From Basidiobolus meristosporus CBS 931.73 (lineage: Eukaryota > Fungi > Basidiobolomycota), in the NCBI GenBank assembly GCA_002104905.1, contig MCFE01000022.1:171240-235239 (forward strand): a stretch of 64,000 nt of DNA, given 5' to 3'. The position numbers and the translations under genes were made by a program. Positions 1-64,000 of this stretch are shown one piece after another. The stretch's first letter is position 1, and every line of letters starts with the position of its first letter. The notes below the pieces were generated by a model that saw only the letters and a program-made list of their open reading frames with translations, was not told the DNA's origin and did not search any database.

Positions 1-87
1 CCTAAACCCAACGATAGATTTGAGAAAGCACCTCCCTTTCTATCGACCGAGAGGATTTCCCCCAGCTTTGGATTGGCCCGCGATGGC

Positions 88-729
88 ATGGGTATCATCA
101 TTCATGCATCAAAAGAGGCTTCAAAAAATGAAGCCCAGCGCCCATCATATGACCATGGTCTGCGAAACATGGTGGCAATGGGAAGTTCTAGAGCGATAAG
201 CGTATCCGATGATTCCGAAGAATCCTCCTCTAATGAGGACGACTCACCATCGCCCTTTGACATCAATTTTCTTCTCAATCCAGATCCATACCAATGCCCG
301 GATGTCCGCCGCGGAAAAGCCTCTAGGCAATCCACCATTCACACACCAGCGACTTCTCTTAAACCCCCCTCGATCAAAGCAACCGCAACTGTAGCCGTGA
401 CAGCGACAGCGACCGAATCTTGCGAATTTCAGAAACTCAAGTTCGTCCATTTCCCAAACTCTCTGAACCCACCTGTTGAAGACAAGGGGTACCGGTGTGA
501 CGTGTGCAGGCGAGAATTCCAAAGGCCAAGCACCTTGCGAACTCACATGTACTCCCACACCGGTGAGAAACCGTTCATCTGCACATTCGAGGGTTGTAGC
601 AAGCGGTTCTCGGTGGAGTCCAACATGAGAAGGCACCTAAGACTACACTTCGCCTCCAGTCGTCCGGCGAAACACTCCCGAAGGCGAAAAACATGGGTTC
701 ATACATTTACGCACCACTTCAACCTGTAG
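88..729 (+). CDS. C2H2 zinc-finger transcription factor (two fingers)
   Basis: CDVCRREFQRPSTLRTHMYSH-TGEKP-FICTFEGCSKRFSVESNMRRHLRLH: two C2H2 fingers with the canonical TGEKP linker. First ATG at 88 (the ORF track starts at TTG 73). Confidence 0.9.
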   Translation: MGIIIHASKEASKNEAQRPSYDHGLRNMVAMGSSRAISVSDDSEESSSNEDDSPSPFDINFLLNPDPYQCPDVRRGKASRQSTIHTPATSLKPPSIKATATVAVTATATESCEFQKLKFVHFPNSLNPPVEDKGYRCDVCRREFQRPSTLRTHMYSHTGEKPFICTFEGCSKRFSVESNMRRHLRLHFASSRPAKHSRRRKTWVHTFTHHFNL

Positions 730-1998
730 TCGGCCCCTCCCCTTAGTAACCGCCAGTATATTACTTGATTCCTATCATGGCTGCCTCGTTGGGGGCTGTA
801 GTGATCCTGATGTCCGGATCTGTTTTTGTATTCGCTGTTGATCACATTAAAGTAAATGTTGATAGAATGCGGCGATGGTGTGGGTTTTCTTGTTTGGGGT
901 GCGGATCTATCAATCAGAGGCGTGGAATAGTTCGTGGGAGCTGGCCTGACTTGATGCGTGGAAACGGATAATGGCACTTCCTTCGTTTGATGGGTTGATT
1001 GGTTATGTGCATGTGAACTGCCGTCAGCCCGGCCTCCCAAAATATTTGAAATCGAACCAGTGCTAGACTTGTTGGTGTTGGCATGGACTACAATTTACTG
1101 TATGCAAGATGATTACTTGCAAGTGATACATCATTTATACCCGCTGGCAGAACACATGTGATAGCTACTTTGGAAAAGATGCCTTGAATATATCTTCTAC
1201 TCCAGGTCTACCTTTGCTCATTATGACTCACTTGTGAGGCGTGGTACAATCCCAATGTCGTACCATATATTCATCGCTCGCACTTCAAGAGCAAGCTACT
1301 ACGTCCTAGCACCTGTGTGTGCTCAGTGGTAAGCACTCTTTTTCCACTTGGGCTCTAAGTAGGTGTTGGAAAGACATTGCGCTGAAGCGAGTTCAGAACC
1401 TTAATCAACATTACCTTCGGCAACACCAGCAATGCAATCCCAAGGATACTTCCTGTATGTCTCTAAATGGTAATTTGGGTGTGATTATCCTCTCACTTTT
1501 ATGGGCAGAAATGAATCATTCTAGCAATAGCGGCGTGTCCCATAGCATTCTACTACATTTGGGCAGGGCGATATATATATGGGAAAAATCCTATCTACAC
1601 GCAAATTTCCATACTGGATAGGCCGTCAGATTTACAATCAAGCATCTAGAACCATTAAAAGGTAGTCCGATTCATCGTGCTGAAGTATCACTTTCTAAAC
1701 CAGGTAGATATCTCAGAGAGACTTGTCTGAAATGATGTGCCACCTTAAACCTGAGTAATACAGTAAGTAGGTTGAGACTATGGGGCGTGTCCACAGTGTT
1801 CAGAATCACTGGGCAAATACAGAAACGGTAGACATTGTATTTCAAGTAAGAAGCCTTCGAGTGGCAAATCAAACAAGCATATGCGACATGAAATCGGCAT
1901 CAAAAGCGGCAAGAACCAACAGAATCTATTTCTGGTTAGGCTTGGATATTAATTTATTAGAAATGGGCAGGGAGCCATGTAAATATACACAGAGGGTG

Positions 1999-2556
1999 CT
2001 AGTACTGAAATCGGAGTCGCTCTTCATCCGTCATTTGCTGCCACAGATTGGCAATTAGACGTGATGCCGGCTCCCCGAATATGTTACATTTCGAAAGTTC
2101 GTCCATCTTGAGCGAACGATAGTTGGAGTAAGCAGTGTGCCACAAGGAGGGGTCTTGGCTGTACTCTCCACTCTCCAGGCCAAACATGTACTTTTTGTGA
2201 TTTGACGGCACGGAGTTGATACCTGGATCGGGGAGGGTGCTTTTGGTGGCGGGAAGGTAGGCACGAATATGGTGGCTCGTATTCTTTGCACGAGTAGATT
2301 CTTCTCTTTGAACGAGAAGGACACGATAGCCCTTTGGTACCAAGTAGTAGGAGCCTTTTACCGTTTCCGATGAGCAATTTCCGGGGAAGGGGGATATCTG
2401 GAAAGGAATGGTACGTTTGTCACTCTCGCATCCCGTCGCCATGGTTTGTATATTGGAGCAGCTTGGAAGCACATGAGATGGAGTATATATAGAGCAGTAG
2501 TGATGATTCAACACATCAGGGTATGGCGTGTTATTGGCCCCTCCCAGTATTCGCAT
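1999..2556 (-). CDS. Possible HMG-box-like protein (gene model uncertain)
   Basis: C-terminal AYSNYRSLKMDELSK...ASRLIANLWQQMTDEERLRF resembles HMG-box helices 1-3 (S-x-x-I-A-x-x-W-x-x-M-T-D-E-E-R). The rest is unrecognised. Alternative ATG at 2442. Confidence 0.4.
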   Translation of the reverse strand: MRILGGANNTPYPDVLNHHYCSIYTPSHVLPSCSNIQTMATGCESDKRTIPFQISPFPGNCSSETVKGSYYLVPKGYRVLLVQREESTRAKNTSHHIRAYLPATKSTLPDPGINSVPSNHKKYMFGLESGEYSQDPSLWHTAYSNYRSLKMDELSKCNIFGEPASRLIANLWQQMTDEERLRFQY

Positions 2557-3377
2557 TGAACCCGGTGCATCATCTTGGAGTTGATTTCGTTGTGATTTGT
2601 AGAGTGTTTTGATGCAGTGCTTGGTGTGGCGATTCTAGTTTCAAGAAAAATATGCTTTCCAACGCTGGCTGTGAAAGCCCAGGTTTCAGGGTGTTCATGG
2701 TGTATGGCATGGATGTAGCTCAGTCAACTAGTTTTCCATGGAGGCCCAGGGACGGTCACAGTGAGTCCATGTGTATACGTTGCACTGAATCGGAGAGGAA
2801 TATTGCTGCCAAAGGCATGGACGATGTAGTCATTTTCTTCACGCTTACATACTAGACCTTAGTACTCAGTGTTCCAGGATTCCAGGAGTCGGGTGTTAGG
2901 TAATGCATGAACGATGTGGGATGATTAGAAAACAGATCAGAAAATTGACGCATTTGATGGGAAAATCCTGTCTGCCCATGTGATCTATCCCACAAAACCT
3001 GCTCTTTTACTACATATATATCGAGGCCGCAACAGCTGACCCCCATGCTTAGTTGACCCTCACAAATATCAAGTCACAATGTTTAGTTGATCAATTTCCA
3101 GGGTTGCGGGCGATATGCATGAGGCGTGGTTATGATGCACATCGTCAACGATGAGCAACATGTATTTGGCATACTAGTGCAGACAGGTGAGTCGAAACTG
3201 CAGCAAATCTGGGATCTCCATCTATAAAAGCAGCTGGTTGCCGCCTTCATCAACATCATCAATACAACAAAGAAATCCTAAGCAGAGTTCTGGAATTTGA
3301 TTGACGCTCATTGAACTTTTTCTCAAAACAAATACCCTCTATATCCAATCCGATTCGATCAATATAAAGTATCAACA

Positions 3378-4918
3378 ATGAAGGTCTTGGCAGCTCATTC
3401 CCTTTTTCTTTTATCTGCTATCTCTTCCGTCCTTGGCTCGTTTATTCCTAGAAGCTACAATGTGGCTGATCAACTCCAGAAGGGCTCAGATTATTCAGGA
3501 GGAGGCAATCATGGTAATGGTGGCGGTGGCAATGGCAATTATGAAGGAAACGGCGGTGGCAACGGCAACGGAGCAAGCAATTATGGCGATATCCACCACA
3601 ACTATGGTGGTAATGGTGGTGGCAATGGTCTCTATGGTAGCGGTGGTGGAAACGGTGATAGATATGGTGGCGGTGGTGGTGGTAATGGCGGCTACGGGGG
3701 CAATGGTGGCGGTCATGGCGACTATGGTGGTGGTAGCGGCAACGGTAATGGCGGAGTAAATGGATACAGCGGCGGTAACGGTGGTGGAGGCAGTGGCTAT
3801 GGTGGCAACGGTGGTGGAGGTAACGGCTATGGAGGTAACGGTGGTGGTGGCAGCGGCTATGGTGGCAACGGAGGTGGTGGTAACGGCTATGCAGTACGGT
3901 GGTGGTGGCAGCGGCTATGGTGGCAACGGTGGTGGTGGTAACGGCTACGAGTGGTGGTGGAGGCGGCAGCGGCTATGGTGGCAATGGTGGTGGCGGCAAC
4001 GGCTATGGTGGCAATGGTGGTGGCGGCAACGGCTATGGTGGCAATGGTGGTGGCGGCAACGGCTATGGTGGCAATGGTGGTGGTGGCAGCGGCTATGGTG
4101 GCAATGGTGGTGGCGGCAGCGGCTATGGTGGCAATGGTGGTGGTGGCAACGGCTATGGTGGCAATGGTGGTGGCGGTAACGGCTATGGCGGAGGACATGG
4201 AGAGAAATATGGTAACGGTGGCGGCGGCGGCGTCAAAGGATACGGCGGAGGACATGGTGGTGGCCACGGATACGGTGGAGGACATGGCGATGGTCACCTC
4301 AAGTCGTACGATAGCAATGACTATGGTGGTCGCGGACGCGGTCACCATGATGGCTATGCTGGAAAGAAGGACTACGGTCACGGCGACGGCGAAGACTATG
4401 GCCATAAGAAGCATAAGGGGTATGGTGGCGGTGGAGATGGAAACGACAAATATGACGACGACTACTCCGGTGGTGGTGGCCACCGCAAAGGCCACAAGAA
4501 GCACAAGAACAAGGACTATGATGGCGATGGTGATGACTATGATGAATACAGAGGGAAGCATGGCAAGGGGCGTGGCCATAAATATGATGATGACGGTGAT
4601 GACCACAAAGACTACCACAAGCACCGCACCAACGCTGATGAAGAAACTGTTAGCGTTGTTGCTGAGCAGCCAGCGACGGAACTCCCGGAACAGCCAGTTG
4701 CCGAAAACGTTAGTGAAGCAACCGATGCTGTCAACTCCCAAACCACCTCAAATACCGTTGAAGAGATTGCCCAACCGGCGACCAATGGCGATGAGTGCAA
4801 TCAAATAGAAATCAATGGCTCACTTGCCGGTACTCCCGCCCATGGTGCAGTCTGCCTCGGCCAGCAGGTTCAGAAAACCCTCAACAATGTCTTGGATGTG
4901 AAGGGGCTTTTAGGATAA
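3378..4918 (+). CDS. Secreted Gly/Tyr/Asn-repeat, His/Lys/Asp-rich protein; two apparent -2 frameshifts at about 3891 and 3950
   Basis: Signal-like N-terminus MKVLAAHSLFLLSAISSVLG. The GGNGGGGNGY frame passes through ORFs 3378, 3760 and 3899 at two corrupted repeat units (10 nt instead of 12 nt). C-terminal two-Cys domain shared with 5398-6252. Confidence 0.8.
3772..4190 (+). repeat. Coding 30-bp minisatellite, about 14 units encoding YGGNGGGG[N/S]G
   Basis: Consensus GGCTATGGTGGCAATGGTGGTGGCGGCAAC repeated in tandem. Confidence 0.9.
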
Positions 4919-5397
4919 TGGGATTTTGTCATTTCAATAGAGATAGTTTTGTGCACAACAGTTTGCTACAAGATAGAAGATAAGAGAATTTACTATTTGT
5001 TGATGCTTGTACTTAGCCTTCATCTCACTGTTCACTATAACACAACATCAATAAATTCATTACCCCCCCAAAAAAATTGCCACTGATTCATTTTAACCAA
5101 GATGCTGAAGGGAAAGGAAATGTTGGGATTTTGGCTTGTTTTCATTCACATTGCAAGTACATATTCCATTCTTCCACAGCCCGAACCTCGTTCCCCGTGC
5201 ATTGGCCCTAAAAATATGAATGCACAAACCAACACACGTGGTGGTTGACCTCGAGATACCACCTCTTATTTAGCGTGTGCTACCCACCTGTGTTTCATGA
5301 GAGGTTATAAAACTCGCAACCCGGCCCACATTCCAAGTCAATATTGATTCCCATCTACACGTATTGTATCCTTTCCACATATCTTTACGACCGAAAA

Positions 5398-6252
5398 ATG
5401 AAGGCCTTTGTGTACGACGTGCTGTTTTTACTTCCAGCCATTCATTCCGTGTTTGGTGTATACATCCCTAGAGGATACAATGTTGATGATCAACTCTCAA
5501 AGGCAGACAATTACGGAACAAATGGCGGTTTCGGCGGGAGCGGTGGTGGTGGCAATACAGAACACTCATATGGTAATTACAGGGGACATGGTGATGCCAA
5601 TGACTATAGAAATGGCAATGGTAATGGCCAGTCGCACGATTATCAGGGATATCACAACTCCGGTGACGGAAGAGGTGGACAACATGGAAAGTTCTACAAC
5701 AATGAAGATTACAGTGGTGGTGGCCATGGACAAAGGGAGTACTACGGAAATACCGGAGCCGAGTATGGAGGCTACAATGATGGGAGGGGAAGGGGATACA
5801 GAGGGGACGGATATGCTCGATACAATGAGGGTGACTATTCCGGTGACGGTGGATACTTCAACAGTCATAGGAAACACAAGCACAAGGAATACAGGGAAGA
5901 CTACAACGGGGACTATGATGATGGTGAAGACTATAGAGACTCAGGTCGGCACCGTAAACACAGAGAAATCGAGCCTTCTACTGATCCAGTACCTGAACCA
6001 CCAGTTTCCAAGGTTGCTGAACAGAACGCCAACGATTTCACCAGTGTTCAACCATCGACCTCAGATTCTGCGATCAATTCTAACATAAAACCGAATAATG
6101 CCCAACAGCCACAATCAAATGATTTGTGCAAAGATGTAGATGTCAAGGGGAATGTTGTAAATATTCCTGCAAATGCAGCAGTATGCCTAGGTAAAGACCT
6201 CACCAACACCGTCCATCAGGTATTGAACGTCGAAAATCTTCTTGGGATGTAA
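5398..6252 (+). CDS. Secreted Gly/Tyr/Asp/His-rich protein, paralogue of 3378-4918
   Basis: Signal-like MKAFVYDVLFLLPAIHSVFG. YIPRGYNVDDQLSKADNY matches FIPRSYNVADQLQKGSDY. C-terminal C...PANAAVCLG...VLNVENLLG matches C...PAHGAVCLG...VLDVKGLLG. Confidence 0.85.
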   Translation: MKAFVYDVLFLLPAIHSVFGVYIPRGYNVDDQLSKADNYGTNGGFGGSGGGGNTEHSYGNYRGHGDANDYRNGNGNGQSHDYQGYHNSGDGRGGQHGKFYNNEDYSGGGHGQREYYGNTGAEYGGYNDGRGRGYRGDGYARYNEGDYSGDGGYFNSHRKHKHKEYREDYNGDYDDGEDYRDSGRHRKHREIEPSTDPVPEPPVSKVAEQNANDFTSVQPSTSDSAINSNIKPNNAQQPQSNDLCKDVDVKGNVVNIPANAAVCLGKDLTNTVHQVLNVENLLGM

Positions 6253-6472
6253 ATTTCACAGTTGCCGTGTTCTCATTCAGCATGTTTAAGACTATCATTT
6301 ATGTGATTTAGTAGCAACCTCCATGCATCATGATCTCCATAGTAACAATATGATCATTTGCAACCAGATTAGGATTATTATCATTAAAGTATCGTCACGA
6401 TGACTAGGTATTATACAATATTTCTATCAGATACCCAACGTGTTGAGGTGAAGAGCAAGGAGACAAGTAACA

Positions 6473-8018
6473 ATGGTGAAGCTTTTCAAGTCGCTTATTT
6501 GCACCCTCGCGATACTCTCAAGCGTTCACTGTCGAATAGATCAGGAGGAGCTATTCCGCCTGCACGAACAACTTGTTTCCATTAATTCGGTCACGGGCAA
6601 TGAAGCTCAAGTGACCGACTTCTTAAGCGAATACCTGGAGGATCTCGGCTGGTCCATAGAGACACAAACCGTCTCCGAAGGGGTTAACGGAAAGCCCAGA
6701 GAAAACATATTTGCGCATCTGGGCAACAGTAATCCTGCCATCGTAGTTTCCAGCCATGTTGACACAGGTTAGCGTTGAACCGTTATCATGCGCCATATGC
6801 GAGTATCTAAGCCTTTTGTTGTACGAAAAGTACCCCCATTCCTCCCCTATAGAGTTGAAGGAGACAAGATATTTGGCCGTGGCGCCTGCGATGCAAAAAG
6901 CTCTGTTGCAGCTCAGATCGTTGCTGTCGAACAGCTCTTGCTGGAGAATCCGGACCTTGATATTCGGGTAACTCGCTATTTGTTATCTATGGCAGGAAGG
7001 TGCAGTGAACTAAGGACTTGAAAAACATAGACTACTGTACGTGGTTGGAGAAGAAAAGGGAGGTCAGGGTATGACTAAAGTACCAGAGGTTGGTTGTTAA
7101 ATCCTTTATTATCATTGAGCCTGAGCAAAAACCCTAACAAGTCGATATTTCAAAGCTGGAGCTTGCCCCTTCGGCGTTGATCATTGGCGAACCGACCGAA
7201 AACAAATTGGTTTTGGGACATAAGGGAATCATGTCATTTTCGATTGAAAGCCAGGGCATAGCCGCCCACTCTGGATATCCTGAACTCGGACGCTCGGCCA
7301 TCTCCCAGCTTCTCAGCGCGATCATCTCTCTTAACACCATTGTAAGAAACCCCTCTGCGTATACGAACCACCCATGTGTACATTCAATAATATGCACTTT
7401 AGGTTTTCCCAGCGGTTGATCCCATACTTGGAGCTGACACGATAAATATTGGCTTGGTCAACGGTGGTGTAGCAGCCAACGTTGTTCCAGGAGTTTGCGT
7501 ACGCCAACGCAACAATAAGAGTTGCCACAAATACTACCTTTGTTTGGGACACCATCACCAAAACCATCGGAAGCCCGCAAGGCATCAAGCTGACCCTCCA
7601 TAACAAGTACGAACCGGTGAAACTTAGCTCGATCGAAGGATTCGACACCAGCGTTGCCAAATTTAACACAGGTTCCCCGTTCATCCATGAATATCGGTCT
7701 CTTCGTTTCTGGCGACTAACCCCACTGACTTCCCTGTGAATAGATTTCTCCCGTTGGAAAGGCCCAGGAAAGAACTATCTTCTCGGACCAGGTAGGATCT
7801 GTGATATACACCCGGCCGTATCTAGATCACCTCTCACTTACACACTGCCTCCAAAACTAGGAACCATTCAGGTTGCACACAAGCCTGAAGAATACATCAC
7901 CAAGTCTGAGCTAATCGATTCGGTTGAGCTTTACAAAAAGCTCATCCAGAAGATCCACCAAGAGCTGGGAACAGGTTCTAAGCCTAACTTCCGGTCTAAG
8001 ATTGTCGAACAGTTGTAG
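6473..8018 (+). CDS. Secreted M20 family metallopeptidase (ArgE/DapE-like), multi-exon
   Basis: Signal peptide, then SSHVDT, GRGACDAK, GEEKGG, IIGEPT, AAHSGYPELG and GPGTIQVAHKPEEYI across exons separated by short GT-AG introns. Stop TAG at 8016-8018. Confidence 0.85.
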
Positions 8019-8518
8019 CCTCCCCTCCCCTCCATAAAGAGTAGTTCGATTAGTGGTTTTCGAAGTTCACTGTAGTTTTAATAAAACTCTCCTCGGCATT
8101 AACAATACGTGAAGATTTGCTTCGTAGTGAAGATGTGTTCGGCTCTAATCAAGTCCAACAAATACCGCCAATCTATCTGGAGAGTGCACATCGATCGAAC
8201 AATTACTGATTACGAATGAATCGTTAATCAAATTGAATTGAGCAACTACGATAATATTCTGGTCGAAAATCGATCGTTTATTAATTAAATTAGATCCCGA
8301 AAAGCCAGTAACTAAGTGAAACACAATTAATCACACTGGTTAGTCGAAGGGCACAATTCTCTAAATAGTGCGATAGGTATTAGGAAAACGAAAAGGAACT
8401 TGCGCTTCAAAAGCAAAAGCTTTCGGAAAATAATCCGAGATGCTCATTATGTATCAAGTCAATGGAAGGTGCGAAGGAATGGAAAGGACATGCAGTGGAA
8501 ATATATTGGCTGGAATCC

Positions 8519-11209
8519 TTAAGCGGTGGTGCGCTTCTCGGAGACCCCGTTTTGGAGAAGGGCGACGGCACCGATGGCACGGACAGCAGTACGGACCTTC
8601 TCGGTGTTGGTGGCAACACGAGCAGAGAGTTCCTTTTGAGCCTTGCGCTCGACCAACTTTCTGCGGCGAGATGGAGAAGGCCACAAGGTAGCGGTGAGCT
8701 CGAAGGACCAGACTCTGAACAAGAACACCTTGACGAAGTCGAGAACGATGAAGTAACCAAGGGAAATGGCAAGAACACCACAACCCCAGCCCCAACCAAT
8801 AGCATGGGTAAGTCCTGGAACACCAAAGACGGAGATCAACATGGCGAACACCTGGGTACCGAGAATGGCAACGGTGAATGTCCATGAGGGAATGTTCTCC
8901 CAGAAGAAGCCACTAAGACGAGTGGAGAAGATGACGAAGTGAGGGCAGGAAGAGATGTGGAGGTACATGATGGTTTCCAATTCCTTGGCTCCGACCTCAA
9001 ATACATCACGAGCAATGAAGAAGTGGGCGAATGAGGCAGCGGTAAGGAAGACGGCCAACACGAAGGACATGGTGATCAGTTGTCCGATTCTCCACTTATC
9101 TGGTCTCTGGGAGATTTGAGCATTGTCGACGGCAATAACGAGAGTGGCGCAATCGTTGAGGACAGCAATGAAAATCAATAGAATGGCCTCAAGCTTCCAT
9201 TGGTAGATAATGGTAACGAAGAAGAAGAAGAGCAAGAAATGAATGGTGGAGGTGATACGGTACAAGGCATAGGAACGCATGCGTTGGAAAATGGCACGAG
9301 AGGTGGTGATACCATCGACAATCGTGGAAAGACCTGGGGCAAGCAACACAATATCCGAGGCAGAGCGAGCAGCATCAGTACATCCATGCACGGCAATACC
9401 AACGTTGGCCTTCTTCAGAGCTGGGGCATCGTTCACACCATCACCAGTCATACCAACCAACAATCCCTGTTCCTGGAGCAACTCAACCACACGGTACTTG
9501 TGCTCAGGAATGACTTGAGCAAAACCGTCAGCCTTGACACAACGACGAACAATCTCTTCTTCAGAAACATCGGCTTCAACCAACTTGTGAGCATCCAAAA
9601 TAGCACGTTGCATACCAAGACGTTGAGCAACTTCCTTGGCAATGATCAACTGATCACCAGTAATCATCTTGACTGAAACTCCCATCTCGTGGCAGCGAGC
9701 AATGGTCTCGGCGGAATCAGGACGAGGAGGATCCAACAGGGAGATCATGCCAATCAACTCCCATTGTTCAAGGTCACCTGGAATGGTACGAGCAACTCCC
9801 AAAGCACGAAGACCACGGCGGGCAAGACTGTTAACTGCATGGACGGCATCATCATTACCACCAACCAACTTGATGATCACTTGTGGGGCTCCCTTGGCGA
9901 CCTTGAAGGTCTCTCCGGTCTCTTCGTTGAGGATGGTAGCTTGGGTGAGCTTGGTAACAGGGTTGAATGGAAGGAAGGAGTTGGTCTTGAATCCGGGGAT
10001 CTTGGTGTCGCGCTCACCGAGGCTCTTGAGGACCTCGAGTTGGGAACGGGCGGCAGTTCTAACAGCGTATTCAATTGGGTCGTTGGCACCTTGCTCAGCA
10101 GCCATGTAAGAGTACAACAAGATGTCATCACTGCTGTAGCCCTTGCACAACCAGGGCTCATCGAAAGTGAGTTCGTTGAGGGTGAGAGTACCGGTCTTGT
10201 CGGAGCAGAGAACAGACACGGAGGCCATTTCCTCGACAGCAGTCAGTCTCTTGACAATAACCTCCTTCTTGGCCAATTGCTTGGCACCGACAGCCATGGT
10301 AACGGACATCACAGTGGGGAGACCGACTGGGATAGCAGCAACAGTCAACACGAGCACATCCTTAATAATGTTGAGGACATCGTGGGCATGGGTCTTCACC
10401 ATCAGGACAATGAATAGGATAACAACCAATACGACAGTAATAAAAACCAAGAAGTTTCCGATCTTGTTGATGATCTTCTGGAAATGACCTTGCTCGTTGG
10501 TGTTCGACATGAGGGTGGCAGCACGGCCGATGAAGGTGTTCTCTCCGGTCTTGGTAACAACACCCATTTGCTGACCTTGCTTGACAATGGAGGACGAGTA
10601 GGCAGTGGCTCCCTTGCCCTTGCTGACGGGGAGTGACTCACCAGTCAAGGCAGACTGATCGATTTGGAGGTTTCCTTCGACTGGCTCACCATGAACACCA
10701 ATTCCAAGAAGACGGCAATCAGCAGGGACGATATCACCCAGACGTAAGACAATAATATCACCAGGAACCAGATCAGAAACGTCAATTTCAATCAAGTCAC
10801 CGTTACGCCAGACACGAGTCTTCAGGGCAAGAGTGTTCTTCAAGGCATCCAAGGCATTCTCGGCCTTGGATTCTTCAATGAAACCAATAGCAGCGTTGAC
10901 AAGCAAAAGAGCACCGATAATACCAAAGTTTACCCAATCCTGTACAACAGCTGAGAGAATCCAGGCAATTTCGATCAAGTAAGCAATGGCACCAGTGAAG
11001 TAGCCGAGGAACTTAAGGAACACATTCTTCTTGACTTCGGTCAACTGATTGGGACCGAACTTGGCTAAACGTTCGGTAACCTCAGCGGTAGTCAAACCTT
11101 TGGAAGGATCAGTATGTAAGAAAGCCTCCAGTTCAGGGGAAATCTCTTCAGCCATCTCCTGGTGAGCATGCTCTTCGAGCTGCACCTTTTTCTCCTCGTT
11201 GGCAGTCAT
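8519..11209 (-). CDS. PMA1: Plasma-membrane H+-ATPase (P3A), copy 1, intronless, 896 aa
   Basis: TGES, IPVGLP, CSDKTGTLT, KGAP, DPPR, MITGD, TGDGVNDAPALKKA motifs. Confidence 0.97.
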   Translation of the reverse strand: MTANEEKKVQLEEHAHQEMAEEISPELEAFLHTDPSKGLTTAEVTERLAKFGPNQLTEVKKNVFLKFLGYFTGAIAYLIEIAWILSAVVQDWVNFGIIGALLLVNAAIGFIEESKAENALDALKNTLALKTRVWRNGDLIEIDVSDLVPGDIIVLRLGDIVPADCRLLGIGVHGEPVEGNLQIDQSALTGESLPVSKGKGATAYSSSIVKQGQQMGVVTKTGENTFIGRAATLMSNTNEQGHFQKIINKIGNFLVFITVVLVVILFIVLMVKTHAHDVLNIIKDVLVLTVAAIPVGLPTVMSVTMAVGAKQLAKKEVIVKRLTAVEEMASVSVLCSDKTGTLTLNELTFDEPWLCKGYSSDDILLYSYMAAEQGANDPIEYAVRTAARSQLEVLKSLGERDTKIPGFKTNSFLPFNPVTKLTQATILNEETGETFKVAKGAPQVIIKLVGGNDDAVHAVNSLARRGLRALGVARTIPGDLEQWELIGMISLLDPPRPDSAETIARCHEMGVSVKMITGDQLIIAKEVAQRLGMQRAILDAHKLVEADVSEEEIVRRCVKADGFAQVIPEHKYRVVELLQEQGLLVGMTGDGVNDAPALKKANVGIAVHGCTDAARSASDIVLLAPGLSTIVDGITTSRAIFQRMRSYALYRITSTIHFLLFFFFVTIIYQWKLEAILLIFIAVLNDCATLVIAVDNAQISQRPDKWRIGQLITMSFVLAVFLTAASFAHFFIARDVFEVGAKELETIMYLHISSCPHFVIFSTRLSGFFWENIPSWTFTVAILGTQVFAMLISVFGVPGLTHAIGWGWGCGVLAISLGYFIVLDFVKVFLFRVWSFELTATLWPSPSRRRKLVERKAQKELSARVATNTEKVRTAVRAIGAVALLQNGVSEKRTTA

Positions 11210-14200
11210 CTTAGGCCAAGATCGAAATTGGTCTTCAATAAATTAAGGCAAACACCGACTAAGTTTGGAAGTTGAGGAAGGAAAGGTGGAATACCTCACT
11301 TATTGAAGGGAAACAACAGATGATTGAATGTTCTTCCGCAAACTCGCCTCCAGGCTTATATAGGTTTTCCAGCCGGGATCGCAGTGGGTGTGGTGCACAG
11401 TGAATGCTATGGAAAATATACTGATTACTTTACCTCGGCCAGTCTCCCATTCAGGCTCTATTTAGATCATTGTAATTGCCCAGTAGTCTAAATTCCAGAA
11501 TGGTATTTTCTCTTTTGTGCGCCCATGCCCTCTATGGCACAGCTTCGTTTGCACCAGTAACCAGCAATTTTGGAAATTTTGGGTGAGCGAAGTAATGTTG
11601 GCCTTCAATTAAATGCAACGGTGATAATTTCAGAATGGGAATATGAGATGTATTCGTGACCCACCCATTGACATGTTTAAACAGAGTAGGTTTGACTGAA
11701 GCGGGTTACACAATCTGTGAGTGGTAGACTTACCTGATTGAATGCTTTAGGCAGTTGAAAATTTTTATCTTGATCTTTAAGTATGTTCTGTACCATATCT
11801 GACCGGTAGTACACGCCTGTATCACGAGAACACCTACCCTACCCTACCTTACCTCGAAAGCGAAGTCTAAATTATAGAACTTTCTTTTCCAACTGAGAGC
11901 CAGAATTGTTCAGCCATCTTAGGCTGACATGGAGCCCACCTCACATGTCAAAAATTTCCAAATTGGCGAAATTATTCTCACTATTTCTCCATCGCATTAG
12001 AGGGTGATTGCTGTTTGAATCGGTCGAGTCCTTCACCCGCCATCTACACATCGTTTGCATCCCATAGGTGTTATACTCAGGCCTCTGTCACCATCAGAAC
12101 CTTGATTTCTTATGGGTGCTATTTAGTAATCGTTCACACGCTTTAATTCAATTAAGCTTGAATTACCCGCGATTCTGAGTTTGGGGTCATACTAAATTAA
12201 TCAGTGGTATTCTTGCGACATTGGCCTCTGCCAACTCTATTTGAAAATAAAGTTTTAGCTTCCATTTAGCTTTGCCAGGAGACTCGGTTTAACTTTAAGG
12301 AAGACACGTAAACCGCCTCCATTTTAGGCCCGTCCTAGCCTAGGAAGGAAATGGCTGATTAAAGTTTTAAGCACCTCGGGATGAATGATTCTGCGAAGGC
12401 TCGGCAGGCGAGTTCGACCATGGCTGTTCGTAATGAAACATGCCCCACGTTTGTCCCAAGTCATGTAAGATTACTGATACAACCGGCACCTTATTTTCTG
12501 AATGAGGTGTTCAAACGCACACCAACAAGTGCGGTGCGTTCCCTGTGAGACGGATGATTCAATGAATCTTGGGTTTTCCAGTTGCTGCTCCAGCGCCACA
12601 TCCATATGCACACTAATCCCCACGATATTGCACTCCCTCTCATTGCACAGTACTGAGGTTGAGCTTAGCTACGCTCCACATCCACGCCATTTCCAACATT
12701 TCGTACGCAATAAAGAAGACGATCTATAGGAATATAATGTCAACTCGGTGGATAGGAATAGAGTATAAACTCTGTGAATAGGAATACAGTGTACGGCTCG
12801 GTGGTGGTTCCAAACTGATCAATCCAGAAAAAGCAAGAATAATGGAAACTTGCGAATTTGCATATCAAAACAGAAATGTGCATAATCGATTTGTAATGAA
12901 TAGATAGAGATCTTACCGGGGTTGTGCTCCTCATTCTGCCAGTATATTTCAATGGATCACCTGATGCTTCCTTAGCTGGCCTTGTGGAGATTATCTCTAG
13001 CCTACTAGCTCAGTCCTCTCCCTTTTCGGTCAGAGCTATGATGCTGCTGTAACTGTCAGATACGTGACTACCCTACCTTCCTAATGTGGTCAGCATTTGC
13101 ATGATAAAGATTCGTCTTTTTCGCACCATTTCAATTGGCGCTGGTTCAGCTGGAGTATATCCTGTGCGACGGTGTTTGGGATTCCCGTTGACGTTTGGCT
13201 GCTTTAATTTAGATAACAATTATACTCGCTCCCTATTATATCGTCAGATTATCACAACCACTTCCCATTTAGGTATGATAGCCAATGAATATATTCCATT
13301 TGACACGTGTGCAAGTAACTGGAAAGTGGAGCCAAAGAAGTAGTGATTCATCGGATTATTTACTGGCAATCAGATGACCATATTCAGTTTTCACGCCACA
13401 CTGCCATTGATGCTCTCGTTCACTCTAGCAGCCAGGTGCGAATCAATCTGAGCGTCGCAATTGACCTTTGCTGGAGGGATGGCTCTACTCTGGCGTGTTC
13501 CAGGTGAATAGAATGCCACGTCTGATACTAACCACTTTGGTTTGATGTTTTAGCCGCTGTCCCACTGCGAGCTGTGCCACAGAAAACTTCTTCCCTTCCA
13601 TCATCTGTCGAGCACTAATCGACCTTATCGCAGGCAGGTCTTCTCCACATACATGTGGCATGTACAAGACTGTTACCTGTTTGGATTAACTGTCATTGAT
13701 TGCCGTTGATTTCGTCGAGTTTCGAGTAGTTTCTTTCACCCCAGTCATCACAGCATTTAGGGGAAAGGTCTACCATGTGGAGTCACCAGAGATCCCGATC
13801 AAACAGGCTCTAAGGGTAACCTTGCTCTTGTCATCATTACAGCCCAGGAAGAGTTATATTGGCATCTCCATATTGCGAACATATGAAGGAGATCTTTGCT
13901 CTTCCACATGGTTTATTTGTAGGCTGTCTCCTGCAATTGGACAGTTTTGTTAATCAGACCTCGACTAATATGAATCTGCGAAACGATCCCAGCCAATATC
14001 ACCAGATCTTGAATTAGGGAAATACTAGATAGGGAAATCTAAGAGTGTCGTTATTTATTAGCCGCATGGCCCAATTTGCCCACCACACCACTACGCCAGC
14101 GAACTCCGCTGCACCCGCCGGAACCCAGGTGGAATCCCAAAGACGCTCTTCAACAAGAGGGCCTCCCCCATTCTCATAGGCCTCTTTGGAGTGTCATGTT

Positions 14201-15879
14201 GGCTCAAGACTCATCGACATTGGCCGTTATCGCTTGCTACTTCCTGTTGGAGCTCACGATCCAATAAGCGATAGTGATCGGGACTCATAGTTACACCATG
14301 TTGTGGGAAAGGGGATGGTTAACCGGCAGGAGATATACCCGGTAGGTTCTGAGCCATTTCATTTTACCCGAGTCCTACCCCATGGTTTTTGATGGCTCTT
14401 TCGTAAACAATTGGAAGCTACGAAAAGGCCCGTAGGTCACTGAGGTCTTAACTTGGTGATTGCAGGACAAGGGGCACTTCGTGAGTAAACTTGGGCCTCG
14501 GTTGCCGCTTAAACGAAATGGCAGCTGCAGATGATGAAAAATTCCCACATCCTCAATACATCATTTTGACACCTGTAGTCTCCTCGTGTCAAGGCAGAGT
14601 GATGAGAATGGGTCTATCGCGTCTCAGATCACCGGATTTCCACGCTGTATTACTGGATAGCTATCAGGGAACAAGGATCACTTGATATTGTAACTGGAGG
14701 GAGCTGATTCATTTGCTATCAAATACGTTGCCCGGCTGTCCATAGGATAATAATTCCCCTATCTGAATATTTCCCATGCCTCTTTTACTATATAAGACTT
14801 AATCATTCGCGCCTCGAAGTAAAAGGAAAATATGGGCTCGGTTGAAAATATACACGGGCCTCTGAATATGCATTGATAATATATATGGCCCACTGGATAT
14901 CAGAGCAATCTTAGCACTAAACTAGTTGTGATGCCTGCGGCGAAAATGGCTGATAATGTGACATGCGGGTTATAGGAATGGTTCCGATACACGGCGTTGG
15001 CGTGATGGAGCCAAGCAATGCATCGGATTATCTGGCTTTTTATTGGAGGATGCAGGACGAATCATTGGGGTGGTTCGGAAGGCCAACTTCGTGTACCAGT
15101 ACTTCGGGTAGTCCACATTAGGGCTGTCTGCTACTTGGGTTGAGGATAAGATTTAGGCTTCGAGGTGAAGCTTACTCTATCCCTAATGCCATTAAACACC
15201 CTACAAGTGTTGCAGGTTGCCGGCCCTGACCCAGCTGCTGCTCCGTTAGAGAGGTAATCCTCAGATTAAACAATGGCAGATGATTCACAATTGCCTTTTC
15301 GGGGCAACCGATCTACACATATGGACCTATGTTTGGGAATAATTTAATTGCTATTAAACGGCAATAAACAAATTGGCAAACATTCAGAGATTGGTGGCGA
15401 GATGAACAATGATTGCTGCCTTTCATTACGCTAAACGATGAGGTGTATGTTTGAGACGAGATGGATGGTGGTTAGTAAGTGTGCTTAAGTGAAGCGGGCC
15501 TAATCAGGGAATGGATTCAGTCGAAATTAAAATCCTGCCAGCCAGTAGCTAGCTGTTAGTTTCATCTTACCCCAAATCAAGGCAAATCTGAATGTCAGCA
15601 TAGCAACTAAAACAAACTTGATTCGGGGCTCGGGAGAAGAGGACACTACACTCACCGAAATGTCTTCACCTGTCTTGGTGGATTGATTTGCTGAAACCTG
15701 GTTGATTGTTAGGTAGCTTGAAAGTTGATCCATTATGTATGAACAGTCATTTGCCTGGAAATGGGTTTGGCTCATGGTCATTTGATATAAAAAATCATCA
15801 GGGCCGCCTACGGAACCTCAGACCAGTGAACATTTATACTATCTGAGGTCGTAAGTAATCTCTGCGCTGTTCAAAGAAA

Positions 15880-18577
15880 ATGTCCAAGGAGGAAGGCAAG
15901 AAGATAGAGCTTGAAGAGCATGCTCACCAGGAGATGGCTGAAGAGATCTCCCCCGAGCTGGAGGATCTCTTGCACACCGATCCGTCCACAGGTCTGACTA
16001 CGGCCGAGGTTGAGCAGCGATTACAGCAGTTTGGCCGAAACGAGTTGATTGAGAAAAAAAGGAATCCTATACTCAAGTTTCTTGGTTACTTCACTGGTGC
16101 CATCGCGTACCTAATTGAGATTGCTTGGATTCTCTCCGCTGTTGTACAGGATTGGGTTGATTTTGGGATTATCGGTGCACTACTATTCATCAACGCCGCC
16201 ATTGGGTTCATTGAAGAGGCCAAAGCTGAGAATGCGTTGGATGCCTTGAGGAACACTCTTGCCTTGAAGACTCGTGTCTGGCGTAACGGTGACTTGATTG
16301 AAATCGAAGTAGCTGAATTGGTTCCTGGTGATATTATTGTCTTACGTCTGGGTGATATCGTCCCTGCTGATTGCCGTCTTCTTGGAATTGGTGTTCATGG
16401 TGAGCCAGTTGAAGGAAACCTCCAAATCGATCAGTCTGCCTTGACTGGTGAGTCACTCCCCGTCAGCAAGGGCAAGGGAGCCACTGCCTACTCGTCCTCC
16501 ATTGTCAAGCAAGGTCAGCAAATGGGTGTTGTTACCAAGACCGGAGAACACACCTTCATCGGCCGTGCTGCCACCCTCATGTCGAACACCAACGAGCAAG
16601 GTCATTTCCAGAAGATCATCAACAAGATCGGAAACTTCTTAGTTATTGTTACTGTTGTATTGGTTGTTATTATCTTCATAGTTCTTATGGTCAAGAGCCA
16701 CGGCCAGAACGTCCTGAAGGTCTTGGGTGACGTCCTTGTGTTGACTGTTGCTGCTATCCCAGTCGGTCTCCCCACTGTGATGTCCGTTACCATGGCTGTC
16801 GGTGCCAAGCAATTGGCCAAGAAGGAGGTTATTGTCAAGAGACTGACTGCTGTCGAGGAAATGGCCTCCGTGTCTGTTCTCTGCTCCGACAAGACCGGTA
16901 CTCTCACCCTCAACGAGCTCACTTTCGATGAGCCCTGGTTGTGCAAGGGCTACAGCAGTGATGACATCTTGTTGTACTCTTACATGGCTGCCGAGCAAGG
17001 TGCCAACGACCCAATTGAATACGCTGTTAGAACTGCCGCCCGTTCCCAACTCGAGGTCCTCAAGAGCCTCGGTGAGCGCGACACCAAGATCCCCGGATTC
17101 AAGACCAACTCCTTCCTTCCATTCAACCCTGTTACCAAGCTCACCCAAGCCACCATCCTCAACGAAGAGACCGGAGAGACCTTCAAGGTCGCCAAGGGAG
17201 CCCCACAAGTGATCATCAAGTTGGTTGGTGGTAATGATGATGCCGTCCATGCAGTTAACAGTCTTGCCCGTCCGTGGTCTTCGTGCTTTGGGAGTTGCTC
17301 GTACCATTCCAGGTGACCTTGAACAATGGGAGTTGATTGGCATGATCTCCCTGTTGGATCCTCCTCGTCCTGATTCCGCCGAGACCATTGCTCGCTGCCA
17401 CGAGATGGGAGTTTCAGTCAAGATGATTACTGGTGATCAGTTGATCATTGCCAAGGAAGTTGCTCAACGTCTTGGTATGCAACGTGCTATTTTGGATGCT
17501 CACAAGTTGGTCGAGGCTGATGCACCCGAAGAGGAGATTGTTCGCCGTTGTGTCAAGGCTGACGGTTTTGCTCAAGTCATTCCTGAGCACAAGTACCGTG
17601 TGGTTGAGTTGCTCCAGGAACAGGGATTGTTGGTTGGTATGACTGGTGATGGTGTGAACGATGCCCCAGCTCTGAAGAAGGCCAACGTTGGTATTGCCGT
17701 GCATGGATGTACTGATGCTGCTCGCTCTGCCTCGGATATTGTGTTGCTTGCCCCAGGTCTTTCCACGATTGTCGATGGTATCACCACCTCTCGTGCCATT
17801 TTCCAACGCATGCGTTCCTATGCCTTGTACCGTATCACCTCCACCATTCATTTTCTCATTTTCTTCTTTTTTGTCACCATAATTTTCCAGTGGCAGCTTA
17901 GAGCAATTCTATTGATTTTCATCGCAGTTCTCAATGATGCCGCCACTCTGGTCATCTCAGTCGACAATGCCCAAATCTCCCAGAAGCCAGACAAGTGGAG
18001 AATCGGACAACTGATCACCATGTCCTTCGTGTTGGCCGTCTTCCTTACCGCTGCCTCATTCGCCCACTTCTTCATTGCTCGTGATGTGTTCCACGTCACG
18101 AGTGACGAATTGGAAACCATCATGTACCTCCACATCTCTTCCTGCCCTCACTTCGTCATCTTCTCCACTCGTCTTAGTGGCTTCTTCTGGGAGAATCTAC
18201 CATCATGGACATTCACTGTTGCCATTCTCGGTACCCAAGTGTTCGCCATGTTGATCTCCATCTTTGGTGTCCCAGGACTTACTTCAGCTATCGGGTGGGG
18301 ATGGGGCTTTTCAATTATCGGAATATCGCTCGGGTATTTCATCGTTCTCGATTTTGTCAAAGTAATGCTGTTCAGAGTCTGGTCCTTCGAACTGACGGCC
18401 AAATTGTGGCCGACCCCTTCCCGTCGCAGAAAGCTTGCCCAACGCAAGATCCAAAAGGAGACCAAGGCCCGCATCGATGCAAACACAGAGAAAGTCCGTT
18501 CTGCTGTGCATGCCATTCATGCTATCCATCTCCTTCAGAGCAGATCAAGTGAAAAAGCCACAGTGCAAGTAGCCTAA
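15880..18577 (+). CDS. PMA1: Plasma-membrane H+-ATPase, copy 2; +1 frameshift at about 17271
   Basis: Same motifs as copy 1. CTTGCCCGTCCGTGGT here versus CTTGCCCGCCGTGGT in copy 1 (one extra T) splits ORFs 15880-17316 and 17225-18577. Confidence 0.92.
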
Positions 18578-18904
18578 TGAATATACGTTGTACAGATAAT
18601 TTTCATTCACATCTAACACCTACTTCACCCCCATACCTTACTTCCCTTTGATTGCCATTAAACCCTCATCCGCGCATCAATTAATAAATGGTCGGATTCG
18701 TGTTGTATATCTTATCCAAGAAAGTGCATCCTCATAATCAGTCACAGTTTGTTGGCACAACTGAGTGGTATTATTCGAGTAATCTATTATAATGTGACTT
18801 GATAGCAACACCAAAATTTTCCATCAAACATTTGCTTACGTGACTTATTTATCATACGATTTACTAGCTCAGCAAACACCACGATTAAACCAACAAGAGC
18901 CAAT

Positions 18905-20391
18905 ATGCCAGGCAATACCGCACATTCATTAAACCCAAATTCCGAGGTCAATCTCCGGAGATTACTGAACAAATGCGAAGCACAGCTTGAACTAACGAAC
19001 ATGAAAGAGTTATCGGACGTCCGGAACAAAAGTAAACTTGCGGCGGTAAGTAGAGATCGAAGGGAGGGGGAGGTTTTTCCTGGGGTTCGGTGCATGCGTC
19101 TTTCCCATACCGCCAACGCCAGTTTTTCGGGTTCTCCCCTTGTTATGGGGGGGAGTGTGGGAAGGCCTTTTTATTGCGGATGGGAAATGGACTTGGTTTG
19201 GGAGGGGTCGTTATTTTGCGTTCAGAGCCTTCATCTTTCTCATGCTGAAACTCACGCATACCAATAGAATATAGCTTATTTAAATCGACTCTTAGAGGAA
19301 GTGCGGAAAGACAAGTAAGGGTTTACTCCAGGTTTCGCCAATTTTCAGCCGGTCATAACAAAACTTTCTCAACTGGTTACCCTCGACCAAACCGACCTTC
19401 TCAGTAAGACTACCGTTGCAACGATCAATGAATACTCCCGAAAGATCACCATCTTGAGCAACATTGTGGATGAAAATAAATTGGTAGGTCATGGTTGCTT
19501 CGGTGGTCCCACGTAAGGCTCAAGCCAACTCGCATTCCCCGCCTTCTAGATATCCCCAGTAGAGAAGGGACTGTCCCAGATTCGTTTGTCGAAGCAACCC
19601 CACGAATCTCAACACGCCAGGAACTTGGAGAACGGGGTCGAGAGAAAGATCGTTCGCATGGCGGAGCGGGAGATGAAAAACGATCTTTTAGAGGTAAGCA
19701 ATACGATATGGATTCTAGTTGACCGCCTAAGCTGACTTGGTGCAAGCTGCCCGATAGACACGAAGCCCACGAAGAAGAGAGCAGAACGTTGGGCGACAGA
19801 CGTTCAGGTGACATAGCTTTTCCATTCTCCTCTGGTCGTTGATGCTTGTTACTCACAATAGCCTTGAATATATTAGATCTGTTCGATTTGAATTCGGGCA
19901 TGAGACAGCGAAGGTGAGAAGGCAATGCTGTCGCATGTTTGTCAATACTGCTAATACTTCGGAACGCCGCCTTAGATCACCTACCCACGAGGAAGACCCC
20001 ACCGAGAGTGCGGAAACACTATTGGAGCATCATCGGGCCACCCAAGAGGAACTAACCAATGACTTGGTACGAATGGCGGAAATTCTGAAGAACAACTCCA
20101 TGTCTTTCGGAGATATCCTCAAGCGAGATGAGAAGGAAAGTACTTTCTGAATAGCCTTGCTCGCTTCAAACCCATAATTTGACGGAACCCGCTTGATAAC
20201 AGGTGCTGGACGAGGCGCACAACGCATTGACAGGAAATCTTGATCGACTGAAGAAAGAGAGCGGCCGTCTCACCCAATTTACGAAGCGTTCTTCGAAAAC
20301 CACCTGGATTACTTGGGGAGTGGTGGCCCTGGTGTGCCTGACGTTCATTTTCATGTTCTTGTTCATCCGTATTTTCCCCAAGCGTCGATAG
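18905..20391 (+). CDS. USE1: ER Qc-SNARE Use1, multi-exon
   Basis: N-terminal EVNLRRLLNKCE; SNARE coil LLEHHRATQEELTNDLVRMAEILKNNS...LDRLKKESGRL; C-terminal TM anchor WGVVALVCLTFIFMFLFIRIF. Confidence 0.8.
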
Positions 20392-21158
20392 AGCATGATC
20401 GACACTTCCATTACAGAATAAACACTTCCCGATCGATGTTGGGTTAGGATTTGGCTCGATTATCAGGATCGGTGAATTGGAAACTGAAACCAGGCATGTA
20501 TTGAGGTAGATGATAGCACAGATAGCGGTTGTGTCCAGCTGACCTTGGGTAGCGTGTCCAGCTGATCGTGGGTAGCACACAGGAGTTGAGCGCTGGTAGT
20601 GCTACATTTATGCACCGTGGGCACTCTTCACACCAATATCCCGATCAGTGGTAATTGGGCTGATGGTCAGGGGGATTTCCGGGTTTCCTGTTCAATGATG
20701 CAATGGCCCAGGTCCCTATTTGCCATAAAAGTCACTTTGATAATGTGAGAGAATGTGGGTGCTAAACACAGTCTCAGTAGGTGGAGGGATTGGTAAAGGG
20801 TGGATTCCAGCATTCTCTCACCATCTCACCCCCCCCCCTCTCATTTGGTTCTGCTTATGTATTGATTGAACTGGGATTGTATTCGAAATCTCGGCATTGA
20901 AGGATCTCGCAGTGATACAACATCAAGACCGAAATCACATCCCTCCCTCTGATTCACATGGTCATGACAGCGTTTATTGGCAGGAGGGGATGTTCGACAT
21001 ATTGGACTCTCCACCCAATCCCTTTTTTCACGCTTTATGACCGAGCTAAACTTTGAATTAGATGCTTCGCGCAAACCCAAGCTGTCGTGTGGGTATTTAA
21101 CACAAGCAATTCAAACAGGCACTCGACATTCCAATCCCACTCTACAATCGACGTAGCT

Positions 21159-22118
21159 ATGTACATCCGTGACATAATAACGTTCATCCTTTTTTCGTAC
21201 TGCATCTCGGCCGTTCTAGGCGAGAAATTCCCCTACTGCAAGAATCAATATGAAATCACCAATCAACATTGCCAATATCTTCGCAAATACCCACAGAGTA
21301 ACCGCAATTATGAGAAAAGAATCAAGCGGCTTTCAATGGTGGATCTGCAATCTAAGCCTAAGCTGATGGCCAAGTTGATCACCAATGTGTTCGAGTACGG
21401 ATCAACGACATTTGGCTACGCGACGTGTGAGAAACTGGGGGATGGGCGTGGGTATACCTGTGGCTTGGTCGGATTCACCACAGGGACAAATGACGCCTTA
21501 GCTGTAATCGCCGCATACGACAAGCTCAAGCCCGGCTCCGAATTATCCAAGTTTATTCCGGAACTCACTCGGATAAGCAAACTAGACTGGGATACTAACG
21601 GGCGAGATAATACCAATAAGCTTCAAGGATTTACCGAGGCATGGTCAAAAATCAGTTGCTCTGACCCATTATTTCGCGCAGTTCAGGACAAAGTTGCTGA
21701 CCAGCTTTATCTCGTCCCAGGTCTTCAGTTGGGTGAAGCAGCAGGTGTTCAAACCAACTTGGGCAAAGCTATCATGTACGATACTGCTGTCCAGCATGGA
21801 TGGGAAGAGGATGACGGAGTCAGTTTGCTTACTATACTGAACTTGGTTGGCTCTCCTAATGGTCGAACGGAAGCCCAATATCTTGAGGATTTTATAAAGG
21901 CTCGTTGGATTGTGCTCTGCTGTACCAAAGATAACGTTTGGCCAGCTTCAGCAGACAGGACCAGTGATTTAATGGATTTACTGAAGACCGGGAATTTCGA
22001 CCTGACCCCGCCCGTGAGCTTGAAGGCTTACACAACTCGGATTTCGGGGAATGAAGATCCTGGTAAAAACATAACTGGGTGCAGCGGGAGTAAAAAGGGG
22101 AAGAGCGGAGGTAAGTAA
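21159..22118 (+). CDS. Secreted GH46 chitosanase, intronless
   Basis: Signal-like MYIRDIITFILFSYCISAVLG; NVFE (catalytic Glu); EKLGDGRGYTCGLVGFTTGT (catalytic Asp and Thr); YDTAVQHG. These match Streptomyces/Bacillus GH46 motifs. Confidence 0.88.
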   Translation: MYIRDIITFILFSYCISAVLGEKFPYCKNQYEITNQHCQYLRKYPQSNRNYEKRIKRLSMVDLQSKPKLMAKLITNVFEYGSTTFGYATCEKLGDGRGYTCGLVGFTTGTNDALAVIAAYDKLKPGSELSKFIPELTRISKLDWDTNGRDNTNKLQGFTEAWSKISCSDPLFRAVQDKVADQLYLVPGLQLGEAAGVQTNLGKAIMYDTAVQHGWEEDDGVSLLTILNLVGSPNGRTEAQYLEDFIKARWIVLCCTKDNVWPASADRTSDLMDLLKTGNFDLTPPVSLKAYTTRISGNEDPGKNITGCSGSKKGKSGGK

Positions 22119-22555
22119 TATGGAACAGCTGTTGACAGCTTTTTCACTCAATATCCTGGCTCTTGTTTTGTGTATATGTATGATAGCTACAGCTTTTTTG
22201 AATCCACAATACCGAAGCGTTGATTGCAATAAACTAGACTTGTCTGCAAGTTATCTTAATTTTGCATGTTACTTCTACCTAAATTTAACCAGTCTTGTTT
22301 TAAGTTGGAATGCGCTCTGCTATATATATTAACGAAGTTTGAGTAAGCTAGCATGAAGATGGCTTTACACTTAATCATGATTGTTTCGTTTCATAGTTGG
22401 TGCTAAAATCTGTTAGGAGTGTTCTCTAATCGAGCCAGCAAAGTATCAACATTGACGAATAAGATGGAAGATTACGAAAAAAAATCGATGTCACTGATTC
22501 TTATGTAAAGATGGAGATTGCACAGGATTCCGTTCACTTCACAGTTACCTTCAAG

Positions 22556-25073
22556 ATGGCTTCCATCGTGATCGCACATAAGGCCAATCCTTTGGCGTAT
22601 GGTTAGTTAATGTTAGTCTGTTCGTATACATAGCTGTTTACTTACCCGAAATTATTCAGCTCCTCTTGCCTTGGCTTTCTATTTGAAAACTCAATCCGTT
22701 GAGGTCAAATTTGAAGATGCCGATTCCTTGAAAGACGGCGCAAACGCTCAACTTATTATTGGCAGGTTTGTAAAAGTAGAAGACGACTGCACGCTTCAAG
22801 TACTAATAGTTTTTCTGGCCCTATTAGCGAAACTTTCGTTGGTGATGATATTTACAAACAATTGTCTGCTAAATTCGCTGATACCTTGGGCGAATTCACT
22901 GCTGAGGTAATATTGGATTCACGCATGCATTGGCAAGCTATTTTCTGACTTTGAATATGGTAATTTAGAGTGAAAAGGCACTTGAGAAGGCAAAGGCCAT
23001 TACTGCTGCTGACTTCAAATCCCTGAACGCCATCACTGGCGAGTTGGATCACTTTTTGACAATGCGCAGCTTCGTCTCTGGTTATAAGCTCTCAGTTGCT
23101 GATTTCGCACTTTTCGGAGCCTTGAAAGGTACTTCATCTAACTAGTGTATTTTCATCAATAATTTCTAACTTGTTATTTCACAATAGCCAATGCCGTTTT
23201 CAGTCGTCAACTTAAGACCAACCAAAATATTGGTACCCATCTAGCTCGTTGGTTCCAATTCATTGCTTCTCTTGACTGCGTTAAGGAAGCTTTAGTTGCT
23301 CTTCAACAATCTATCGATTCCGTCAAGGTAAAGTTATTTTCGATTTACTTCGAGCCATGATCTCGTATTTAAACCACATTCTCGTAGGATCGCAAAGATC
23401 AAGGTTCCTTTGATATTGATCTCAAGGGAGCCAAGATGGGTGAGGTTGTCACTAGATTCCCCCCTGAGCCAAGTGGTTACCTTCACATTGGACATGCCAA
23501 GGCTGCATTGTTAAACCAGTATTTTGCTGAAACCTACAAAGGAAAGATGATCGTCCGTTTTGATGACACCAATCCTTCCAAGGAAAAGGTCGAATACGAA
23601 GAAAGCATCAAGGAAGATTTGAAGCTCATCGGAGTCGATTCTGACAACGTCACTCATACCTCTGACTACTTCGATCAACTCTACGAGCACGCCCTCCAAC
23701 TTATCAAGAAGGGTCTTGCATATGCTGATGATACTGATCAAGCTACCATGCGTGATCAGCGTATGCATGGTGTTCCTTCTAAGAACCGCGACAACTCAGT
23801 TGAGGAGAATCTTCGCCGCTTCGAGGAGATGACAAAGGGTACTGAATTTGGACAAACCAATTGTCTACGTGCCAAGATCTCTGTTGACAACAAGAACAAG
23901 GCTTTGCGTGATCCTGTTATTTATCGCTGCAACTTGCTTCCCCATCACCTTGTTGGCGACAAATGGAAGGTCTATCCTACCTACGACTTTGCATGCCCTA
24001 TCGTGGACTCTCTTGAAGGTGTCACCCATGCCCTCAGAACCAACGAATACCGTGACCGTAACCCACAATACGAATGGATGCTTGAAGCCACTGGCGTTAG
24101 AAAGGTTCACATCTGGGATTTCTCCCGTATGAACTTTGTCTACACCCTACTCTCCAAGCGTAAGCTCCAATGGTTTGTTGACCAAGGTTTGGTCACTGGT
24201 TGGGATGATCCTCGTTTCCCTACTGTTCGTGGTATCCGCCGCCGTGGTATGACTATTGAAGCTTTGAAGCAGTACATTTTGATGCAAGGTGCTTCCCAAA
24301 ATGTTCTCATGCTCGAATGGGACAAACTATGGGCTTTGAACAAGAAGGTCATTGACCCTGTTTCTCCTCGCCACACCGCCGTTGCCAAGGATAATATGTG
24401 CAAGGTTACCATTGTTGGTGGTCCCGAGAAGCCATATGTCAAGGATATGCCAAAGCATAAGAAGAATCCTGAAGTTGGCCTCAAGAAGACTGTCTTCTCA
24501 TCCACCATCTACATCGAACAAGATGATGCCAAGGCCCTTCAAGCTGGTGAAGAAGTTACCCTCATGGATTGGGGAAATGCCATTGTCTCCAAGGACTTCA
24601 AGGTCGAGGAAGGCCAAGCTGTTGAATCTGTCACCATGGAGCTTCATTTGGAAGGTGACTTCAAAAAAACCAAGAAGAAGATCACCTGGTTGGCTGCTGA
24701 CGGTCAAGAGGAGTTTGGCAAATTGGTTAATCTTGAATTATTGGATTATGACTATTTGATCACCAAGAAGAAGCTCGAGGAGGATGATGAAATCAAGGAT
24801 GTCATCACCCCCGTGACCGAATTTAAATCCATCGCCGTTGGAGATGCCAATCTTGCTGAAGTGAAGGTTGGTGATATCATCCAATTGGAGCGCAAGGGAT
24901 ACTACATTGCGGATCAAGCAGCCTCCGCCGACTTGCCATTGAAGCTGATCCGTATTCCTGATGGTAAGGCCAACACCATGGCCTCCAAAGCCGATGACAG
25001 CCAATCCAAGAAAGCCAAGGCACCCAAGAAGGAGAAGAAGGAGAAGAAAGCGAAGGAACAAAAAACCCAATAG
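22556..25073 (+). CDS. GUS1: Cytosolic glutamyl-tRNA synthetase; 5' exons encode a GST-like domain
   Basis: RFPPEPSGYLHIGHAKA (HIGH motif), VTHALRTNEY, TLLSKRKL, WDDPRFPTVRG. Spliced N-terminal exons start at ATG 22556 (LDHFLTMRSFVSGYKLSVADFALFGALK). Confidence 0.95.
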
Positions 25074-26025
25074 AGAAATTTCAAGCATTGGTTTGTGAGT
25101 CGCCAATTGTGTACAAACAAGCTGTAATAAAGAAATCCAGAGTATATGCAAATATTGTTTGGTAACCAATAGGAGGGCCACTCTATACAATCATAACAGC
25201 GAGACAAGAATAATCATATGATTTGAGATGAAGGTTTAACCTTCTTCGGAATGAAACATCCGAACCCCAAAATTGCCCATCGAAGGAGCGTGATTAACGC
25301 ATAAATAGAATGACAATGAACTCAAATGAAACAGGTATTGGACAAGTAACCATGCCACTGAAATGAGAATATCTATCAGAAGACGGCGAAGGCGAATCTA
25401 TCAACAAACAGAATGTGAGGAGTCACGCCATCTGAAAAATGTAGGGATAATCTCGCAATAGTTTTATTAGTGTCCACAAGCGCTCCAGCCTCATCAACTC
25501 CACCACGGTCAACGATTCAGAAGTCTTACAGCAATTAATCATTCTCAGACCAGCCAAATCTTCGACATTACAACACATCGAACCACAGTTTTAAACGAAC
25601 CCTAAGTCTGGCTTGGCTGGATAGTATTGATGCATCCTAAACCAGGATCACCAGACAGAGCTACATAAAGGATCTCTACCACAGTCCCATCTACAATGAT
25701 CCATTTCTACGTAAGGCAGTAGCTTGAGGAGGATACATGTAATATGACTTACTGATATGAGTTATTTGAAGGGTAGTAACCAGCACCGATGAAACCTATG
25801 TGTAGTATCATGTCAGCCAAGTATAGCTAAAACCTGCCCTGGTGAAATAGGAAATCGCCATTAATCAACCGGAATCCGCACTGGGAATTAGATATATAAT
25901 AAACTCGCCGCCGCTCGCCTGTGCTATCCGGAAGTTTTGGATTTGTTTAATGCCCTCCATCCGTTAATAAGTTGTTTTCCTTTGATTGAGCCCATTGTAC
26001 ATTATCTATCCGTCTGCGTATTCCC

Positions 26026-27228
26026 ATGGAGGCGACGATACCTGCATTGCGTAGAGAACAGATCGATCTGATTGCAACCATGAGCCTAAGCATCAGTACT
26101 ATTTCTCTTGCTTGCAGTCTCTTTGCCATCCTCATCTTACTGATACTCTGTCCCTGCTCCAGAGGAAACACGAATCAAGCCTCGATACGGCTCCTGACTT
26201 TTATCGCCTTTGCGGATGCTATGTATTCGGTCTTTCAAATCGTAAGCCATACCATGCCCTCTGAGAGTTTCCTATGCAGTCTCTCAGCCTGGGGACTGAT
26301 CTACTTCACCCTATCCTCGGTGTTCCTTCGACTCGCAGTCGTGATAAACATTCAGCTAGCTGTTGTGAAAAGCACAAAGAGCACCACCATTTCTGCGTTT
26401 CACTACCTTTTGGTTGCCATGGCTTTGCCTCTGCTGCTCTCTATCGTACCGATCAGCATCAGAATTTTTGGTCGAACCCCTCACAAGGATATTTGCTGGT
26501 TCAAAAATGATGGAGACAATACCAGCTTTCTGTGGCAATGGTTTTTCTACTATATGTGGGTGTTGTTGGGAGTCCTTTATTCCATCATATCCATACTACT
26601 CATTGTCCGTTACCTGCAAGAGCAACAATCGGAAATTCAGGGAGACATCGAGGCGGCAGTCCCAAGAAATCCTCTGGAGTACGATTCATTTCCTCAATAC
26701 CAGTCCAATGGACTTATCAAACAAGCCATCTATCGTACTTGCTGGTATCCCATCATTCCTATCATCTCGCAAAGTTTTGTTATGGTGAGTGCTCTGATCT
26801 TGACCACTAGAAAGGAGACTATATTCCCGGTCTATCTTATCTCAGTAATTGCCACTGCTTTGCAGGGCACTTTGACTGCCATTGTGTTTGCTAACGATCC
26901 CGCAGTCAACGAAGCTGCCTCCTACTTTCAAAAGTCCCTGGTGAAGAAATATTACTACGATTACCAGCAAGCACAACACCTTCCGCCCAAGATTCAAGGG
27001 AGGAAGGGATCGATTACCTCACTACTATCCAATGGGTCTTCCCCTGAAACCACAACCAGTTACTCCACTCATTCCCCTGGAATTGCCTCTGACAATGGTA
27101 TGCAAGTCGATCAAGGGATTACGATTGATTCGAATCCGAATAGCTCTTGGCTCTCTCACTTACTGTACAAAGTTGTTAGGAGAGCTCTGGTAAGGGTCGA
27201 GCTCGATGCCCACCCTCCTTCACATTGA
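26026..27228 (+). CDS. 7-TM GPCR-like protein (cAMP-receptor/Git3-like)
   Basis: About seven hydrophobic segments; RLLTFIAFAD, CSLSAW, CWF, W..FYY.W and YP.I...SQ motifs typical of fungal cAR-like receptors. Confidence 0.75.
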   Translation: MEATIPALRREQIDLIATMSLSISTISLACSLFAILILLILCPCSRGNTNQASIRLLTFIAFADAMYSVFQIVSHTMPSESFLCSLSAWGLIYFTLSSVFLRLAVVINIQLAVVKSTKSTTISAFHYLLVAMALPLLLSIVPISIRIFGRTPHKDICWFKNDGDNTSFLWQWFFYYMWVLLGVLYSIISILLIVRYLQEQQSEIQGDIEAAVPRNPLEYDSFPQYQSNGLIKQAIYRTCWYPIIPIISQSFVMVSALILTTRKETIFPVYLISVIATALQGTLTAIVFANDPAVNEAASYFQKSLVKKYYYDYQQAQHLPPKIQGRKGSITSLLSNGSSPETTTSYSTHSPGIASDNGMQVDQGITIDSNPNSSWLSHLLYKVVRRALVRVELDAHPPSH

Positions 27229-27528
27229 AAATGTCGCTTGACACCTTGAAGTAAATGTGCATGTATATAAGTAGCCACCCTCTGTATTTACTGCCATGTT
27301 CTGGGTGCCTGGTTTCAGTTGGACTCAGGTGTCCAGAATAAAAACTGCTTCCTTCGCTTTTTGATTTTAATACATAATAACCAGCTGTTGGATCAAGGAC
27401 CATGGCTTATTTTCCAACCCGTCGATTCTTTCTTCGAATGTATGATTATGAAAGATAGAAGCAAAAATTTATAAACATAGAATCAGAGCTGTCAATTTGC
27501 TCTCTCATACGTGTGCATAACTACAGAC

Positions 27529-30133
27529 TTACATAGATTCTGAATAAAAGTTCAAGAATTGATTCCTCAAATGAGTACGCTTATGGCCCTTTCTGTTTAA
27601 GAGCTCTTGGATGACATCACTATTGTCTCCATCTAGTAGGATTTGGTCTTCAGCTGCAGTCCAGCAAATGTCACTACATTCTAATACGTTGTTAATAATG
27701 GCTCTGATTTCTCTCTTTCCCTCAAGACATACCTTTTTCTCCGTGAAGCAGGATTTGATGAGCATCCGCGAAGTTACCAGAAGTGGACTTGATGGCTTTG
27801 ATAGCTGCCTCGGGTGTAGAGTTCGTGGCTGCACAGAGTCCTTTGATCATCCTCAAGTATAGTGTCCTATATGTGTGGAAAGCATCACCTTGATCATCAC
27901 CTAGAGAGTAGTCATAATAGCATAAGTTTCCATGTTAATCCTGCGCATCAGAGCCGATAATACCTTGCTCATGATCATCATGTATAGCTGTAGTCATAGG
28001 AATGTTGTCTGTAACAGTATTATCTGCTGTGTTTGGCTTACGAGGTATTATGGGAGGCTTGCCGACGGCTTTGGTCACCGTAGCCTTTGAATCTTGGTGA
28101 TTGGAAAGTGCAGGTGTATTGCTTCTGGCTCTGGCAACTCTTCCCGAGCTCTTTTGTTTATGAGAGACAGGAGTCTGACTTCTATTCCTAGTGATTGGCG
28201 TCGAGGAAGCCCTTATTTGCTGACGCACCGGCTCAAGTTTTTCACCAAAGGAAGCATGATCAGCAGTTGAATCATTTGACGCTTCAAGATTCTCGGAACT
28301 AGGATTGGTTACATTTACAATTGATGGGTCTAGCTCATTGACATGATCTTCGGTCTGTATATTTGTCTCAGCATTGCGAGAATCCGGGTCTTGTTCGGCT
28401 TGCTCCAGCTGAGTAAGTCTATCCGCAGCACCATCATCAACCCCCTCCTCCTCATCGTCGTTGCCATTATCGTCTACTTGGGACTCAAAAGATTCCGCTA
28501 GTGCTTCACTTTGAGCTTGAGAGAGATCTTCCATTGACTCATCTAGAGTGTCGTTAAACTTCTGAGTAAGGGGCTGAATCTCTTGTGACTCCACATCACC
28601 ATCTTCCTCGATCGACGCCATATCCGCATCATCCTCTTCAATTTGAAGTTCTATTTCCATCCCACGCATCTCGTCATGGTCTTTTATGTTTGACTTTTCC
28701 ATCGCACCACCACTGGGTTCACTAAAAATTGCTAAGATTGAGGGGAATGCAATTATTCAAATTGTATGAAAATGAAACCTACCGTATTTTTGAAGAGCTT
28801 AGAGATTGTGATTCCAATTCACTTTCGTGATACTCAGATTCCTGAGTTAGCAATTGGTTCTCCGAAACCATTTGCGACTCTGGCTCATCACTGATTTCTT
28901 CTTGTGTTTGTTGAGTGATCTCTTCGTAAGATTCAAACGCTGGAATTGACTCTTCTTGTGAGGATCTAAAGTCGATGTCTTCCTTTTCGCTTGTTACATT
29001 CGACAAATTTATTTCGTCGACCATGTCGGTATCAGCTTGAGTGTGCTCGGTCACCTCCTCATATAAGATTGATTGGTCTACGTCTTCCTCGTCAGAATCT
29101 TCGATGACATAACTCTCTATCATCGAGACTCGTACTGTAGGAGTACCCTGTACCTCAAGAGGCTCGCTACGACCTTTCGCGTCAGAGTCGTTAGCAGGCT
29201 CAGATTTGATTTTTATAGAAATTTCGTCATCCACTTCTTCATCAGAAGCCTCCTGCTCCCCTACGCCTATCTGCTCTTCACCTTCACCTTCCTCCATCTC
29301 TTCCTCACCCTCCTCGTTCACGTCTTGATAATCTTGAGCCTGAGTTAACGGTTGGTTGCTATCAGAATCAGAGTCAGATTCAGGCTGGGATATTCTGCGT
29401 TTTTTGAATGCTGTCGCGTCAGAAGCACCATTACTTGCAGAAGGACCCAAAGATTTTCTTTGGTTCGGTGCTAAAAATTTGATGTATCTATCTCTCCAAG
29501 ACTGCCAGGTATGTCTTCGATTCTACCGTAGGTGGATTTGCATTAATTTTCTCATGCTTGATGATAGTGGATAACAACTACGTATGTAAAATACCTTTGC
29601 CTCCAACTCCTTGTATATCTTGTTTCCATGAGCAGAATCGGGGTTTTTAGATACCAAATCTAAGAGCACACGATCATCGCTGGAGGTGAAAGTAGTACGA
29701 CTAAAGAGGCGGATTGATTAAGACTTAGCTAACACCCGATTTGTACGAACTTCTATTTCCATACCCTTTTTTGAGAGCCTTTGGCTTTCTAGGCGTTTGT
29801 TTGATCGCATACTTCAAATTTTCTTGAAGCTTCCCGCTTTTCACTGAATCGTAAATGAAATTTTTGGAGAATATCTGACTTCCAGTGTCATTGTGGAAGG
29901 TCTTCTCCCATAAAACCACATCGGCTGCCTTTTCGTCTCTAACGACTTTACCGCCATGTTTCTAAAAATCGAGTTTAGTTTTTTGACGCGTAAAAAAGTG
30001 GAGTTGCCGCGTGTATAAGGATTCACCCTACCGTGATCAACTCGACCAGTTCGCCTTTCTTGACCCCTGCTGGTACATAAAAAGACATGGGCTTTCCATT
30101 TTTCTGAAATATATTCTTGACTTGCTTCGTCAT
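27529..30133 (-). CDS. RAP1: Telomere protein Rap1 (TERF2IP-like): BRCT, single Myb, acidic linker, RCT; multi-exon
   Basis: Manually spliced. BRCT: IFQKNGKPMSFYVPAGVKKGELVELIT-KHGGKVV...FIYDSVKSGKL. Myb: RTTFTSSDDRVLL...GNKIYKELEAK-NRRHTWQSWRDRYIKFL. C-terminal WTAAEDQILL...LLNRKGHKRTHLRNQFL. Confidence 0.87.
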
Positions 30134-31004
30134 AACGGTTTACGGCGTTTTCTGGCAAATTGTCTTCGGTGTATTGCTTGACAAGTGGTGAAATTTACAG
30201 TAACACGCCTGATGTTTGTTGCGACATTTGCTTCAACCAATAACAATGACCTCTACTCCGAATGGGAGTATTTATTTTGTTTTCCATCAGCTATTATTAT
30301 TGACCCAATTCCTGGAACACATATGACAAATGCTGTGTGTATATGCACGGGAGCTGCACCCACGATTACAACCCGCAGTATTGATATGGAATCCTATATT
30401 CCACATCATTCTGCTATCTAATTAATCAAGAATTAATTCCCTTCCCAGTCGGCTTAACCTTTTTGGTTAATCCAGTCGAAACATAAGGAGGTCATCAATA
30501 AGACTACCCAATCGAGCAGCAAGCGCATATTTGGTCTACATCATGTAATGGCTTGATTGGCTAATGCTCAAGATGTACTCCTCAATAAATTAGCATTTCA
30601 CGAGTCATTAAGCTAGGAGTACTAGCTGTCCTTTAACAGAAATTCCGATCGTAAATCATTGAATAGTATTGTTCCGTAAACTGGATAGTTGATCCAACAT
30701 AATTAATTGGAAAGGACAGCAAGTGAGAAGCCCGAATTTAGAAATCTACTATTAGCAAACCCATGAATGTAGACTTGCTCCATTATGCTTGTACGACTCT
30801 ATTACATGAGTGATGATGGGTGCAACCCCTAAGTTCCGACTATTGTCACGATTATATCCATTCCATTCTTTGTAAATTAGTTTCTGCCTTTTCTCCGATT
30901 CTGCGGCTTTGTCAAAACATAACTACCCTCAGTACCCTTTAACCTTGTTAATCTACAAAGTCGTTTTATCTTCTCTTTATTCTTCTACGAACTAAAGCTT
31001 CACT

Positions 31005-31754
<750 letters not shown>

Positions 31755-32529
31755 CTTCAAAATATCGCAACCAACCCTTTTGTACTCGTACTCCTATTAC
31801 ACTTCCATTGAAATCCGATATACCAGCAGTTCTTCAGATATGTCAATATGATATATTCAGGCACTCATTATTACGTAGAGTTTTATTTATTCCAGAATAT
31901 ACAGTATTTCCCCTAAGCTATAATATGTAACACGCTCGATTGCTACGGCGCCATCATCGATACATCAACTTTACATAGTAGTTTATATCAATTCTAATAA
32001 ACTAATCACCTATTTAGCAATCTATACAGCCAGCCAGCCCCGATAAGTGGGCCGAAGTAGCCGTGCATTTGAGCATGCCTTGACTCTACTGTAAAGGCAA
32101 TTGATCCAAAATGCTTTATCAGTTGTTCTTACTGAATGCTCACTTTTTAGTCCTCATGACTAGTGAACTCCAATCCACCAATAATCTGGAATTTACATGT
32201 CGCCATCATTGCTGATCATTGCGAGTTGATTTGTGTGTTTGTGCGCTAGATTTCCCCCAGTTTTAGTTGAATTTCGGCTATTTATTTTGTATGTTTTACC
32301 TATTTCTACGCTTGTGATAGGTTTGAACGCTACATCTGAGATCTGTTGAGCACGACATGTTTAGTAATACTGGACTGTACTTACCTCAGACCCATTAATA
32401 AGCACGCTATCTGGTGGAATATATAGTGCCGTGGAGCACCCGTGGTTCCATTCTGCGCTTGTATTTATCTTCGATTTAATTTTTTTCTTTCCACATTACC
32501 ATCTTCGCTTTGAGCGTACTGCATCGCCA

Positions 32530-34104
32530 ATGTTTTCTCGTTCTGTCATAAGAAATATTGCTGGGTCGTTTCGTACACCCTATCACAGCAAGGGTCCTGC
32601 TTCTATTAGCAAGATCCTCTCCACGGCCGCGTTCCACAGCTACACTCCCTCTCAAATTCGCCAATCCACCGTTACCCATAGCGGAAAACCCGAGCTCGAA
32701 ATGCCCCATTTCCCTTGCTTGGAGCGCTTGGAGAACCGTACTCGCTCTTTGCTTGACATGGGGCCGGAGCCAGCGTATCAAAACGTAATAACTGGCTACA
32801 AAACTTACCACCATTCTCGCCCCTTTTTATGTGATCATGGAGGAGTGTTGCGTGAATATGATCTTGCTTATGAGACGTGGGGGACGTTAAACGAGAAGAA
32901 AGACAATGTTATTCTATTACATACTGGTCTCTCTGCTAGTAGCCATGCGAAAAGTCATGCAGAGAATCCCAATCCAGGCTGGTGGGAAAAATTCATTGGT
33001 AACTTTCGGTTGTTTAAGACTAGCATTGTTCAACAGCGAAGCTAACACGTATTTCCAGGCCCGGGTTTGGCTATTGATACGAACCATTTCTTTGTCATTT
33101 GTACCAACGTCATAGGGGGCTGTTATGGCTCCAGCGGACCAAGCTCCATCGACCCGAATACCAACGAGCGCTACGCTACTCGGTTTCCTATTCTCACCAT
33201 CTTCGATATGATTCGCGCGCAATTCCATTTGTTGGATCACCTTGGTATCGATAAGCTCTATGCTAGTGTTGGAGCTAGTATGGGTGGGATGCAATCTATC
33301 GCCGCAGCTTCGCTCTTTCCCGAACGCGTCTCACGCGTTATTAGCATCTCTGGATGTGCAAGATCGCACCCCTACTCGATTGCTTTGAGACACACTCAGC
33401 GACAAGTCCTTATGTCCGATCCTAGCTGGAACCGTGGATTTTATTATGATGGGATCCCACCCCATATCGGTATGAAACTGGCTAGACAAATTGCAACGAT
33501 CACCTACAGATCTGGTCCGGAATGGGAGCAAAGATTCGCACGCAAAAGATTCCAAGAGGATCAAATTCCCTCATTATGCCCAGACTTCTTGATCGAAACG
33601 TACCTGGACCACCAGGGGGAAAAGTTCTGCCTGCAGTATGATGCCAATTCGCTACTGTACATCTCCAAGGCCATGGATATGTTCGACATGTCGGCTTCGG
33701 CGGTAAGAAAACTGCAAGAGAAGCGTGAGGCCAATGCAGCAAATATGAAATCGATATTGGCTGATAATGAGATGGTGGACGGTGCTGGGTTTTGCCTTAC
33801 AAGTGCACGCACAGCAGAAGATTCGGACTTTGAGAATGAGGATGTCAACCTTGATGTGGAGAAGGCCGATCTCATTAGAGGTATGAGCAGGATCAACATG
33901 CCAATCTTGGTTCTTGGTGTTCAGTCCGACATTCTATTCCCATCATGGCAGCAAAAGGAAATTGCTGACAGTATTCGAGCCGGCGGTAACAAATCCGTAA
34001 CTTATTACGAGTTGGATTCCCTCTATGGCCATGATACATTCTTGATCGACAGGGTGGGTGTAGGTGCTGCTGTCAAAGGCCATTTGGAGAACAGCGTAGT
34101 TTAA
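32530..34104 (+). CDS. cys2: MetX-family acyltransferase of the Cys2/CysA (serine O-succinyltransferase) type, probably mitochondrial; one intron at about 33000-33059
   Basis: Arg/Ser-rich presequence, [19 protein letters not shown] nucleophile elbow, [11 protein letters not shown] and [21 protein letters not shown] distinguish the Cys2 type from Met2. Confidence 0.8.
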
Positions 34105-34401
34105 CGGGACTTTCTAAATAATCATACTCACTTGCTCTTTAACTTGTAAATAACATTCAACTAGCATTTCTTACATACCATCAATAAACCAGATCCCTTA
34201 TCTAATTCCTCACGCAATTCCCAAGACATGTGCCAGGTATTTGGATTTGGAAACACATGTAGTACGAGGGGTTGAATCGATTTATTATTGTAGCATTAGC
34301 TCAATAAAGTCATGTCTAAAGGATTTAACAGAAGCGGTGATAATTTGTTTACATATATATGGATTATGAGACTCTGGATGGATTCTACGTAAATGAAGAT
34401 A

Positions 34402-35013
34402 TTAATTGGCCTGACTCAAGCGAGTGTGCTCCTCAATATCAAGCGCATCCCAAGGGTAAACGATCCACTTATCCTCAACATTTTCAGCGGCAAAGTAGGA
34501 GTCCTTCATGATGTACTCGGGGAGATCACGCTTCTTGGGCTTCAACTTGTTGTGGATCACAAAAATTCCGATCTTGGTTTCTTTGTCACTAAGCTCAGGG
34601 TGCTCCTTCTTTTGCTCCTCGATATCCTTCATCAACTCTCTGACAGCAAAGCTCAATGTTTGACGGGTGTCGTCTACCTCGTCAACAATAAGGATACGGC
34701 GGCCTACAAGGATAGGGCTAGCAGCACCTTGGAAGTCCAACCATTGGGTTTTTTGAACTTGAGGCTCGTTGTCTTCGCCAGCGGCAGTAAGCTCCTCAAT
34801 CTCTTCATAAAGAGAGAGACCGATGGCCTGAATGTGGATGTTCTTCTTGTTGGGCTTCTTCAAGAAAGTACGCAAAATACGGGCAGGGATGAAGCCGCCA
34901 CCACCAATGGCCACAAGAAGCTCAGGGTCAAACTCCAAAATCTGGGGAACAGTCTCCTTGATGGAAGTATGGATTTGGTTGTAGCTAATGTGTGTCTTGA
35001 CTGGAGCGGACAT
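34402..35013 (-). CDS. Xanthine/hypoxanthine phosphoribosyltransferase (yeast Xpt1/Hpt1 type)
   Basis: VAIGGGGFIPARILRTFLK, PRPP-binding ILIVDEVDDTRQTL, WIVYPWD. Confidence 0.9.
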   Translation of the reverse strand: MSAPVKTHISYNQIHTSIKETVPQILEFDPELLVAIGGGGFIPARILRTFLKKPNKKNIHIQAIGLSLYEEIEELTAAGEDNEPQVQKTQWLDFQGAASPILVGRRILIVDEVDDTRQTLSFAVRELMKDIEEQKKEHPELSDKETKIGIFVIHNKLKPKKRDLPEYIMKDSYFAAENVEDKWIVYPWDALDIEEHTRLSQAN

Positions 35014-35649
35014 GCTGGCGAACGGCTAAGGAACTACGTCGAGGTGGAAAGCAGTTGGATGAAAAAGCTTGGGCCAAATATCTCAAAATATGTGCATGGA
35101 AAAAAAAGATTTTTCACGTTTCGCGACCAACCATTATTGAAGTTTCTGGGAGCGAATTTAAATACCCCATTTGACAAGGAAATTATCCTGGTGCTCAAAT
35201 TGCCATAGCATATAGCGCAGAATCCCATCCACGCAGGTCCTCGGCTCAATTTTCAATGCGTCAATCCTATGGATAAATGCAGCATCAGAGCTTGTTTGAT
35301 TATCGCAATTATGCGAAGTCACAGATGTAAGTCACTAGTGCTATTTTGTTAAAGCTCCTCACCGAATACACCCGATCACATCTTGATCTGACAGTACACT
35401 CTTGAGGTGTCCGGTGTTCGGACCTACTTGATAATGCTAAAAGTCATTAAGATTTAATACTTAGATTTATCCCAGTTTTATACAATTTGTATTTTTGGGT
35501 GGCCAGCCAAATTTGTCCTACATTTCTGAGCAGACAATTAATTAATCAATAATACTCATTGGGATTATCCATTCACTATTCGTAATTTGCTCACACCCAC
35601 CCTCAAGAGGCTAGTTTTTGTTCAGAGAGGGGAAGTAACTTGAGTTAAG

Positions 35650-36931
35650 ATGCAAGCGAGACTCTTCAACTATTCTTCAGGAATTCTACGAGGCATAACC
35701 CGTGGTTATTTAAACAAACCACTTCCTCCTTCAGCACCCCTAAACCAATATAGAAGACTATTCCACCTCCTTCCTCAACATAGGTCTCCTGTCAACCCCA
35801 TCTTTCGAGCCAATACATTTAGTAAAGCCTGGTTTACCAACGGGGGCAAAAAGTATAACGAAAAGGTCGGCCACTTGAAGCCTGAAGAGCGGGACCAGGC
35901 CGAATTTATCACAGATGGGGAAGGTGGTCAGGTAGCAATGGGTATGTCAACCAATAGGGATTTTCGAGACCTTTATTCACTCCCCATATATTTTAGGCTA
36001 CCTTGACTTCGACACTTACAACGGAAATCCCAGGTTCTTTTTACCGGTGCCGACTCCCAACTCCAAGCAACCCGAAGCTTGCATCTATGCTGCTGGATTT
36101 CACTTTGCCTGTATCAACCATCAGCCAACAAATCAAAGAGGAGTACCCAGAGATTGAGAAGGTCTCCATTCACGAAGCTCTGCATGGCTTGAAGATTGGT
36201 GATGACTGGACGAAAAGCTTTCAAGTGGATGACCTGATTCGAACAGCAACCCGTGGAGATGCCAAAGGGTTTCTCGTCTTGGTGGATAACGAAAAAATCT
36301 TCGTTAAAATTCCAACCTTTGACGGTAAGGGCTTCTGGGCACCGCTCTTTGAACAGTTTTCTGAAATAGGAAATGTTGCACTTTTTGTAGAACGAGCGGC
36401 AGGTTTAGTCAGACACCATAACTATCTGCTCTCTAGAATCGACCCCATGTCAACCCTTAAAAAGACCTTGGACAAACAGGCTCAAACAGCTTCGTTGGTG
36501 TTGGCTACTGGAAGCTTTACTGGTTTGGTCGCTTATGTCGCAGTCATGGTAACTCAAGAACGGAATCTCTGTCCATCCAAATGCAATAACACGCTTTATA
36601 GGCACGTTTAACCTGGTGGGATTACGGATGGGATGGTAAGGCAGTTTTTTCATGGGTTCCTAGTGGCACGCGAATCTAAAGTACCTTCTCTACAGTCATG
36701 GAGCCAGTTGCATACTTCACTAGTATCGGAATGGGTATTGTTGGGTACTTGTACTTCCTAATCACAAAGCGAGAGTACACGTATGAGGCATTGGCACATT
36801 ATGCAGTATCCCAGAGACAGATGAGGTTGTACATCAAACACGGGCTGGACATCAATCAGTACCAGTCGCTGGTAAGTGAGGCCAAAGAGTTGGAGCGTCG
36901 GATCGAGGATGTCCGTGACGATTACGATTGA
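35650..36931 (+). CDS. MCU: Mitochondrial calcium uniporter pore subunit, multi-exon
   Basis: Mitochondrial presequence; splicing restores the selectivity filter WDYGWD-VMEPVAYF between two TM helices, followed by KREYTYEAL and a coiled coil. Confidence 0.88.
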
Positions 36932-37427
36932 GGAGCCTTAAGAGTCTTAGATTACGATCAACTAATATCCATAACAAGAGATGATTAATAAAATCCAAGC
37001 CTGATGTTAGCAAATGGTTGGAGTTTCCCCTAGCGTTGCTAGCAAAATTGGTCGGTTTGAGGAGGCTTGCCATTTGAGGGATCGTAGGTCTCACATCAGA
37101 AGCCAACCTACGAGACACCGGTCTATGGAAACGTAGGAAAATCTACTGGCTGCTCTAGCCTTGAACACGCAGTCTATATACCTGTTCATTTAACATCAAT
37201 TAATCTTGCTCAATTCACAAGGTTTCTTATGCCGGGATGGCCTTGAAATACCTGATACTTTTAATATATTGTTTTTCAGGGGCTCTGGCCAGAAAGCACT
37301 GCTTTACTCCATGAAACTTATCAGCTCGTTCAAGCGGAAGTAGATGGCTGATCACAAGTATAAATATGGATGTTCGACGCAAGCATCGACAAGCCTTCCC
37401 TGCTATAGTCATCTAATAACTGAAGGA

Positions 37428-38252
37428 ATGTCAGAAATTGAAGCTGGGCAGCACACTGAGCACGACAGTCTTCTGGGCAACCGGTCACAAGCACTCAACA
37501 AATGGGACCATTTCAAATCAGAGCACAAGCCAGCTTTGGCGGAGTTTCTTGGCACATTCGTCCTAGTTCTTTTTGGATTAGGGGTTAACGCACAGAACAC
37601 ATTCAATTCGGGTGCTTCAGAAAGTGCTTACTTGAGCAATAACATTGGCTGGGGGTTAGGCCTGGCTGCTGGTATCTATGTGTCAGGTGGGGTCTCTGGC
37701 GGACATCTTAATCCTGCAGTGACGGTCGCCATGGCCTATCTACGCAAATTTTCCTGGAATCGAGTGTTGAGTTACATCGTGGCGCAATTTTTCGGTGCGT
37801 TTCTAGCTGCCGTGGTTGTTTACCATGTTTACAGCCCTGCGTTTGCTGAGTTGGATGAGAACAAGGCTTCGCTAGCATTTGCTGGGATATTTGCTACCTA
37901 TCCTCAACCATTTAATACTATTGGCTCAGCATTCTTTGCCGAATTTGTTGGCACTGCTGCACTAACTTTAGGGATTTTTGCTATCACTGATGAGCGTAAC
38001 AACCAGGGTAAAGGCTATGTTGCCCTGGCTATTGGATTGCATTTGACAGCAGTTGGGATCAGCTTGGGATGGATGACCGGATACGCATTGAACCCTGCCC
38101 GTGATTTTGCTCCCCGCCTGTTCACCGCGTTATACGGTTGGGGGTGGCAAGTTTTCTACGCTCATAGCTACTATTTCTGGGTCCCTGTAGTCGCACCCTA
38201 TGTAGGTGGTGTTGCAGGTGGTGTCCTGTACAATTTGTTTATCCTTTCATAA
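37428..38252 (+). CDS. Aquaglyceroporin (MIP family, GlpF-like)
   Basis: SGGHLNPAVT and GYALNPARDFAPRLF (two NPA boxes; the D after NPAR is the glyceroporin signature); FATYP. Confidence 0.95.
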   Translation: MSEIEAGQHTEHDSLLGNRSQALNKWDHFKSEHKPALAEFLGTFVLVLFGLGVNAQNTFNSGASESAYLSNNIGWGLGLAAGIYVSGGVSGGHLNPAVTVAMAYLRKFSWNRVLSYIVAQFFGAFLAAVVVYHVYSPAFAELDENKASLAFAGIFATYPQPFNTIGSAFFAEFVGTAALTLGIFAITDERNNQGKGYVALAIGLHLTAVGISLGWMTGYALNPARDFAPRLFTALYGWGWQVFYAHSYYFWVPVVAPYVGGVAGGVLYNLFILS

Positions 38253-38435
38253 CCGTAATCACATTCGAATCTATACAACAGTAAATAAATCACAGGTTCT
38301 GGATGTATGTAGTCTACAAGCCGTGCGAGTAATCCCTGTGTGATACTGAAAAGAGATACCTGAAGCACTCCCATATTCTGATGAGAGCTACTCCGGGCTA
38401 TAAGAAGTCGAACACACCGCAGACAATATGCAACC

Positions 38436-39068
38436 ATGAATCTATCACTTCGCCTACTAACCTTCGCCATCGCCTTGCAAGTGAGCTTCGTGCTCACAGC
38501 TGCGCAGTCAAGCTCTGAGTATCGCCCGGTCCATGTCACCCATAGTGTGGAGTATGATTCACCTATTGATGATATATGGGTGTTTTTCGCTCGCTTTGAT
38601 TCTATCTCGAAATGGGACACAAATTTTATCAGCTCATGTCTCGTTGAAGCGCCATTTTCCGAGTCGTTTAAGAGCTCAACCGGCGAGTGCTTGATCCGCT
38701 ACAACCGGAACACTCCAGTTGGCAGCATCCGTGATCTGTCTGTGAAGGACAAACACGTATATGAGCAACTTTTGGTCTCGGACGCGGGTGAACATAGAAT
38801 CTCCTATCAACAGTTTAGATATCCCGAATCCCGGATCAGCCTTAGCCCACTCCCTGCAAGGTTCATTCACGAATACACGAATGTAAATTTGTATGCAAAA
38901 GCCCTGAATCGCACCAAAGTAATCTGGTCAGCATCCCTGCGCTCAGAAAAGCCTGCAGATTTGTATGATGCATACAAGAGTGTATATACTCGCGCAGGAG
39001 AGGGGATCAGAAAGACAGTTCAGATGCTCAAGGAAAGAAATATCCGCCCTATAGATTACTTGCAATAA
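38436..39068 (+). CDS. Secreted SRPBCC/START-fold (polyketide cyclase/dehydrase-like) protein, copy 1
   Basis: Signal peptide followed by SVEYDSPIDDIWVFF..FD.I.KW...GSIRDL...YEQL...RISY...TKVIWSA, the typical SRPBCC pattern. Confidence 0.7.
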   Translation: MNLSLRLLTFAIALQVSFVLTAAQSSSEYRPVHVTHSVEYDSPIDDIWVFFARFDSISKWDTNFISSCLVEAPFSESFKSSTGECLIRYNRNTPVGSIRDLSVKDKHVYEQLLVSDAGEHRISYQQFRYPESRISLSPLPARFIHEYTNVNLYAKALNRTKVIWSASLRSEKPADLYDAYKSVYTRAGEGIRKTVQMLKERNIRPIDYLQ

Positions 39069-39279
39069 ATACCAAGTACATACTCTCGTACTCACATTTA
39101 CGTGCTAACAATAAGTTCGGGCATATTTAGCTTATTCTAGACAGTATCTAATCGAAATGTATGGCACACTGTTTACTATTTATGATCTCTCTGTAGCTTA
39201 GGGAGTGGATCCTGTTGTTCTATAAAAGCGTGAAGTCTGAGGATTTCGAATGAAGCATATCGACTCGTCCAAGCTGACG

Positions 39280-39583
39280 TAGATGGCTGATCACAAGTAT
39301 AAGTATGCATGTTCGACGTAAGCATAGATAGACCTTTACTGACTGATGAGCGTAACAGGGTAAAGTGTATGTCGCCCTGGCTTTTGGATCACATTTAATA
39401 GCAGCCGAGATCAGCTTGGGATGGATGACCGGATATGCACTGCTCCTCGCCTGTTCACTGCATTATACGGTTGAGAGTGACAAGTTTCTATGCTCATAGC
39501 TACTATTTCTGGGTCCCTGTAGTCGCACCCTATGTAGGTGGTATTGGAAGTGGTGTCCTGTACAATCTACTTATCCTCTCCTA
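39280..39583 (+). pseudogene. Internally deleted aquaglyceroporin remnant
   Basis: 39280-39337 matches 37340-37397 (upstream of the aquaporin) and is joined to 39338-39583, which matches the aquaporin 3' end (37983-38252). About 590 bp are missing. Confidence 0.85.
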
Positions 39584-39767
39584 ATGGTAATCACATTCGA
39601 ATCTATACAATAGTAAATAAATCACAGGTTCTGGATGTATGTAGTCTACAAGCCGTGCGAGTAATCCCTGTGTGATACTGAAAAGGGATACCTGAAGCAC
39701 TCCCATATTCTGATGAGAGCTACTCCGGGCTATAAGAAGTCGAACACACCGCAGACAATATGCAACC

Positions 39768-40396
39768 ATGAATCTATCACTTCGCCTACTAACCTTCGCC
39801 ATCGCCTTGCAAGTGAGCTTCGTGCTCACAACTGCGCAGTCAAGCTCTGAGTATCGCCCGGTCCATGTCACCCATAGTGTGGAGTATGATTCACCTATTG
39901 ATGATATATGGGTGTTTTTCGCTCGCTTTGATTCAAACTCTAAATGGGATACAAACCTTATCAGCTCATGTCTCGTTGAAGCGCCATTTTCCGAGTCGTT
40001 TAAGAGCTCAACCGGCGAGTGCTTGATCGCTACAACAGGAACACTCCAGTTGGCAGCATCCGTGATCTGTCTGTGAAGGACAAACACGTATATGAGCGAC
40101 TTTTGTTTTTGGATGAAAGCGAGTACAAAATCTCCTATCAACAGTTTAGATATCCCGAATCCCGGATCAGCCTTAGCCCATTTCCTGTACGATTCATTCA
40201 CGAATACACGAATGTAAATTTGTACGCAAAAGCCCTGAATCGCACCAAAGTAATCTGGTCAGCATCCCTGCGCTCAGATAAACCCGCAGATGTGTACGAT
40301 GCATTCAGCGGCGTATATACTCGTGCAGGGGAGGGAATCGGAAAACTTGTGCAGACGCTGAAACAAAGAAATATCCGCCCCATAGATTACCTATAA
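39768..40396 (+). CDS. SRPBCC protein copy 2, -1 frameshift at about 40028
   Basis: TTGATCGCTAC here versus TTGATCCGCTAC in copies 1 and 3. Otherwise full length. Confidence 0.75.
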
Positions 40397-40877
40397 TAAT
40401 CACCAAATACACTCTCACACCGACATTTACGTGCTAATGGCCATCTTCTAAGCCACTAATAATAAAGAAGCATCAAATCTAGGCATTTTTGGTGTTTTCT
40501 AGCAGCACTAGCTGTTATCCGATCTCTTGTTACTGCCGTTCCACAAAAGAGTGAAGCCTGAGGGGTTTTAATCATTCCGCCTATATTCAACATATGTGGA
40601 AAGGGGTTATGAACATGAACCAAGAGTCAACGTAGTCTCCTCAGATAATTGGTCATAGCAGGTGGTGTCCTGCGCAATTTGTTTATTCTTCAACAGCACC
40701 TAGCATCGTAAGCGTGATCATAACTATACAGTAATAAATAAATCACACGTTGAGGAGTGCTTCCGTGTGATATTGAAAAGGGATTGCTGGAGTACACTCG
40801 TGCACTGACGAGACCTACTTGCGACACTACTACCTTAAGCTATAAGAAGTAGAATACACCACAGACAATATGCAATC

Positions 40878-41510
40878 ATGAATCTATCCCCTCGCCTACT
40901 AACCTTCGCCATCGCCTTGCAAGTGAGCTTCGTATTCACCGCTGCGCAATCGAGCCCTGAGTATCGTCCAGTCTATGTCACCCATAGTGTGGAGTATGAT
41001 TCACCTATTGATGATATATGGGTGTTTTTCGCTCGCTTTGATTCCATCTCGAAATGGGAAACAAATCTGATCAGCTCATGTCTCGTTGAAGAGCCATTTT
41101 CCGAGTCGTTTAAGAGCTCAACTGGCGAGTGTTTGATCCGCTACAACAGGAACACTCCAGTTGGCAGTATCCGTGATCTGTCAGTTAGGGACAAACATGT
41201 ATATGAGCAACTTCTGCTCCTGGACAAGAACGAGTACAAAATCTCCTATCAGCAATTGAGATATCCCGAATCCCGGATCGACCTTAGCCCATTCCCCGCA
41301 GGGCTAATACACGAATACACGAATGTAAATTTGTATGCAAAAGGTCTGAATCGCACCAAAGCAATCTGGTCAGCATCCCTGCGCTCAGATAAACCCGCAG
41401 AAGTGTACAATACATTCAAGGGCGTATATACTCGCGCAGGAGAGGGACTAAGAAATACAGTCCAGATGCTCAAGGAAAGAAATATCCGCCCTATAGATTA
41501 CTTGCAATAA
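40878..41510 (+). CDS. SRPBCC protein copy 3
   Basis: 210 aa, collinear with and highly similar to copy 1. Confidence 0.75.
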   Translation: MNLSPRLLTFAIALQVSFVFTAAQSSPEYRPVYVTHSVEYDSPIDDIWVFFARFDSISKWETNLISSCLVEEPFSESFKSSTGECLIRYNRNTPVGSIRDLSVRDKHVYEQLLLLDKNEYKISYQQLRYPESRIDLSPFPAGLIHEYTNVNLYAKGLNRTKAIWSASLRSDKPAEVYNTFKGVYTRAGEGLRNTVQMLKERNIRPIDYLQ

Positions 41511-41989
41511 ACACTGAATACACACATTTGCATTGACAATTACGAGCTAATGGCCCTCCTCTAAGCCACCGGTATAAAGAGTGTAAACATTAAATCTCCT
41601 CAGCAGCGATATTGGCTGTTTTTCGATCTCTTATTGCTGCCGTTCCATAAAAGAGCGAAGTCTGAGGATTTTTAATCATTCTGCATATATTCAACATATT
41701 TGGGAAGCAGTTATGAATATGAACCAAAAGTTAATGGGGCTTCCTCAGATAATTGGCCTGGGGTAGAACTAAAGAACCTGATATTTGTAATCAATTACTA
41801 CTTTAGTCGGAAATGAGTCAAATTTCGCCAAATGAAGATCCTTTAAACCTGTTCAAATCAGCTCTGACTCATGGTTAACCGAAAAATTGATCCCAGAAAG
41901 GCGCAGTTTTTCCTTTTCACTCTTATATTCTTTGTACTCAGATCAAACAATACTTGCCCAAGCGCACTAACTTTCAGTTAATTGTCAAG

Positions 41990-42601
41990 ATGCCAGGTCC
42001 CAATCTCATCAACGCCAATCCTGTCATTCATACACCAAAAGCTCAGTTGGAGAGAGTCTTTCGCATTGAAGAAGAGGACGAATCCGTTCATGACCTTTTC
42101 GATCAACAGGAAATCTATGGTAAATGCCTGAGCACATTTCCATTTATCTGAAGAGACCTGCTAATCTGAAACCTACATGATAGAGCTCATCAGAAACATT
42201 AACGACCCAGAGCACCCTTTGACTTTGGAGCAACTGAACGTTGTTCAACCAGATCATGTTCATATCGATGATGCCGGCAACTCAGTTTTGGTGGAATTTA
42301 CCCCAACTATCCCACATTGTTCCATGGCAACCCTGATTGGACTTTGTATTCGAGTGAGACTGCTTCGCTCGCTTCCTGAGCGCTTCAAGATCGATATTTC
42401 CGTACGTGAGGGAACGCATCAAAGCGAAGTAGCTGGTAAATATCCGTTTGCCTTGGCTATTTCTTGATGTCTCGCTAACCTGAGAATCTATTTCTACTTG
42501 CAGTCAACAAGCAACTGAATGACAAAGAGAGAGTAGCAGCAGCTTTGGAGAATTCCCACCTCCTTGAGGTGGTCAACCAATGTCTTGCATCAGCCCTCTA
42601 G
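41990..42601 (+). CDS. CIA2: Cytosolic Fe-S assembly protein Cia2/FAM96B (MIP18), two introns
   Basis: NLINANPVI; [19 protein letters not shown]; [28 protein letters not shown]; [16 protein letters not shown]. Confidence 0.93.
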
Positions 42602-43767
42602 TCCACCATCCAAAAGCCCTTTCTGACTGCTTGCCATCGAAACTCTCGCATCTCTATTATCAATATTCCACGATTTATTTATTACTCGGTATACAGACTG
42701 ATCCGGAGCAAAACTCGAAAAACCGACCTAAACGCCAAAAATAGCTTTCAACAACCTAGGGGTAGTCTGATCACATCTTCGTCTTCGACTTGATAGCCAC
42801 TCAACCAGCGTTTCGAGGTAACTAGACACGAAACAAATCCCCTACCTTGAAGCGGAGTGAAACTTGTGTACAAATGTATTCACAATTTAATAAATTTCCT
42901 TGATACAATCTACGGACTGTTGACATTTAGGATGGGAACAATGCAGAAGGAGGGCCCAAGACTCATCATGTCATGCACAGAAGGGAGAAATTGCTTCGAA
43001 TAAGATTTGCTAGCAACCTTCACTACAGTCGTCTGATTATTGCTTGTGGCGCAAGTTCAGACCACGCGGAGTAACATCCTTGAAACCGGTTTGTAGGTGG
43101 AAAGCATGGGTGGTTTGGGATTCTGATGTAAATGGGAAACAAGGGGTGCCTTGCTGATCACCATCTTCTACCACCACACTTCATCTGCAACTGCAACTGC
43201 AACTGCTACGCCAAAATGCTTGATTGCTTTGCCATGTTCACACCAACCGAATCGTCAAACAAGTACGAGGCTGGGATTAGATTGGTTTCTAAATTAGGAA
43301 CATTCCTACCAATTACCCGTTCCTTATCCATAGTGTACTAGTGTACAACCCACCAATGCCAGTCACGCCATATGTTGAATAACTGGAGAGCATTAGCAGC
43401 ATCGTTCTGCTGGTTTCATTGATGGATTATGTTGTAGTGCCAAATCGTGCCCAACAGCCTAATTACGAGATCTAGTTGCTTGAAGTGCCAATTCGCTATG
43501 ACTGGCTATATTTAAACATCCACTCTCTTGAGATTTGAGGGAAGAAATCGCTGGCAGAAAAGGGGCTCATAAAAATATCTGTTATATTGATTAGTTGTTT
43601 GGTGTGCGTGCCTCAACTCTGTCTGCATACTTATACATTCACCTCTCTGAGTACTGCGAGACGACGTTGTATAGTTTATTTAGCTCGGACAGCCCGGTCT
43701 CTTCCCTTCGAGGTTTTGTCTTGACTCCTCCACACACAGAGTACTTCAGCCGCCACGATATTCTAGT

Positions 43768-44960
43768 ATGGCCGAGCACAAAGGGGAACGAGATGCGTTC
43801 CAGCTTAGGTCCGTCAAGGTTCCTTTACCCCAGTCTGCCCTTTTACCCAACGCGAGCACCTATGCGACAGGCTCTTTCTCTTCAGGCCTAGGCTTGACTA
43901 TGGAGCCGGCCCCATTGTCCTTCGACGTATCTAGAGCCTCACACGCGCGTTCTATTACTCCCAAATTAACCTGCGATATTCCTCAGTACAGTGAGGCGGT
44001 ACACAGTCTATTAACACCAATCTATACGCCAGTGTCTTCGGTCCTGTTTACCGTCGGTTCTTACGGCGTATTACGGCCTCTAGGCTCTGGCTCGTTCTCG
44101 GAAGTGTTTCTCGCAGAGGATCCAGCAGAGATAGGGCGACTGGTTGCCTTGAAGATGGTGGAATTGAGTTGTGACCAGTCAATTAAGAAACTCATTTCGC
44201 GGGAAATTCAAATGCTCAAGGTAAGTCACGGCTCATAGCGTGAAGTTCTGCTCCCCCGTATCTTACCAAAACCAGGTATTGAACCATCCCAATGTGGTGG
44301 GTTTCTATGAATCCTTCGAAACTGAAAGCCACCACGTACTGGTTTTGGAGTATGTTGAAGATGGGGATCTATTCGACTATGTTGCCAATCATTCAAGCGA
44401 CAACTGTGAGGCCAGAGCAAAGATGATATTTCGACAACTAGTAGAAGGTTGGTATTAGCTAAGCTTATTCGGCACTTCCTTGTCTCACAACACAACCAGC
44501 GGTGGAATACCTTCACTCCAAGTGTATTTGTCATCGAGACTTGAAGTTGGAGAATGTTCTAATACACGAATCGCCGAACGGGACGGTGTCCGTTAAAGTT
44601 ACTGACCTCGGGCTTGCGGAGTTCATTAGGGACAACTCCATCTTAACGACCCGCTGTGGGTCAGAAGAGTATACCGCACCTGAGGTGATACTTGGGCATC
44701 CGTCTAACGGATTCAAGGCAGATGTGTGGTCGTTAGGGGTGATGCTATATACAATGTTGGTTGGGTGTTTACCATTCTCAATGGACGGCAGCCAGTCTCG
44801 AAGGAGTTTCTTTTACAGAATTGCTAATGCCGACTATCGATTGCCCCAAGATAGGCCCATTTCGCAAGAAGCTAAGGATATTCTAAGGGCAATATTGCAA
44901 AGCAATCTCGAGAAGCGTTTGGATGTGAAGGAAATCAAGAAGCACCCTTGGTTGAATTAA
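43768..44960 (+). CDS. Ser/Thr protein kinase (CAMK-like), two introns
   Basis: LGSGSFSEV, VALK, REI, HPNVV, HRDLKLEN, DLG, TRCGSEEYTAPE, DVWSLG, HPW. Confidence 0.92.
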
Positions 44961-45427
44961 TCTTGATCCAAGAGTTGTATGAATGGGGCTGGAGCGCAGA
45001 TAGAAATTGTCTACATATAGCCCCAGATTTAATGTTATGTATATAGTTATTGTATCTTCGGTTATGCATCACTTGCCTTGTCCAATATTGTACTGGGTAG
45101 CTACAGCCAAATATTGTCAAGTTGTAGCCATCAGGGCAAGCTCTGATTAACCTTTTTAAGGTTTAATCGCACCGATTTGGCGCTTCTTATACTCTAACGG
45201 GGGATAGCATACTGTACTATCCACTATATGGTGAACATATCGCAATCATAAATAATGCCAACCTTGCCCTGATTTGGGAAATCTAATGTTTGCAAACTAT
45301 ATTAGGCTATGCCAAGATGCTTTTTTATTTCAACATGCTACAGCCTCTTGGCAATCGACTAGAGAAAACTTGCAAGAATATAAAGCAGATTACGGTTCCT
45401 TGGAAACACATCAATCACATTGGGAAT

Positions 45428-46219
45428 ATGACCACTCATATCGTCTTGCTCATACTTTGCAGCGCTCTCTTCGGGGTTTTACTGTTTCCTGCTACTTTCC
45501 GTTATATACGCAGTCGATGGTTTGTAAATCTAATGTTGCTAGCATTCGTAATTGTAAGATGTGTTGCCTATGGTATAGAGAGCTATGCGCTCATCCATCT
45601 GGATGCTTCCAACTTTATTGATTTGTATATCACATCATCTTGCTTACTTGCTGGTGGCTTTACTTTTCTGTTGCTTGCAACCGCATACTGTCTTCAATCA
45701 CTAGTTAAAGAAGTCAGAATGGAGTCAATGCTGAAAATCGGCCTTGTGGAAAACTTTCTCTTTCCGCACCTTCGACACATACTCTCCATCACATCCATCC
45801 TCGGAATTGTTGGCGCCATACTGATGCAGAGTCAATTCGACACAGGGATGATTCTTCGGAAGATCTCTTACATCCTGTACCTTGTCCTGACTGCTCTATT
45901 ACTGCTGATCTCATTGGGTTATTCGTTTACATCTCCGTACAAAACAGCCAGATCATCCTTTTTAATATTGGCTCTTTGTAACGCTCTTTTGTTAGTGAAA
46001 GTAATCTTTGGGACGGAAAATTTGCTGGCAACTCACTTCGCCATACCTGATATGGACACTCTGGCAGGACTCTCTGTATTCACTTCGTACATGGATAACT
46101 TCACAGCCTTTCTCATTTGTGAACCCCTTATGGAATGGTCGACCACTGTCATCTTGTTGTGCCTCAATTTAGCAGTGCGCTTCCGATATACACCTGAGGA
46201 TTCTATCAGTAAGGTCTGA
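45428..46219 (+). CDS. Multi-pass membrane protein (RTA1-like fungal 7-TM)
   Basis: About seven hydrophobic segments; LAFVIVRCVAY and RKISYILYL motifs. ATG at 45428 is in frame with ORF 45290. Confidence 0.6.
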   Translation: MTTHIVLLILCSALFGVLLFPATFRYIRSRWFVNLMLLAFVIVRCVAYGIESYALIHLDASNFIDLYITSSCLLAGGFTFLLLATAYCLQSLVKEVRMESMLKIGLVENFLFPHLRHILSITSILGIVGAILMQSQFDTGMILRKISYILYLVLTALLLLISLGYSFTSPYKTARSSFLILALCNALLLVKVIFGTENLLATHFAIPDMDTLAGLSVFTSYMDNFTAFLICEPLMEWSTTVILLCLNLAVRFRYTPEDSISKV

Positions 46220-47715
46220 AAAGAAAATGTAAAAACTCAATAATAATATCTTTTGGTTTATGTTTCTCAATTTATTGAATTATGCTTAATGGAGCACACC
46301 TCCCTATTTGCAACCAGCAATGTAGAGAGCAGGAGAGTGTATTTCATGGTTGATGGGTATCAAAGTCGGTATGTGAGTATATTTTGGATCAGGTTAAATA
46401 CATATATACATTGAATACGCTAATATACTCACTAAAATGCTCACAATGCTGCTACAGAATCCATGTGAGATCTTAACGAGCCATCATCAGTTTTAGACTG
46501 TACCATGTAGCGCAAGTGGCCTCCAACGATCAAGAAAATCATTCTCATGCTTTGACCGTAGTGTTCCCATGATTAAGGTATATTTTGTACACTGTTGATC
46601 AGCATAAGTTTAGTTATATGGAGGCAGAAGCTTTGTCGATCCTTACCGAATTAGTGTAGAATACTTCTATTTAAGTGCGATGAGACTTAGCTGGGCATTT
46701 GACAGTGGTTCAGGTTGATGCATTCTCAAGATATGCTCCAAAAGTACGAGCCAGTAGGCCAGGTACTACCATTCTCATATTACTAATTGAGCACATTAAT
46801 CTTCTCTGCTCGTGTGTATCAGAACGAATTAGCGGACAATGAGTGGTACAAAGGCTGGCTTCACGGTAGCAACGGGGCTGTATGTTTGTGCATTACTCAA
46901 TCAACATATTTATCAAGTATCTTGAATAATTTCCCATTAGGTTACTTGATTTGCACTGGCTGGAAATTCTATGGTGAGTCTCTTGGACATGTTGAAGTTG
47001 CGTAACAATTTATGTTCCAACATGGGTGAAGCGGGAATAGCAGTGCCCATCAAACCCCTTTTACTGCATATTTCCTTGGTGTATTAGTAAAGCATCAAAC
47101 GTTTTCTATATCATTGGAAAACACTGACTGATATGGTGAATAACGCTTTGGCTTGGATTATACGGCCGATAGGAGTTATTAGCCTAACCCTTTATCTTGA
47201 AGGTGTCATTGCTCTGGAATAATTGTTATTGCGACAAATGGCGAAGAAATATTAGCCGGGCTACAAGTTGTAACACGTTGTTGCACTATTTCAGAGAATA
47301 GCTCTCTCAAGTTGGAAACGTGTTAAACTTACGTTTGTTACTAGGATGTATTTTGAATGCCAAAACGTAACGTTTATTGTATTTGCTTGAGATAGTATTT
47401 TGGAAATATATGTCGGTTCATCATAAGGTTTCTGATTCCTCAATTTTACATATTCAAGAGGATTCCGAGTTGCAACATATAGCTTTAACCTTGGTTTTGG
47501 CTTTGTACCGTACATATTTTGTTACAGCGTAACGTGAATACCTGGCATTAAAGCAAAATCAGAGCATATAGGCAAGACTCAATCCGGAGTATTACGATTA
47601 CACTCCAAATTGGAATACTTTTCGGAGCAAGTTGGTGTGGACATATATTCCGACTAATATTCCTTTCTGCCGAGCCTTTCCTGCTGTCTTCCTAATCATT
47701 TTGCTTATTAGCTAA

Positions 47716-47771
47716 TGATGTAAAATTGTAAGTGTATGCTGGTGATGTAAAATTGTAAGTGTATGCTGGTG
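47716..47771. repeat. Perfect 27-bp tandem duplication
   Basis: TGATGTAAAATTGTAAGTGTATGCTGG repeated twice. Confidence 0.9.
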
Positions 47772-48152
47772 CAGCCTATAGTTTCTGATACCCATTTCCT
47801 TATTGAATCCGGATTGAGTCATAAATGTATGCTATGATTTGGCTTTAATGCAACATGCCCACTTGACCCCAAGACAATTCGTAACGGTTCTTAATATAAA
47901 TAGGGATGTAGGTACCGCAAGTGGTACTAAGAAGGGTGTTATTCAGATAGAAGATTCGGGTCAGGAGGGTATTCTAGGGTTCATGGGGCACGCTAATATC
48001 AATTCCTGCTGCTGCTTCTTCACCTACCTCCAACCTTAAGTATGCTTACAATCGGTCCAGGCTTGGTGAAGTATGTACAATAATTGCACCATACTTTGAT
48101 ATGGGAACACTTATCAGATATTACGGCCCACTTTATTCAGTATTTCAGATCA

Positions 48153-48222
48153 AGCTGTGTGGTTGAATGGTTAGGATGTTGGATGAAAATCTAATGACCA
48201 GGGTTCGAATCACAGATACACT
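48153..48222 (+). pseudogene. Degenerate tRNA-like sequence (tRNA pseudogene or SINE head; anticodon arm resembles Phe-GAA)
   Basis: A-box-like TGGTTGAATGG; anticodon arm TTGGA-TGAAAA-TCTAA; B-box GGTTCGAATC. Acceptor and T stems are poorly paired. Confidence 0.4.
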
Positions 48223-49018
48223 TGTTCATTTAAACTTAAATGATGACATTACAATCAAATCAGTTATCCCTGTCCGAAAAGACTATGTGGAGAAACATTG
48301 TAAGCTGAATTTTTAAGCTAAATTGCTATTCCATGGCCATCTCATACTGTTTCCGTATACTGGTCCGCAAAAATTGCTCAGAAATTTTTCTCATTTTCAT
48401 CCCAAGTATGGTTACAAAAGTAATATGGTACTTAATCAATCAATTTTTTTTCAACCAAATTCAAGTTGATAAATTATAGCTTTGGTTTCCCAATTGTGGG
48501 ATTCAAGGCCACAATGGATTCAATTGTAATGGGAAATAGGAGGTGAAGTGGGGGTAATAATAGCCTAACCACTAATGATTCAAGACAAGTTAATCATGAA
48601 CAATACTAAGCCCTAAGAAAAAACTCAAGAAAAGGCTAGTAGAATACCATCCTAATATCTGCTGAACTCCAAGTCTCTCAAAATTGACAACTCAATATAT
48701 CAGGTACTAGCTATTGCCCAGACAAGTAGACATATTTCCAGGCAGAGACTAGGTCAACTAGTATTTGTACCTAAATTGGAACCAGCAGCTCACTACATCC
48801 ACCCAGAGTTGTAACTGAAAACTTGAAGGAAAAACACTGGCTGAATACCAGCAGAATACTTGCTGAAAATAGAGATTTTTGATATGGAAAACATTGCACA
48901 CTGAGCAATGTTGCAGTCCATAGGTGAATAACTTTGTGATCAAGCTGGAGTAAAAGTTTGTAGTTACAACTAAATATTCACCCAAGTTGGTTCATTAGAT
49001 TGCTACCTACAAGTCTCA

Positions 49019-49776
49019 GAGAACTCTGACCAAATTTCTTGTTGGGATTTACTTGGATTATTTTCACCAAAACATCCAGTACCCAGAATATGTAGCCAAC
49101 TTTACTCTGCTAGAACAGCCAGTACCCTAACTGATTTTCCCAAACCCAAACATAACTAATCCCAGTTATGGCTCATTTTATCCCTTCTCAGAATCTATTT
49201 TTAGCTGTTACACTTGATAAATTTTCATGTGGTCATTATGTCCTCAACTACTCTGCTAAGCCTTTTCAAGTGACTAGTCATCTGAGATCTATCCACCACT
49301 TAGCAGTTGCCAAGACATAGGCTGTTTGATGATGCAATCTGCATATATCTTATGCACCTGTCAACACCCAAGCTGATTGCAATCAATCCAGTATCTTGCA
49401 CTTACTAATTCAACTTAATCAGAAAGTTATAAGTAAAGCTTACTGAACCTTTTGGTTTACTGTGTGTCTCAGCAAAATTAAGAATTTAGCAATTCTACTC
49501 TATGTTGTAAGCATCTTGGAGATATTGGAAGTGATTGGGACAACAAGTAGATTATGTGGTTTTCACTTAATGATTTATTGAATATAAAAGTAGTATTTAT
49601 ACTTTTACATGGTCTTGGCATTACAAACACATAGAATAGGTTAACAAAGGTCCCAAGAGCATGTGTGCAAACTTTGGGGCTGTTTGGACAACTTTGAGAA
49701 TTTTCATGTTCTGGGTACCTGGTATTTTGGTGAAAATATTCTAAGTAAATCCCAAGGAATTTGGTCAGTATTCTCT
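49019..49776. repeat. About 72-bp imperfect inverted repeat pair (49019-49092 and 49705-49776)
   Basis: GAGAACTCTGACCAAATTTC...TTTTCACCAAAACATCCAGTACCCAGAATATG versus the reverse complement of CATGTTCTGGGTACCTGGTATTTTGGTGAAAA...GAATTTGGTCAGTATTCTC. Confidence 0.8.
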
Positions 49777-50090
49777 AAAATTTAAGGGTAATGATTTAAG
49801 TAACTAAGTTAGGTAAATATTTAGGTGGAATGATGAATTTTTACAACATTTTAGACTCTACCCAAGCCTAGCATATCTAGCACCCCAAGAACATCAAGCC
49901 TAGCCTGCATAGCAAGCCAACTCTGTTGCCTTTATAACTAAACCCAGCTATATACAAGACCACTATTAGACCGGAATCTCTCTGCTAATATTTCCACCAT
50001 CCTCTAACAATTCTAAGATTCCTCACTTGATTATCCCTTTGGTTCAGCTGAACCATTCAGGAGTATTATTTCACTTTTCTCTTCTATACA
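49095..50090 (+). repeat. Subtelomeric non-coding repeat family, copy 1, interrupted by a ~350-bp segment
   Basis: 49095-49500 plus 49855-50090 align collinearly to 57885-58550. The insert at 49510-49855 aligns to 51205-51480. Confidence 0.85.
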
Positions 50091-50123
50091 ACAGTTATGA
50101 GCCCCAAGCTGCCATTCTCTGCA

Positions 50124-50520
50124 ATGTCTGCCAATGCTATTGCTTGTATTTTCCCCTCTGCTGACAAGCTGGATGGAGTTAACTCTTAAGACTGGTGGGT
50201 GAAGAAGAGGATGCTGCCATAGGGAACAGTCCTTAGGGCTATTTTTACAGAGAAGAGTGCCCTCATATTGGTTTAGGAGAAGAATCCTTAAAGTGCAAGA
50301 AGAAAGTACAAGGGCTAATCCACCATTGAATTAGTGACTTTGCCATTATATCCTTTGCCCATAACAGTGAAAAGTTTATGTATCAGAAGATGTTTGAGAA
50401 ACATCACCTTGGAGGGTTTGAAAAGCACATCCAAAATTTTGACATCAAGTGCCCCTCAGATGTCATTGTATTAGTTCTTGGCTTACAGCTTGTTTCCTGA
50501 TCCCCAACAATCATCAGGCC
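50124..50520 (+). pseudogene. Decayed Ty1/copia gag-like relic
   Basis: Translation MSANAIACIFPSADKLDGVNS*DWWVKKRMLP*G resembles the copia gag N-terminal KLDG.NY..W...M.M.L motif. Multiple stops. Confidence 0.35.
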
Positions 50521-50774
50521 CTACTTTACACCATAGTGGCCTACTACTGCTAACATATCTTACCTCTAGCCTAGTCACCTCTGTTTCACTTACACTATTA
50601 CAGCAAACTATTTGACTTATTTCCACTAAAGCTCAGATGGCCACATGCACTACCTGTATTTCCCATCATAACCTGTACCATTATTACTCTCAACCTTATA
50701 TATTGCCAGCAGCCCTGTCAGAGTCTGCCATGCTATTGCAGCTGAGAGAAAAGTGTAATAAAAACTCTCAAATC

Positions 50775-51480
50775 TCTTAGCTGACCCAAAGGGACAGTTG
50801 AGTGCATAATCTCCAAATTGTCAGAGAGAAGTGAAAATATTAGCAGAAAGGTTTTGGTCTGATATTGATCTTGAATATAGCTTTGTACTGCTATATAGGC
50901 AATACAGTGGATTTGCTATGCTGACTAGGTCAGGGTAGCATCTAGAACAGAATTGCTGAATTATTAATTTTGCTGAGAGATAAACTTAAATTTATTGAGA
51001 CATAGACTTAACCAAATTTTATGGTAAGCTTAGTTTATACTTTTCTGGTCAAGATATATTAGCAAGCACCAAGAGACAAGATTACTAATTGAAATCAATC
51101 TGGGTATAGATAGGTGGATAAGATAAGTGAGAATTGCATCTTCAATCAGCTGCTGTCTTGGCAATTGCTGAGTGATTGAATGGATATCAGATGACTAGGT
51201 GTTACAAGAGTCTTGGAGATATTAGAAGTGATTGCAAGAGCAAGTACATTATGTGTTTTTCACTTATGAATCATTGAATGTGGAAATACCCTTTATACTT
51301 TTACATTGTCTTGGCATAGCAAGCATGTAAGATATATATAGGAAGGTCTTAAGAGCATGTGTGCAGAGTTTGGGGCTGTTTGGATAACTTTGTGAATTTT
51401 CATGTTCTGGGTATCTGGTGTCTTGGTGAAAATATTTGTATGTTATGATATCTGTAACTAAGGTAGGTGAATATTTAGGC
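50775..51480 (-). repeat. Subtelomeric repeat family, inverted copy, plus a second copy of the ~300-bp segment
   Basis: 50775-51200 is the reverse complement of about 58050-58510 (e.g. CCAAAGGGACAGTTGAGTGCATAATC...TTGTCAGAGAG...AAATATTAGCAGA). 51205-51480 is a direct repeat of 49510-49855. Confidence 0.8.
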
Positions 51481-53879
51481 ACAATTACAAGTTTTTATAA
51501 CATAGAGATCATATGACTATATCTTACCACTTGCAAATTTGTCATGAGTAGGATGTTAAAATCTCATCAGATACACAATACTGTTGACTAAGACAAGTAT
51601 TACAAGCTAGTATATAATGGACCATTTAGAAGTGGGAGAAAGTGCAATAATCAATGAAAGAAAGGCACACACATGAACTTGCCATTATGAAGCTAGGATG
51701 AGCAATGTGAGACTTAAATTGCAAAATATTTCCCAAGGTAAGCCATATAACTGTTTGGCCAAAGGCAGACACAACCCTGATCAAAAGCAAATTCAACTAA
51801 TAATGAGAGAAAGATACAACTGGGGGGACCAATGCTTAACAAGGTGAGGGAGCATGTTGGCTCAATAGAGTGAGCTCATAGTTGGTCTCCAGTATACCAT
51901 TATGGCTAAAGTGTCTGCATCAAAGCATATGCTTGCCAAAGATATAGGATGCAAATATTTTGGGAATGTGCCAAATTTACAAGCTTTGCACCAATAAACC
52001 ATCCAGTCTGAGTATTAAAAGTATGCAGTTGGAGCATGTGGGCATGTATTCAGAGGTTAATTGGTAAGAAGCAATAGCTTGTGCAGCTCATACTATATTC
52101 AATGTACCTGTGGTTAAAAAGTGATTTTTTTGTTATGCACTGAATTGCCAATACTGGGGGGGGGGTGTTGGAGCAGCAACATATCTTGAAAAATAGTATG
52201 GTGGAAGCACACAATATGTAATGGCAGTCTTTATGTATACCACTGTAAGTCCATCAAGGATTTGGCAGCAGGTCATCAAAACACTATGACTGTTTTTACT
52301 ACTGCTGGCAATCCATACCAATTGACCAGTTATGTGGAGCAGATCTGCCATGATAATCCAATCAAGACAACTCCAAGATTTAGCAGTTTTGCTAGGTGGA
52401 GCTATTTTAGTTGTGTCATAACAGATTATTGAGAGTTAGATCTGGTTCAGATTCACCATGGAAGATGAGCAATGTACTCCAACATACTGACATTCTCTAT
52501 TATTGTGAGTGTGGCAAACCAGATGTTGTACTAGCCCTCTGCACCTACTTATGCACCCTTGTTAACAACTGAACAGCAAGGTAATGAAGAATACAAAGAT
52601 CATGAATCCAACAACATTAATAAATGGGGTAAAAAAATGACTATTCAGTGAGACTTATAACCCATTCATTATGGACATTAGATGCTAAAACCATCAGCAC
52701 AGACTGCCACAAGGTCAAGAGCACTTTTCTCTTGAATGCAAGTAACACTAATAATGGAACAGTAGCTATGGACCTAAGCTGTCTGTAGGGTACACTAGTG
52801 CAATACATTGACTATAGCAAATTACCAAGGTGGTGGCAAATATTGTTACTGTTATTAAAGGATGAGTTAATCCCAAAATTCAATGCCAATTGGCCAAATA
52901 TTTACCAAGTGCTTATTTATCCATGTTGACTGTGCCTGATTATATCAGGCTTTCCACTTTGTCTAATGTGACATGGCCTAAGAATTGCCCACTACTCAAA
53001 GCTGGCTTTCCGTCTTCAATTGCTTTTGCAAACTGGACTGCCTTATCGTGCTTCCACTTCTTGAAATGGCGATATACCTGAGGATACTCAGTCTTCATAT
53101 TGATCAACTTCAAGTGCACTCCCATCGCGCCACCCCATAGAAATAGGCATCGGCAACAGTACACGAGTCTCCAACAAGCCAAGAAGCTCTTCGAGTCGTG
53201 CATAGCCAAGTCTTATACGCTCCCCTCCCTTGTCTTATTGACTGTTGGGCTTCTGGATCATCAGCCAATTTATGTGGACTGAAAATAGGTATGAACGATG
53301 TGTGGAAGCCAGCATGGAGATAGGCGAGAATGTAGTTGAGTCTGCCAGACTCCCTTGTTCCCTGTTGGAAGCCTAGTCGCTTACTAAGATCCTTTGTGGC
53401 TTGGTGATGTAGAATCGCCAGGCTTTTACTTAGCGCCTCATTATCGGGAAGTAATAGTTCTGGAGTTTGGCGCTGTCAATTGATCTTAACATACCTAGTA
53501 TCATCAGGATTAATAGGCATCTCAATTCGGCATAGCTTAAATGGTTCGTTGAGCCACTCGGCAGCTACAATGGAGCCAAAGGAGCAGCCGTGCGGAACGC
53601 CGTAAAATAGGATATACTCACTGGCACATGCATTTTGTTACCTGTTGGTGGGGGATATTTAATAGGTAATTGAGTCAAATATACACTGGTTGATGATCTT
53701 CAAACTGGATTATTGAGCGTCCACCTTAACTAATACTGATTATCTTTACTCCCAGGTGCAGCAAGTCGATCCGATGTTACTTCATATGAGCAGGCACAGC
53801 AGATGAATATTCTAAACAATCATTTAGCAGTCACCACTTTGCAATGTACGATGCTCCTGGTGTTGTTTTTGCAAACTGG

Positions 53880-54010
53880 ATTCTCGTGTCGTGCTTTCAC
53901 TCAACGAGTCTGTCCAATACCCTGGTTCTTGTGCTGGCATTGGACATGTAAGGCGACTAATGGAATGAACAATGAATATTTATTGACGTTGGGTGAAAGT
54001 GCAGTTTTCG
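53880..54010 (-). pseudogene. Possible GNAT acetyltransferase fragment
   Basis: LHVQCQHKNQGIGQTR* resembles GNAT motif A (V...Q/R..GIG..L) and is followed by a stop. Confidence 0.3.
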
Positions 54011-54679
54011 GTACATTGGGTGTCTTATATAGGCTCAAGAGACTGCGAATCCTGATTAGCACAATCATCGCCACATCGAACGTCTTCCATAGGCTCAGTG
54101 TACTGTGTGTCATGGTCAGAGCATCCTTCAACGCATTGAGTGTCTACTACCAGTGTTAAGTATATCTCATCTCGTGCTGGATGAACAATAACAATGGGGT
54201 TAGAGCTGTTGTCTGAGTGTTCGGAACTCTTCTGTTTCTAAAGTGCACACCTTCCTTGCCAACGTTGATTAAATGAGGACTTACTATGGTCCCAAAGAGC
54301 TGTTTGTTGCACTGAATATCATCCAGTATCCTTGTTGGGAATGCACTCTACAGGTAGTTCTGTAAAGTAGTGTTCCCGAAGTTTTTTTGTCATTGTGCTC
54401 ACAGAATCCCATGACATTTGAAAAGAGTATAATAATGGCTATTATACAACAGTCCATGTAAGAATACTGCCAATCCTGTGTGCATAATCAATACCGGCTT
54501 GTGTATACTTGAAATATTTAGCTCTTTATTTTGGAAAATCACTAGCCCCAAGCCATAACTTGACGAGGCAATAAGCACATCACTTATATTTCTTGTGGCT
54601 GGCCAGGTGATGATGGCTGCTGCTAGGGCTGATGGAGCGTTTAGTTGATAACATGGGCTTGATCGAACTGCGTGAGATT

Positions 54680-55400
54680 GTAAAGTGCACAAACCTTTTT
54701 GGAAAGAATGCTATTGACAACGCCCAACAAGACTTAGGATTGCTGAAGCTTGGAGAGATCGAACCCTTGTAATCTCAAAGTCTAGCTTGACCGGTACAGC
54801 TCACCCATTTCCAAATCATCTCCCTCCTCAGTTGACAGCTGATATCCATTGCTAGGGATCAATGTCTCCTGACAGCAAGCTCCAGATTGTTTAGCCTTTT
54901 CTTGCTTGATGCGGATTACGGTCACGATATTGAGTAATGGTACATATGGAGGGATTCAGGGACAAAATATATTGTAAATTCTGGAGCAGGGTCGGTTAAA
55001 ATTACCCCTTGAGCTCAAATTCTTATGGTTAAGAACAAAGGCGTGTTGTAGATAGGCCCAGGGCCACGGTCGCGGCTATTAGGTGAATGTGAATAGACTA
55101 ATTGTAAAGTTTCAGCACCACATACAGCATCCTCCATACTACACTGTCAAAGTCCGTGTTGATACCATTGGGCAACCTGGCCAACAGTGCCTGATCCTGT
55201 AAAATGAAGACGACCTCCCCTTTCTTTGGCTCACACACCTTAAATAGTCCAGAGTAGGCAGTCATACTTGGTAATCCCAAGTCACCAAGATGGTATGCCG
55301 GTGGAAGAGAAAATCACTTGCGTCCTTAATCTTGAGAAGGTCTTTATCTAGGGGGAATGGCTGAGTATTTTTCCATCCCGGAAGTTTGCTCATTCATATT
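54680..55400 (-). pseudogene. Decayed NADP-dependent alkenal/prostaglandin reductase (MDR family)
   Basis: Fragments GW.KYS, LPPAYHLGDLGLPSMTAYSGLFKVCEPKKGEVVF and, after a frameshift, SGTVGQVA match the GMPGLTAY..L..V..PKKGE.VFVSAASGAVGQ motif. Contains frameshifts and stops. Confidence 0.6.
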
Positions 55401-56098
55401 GTTACTATACGAGTATGATGGCCACATGCAATTTGCTTAGGTTGGTATTGGTGCAGATAACTCAATCACATCGCTATCATTAGTATTTTGCGCTGCCACC
55501 AGATTAGTTCCGGTAGCCGAGTTTGAGGAGTATCAGGTTGCTTGCCCCAGTCTACTGAAGCAACCTGCTTGCTGATCCTTATCTCAATATTAATCCTGTT
55601 CTAGATCTGTTTTATAAACTTGCTTGAATACCTGTTTGTTGATAACACATACTTCTCAAGCATATAAATCGTAGATTAGGCTGGATAGTCCCAGGCAATC
55701 CGTCAGCTTCAGATTGGTTAACAACCTGATCAATACTGTGACATGGTTGTCGATATTTCGAAATTGGTTACCAGTCGCAGGTGGTTGGACATTAAGGTGA
55801 TATCTGTGAGAGTACTGACTAATTGCCAGAGTTGAAGTACAACAAGGCACAGAAATATGGAGTGTGTCCACTATGAAGCCAACTATTTTAACATTAACCT
55901 GGTTACATTCTCTCCGACCTGAAGGTCTCACACTAGAGAGTAAATGTTACAATGGCTAATTGCTGTTCAGCCAATGTCACTCATATACCCAAAATATGTC
56001 TTGTGGACTCACTGGCAAGATGCCAGTGGCATATTAGAGCATGCCCAACAGTATAAAATCAGATCCGTAACCAGTTAGCCAGTCAGGAACACATCACG

Positions 56099-57257
56099 AT
56101 GAAGTTTCTTCTAAATATCCTTGTAGTTACCTTGTCTATTTTCGGGGCACTCTCATTACCTACATCAGCGGGGGGAAAACAACTATCTAAAGAATCAATA
56201 AGCACCTTGTCCCGCCATGCTGTCTATGCAGATGCCGCTTACTGTCCTCGGCTCCTCGGAGAGGTGTGCAGTGCAAGGTACAGGAAAGAAGAAATGAGTT
56301 ACTTGTCAAAACAGCAATTGGGTTGGTTAGATGAGCTGAAAGTTATGCATCACTTTTACTTTAAGCCGGCAAAGCTTTACGCATATATTGGCTACTCCAA
56401 AAAGTACAAAGAAGTAGTTCTAGGCTTTAAAGGGTAGAGTGCACTTTACTCCCCAGCAATACTTCCAAGGTTGTTAATTTTATGCCCCATTTAGTACCTC
56501 GTTTACAAGCTTTAAAAGTGTGACGGTGAATGTTCGTCAGACTCTGGTAAAATACAAATATCCCGATCAAAAGAGCACAGGCAGCAGCAATTACATGGTG
56601 CATCAGGGATATTCTTCAGCCTTCTCCGGTCTTGCTAGGTCTACTCTGATTAAGCTGGAGCAACTAGCTAAGGCCAATATACCAGGGAGTGGCTACAAGT
56701 TGGTGATAGTTGGCCACTCGCAGGTAATTAACTGTATTCTTGTGTGCCGAGAGTATATGCTAACTGTATATTAGGGCGGTGCTGTAGCTAGTGTAGCTGC
56801 GATGGAAATCAAGAAAGCATATCAATTGCAAAAGCCTATTATCTCTAAGCTGCGTGCAAAAATACCAAGCTCCCATATTTTCCTCCACACGTTTGCCCAG
56901 CCTCGTATCGGAAACAAGGATTTTGCAAACCTAGTGCACAGTGTAATTGGAGTCAACAATGTAGCCAGAGTTACCAACTACTGGGACCTTGTTCCTAGCC
57001 TCCCTTCTTTGAAGGACTCCTATTTCCATCATCCAAATGAGATATTCATTACAGGTAAGCATAAGGTTGTGCGTTGCAAAGACGTGGCCAATGGCAAAGC
57101 CATTGAAGATGCATCATGCAGCGCAGCTGCTAGGGTATTGGCACTGTATATGTGCTCTGATTCTAATGCTGGTGTATGTTCTGAGGCTCTCCGTTCTCAG
57201 TTTGAGGAGCATAGACTCTCACAGTACGTCAAGTACCTAGGCGCAGCAGCTAACTGA
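56099..57257 (+). CDS. Secreted class-3 lipase, two introns
   Basis: Signal peptide; YADAAYC; VVLGFKG-T; spliced IVGHSQ-GGAVAS nucleophile elbow; TFAQPRIGN; RVTNYWDLVPSLP; YFHHPNE. Confidence 0.88.
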
Positions 57258-57884
57258 TCGGTTGCTTTTTCATCCACCTCAAATAAACAATTAAATGATA
57301 ATTAATTTAATCCAATGTCTCAAATATAGTCAGAATTAAGCTTCAAATTTATATTTGCGGAGTTGGTATTGTGATAAAAATTAGAAAAGGATAGAAAGGT
57401 GTTTATCAACAGAACCAGGTGACACAACCCATCATAGCAAAAATTAAAGGGTATCATACTCAAGTGCGCTGTTGTATGTCCCAAATCAAATCTGGATTAC
57501 AATGGCAAAGTGAGAGGAATACAATCACCTACAGGTAAGGCTTGTATTTTGAGCAAAACAAAGTAGCTAGTGATACTTGTTTAGCTTCTCTTCAAGAGTG
57601 TGGGGGTCAGAGGGGCTTTCATATAGACTAGAAAGAAGAAATGACAAGTTGTCATTGCTTAAGATATGTTTTTAAGGAAAAGGCAAAACTTACCTTTGCA
57701 AAAATGGTTTGTAATTATTTTTAATAAGGTAATTTTAATCATAGTCAGTATCTTCCATAAAGGGAGTATTATACATAATCTATTATTGTCAGAGGTCTAT
57801 CAAGCACTGCACAGAGAAAAGCTTTGGCTTCCATAACTTAAGTATTTGTGGTGAGTGTTGTGCATCAACATTTAAAACTTTGCC

Positions 57885-58550
57885 AATTTTACTCCGTTTG
57901 AAAATCTAGTACCCTAACTGATTTTCCCTAACCCAAACATAACAAATCCCAGTTACAGTTTATTTGATCCCACCTCAGAATCTATTTTTAGCTATCACAC
58001 CTGATCTATTTTCAAATGGTCATCACGTTATCAACCTATCTGCCAAGCCTTCCCAGGTGATTAGTCATCTGAGATCTATCCAACCACTGTGCAGTTGCCA
58101 AGACATCAGTTGATTGATGATGTAATTTTCATTTATCTTATGCACCTATGAACACCCAAATTGATTTCCATCAATCCAGTCTCTTGGCGCTTACTAATTC
58201 AACTTGATCAGAAAAGTATAAATAAAGTGTACTGAACCTTTTGGTTTAGTGTGTGTCTCAATGAAATTAAGATTCTGTCTCAGCAAAAATAAGAATCCAA
58301 CAATTCCGTTCTAGTTTCTATCCAAGCCTAGTATATCTAGCACTCCAAGGAACACCAAGCCTAGCCTGCCTAGTAAACAAATATCATTGCATTTATAGCC
58401 AACCCAGCTATATCCAAGACCAATATTAGATCAGAATCTTTCTGCTAATATTTCCGCCACTCTCTGACAATTCTAAGATTCTGCACTTAATTGTTCCTTT
58501 GGTTCAGTTAAACCATTCAAGAGTTTTATTACACTTTCTCTTGGATACAA
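57885..58550 (+). repeat. Subtelomeric repeat family, copy 3 (uninterrupted, retains CpGs)
   Basis: Aligns to 49095-49500 plus 49855-50090. Begins with ACCCTAACTGATTTTCCCTAACCC. Confidence 0.85.
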
Positions 58551-58592
58551 CATTTTTTTTGTTGAATTCCATTACATTCAGCCGATTAGAAG

Positions 58593-58817
58593 ATGTCCTC
58601 AGCAGCAAGCAATCCAAACCTTTCCATGTTGGAAGAAGCCAGAAGAAATCAGGAAGAACTTACTGAACAGCTTGAAAACATCATGCTTGAAAGAAATACC
58701 ATGATGATTGAGCACTCAAAGCTTGCCAAAACAAGATCTGATAATCACCGTAGAGATGAACTCCTTGAAGTTATATCCGGTTACCAAGATGAAATTGGAA
58801 TAATTAAGGAAGGTTAG
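58593..58817 (+). pseudogene. Coiled-coil-like ORF apparently truncated by telomere addition
   Basis: The open frame (EEARRNQEELTEQLENIMLE...) runs into GGTTAGGG. Its stop TAG (58815-58817) is part of the first TTAGGG. Confidence 0.5.
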
Positions 58818-58845
58818 GGTTAGGATAGGCTCAGGGTAGGGGGGG
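58811..58845 (+). repeat. Interstitial degenerate telomeric tract at the 3' junction of the proximal retroelement
   Basis: AGG TTAGGG TTAGG ATAGG CTCAGGG TAGGG GGGG. Confidence 0.9.
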
Positions 58846-58870
58846 AGACAGTCACCAACAGGTGAAATCT
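58846..58870 (-). promoter_or_regulatory. 3'-terminal stem-loop of retroelement copy A
   Basis: Element-sense AGATT-TCACC-TGTT-GGTGA-CTGTCT, preceded by AATAAA and followed by a C-run and CCCTAA-like repeats. Confidence 0.6.
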
Positions 58871-60797
58871 TTATTTCAGTTGAAACAAAGAAGCCAGTGC
58901 TACTGTTGTAGCTTTGATACAAGAGTGTGTAGCTGAGAGGAACTTGTAGGTAAGTTAATAAGAAGTGATGATAGTTCTTCAGTGCTCAAGACACTGTTCA
59001 GTGGGAAGGGGGGTAGCAAGAGAGGTAAGAATGACTTGTGAACAACATTAATGAGGGGAATGTGATAAGGATTGATATTCATCATAAAGGGAGTGTGCTG
59101 CTGCAGATATTGCTGCCAAAGGTCTGTCAAGTACTTCAGGTAGGCCAGCTTGGGTTTATCTGACTGCAGAATATAGTGAGCAAACTTCTTGACTTCAGGA
59201 TCTCCAAGTATAGTTCTCCAGCAGGAGTCAGGTGTTGTGTGGTGTGTTCTCTTCCAGGCCTTAATCAGTGGGTTGTTGCAGTTGTGAAGTCTGAGGTATA
59301 ATCTGGTTCTAAGGTAGAGAAGTCTGATCTTATAGGGCATAAACCCAAAAGCACCAAGAATAGCATGTCTGTAGGGGCATTCAGGCAAATGAGGCACCAA
59401 GGAGGTAATGCACCATACTGCAAACTTGTCAAGCTTAGTGCAGTCTCTAGAAGTAAGAGAGAGAAGTGGTAAGCCAAATTCCAGGACAGGGAAGACAAAC
59501 TGCTTGAGTAGAAGGAGGCAGCTGGGAGCTGAAGTTGTAGGAGGAGTAACAGCCAGTAGCTTGTGGAGTGCCTGTCTTGCCAGGATAATTCTCTTCTTCA
59601 GGTGTGCTCCAGAGTCTAGTCCAGTAGGAAGGAAAGGAAAGCCAAGATATGTAGCAGAAACCTGAGCAGGTAGAGTGGAGTTCTCCAAGTTGATGGGAGA
59701 GCCCAAAGGTACTGTCTTTGCAATGGAAAGCTGGAGATTGTTCTTCTGCAGATACTGGTGGATGGTCTGGGAGTCTTGTTGCACATTGGAGGAGGATATT
59801 CTGATGTCATCAGCAAAGAGAGTAACCAGGCAGTCAGCTGAGAGTCTTGGGAAATCATTCAGGAAGATGGCAAACAGTATAGGACCAAGCACAGAGCCTT
59901 GAACCACTCCATTAGGAACTGAGAACACAGCTGATTGCTCACTTGGATGCAGAATTCTTGCTTGTGGATCCAGAAACAGAGACCTGACAAGGAGGGTGAG
60001 AGAGGTACTGGAGAAGCATTGCAACTTGGACCAAAGCAGATTTCTGTCAACTGAATCAAAGGCCTTAGTAATATCAAACAGAACAGAGGGATACTTGCAC
60101 TGGAGAGAGTGATCTTGGCTAAGTATGACTGCATATTCCAAGGAGAGGCCAGGAACAAAGCCAAACTGTGCAGGATGAGACTTGAGGGAGTCAGAGTAGA
60201 GCTCCTGAGCAAGCAGAAGCTCAAACACCTTTCTGCAGGTGGGCAGCAGAGATATTGGCCTGTAGGAGCTAGGATCCAGGTGCTTTCCTTTACCCTTGTA
60301 CAGTGGCAGAACATTTGCAAAGGACCATTCCTCAGGAGTAGAAAGCTGGGCTGAGCATTGCTGAAACAGTGGAAGCAGAAGTGCAGACATGGCCTTGGTA
60401 CTAGTCTTCAGAAGCTCATAGGAGATTGTGTCCACACCTGGAGCAGTAGAGTTGGGAAGCCTCTTGAGCACATTATGGATTCTCCTTTGATCAAGTGCAA
60501 GTGGGATGGGCAGAGTCTTGAAGTCAGGATGAAAGCCAGGAGTTGAGTGCTGCTTTGTAGAGAAGAAGATGTTAGCCAGCTGTTCTGTTGAAGGTAACTT
60601 CCTGGAAGAGGGCCTCATTGCCCTGTAGAGTCTTGATACTGTTCTTGTTATAGAGTTGGAAGATTGCAGAGGCAAGGAACTCATAATATGATCCCAGAGC
60701 TGAGTATGCAGAGTGTGGTGAATTGCCTTGGAGTGGTGTATTGCTGTCAGGAGGAGTTTCTCTGTTTTTGGGTTAGGGAAACTCAGGTAGCTTTGTT
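58846..60797 (-). mobile_element. Non-LTR retrotransposon copy A, 5'-truncated (RT intact, endonuclease lost)
   Basis: ORF 58900-60797 carries APGVD, W..ANV.P.YK, YRPISLL, QFGF, FDITKAFDSVD, GVVQGSVLGP, LFADD and YLG. About 9 mismatches to copy B over ~1.95 kb by eye. Confidence 0.95.
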
Positions 60798-60811
60798 TAG
60801 GGTTAGGGGGG
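60797..60811 (+). repeat. (TTAGGG)2GGG spacer between the two retroelement copies
   Basis: CTTTG T TTAGGG TTAGGG GGG AGACAG. Confidence 0.95.
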
Positions 60812-60836
60812 AGACAGTCACCAACAGGTGAAATCT
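60812..60836 (-). promoter_or_regulatory. 3'-terminal stem-loop of retroelement copy B
   Basis: Identical to the copy A hairpin; AATAAA on the minus strand at 60836-60841. Confidence 0.6.
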
Positions 60837-63774
60837 TTATTTCAGTTGAAACAAAGAAGCCTGCGCTACTGTTGTAGCTTTGATACAAGAGTGTGTAGCT
60901 GAGGGGAATTTGTAGGTAAGTTAATAAGAAGTGATGATAGTTCTTCAGTGCTCAAGACACTGTTCAGTGGGAAGGGGGGTAGCAAGAGAGGTAAGAATGA
61001 CTTGTGAACAACATTAATGAGGGGAATGTGATAAGGATTGATATTCATCATAAAGGGAGTGTGCTGCTGCAGATATTGCTGCCAAAGGTCTGTCAAGTAC
61101 TTCAGGTAGGCCAGCTTGGGTTTATCTGACTGCAGAATATAGTGAGCAAACTTCTTGACTTCAGGATCTCCAAGTATAGTTCTCCAGCAGGAGTCAGGTG
61201 TTGTGTGGTGTGTTCTCTTCCAGGCCTTAATCAGTGGGTTGTTGCAGTTGTGAAGTCTGAGGTATAATCTGGTTCTAAGGTAGAGAAGTCTGATCTTATA
61301 GGGCATAAACCCAAAAGCACCAAGAATAGCATGTCTGTAGGGGCATTCAGGCAAATGAGGCACCAAGGAGGTAATGCACCATACTGCAAACTTGTCAAGC
61401 TTAGTGCAGTCTCTAGAAGTAAGAGAGAGAAGTGGTAAGCCAAATTCCAGGACAGGGAAGACAAACTGCTTGAGTAGAAGGAGGCAGCTGGGAGCTGAAG
61501 TTGTAGGAGGAGTAACAGCCAGTAGCTTGTGGAGTGCCTGTCTTGCCAGGATAATTCTCTTCTTCAGGTGTGCTCCAGAGTCTAGTCCAGTAGGAAGGAA
61601 AGGAAAGCCAAGATATGTAGCAGAAACCTGAGCAGGTAGAGTGGAGTTCTCCAAGTTGATGGGAGAGCCCAAAGGTACTGTCTTTGCAATGGAAAGCTGG
61701 AGATTGTTCTTCTGCAGTTACTGGTGGATGGTCTGGGAGTCTTGTTGCACATTGGAGGAGGATATTCTGATGTCATCAGCAAAGAGAGTAACCAGGCAGT
61801 CAGCTGAGAGTCTTGGGAAATCATTCAGGAAGATGGCAAACAGTATAGGACCAAGCACAGAGCCTTGAACCACTCCATTAGGAACTGAGAACACAGCTGA
61901 TTGCTCACTTGGATGCAGAATTCTTGCTTGTGGATCCAGAAACAGAGACCTGACAAGGAGGGTGAGAGAGGTACTGGAGAAGCATTGCAACTTGGACCAA
62001 AGCAGATTTCTGTCAACTGAATCAAAGGCCTTAGTAATATCAAACAGAACAGAGGGATACTTGCACTGGAGAGAGTGATCTTGGCTAAGTATGACTGCAT
62101 ATTCCAAGGAGAGGCCAGGAACAAAGCCAAACTGTGCAGGATGAAACTTGAGGGAGTCAGAGTAGAGCTCCTGAGCAAGCAGAAGCTCAAACACCTTTCT
62201 GCAGGTGGGTAGCAGAGATATTGGCCTGTAGGAGCTAGGATCCAGGTGCTTTCCTTTACCCTTGTACAGTGGCAGAACATTTGCAAAGGACCATTCCTCA
62301 GGAGTAGAAAGCTGGGCTGAGCATTGCTGAAACAGTGGAAGCAGAAGTGCAGACATGGCCTTGGTACTAGTCTTCAGAAGCTCATAGGAGATTGTGTCCA
62401 CACCTGGAGCAGTAGAGTTGGGAAGCCTCTTGAGCACATTATGGATTCTCCTTTGATCAAGTGCAAGTGGGATGGGCAGAGTCTTGAAGTCAGGATGAAA
62501 GCCAGGAGTTGAGTGCTGCTTTGTAGAGAAGAAGATGTTAGCCAGCTGTTCTGTTGAAGGTAACTTCCTGGAAGAGGGCCACATTGCCCTGTAGAGTCTT
62601 GATACTGTTCTTGTTATAGAGTTGGAAGATTGCAGAGGCAAGGAACTCATAATATGATCCCAGAGCTGAGTATGCAGAGTGTGGTGAATTGCCTTGGAGT
62701 GGTGTATTGCTGTCAGGAGGAGTTTCTCTGTTTTTGGGTTAGGGAAGCTCAGGTAGCTTTGTTGCAGGGCTGAAACAATGGATTCCCATTTTCTTGAGGT
62801 AACAGCAGTAGTCTTGCATGGCAGTGAGAGGGAGTCAGACACCAGAATCAGATGCTTCACAAAGAGCCAGGCAAAGTTGAGACCATCTGGCAGAGAAAGT
62901 AGCAAACTGGCAAGCTTCAAGTAGTTCCCAAAGTCTTTCTTCTGATTCTTGGTAGCTTTGTGGGTGAGCACAGTAAGTTTTGGCAGCTTCTTCTTCACAG
63001 CTGGTTGCATAGAAAGGGACCAGGCTGGGTGGTCAGAGGCTCTCAAGGATCCTAGCTCAGCTCCAGAGAATTGCTTAACTTCATTCACAAAGTAGAGGGC
63101 AGCAGCAGAAGGGCAGATCCAGTCAACACATCTTTTCTCAGATTGAGCACCTAGTGCTAGCAGGTGGCTTTCTCTCAGGAAGTTCAGTAGGAATGTAGAC
63201 CTTGGCTTCATTCTTGCAGTCAGAGTAGTCTTGTTCTCAGGATGGGGAATGTTGAGATCTCCAAGCAAGATAACAGGTGTTGATATAGATTGTTGGTATT
63301 GCTGAACCTTCTGGCATATAACTTGCACTTCCTGAAGGGCTAGACTTGGAGGCAGATAGCAGAGCACCAGACTGATAGTTGGCAACTGGAGAGCAGCACA
63401 GTAAGGGGAGTAAAGAGGAACACAGAGCTGAGGAGTATTGATGGTAGAAGAGATGAAGCAGATAGAGGAGGTATTCTTTGTTCTAGGAGTAGAAAAGCAA
63501 TATAGATTAGTCAAAAGTATAGAGGGTAGCTGGACATCAATCAAACACAGGAGGGAAAATCTTGAAAGAAGTCTCTCTAGAGTTGGTCTTGATGGCTGTA
63601 TGCTGTTGCAGTTAAGCAACAGAACTTCAGGTAGTCAGGCAGAGGTTGTAGCTTCTTCAGAGGCAGCATTAACAATGTGACCTGCAGAGTCCCAGAGCTC
63701 TTCAAATGGTGCATCACTTAAGTCAGCAAGGAGGGAAATGGCATGGTTCTTGAGGAAGTATGCCACATCATAGG
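60812..63774 (-). mobile_element. Non-LTR retrotransposon copy B (APE endonuclease plus RT), 5' end joined directly to the telomere
   Basis: APE motifs LLNCNS, CYLPP, ILLGDLN, VDWI and SDH, followed by the full RT motif set. One TAA at 61718-61720 (TAT in copy A) splits an otherwise ~920-codon ORF2 (60866-63634). Confidence 0.95.
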
Positions 63775-64000
63775 AGGGTTAGGGTTAGGGTTAGGGTTAG
63801 GGTTAGGGTTAGGGTTAGGGTTAGGGTTAGGGTTAGGGTTAGGGTTAGGGTTAGGGTTAGGGTTAGGGTTAGGGTTAGGGTTAGGGTTAGGGTTAGGGTT
63901 AGGGTTAGGGTTAGGGTTAGGGTTAGGGTTAGGGTTAGGGTTAGGGTTAGGGTTAGGGTTAGGGTTAGGGTTAGGGTTAGGGTTAGGTTAGGGTTAGGGT
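63775..64000 (+). repeat. Telomere (TTAGGG)n, about 37 units, chromosome end
   Basis: Perfect TTAGGG array to the window end with one TTAGG variant; the G-rich strand runs toward the end. Confidence 0.99.

Follow-up and report, generated by a model that had tools for sequence, protein, structure and literature searches.

Organization of the contig tip

The window, that is, the whole 64,000-nt stretch of Basidiobolus meristosporus DNA that was analyzed, includes a GluRS gene. Its tip consists of telomeric sequence and copies of a non-LTR element (LINE), no copy of which was found in the first 57 kb. The innermost component is an older and diverged LINE remnant (57521..57845, minus strand), recognized by blastn, in which two collinear segments align at 71% identity with nt 18-99 and 253-308 of copy 2, and by a tblastn match of 57845-57576 to amino acids 833-922 of ORF2 (38% identity, E 1e-4), and lying in the same orientation as copies 1 and 2. 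It is followed by the 5' part of an unclassified high-copy repeat, here called X (57856..58810, plus strand), which begins with TGTTG and contains an ORF from 58593. Repeat X is interrupted at 58810 and joined there to telomeric sequence, a degenerate telomere-like tract as read from its letters (58811..58845, plus strand), the final G-run of which adjoins the 3' end of LINE copy 1. At 35 nt, this innermost tract is longer than the one or two units usual at such junctions. At least 40 copies of X, at 96-99% identity, are present among 927 candidates; other copies continue beyond the break point seen at 58810, and at two further loci (L014 and L071) X is likewise interrupted and followed by telomere units and this LINE. 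A Pfam search with 120 amino acids of X returned no match.

Copy 1 (58846..60796, minus strand) comprises nt 1-1955 of the 4561-nt element, is 5'-truncated inside ORF2 and is 99.3% identical to the full-length reference copy. What it retains of ORF2 is the reverse transcriptase (RT) and the C-terminal region, with the stop codon at 58900-58902. Between its truncated 5' end and the 3' end of copy 2 lies an exact TTAGGGTTAGGG, (TTAGGG)2 (60797..60808, plus strand), in keeping with the genome-wide junction pattern of one to two units. Copy 2 (60809..63774, minus strand) extends over nt 1 to ~2970 of the 4561 and is truncated in the last 47 codons of ORF1. It carries a single in-frame TGA, noted on reading the sequence, at the ORF1/ORF2 boundary (63635..63637, minus strand), a predicted APE-type endonuclease domain (62930..63634, minus strand; ORF2 amino acids ~1-235), assigned by fold and motifs, and an RT domain of the RVT_1 family (61601..62239, minus strand; amino acids 466-678). 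The ORF2 of copy 2 is full length except for one nonsense codon, an in-frame TAA (61718..61720, minus strand), where the equivalent site of copy 1 reads TAT (A at 59752 in copy 1 versus T at 61718 in copy 2). The 3' UTR module of copy 1 (58846..58899, minus strand), composed of hairpin 1, hairpin 2 and a pyrimidine tail with a terminal C-run, recurs in copy 2 (60809-60865, minus strand), and its motif is present only twice in the 64 kb of the window, where 0 occurrences are expected. The contig tip is a terminal telomere array of (TTAGGG)37.8 (63775..64000, plus strand; 226 nt), which shares a 4-nt overlap (AGGG) with copy 2. Matches to (TTAGGG)2 with at most one mismatch number 40 in the window, versus 0.23 expected by chance.

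The two copies are arranged head-to-tail and antisense on the plus strand, so oriented that their 3' ends are proximal and their 5' ends distal, and their alignment over 1951 nt contains 9 mismatches (99.54% identity). The sequence-only reading of this locus, which described two ~99.5% identical copies with telomeric sequence at three junctions, is upheld in its coordinates; its placing of the stack in the last 5 kb is right for the copies and too narrow for the stack, since the start of X and the LINE remnant lie inside 58811 and the layered end thus begins near 57.5 kb. The copies are flanked by telomeric repeats, so that target-site duplication is not assessable there. Both are now dead, being truncated and, in the case of copy 2, also interrupted by the nonsense codon. 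An age gradient from copy 1 to copy 2 was considered and rejected, each being ~0.5% from the family majority.

Structure of the complete element

The full element measures ~4.56 kb (4561 nt) and opens with a 5' UTR of one to three tandem units of ~99 nt. ORF1, one in-frame TGA (in the context TGA-CTA-C) and ORF2 follow in the same frame in full-length copies. ORF1 exhibits a Cys-rich N-terminus, a coiled coil and an RRM-like C-terminus, a beta-alpha-beta domain whose RRM matches in the fold search are weak (E 0.06). No Pfam family scored above cutoff for ORF1, an atlas search related it to unnamed clusters of Mucoromycota and Zoopagomycota, and a CCHC knuckle, which was looked for, is absent from it. 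The element ends in two hairpins, a C-run and one or two CCCTAA units, and poly(A) was found at none of 82 distinct 3' junctions. Hairpin 1 contains AATAAA and hairpin 2 has the form TCACC-loop-GGTGA; in a consensus of the two hairpins built from 13 tails of different families, 5 of 13 pairs display compensatory changes. Among the 19 longer loci, ORF2 (922 codons) is intact in 18 and full-length ORF1 (523 codons) in eight. Family copies differ from the majority base at a median of 15 positions in 2966 nt (~0.5%).

Reverse transcriptase, endonuclease and class

The RT of ORF2 belongs to RVT_1 (E 2.6e-25; 89.8 bits, the cutoff being 29.6) and bears a FADD motif. Among solved structures the nearest is that of human L1 ORF2p (E 6e-13), few clades having solved structures, and past five close relatives homologues share ~30% identity, over the RT only. 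The endonuclease region matches Pfam Exo_endo_phos_2 with an E-value of 3e-4, under the curated cutoff. An AF2 model of this domain, the alignment for which included 15 canonical LINE APEs, adopts an APE fold (pLDDT 87.6, pTM 0.82), and a Foldseek search with the model retrieves the TRAS1 EN (top, E 1e-10), APE1 and the L1 EN, at E 1e-10 to 1e-8. Of the APE motifs, N-C-N-S, GDLN, D171 and SDH remain in place, and relatives of 43-55% identity share both the fold and the motifs. The metal-binding Glu of the L-x-E-T motif is replaced by Asp ('CLIDV') in every family member, which makes endonuclease activity uncertain. A sequence search of the PDB with the APE region alone gave no match, and a family-only APE profile found nothing significant there (best E 2.1); the APE assignment is therefore based on fold and motifs. 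The element is best described as an APE-type LINE with a highly divergent APE and putative endonuclease activity, and the absence of LTRs (no long terminal or inverted repeats were found), the constant 3' end and the variable 5' truncation are those of a LINE.

Several narrower placements were considered. The scores of a mixed APE profile (L1 EN 1e-24, ahead of TRAS1 EN at 1.6e-16) mainly reflect its 15 non-family rows and were set aside for the placement of the clade. The R1 clade (TRAS/SART) does not fit an ORF1 devoid of a CCHC knuckle or junctions devoid of poly(A). Membership in the CRE-like group (MoTeR, FoTeR and Cnl1) is contradicted by the two ORFs, the N-terminal APE and the ORF2 C-terminus, where no Cys-His or CCHC-type motif was found downstream of the RT, and membership in Athena/Coprina by the LINE-type RT and the presence of an APE, although the reverse-complement telomeric 3' repeats do match. 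Of the L1/Tx1 features, the coiled coil of ORF1 is present and the nearest solved RT is that of L1 ORF2p, the RRM match is the weak one given above, and no C-terminal CCHC-type motif was found in ORF2.

Distribution in the genome and in other samples

Copies of the element are nearly restricted to chromosome ends and share a single orientation with respect to the G-strand. Of 48 contigs, sampled in list order and with copies located by 60-75-nt probes, 46 have the 3' end of their outermost copy at 0.2-10.7 kb from the end it faces. All contigs of 160-345 kb fit this end position, the listed inner copies reaching up to 18 kb inward (C1) and pointing in one direction. Left contig ends carry reverse copies, and one contig (C291) has mirrored arrays at both ends; in two contigs of ~19 kb (C45 and C27) the sampled copies are mid-contig. 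At many contig ends the outermost elements are capped by perfect TTAGGG arrays of 150-226 nt. The genome contains 611 instances of the 35-nt 3' end (575 forward and 36 reverse), and telomeric contig ends number 5967 on the right versus 62 on the left, a right-end bias which, together with the many telomeric contigs of 12-20 kb, means that the counts may include redundant contigs.

Related families, at 59-80% amino-acid identity, are present in eight contigs from other public samples. The hairpins, the C-run and TAACCC(TAA) recur at the 3' terminus of all eight, several of which continue into further elements; the contigs of two metagenomic relatives (L039 and L040) stop before the tail. The broader claims of the sequence-only reading are borne out by these surveys and by the domain searches: an APE-type LINE, its telomere association and polarity at other contig ends, its coexistence with telomerase-type repeats, and its recent activity, to which the ~0.5% divergence from the family majority and the many copies with both ORFs open attest.

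Junctions and truncations

The element is immediately preceded by a (T)TAGGG unit in ~78 of the 82 distinct flanks upstream of it. The proximal tract at these 3' junctions has a median length of 12 nt, including a G-run of 3 to 11, and amounts to one or two units in ~95% of the 82. For the greater part of its length, each short junction tract acts like a tail belonging to the element and not like residual telomere. At the opposite side, the full-length 5' ends (n=10) all stop at the identical base, and the truncated ones (n=33) are all at different positions, with a telomere unit immediately after in nearly all and a microhomology of 0-4 nt. On its distal side every copy borders either another element or telomere, and in no case does the proximal flanking sequence resume there.

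Proposed mechanism and alternatives

The element is most likely a telomere-specialized LINE that is serially copied onto chromosome ends from the 3'-OH of the G-strand and then capped by telomerase, and the fungus seems to lengthen its ends by LINE addition as well as by telomerase. The CCCUAA/C-run tail with which we infer the element RNA to end would pair with the G-rich DNA 3'-OH at the chromosome end, whereby the RT, recognizing the hairpins, would copy the RNA outward. Outward copying would leave the element's 3' end facing the centromere and its 5' end facing the tip, and an early stop of synthesis or erosion of the new end would give rise to the variable 5' truncations. The new end would then either be capped by telomerase or become the primer for the next element. 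In the window, events would have begun with a break in X and the addition of a short telomeric tract; copy 1 would have followed, then two telomere units, then copy 2 and finally the 226-nt telomere. As to the primer itself, a nearly bare end appears somewhat probable, and a nick made by the APE at the telomere base is a weaker candidate.

Priming on a free end needs no conserved endonuclease, which counts against this account. An APE is nevertheless present, its active-site motifs are conserved across families of 43-55% identity and its best structural match is the TRAS1 endonuclease; the element moreover has the orientation that TRAS1 has in the telomere and adjoins TTAGGG on both sides. These features would suit a mode of insertion of the TRAS/SART type, in which the APE nicks the G-strand inside the TTAGGG duplex, reverse transcription is target-primed and the junction repeats are target DNA. 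Such a mode is unlikely here. Random nicks in arrays of 150-226 nt predict tracts of up to ~200 nt, against the one or two units found, and the same short tract also follows upstream DNA consisting of unique sequence or of an interrupted repeat. In addition, the lead of TRAS1 EN over APE1 and L1 EN is marginal, with a TM of ~0.6 for all.

Sequence exchange is common among subtelomeres, the assembly holds many short telomeric contigs and a strong strand bias, and ~5 variants that depart from the family majority are common to copies 1 and 2. In place of serial retrotransposition, the arrays might therefore be ascribed to subtelomeric blocks recombining, or being copied from breaks, between chromosome ends, or else to collapse or duplication of a few true copies in the assembly. 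This is a very improbable account of 82 upstream flanks and 33 truncation points, each connected precisely, through a telomere unit, with one and the same 3' nucleotide, and of window copies which have nine differing sites and different truncation points. The read data, which were searched with the tip as far as 63790, comprise ~100-nt DNA unitigs of the source sample together with two short contigs of a second study; no RNA run containing the sequence was found, none of these unitigs and contigs spans the two-copy array of the window, and the source-sample unitigs contain many joints in which variable internal positions pass into a telomere unit plus tail, so that the joint variety of the assembly is reproduced. 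The same architecture also recurs in unrelated public samples. An ordinary dispersed LINE with a CCCTAA-like tail, surviving best in gene-poor subtelomeres, is barely credible: some LINE clades do have short simple-repeat ends instead of poly(A), and the junction units do behave as part of the element, but each listed copy in the 160-345 kb contigs lies in the last ~18 kb and in one direction, the other 57 kb of the window are without copies, and the distal flanks never resume the proximal ones.

Serial copying onto chromosome ends could be taken further, to the possible though doubtful proposal that LINE addition regularly serves B. meristosporus as a second means of maintaining ends and healing breaks, and is not an occasional parasite. 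The RNA would bring its own one or two telomere units and prime on nearly bare or freshly broken ends, including those inside genes and repeats; the LINE would seed a new functional end, which telomerase would then cap. Together with non-coding passengers sharing the 3' hairpins, this would amount to LINE-based telomere building beside telomerase at several hundred ends. If true, LINE addition may have helped to stabilize the unusually fragmented chromosome set of this fungus.

Comparison with known telomeric retroelements

Telomeres built by retroelements are best known from the telomerase-less Drosophila, other cases being TRAS/SART, the rotifer Athena elements and the REL-type, MoTeR-like elements of ascomycetes. 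TART and TAHRE retain an APE domain despite targeting ends. TRAS/SART elements have poly(A) ends and a gag-like ORF1 with CCHC knuckles, and are located within long TTAGG tracts. In Zepp, which also ends in poly(A), telomere repeats are added onto a 5'-truncated copy whose 3' end points inward.

A literature search found no paper on the present element system. The known fungal telomeric non-LTR elements, MoTeR, FoTeR and Cnl1, are of the REL-endonuclease type (PMC12857005). They resemble the Basidiobolus element in their fungal hosts, TTAGGG telomeres, fixed orientation and variable 5' tandem repeats (PMC12857005, PMC7367193), yet they have one ORF with a C-terminal restriction-enzyme-like endonuclease and a CCHC motif and are grouped with CRE/SLACS (PMC12857005), whereas the Basidiobolus element has two ORFs and an N-terminal APE. 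TRAS1 and SART1, R1-clade elements of Bombyx and other insects, are listed as telomeric (PMC10088271, PMC7265360) and share with it an APE and RT, specificity for the telomeric repeat, oriented arrays beside a telomerase-type repeat and a 3' UTR structure recognized by the RT. The Basidiobolus element differs from them by its lack of poly(A) and of a CCHC knuckle, by the one or two repeat units between elements and by its fungal host. APE-type telomere specialists, for which the sequence-only reading named the insect elements TRAS/SART, are not confined to insects, since Zepp1 of Chlorella and Tx1-1_ACar of the anole are listed as L1-like LINEs tied to telomeric repeats (PMC10088271); neither is fungal.

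HeT-A, TART and TAHRE likewise form terminal head-to-tail arrays by end addition, in which the 3' ends point to the centromere and the 5' truncation varies (PMC5537684). Theirs are poly(A) elements of a host without telomerase, whereas here TTAGGG arrays cap the stack and the tail is a telomeric repeat. In the apparent working of the system, the closest match is Athena/Coprina, which attach to G-rich overhangs via reverse-complement telomeric 3' repeats and are confined to termini (PMC8557442). These are Penelope-like elements of rotifers, fungi and other hosts, which lack an endonuclease and combine a telomerase-like PLE RT with hammerhead ribozyme motifs, in contrast to the LINE-type RT, N-terminal APE and two ORFs described here.

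The host is an early-diverging, culturable fungus that carries the element on very many ends. A single organism allows tests of how the RNA of a retroelement finds the chromosome end, why end-targeting elements retain an endonuclease, and how telomerase and retrotransposition divide the capping of ends, including the healing of broken chromosomes. The element unites traits of separate systems, being a two-ORF APE LINE with a reverse-complement telomeric tail and canonical TTAGGG arrays, and such a tail in place of poly(A) is otherwise described for endonuclease-less Penelope-like elements.

The LINE array at the contig tip

The window forms the final 64 kb of a contig of 235,239 nt from Basidiobolus meristosporus, an early-diverging fungus (Zoopagomycota); a GluRS gene within it matches the CBS 931.73 protein of this species at 100% identity. 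The tip of the window alternates LINE copies with telomeric sequence. Read outward after position 58810, a degenerate telomere-like tract of 35 nt (58811-58845) is followed by copy 1 of the element (58846-60796, minus strand), by two telomere units in the form of an exact TTAGGGTTAGGG (60797-60808), by copy 2 (60809-63774, minus strand) and by the terminal telomere, (TTAGGG)37.8, which runs from 63775 to the contig end. With one mismatch at most, (TTAGGG)2 is matched 40 times in the window, against 0.23 expected. The copies are direct repeats of 99.54% identity (9 mismatches in 1951 nt); the coding sense of both is the minus strand, such that their 3' ends face the centromere and their 5' ends the tip. 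Once the tracts and copies had been re-read and the copies aligned, the coordinates, identity and polarity that the sequence-only reading had given for a telomere-targeted array of APE-type LINEs proved to be correct. Copy 1 ends at nt 1955 of the element and copy 2 at about nt 2970, copy 2 contains an in-frame TAA (61718-61720, minus strand), and both are non-functional.

Inward of the stack, the nearest host gene ends near 57257. Between this gene and the degenerate tract lie a diverged LINE remnant (57521-57845), oriented as copies 1 and 2, and the start of an abundant, unclassified repeat, here termed repeat X (57856-58810, plus strand), which is cut off at 58810; other copies of it extend beyond the equivalent breakpoint. 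The remnant, the cut-off repeat and the stacked copies therefore indicate that this end was broken or eroded, and then rebuilt, more than once.

Repeat X has 40 or more copies that are 96-99% identical, drawn from 927 candidates. It begins with TGTTG, and its plus strand contains a long sense ORF; a Pfam search with 120 aa from it gave no match. As at 57856-58810 of the window, it is found inside LINE stacks at other loci (L101-L108, L014 and L071), mostly in the same direction as the stack (34:6). Its left end adjoins 5'-truncated LINEs with no telomere unit between them, and at three places it is truncated and followed by telomere units and a LINE.

Genomic distribution and age of the family

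Among 48 contigs, taken in listing order and probed for their lengths, the 3' end of the outermost copy is 0.2-10.7 kb away from the contig end that it faces in 46. These include every contig of 160-345 kb, in which inner copies lie at most 18 kb in (contig C1). Reverse-strand copies are located at left contig ends, and contig C291 (160,813 nt) bears mirrored LINE arrays at both of its ends (2134, minus strand; 156626, plus strand); at about 161 kb, this contig may represent a whole chromosome. Many LINE-bearing contigs terminate in 150-226 nt of perfect TTAGGG repeats, and the first 57 kb of the window contain neither the tail motif nor any sequence homologous to the element. The polarity and terminal placement read from a single array are shared by most of the copies mapped genome-wide.

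The family is young: its copies depart from the majority base at a median of 15 positions in 2966 nt and both ORFs are open in many of them, in line with the recent activity that had been proposed. In the whole assembly, (TTAGGG)8 occurs 5967 times on the forward strand versus 62 on the reverse; for the LINE tail, the counts are 575 and 36. It follows that almost all telomeric contig ends are right ends, a bias that is probably a convention of the assembler. Since, in addition, a length of only 12-20 kb is common among telomeric contigs, copy counts, including the 611 genomic occurrences of the 35-nt 3' end of the element, are possibly inflated by redundant contigs. About 200-300 telomeric arrays are implied in the 89-Mb assembly.

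Structure and predicted proteins of the element

Thirty further genomic copies are each at least 99% identical and, taken together with additional flanking sequence, define the full-length form of 4561 nt. The 5' UTR has one fixed start base, one to three tandem units of ~99 nt and an internal CCCTAACCCTAA on the sense strand. Each unit terminates at the base where full-length copies end (L031:1439-1595, L032, L035 and L037), which suggests, by analogy with the monomers of mouse L1, that the unit may be a promoter.

ORF1 codes for a protein of 502 aa that is Cys-rich at its N-terminus, contains a coiled coil and has, at its C-terminus, a beta-alpha-beta domain whose RRM matches are weak; no CCHC knuckle was found in it. 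ORF2 comprises 922 codons and is followed by a 3' UTR of about 55 nt. The two ORFs share a frame and are separated by a single in-frame TGA (63635-63637 in the window; 4327-4329 in locus L009) in the context TGA-CTA-C, ORF2 runs for 140 codons without an ATG, and in L039, a related family, an ATG follows the ORF1 stop by one codon. This arrangement suggests that ORF2 may be translated via stop-codon readthrough or reinitiation.

The reverse transcriptase of ORF2 matches RVT_1 (E 2.6e-25), and the nearest solved enzyme is human L1 ORF2p (E 6e-13). The N-terminal ~235 residues are very divergent: the Pfam APE models remain below their cutoffs, and PDB sequence searches with this region found nothing. 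Its AlphaFold model has an APE fold (pLDDT 87.6), with TRAS1 EN, APE1 and L1 EN as fold matches (E 1e-10 to 1e-8). The endonuclease motifs N, GDxN, D and SDH are invariant among relatives of 43-55% identity, in all of which the metal-binding Glu is replaced by Asp. The modeled fold, from an alignment that included canonical LINE APEs, and the kept motifs support the assignment of the element to the APE type, with a putative endonuclease.

A conserved 3' module

Every type of tail in the stacks folds alike, with two hairpins, a pyrimidine tail and a C-run; hairpin 1 contains AAUAAA, and hairpin 2 is TCACC-loop-GGUGA. Related LINE families, of 59-80% amino-acid identity, are present on eight contigs of other public samples (L109-L116; Logan and ENA). 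All eight have the hairpins, the C-run and TAACCC(TAA) after the ORF2 stop, and several run into further elements. An alignment of 13 sequences yields the two-hairpin structure as its consensus, and 5 of its 13 pairs show compensatory changes. The recurrence of the module in other samples, together with these changes, argues from comparative sequence data that the telomeric tail is an ancient trait conserved in the lineage, independent of this assembly.

A run from another study (X5) contains two short pieces, 95-99% similar. Non-coding passengers with the 3' hairpins and telomere tail of the LINE are interleaved with LINEs elsewhere (L031 from 1597, L016, L037 and others), the commonest having a tRNA-like far end; the window contains none.

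Junctions and the proposed building of chromosome ends

Of all the evidence, the junctions tell the most. A (T)TAGGG unit lies directly upstream of the element's G-run in about 78 of 82 distinct flanks. The tract on the 3' side has a median of 12 nt, G-run included, with only 2-4 tracts reaching 30 nt, and its shortness does not depend on the upstream DNA, be it unique sequence, a truncated repeat or a further element. Truncated 5' ends fall at 33 different positions in 33 copies, nearly all adjoining a telomere unit at once, with an overlap of 0-4 nt (mean about 1.8); full-length 5' ends share the same base (10/10 copies). Many such joints are reproduced in short-read unitigs from the source sample. 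At the 3' boundary, the length of the G-run ranges between 3 and 11 G, with 6-7 the most frequent (82 junctions; 58839-58846 and 60803-60808 in the window), the pattern that would be expected if cDNA synthesis slips as it begins on the C-run.

The constant 3' end, variable 5' ends, single orientation and terminal position are together the signature of serial addition of the element onto chromosome ends. Were the endonuclease to cut at random inside the telomere, the internal units would be leftover target repeat, which they do not look like, the internal tracts being only one or two units long versus terminal arrays of ~200 nt. Given this difference in length, the internal units look instead as though the RNA tail of the element itself had served as their template, on ends already stripped of nearly all telomere. 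By inference, priming on a free end is somewhat more likely than priming at a nick that the APE would make at the telomere base.

Comparison with known telomeric elements

A literature search for telomeric LINEs in Basidiobolus found no paper. In its apparent way of working, the element is closest to Athena/Coprina, endonuclease-less Penelope-like elements which attach to G-overhangs via reverse-complement telomeric repeats (PMC8557442), and it is also similar to the HeT-A/TART stacks of Drosophila (PMC5537684). Its protein content is that of a LINE with a predicted APE, as in TRAS/SART, Zepp1 and Tx1-1_ACar (PMC10088271). The known fungal telomeric non-LTR elements are, as in the sequence-only reading, of the restriction-enzyme-like endonuclease type: MoTeR, FoTeR and Cnl1 carry such an enzyme and group with CRE (PMC12857005), a class to which the Basidiobolus element does not belong.
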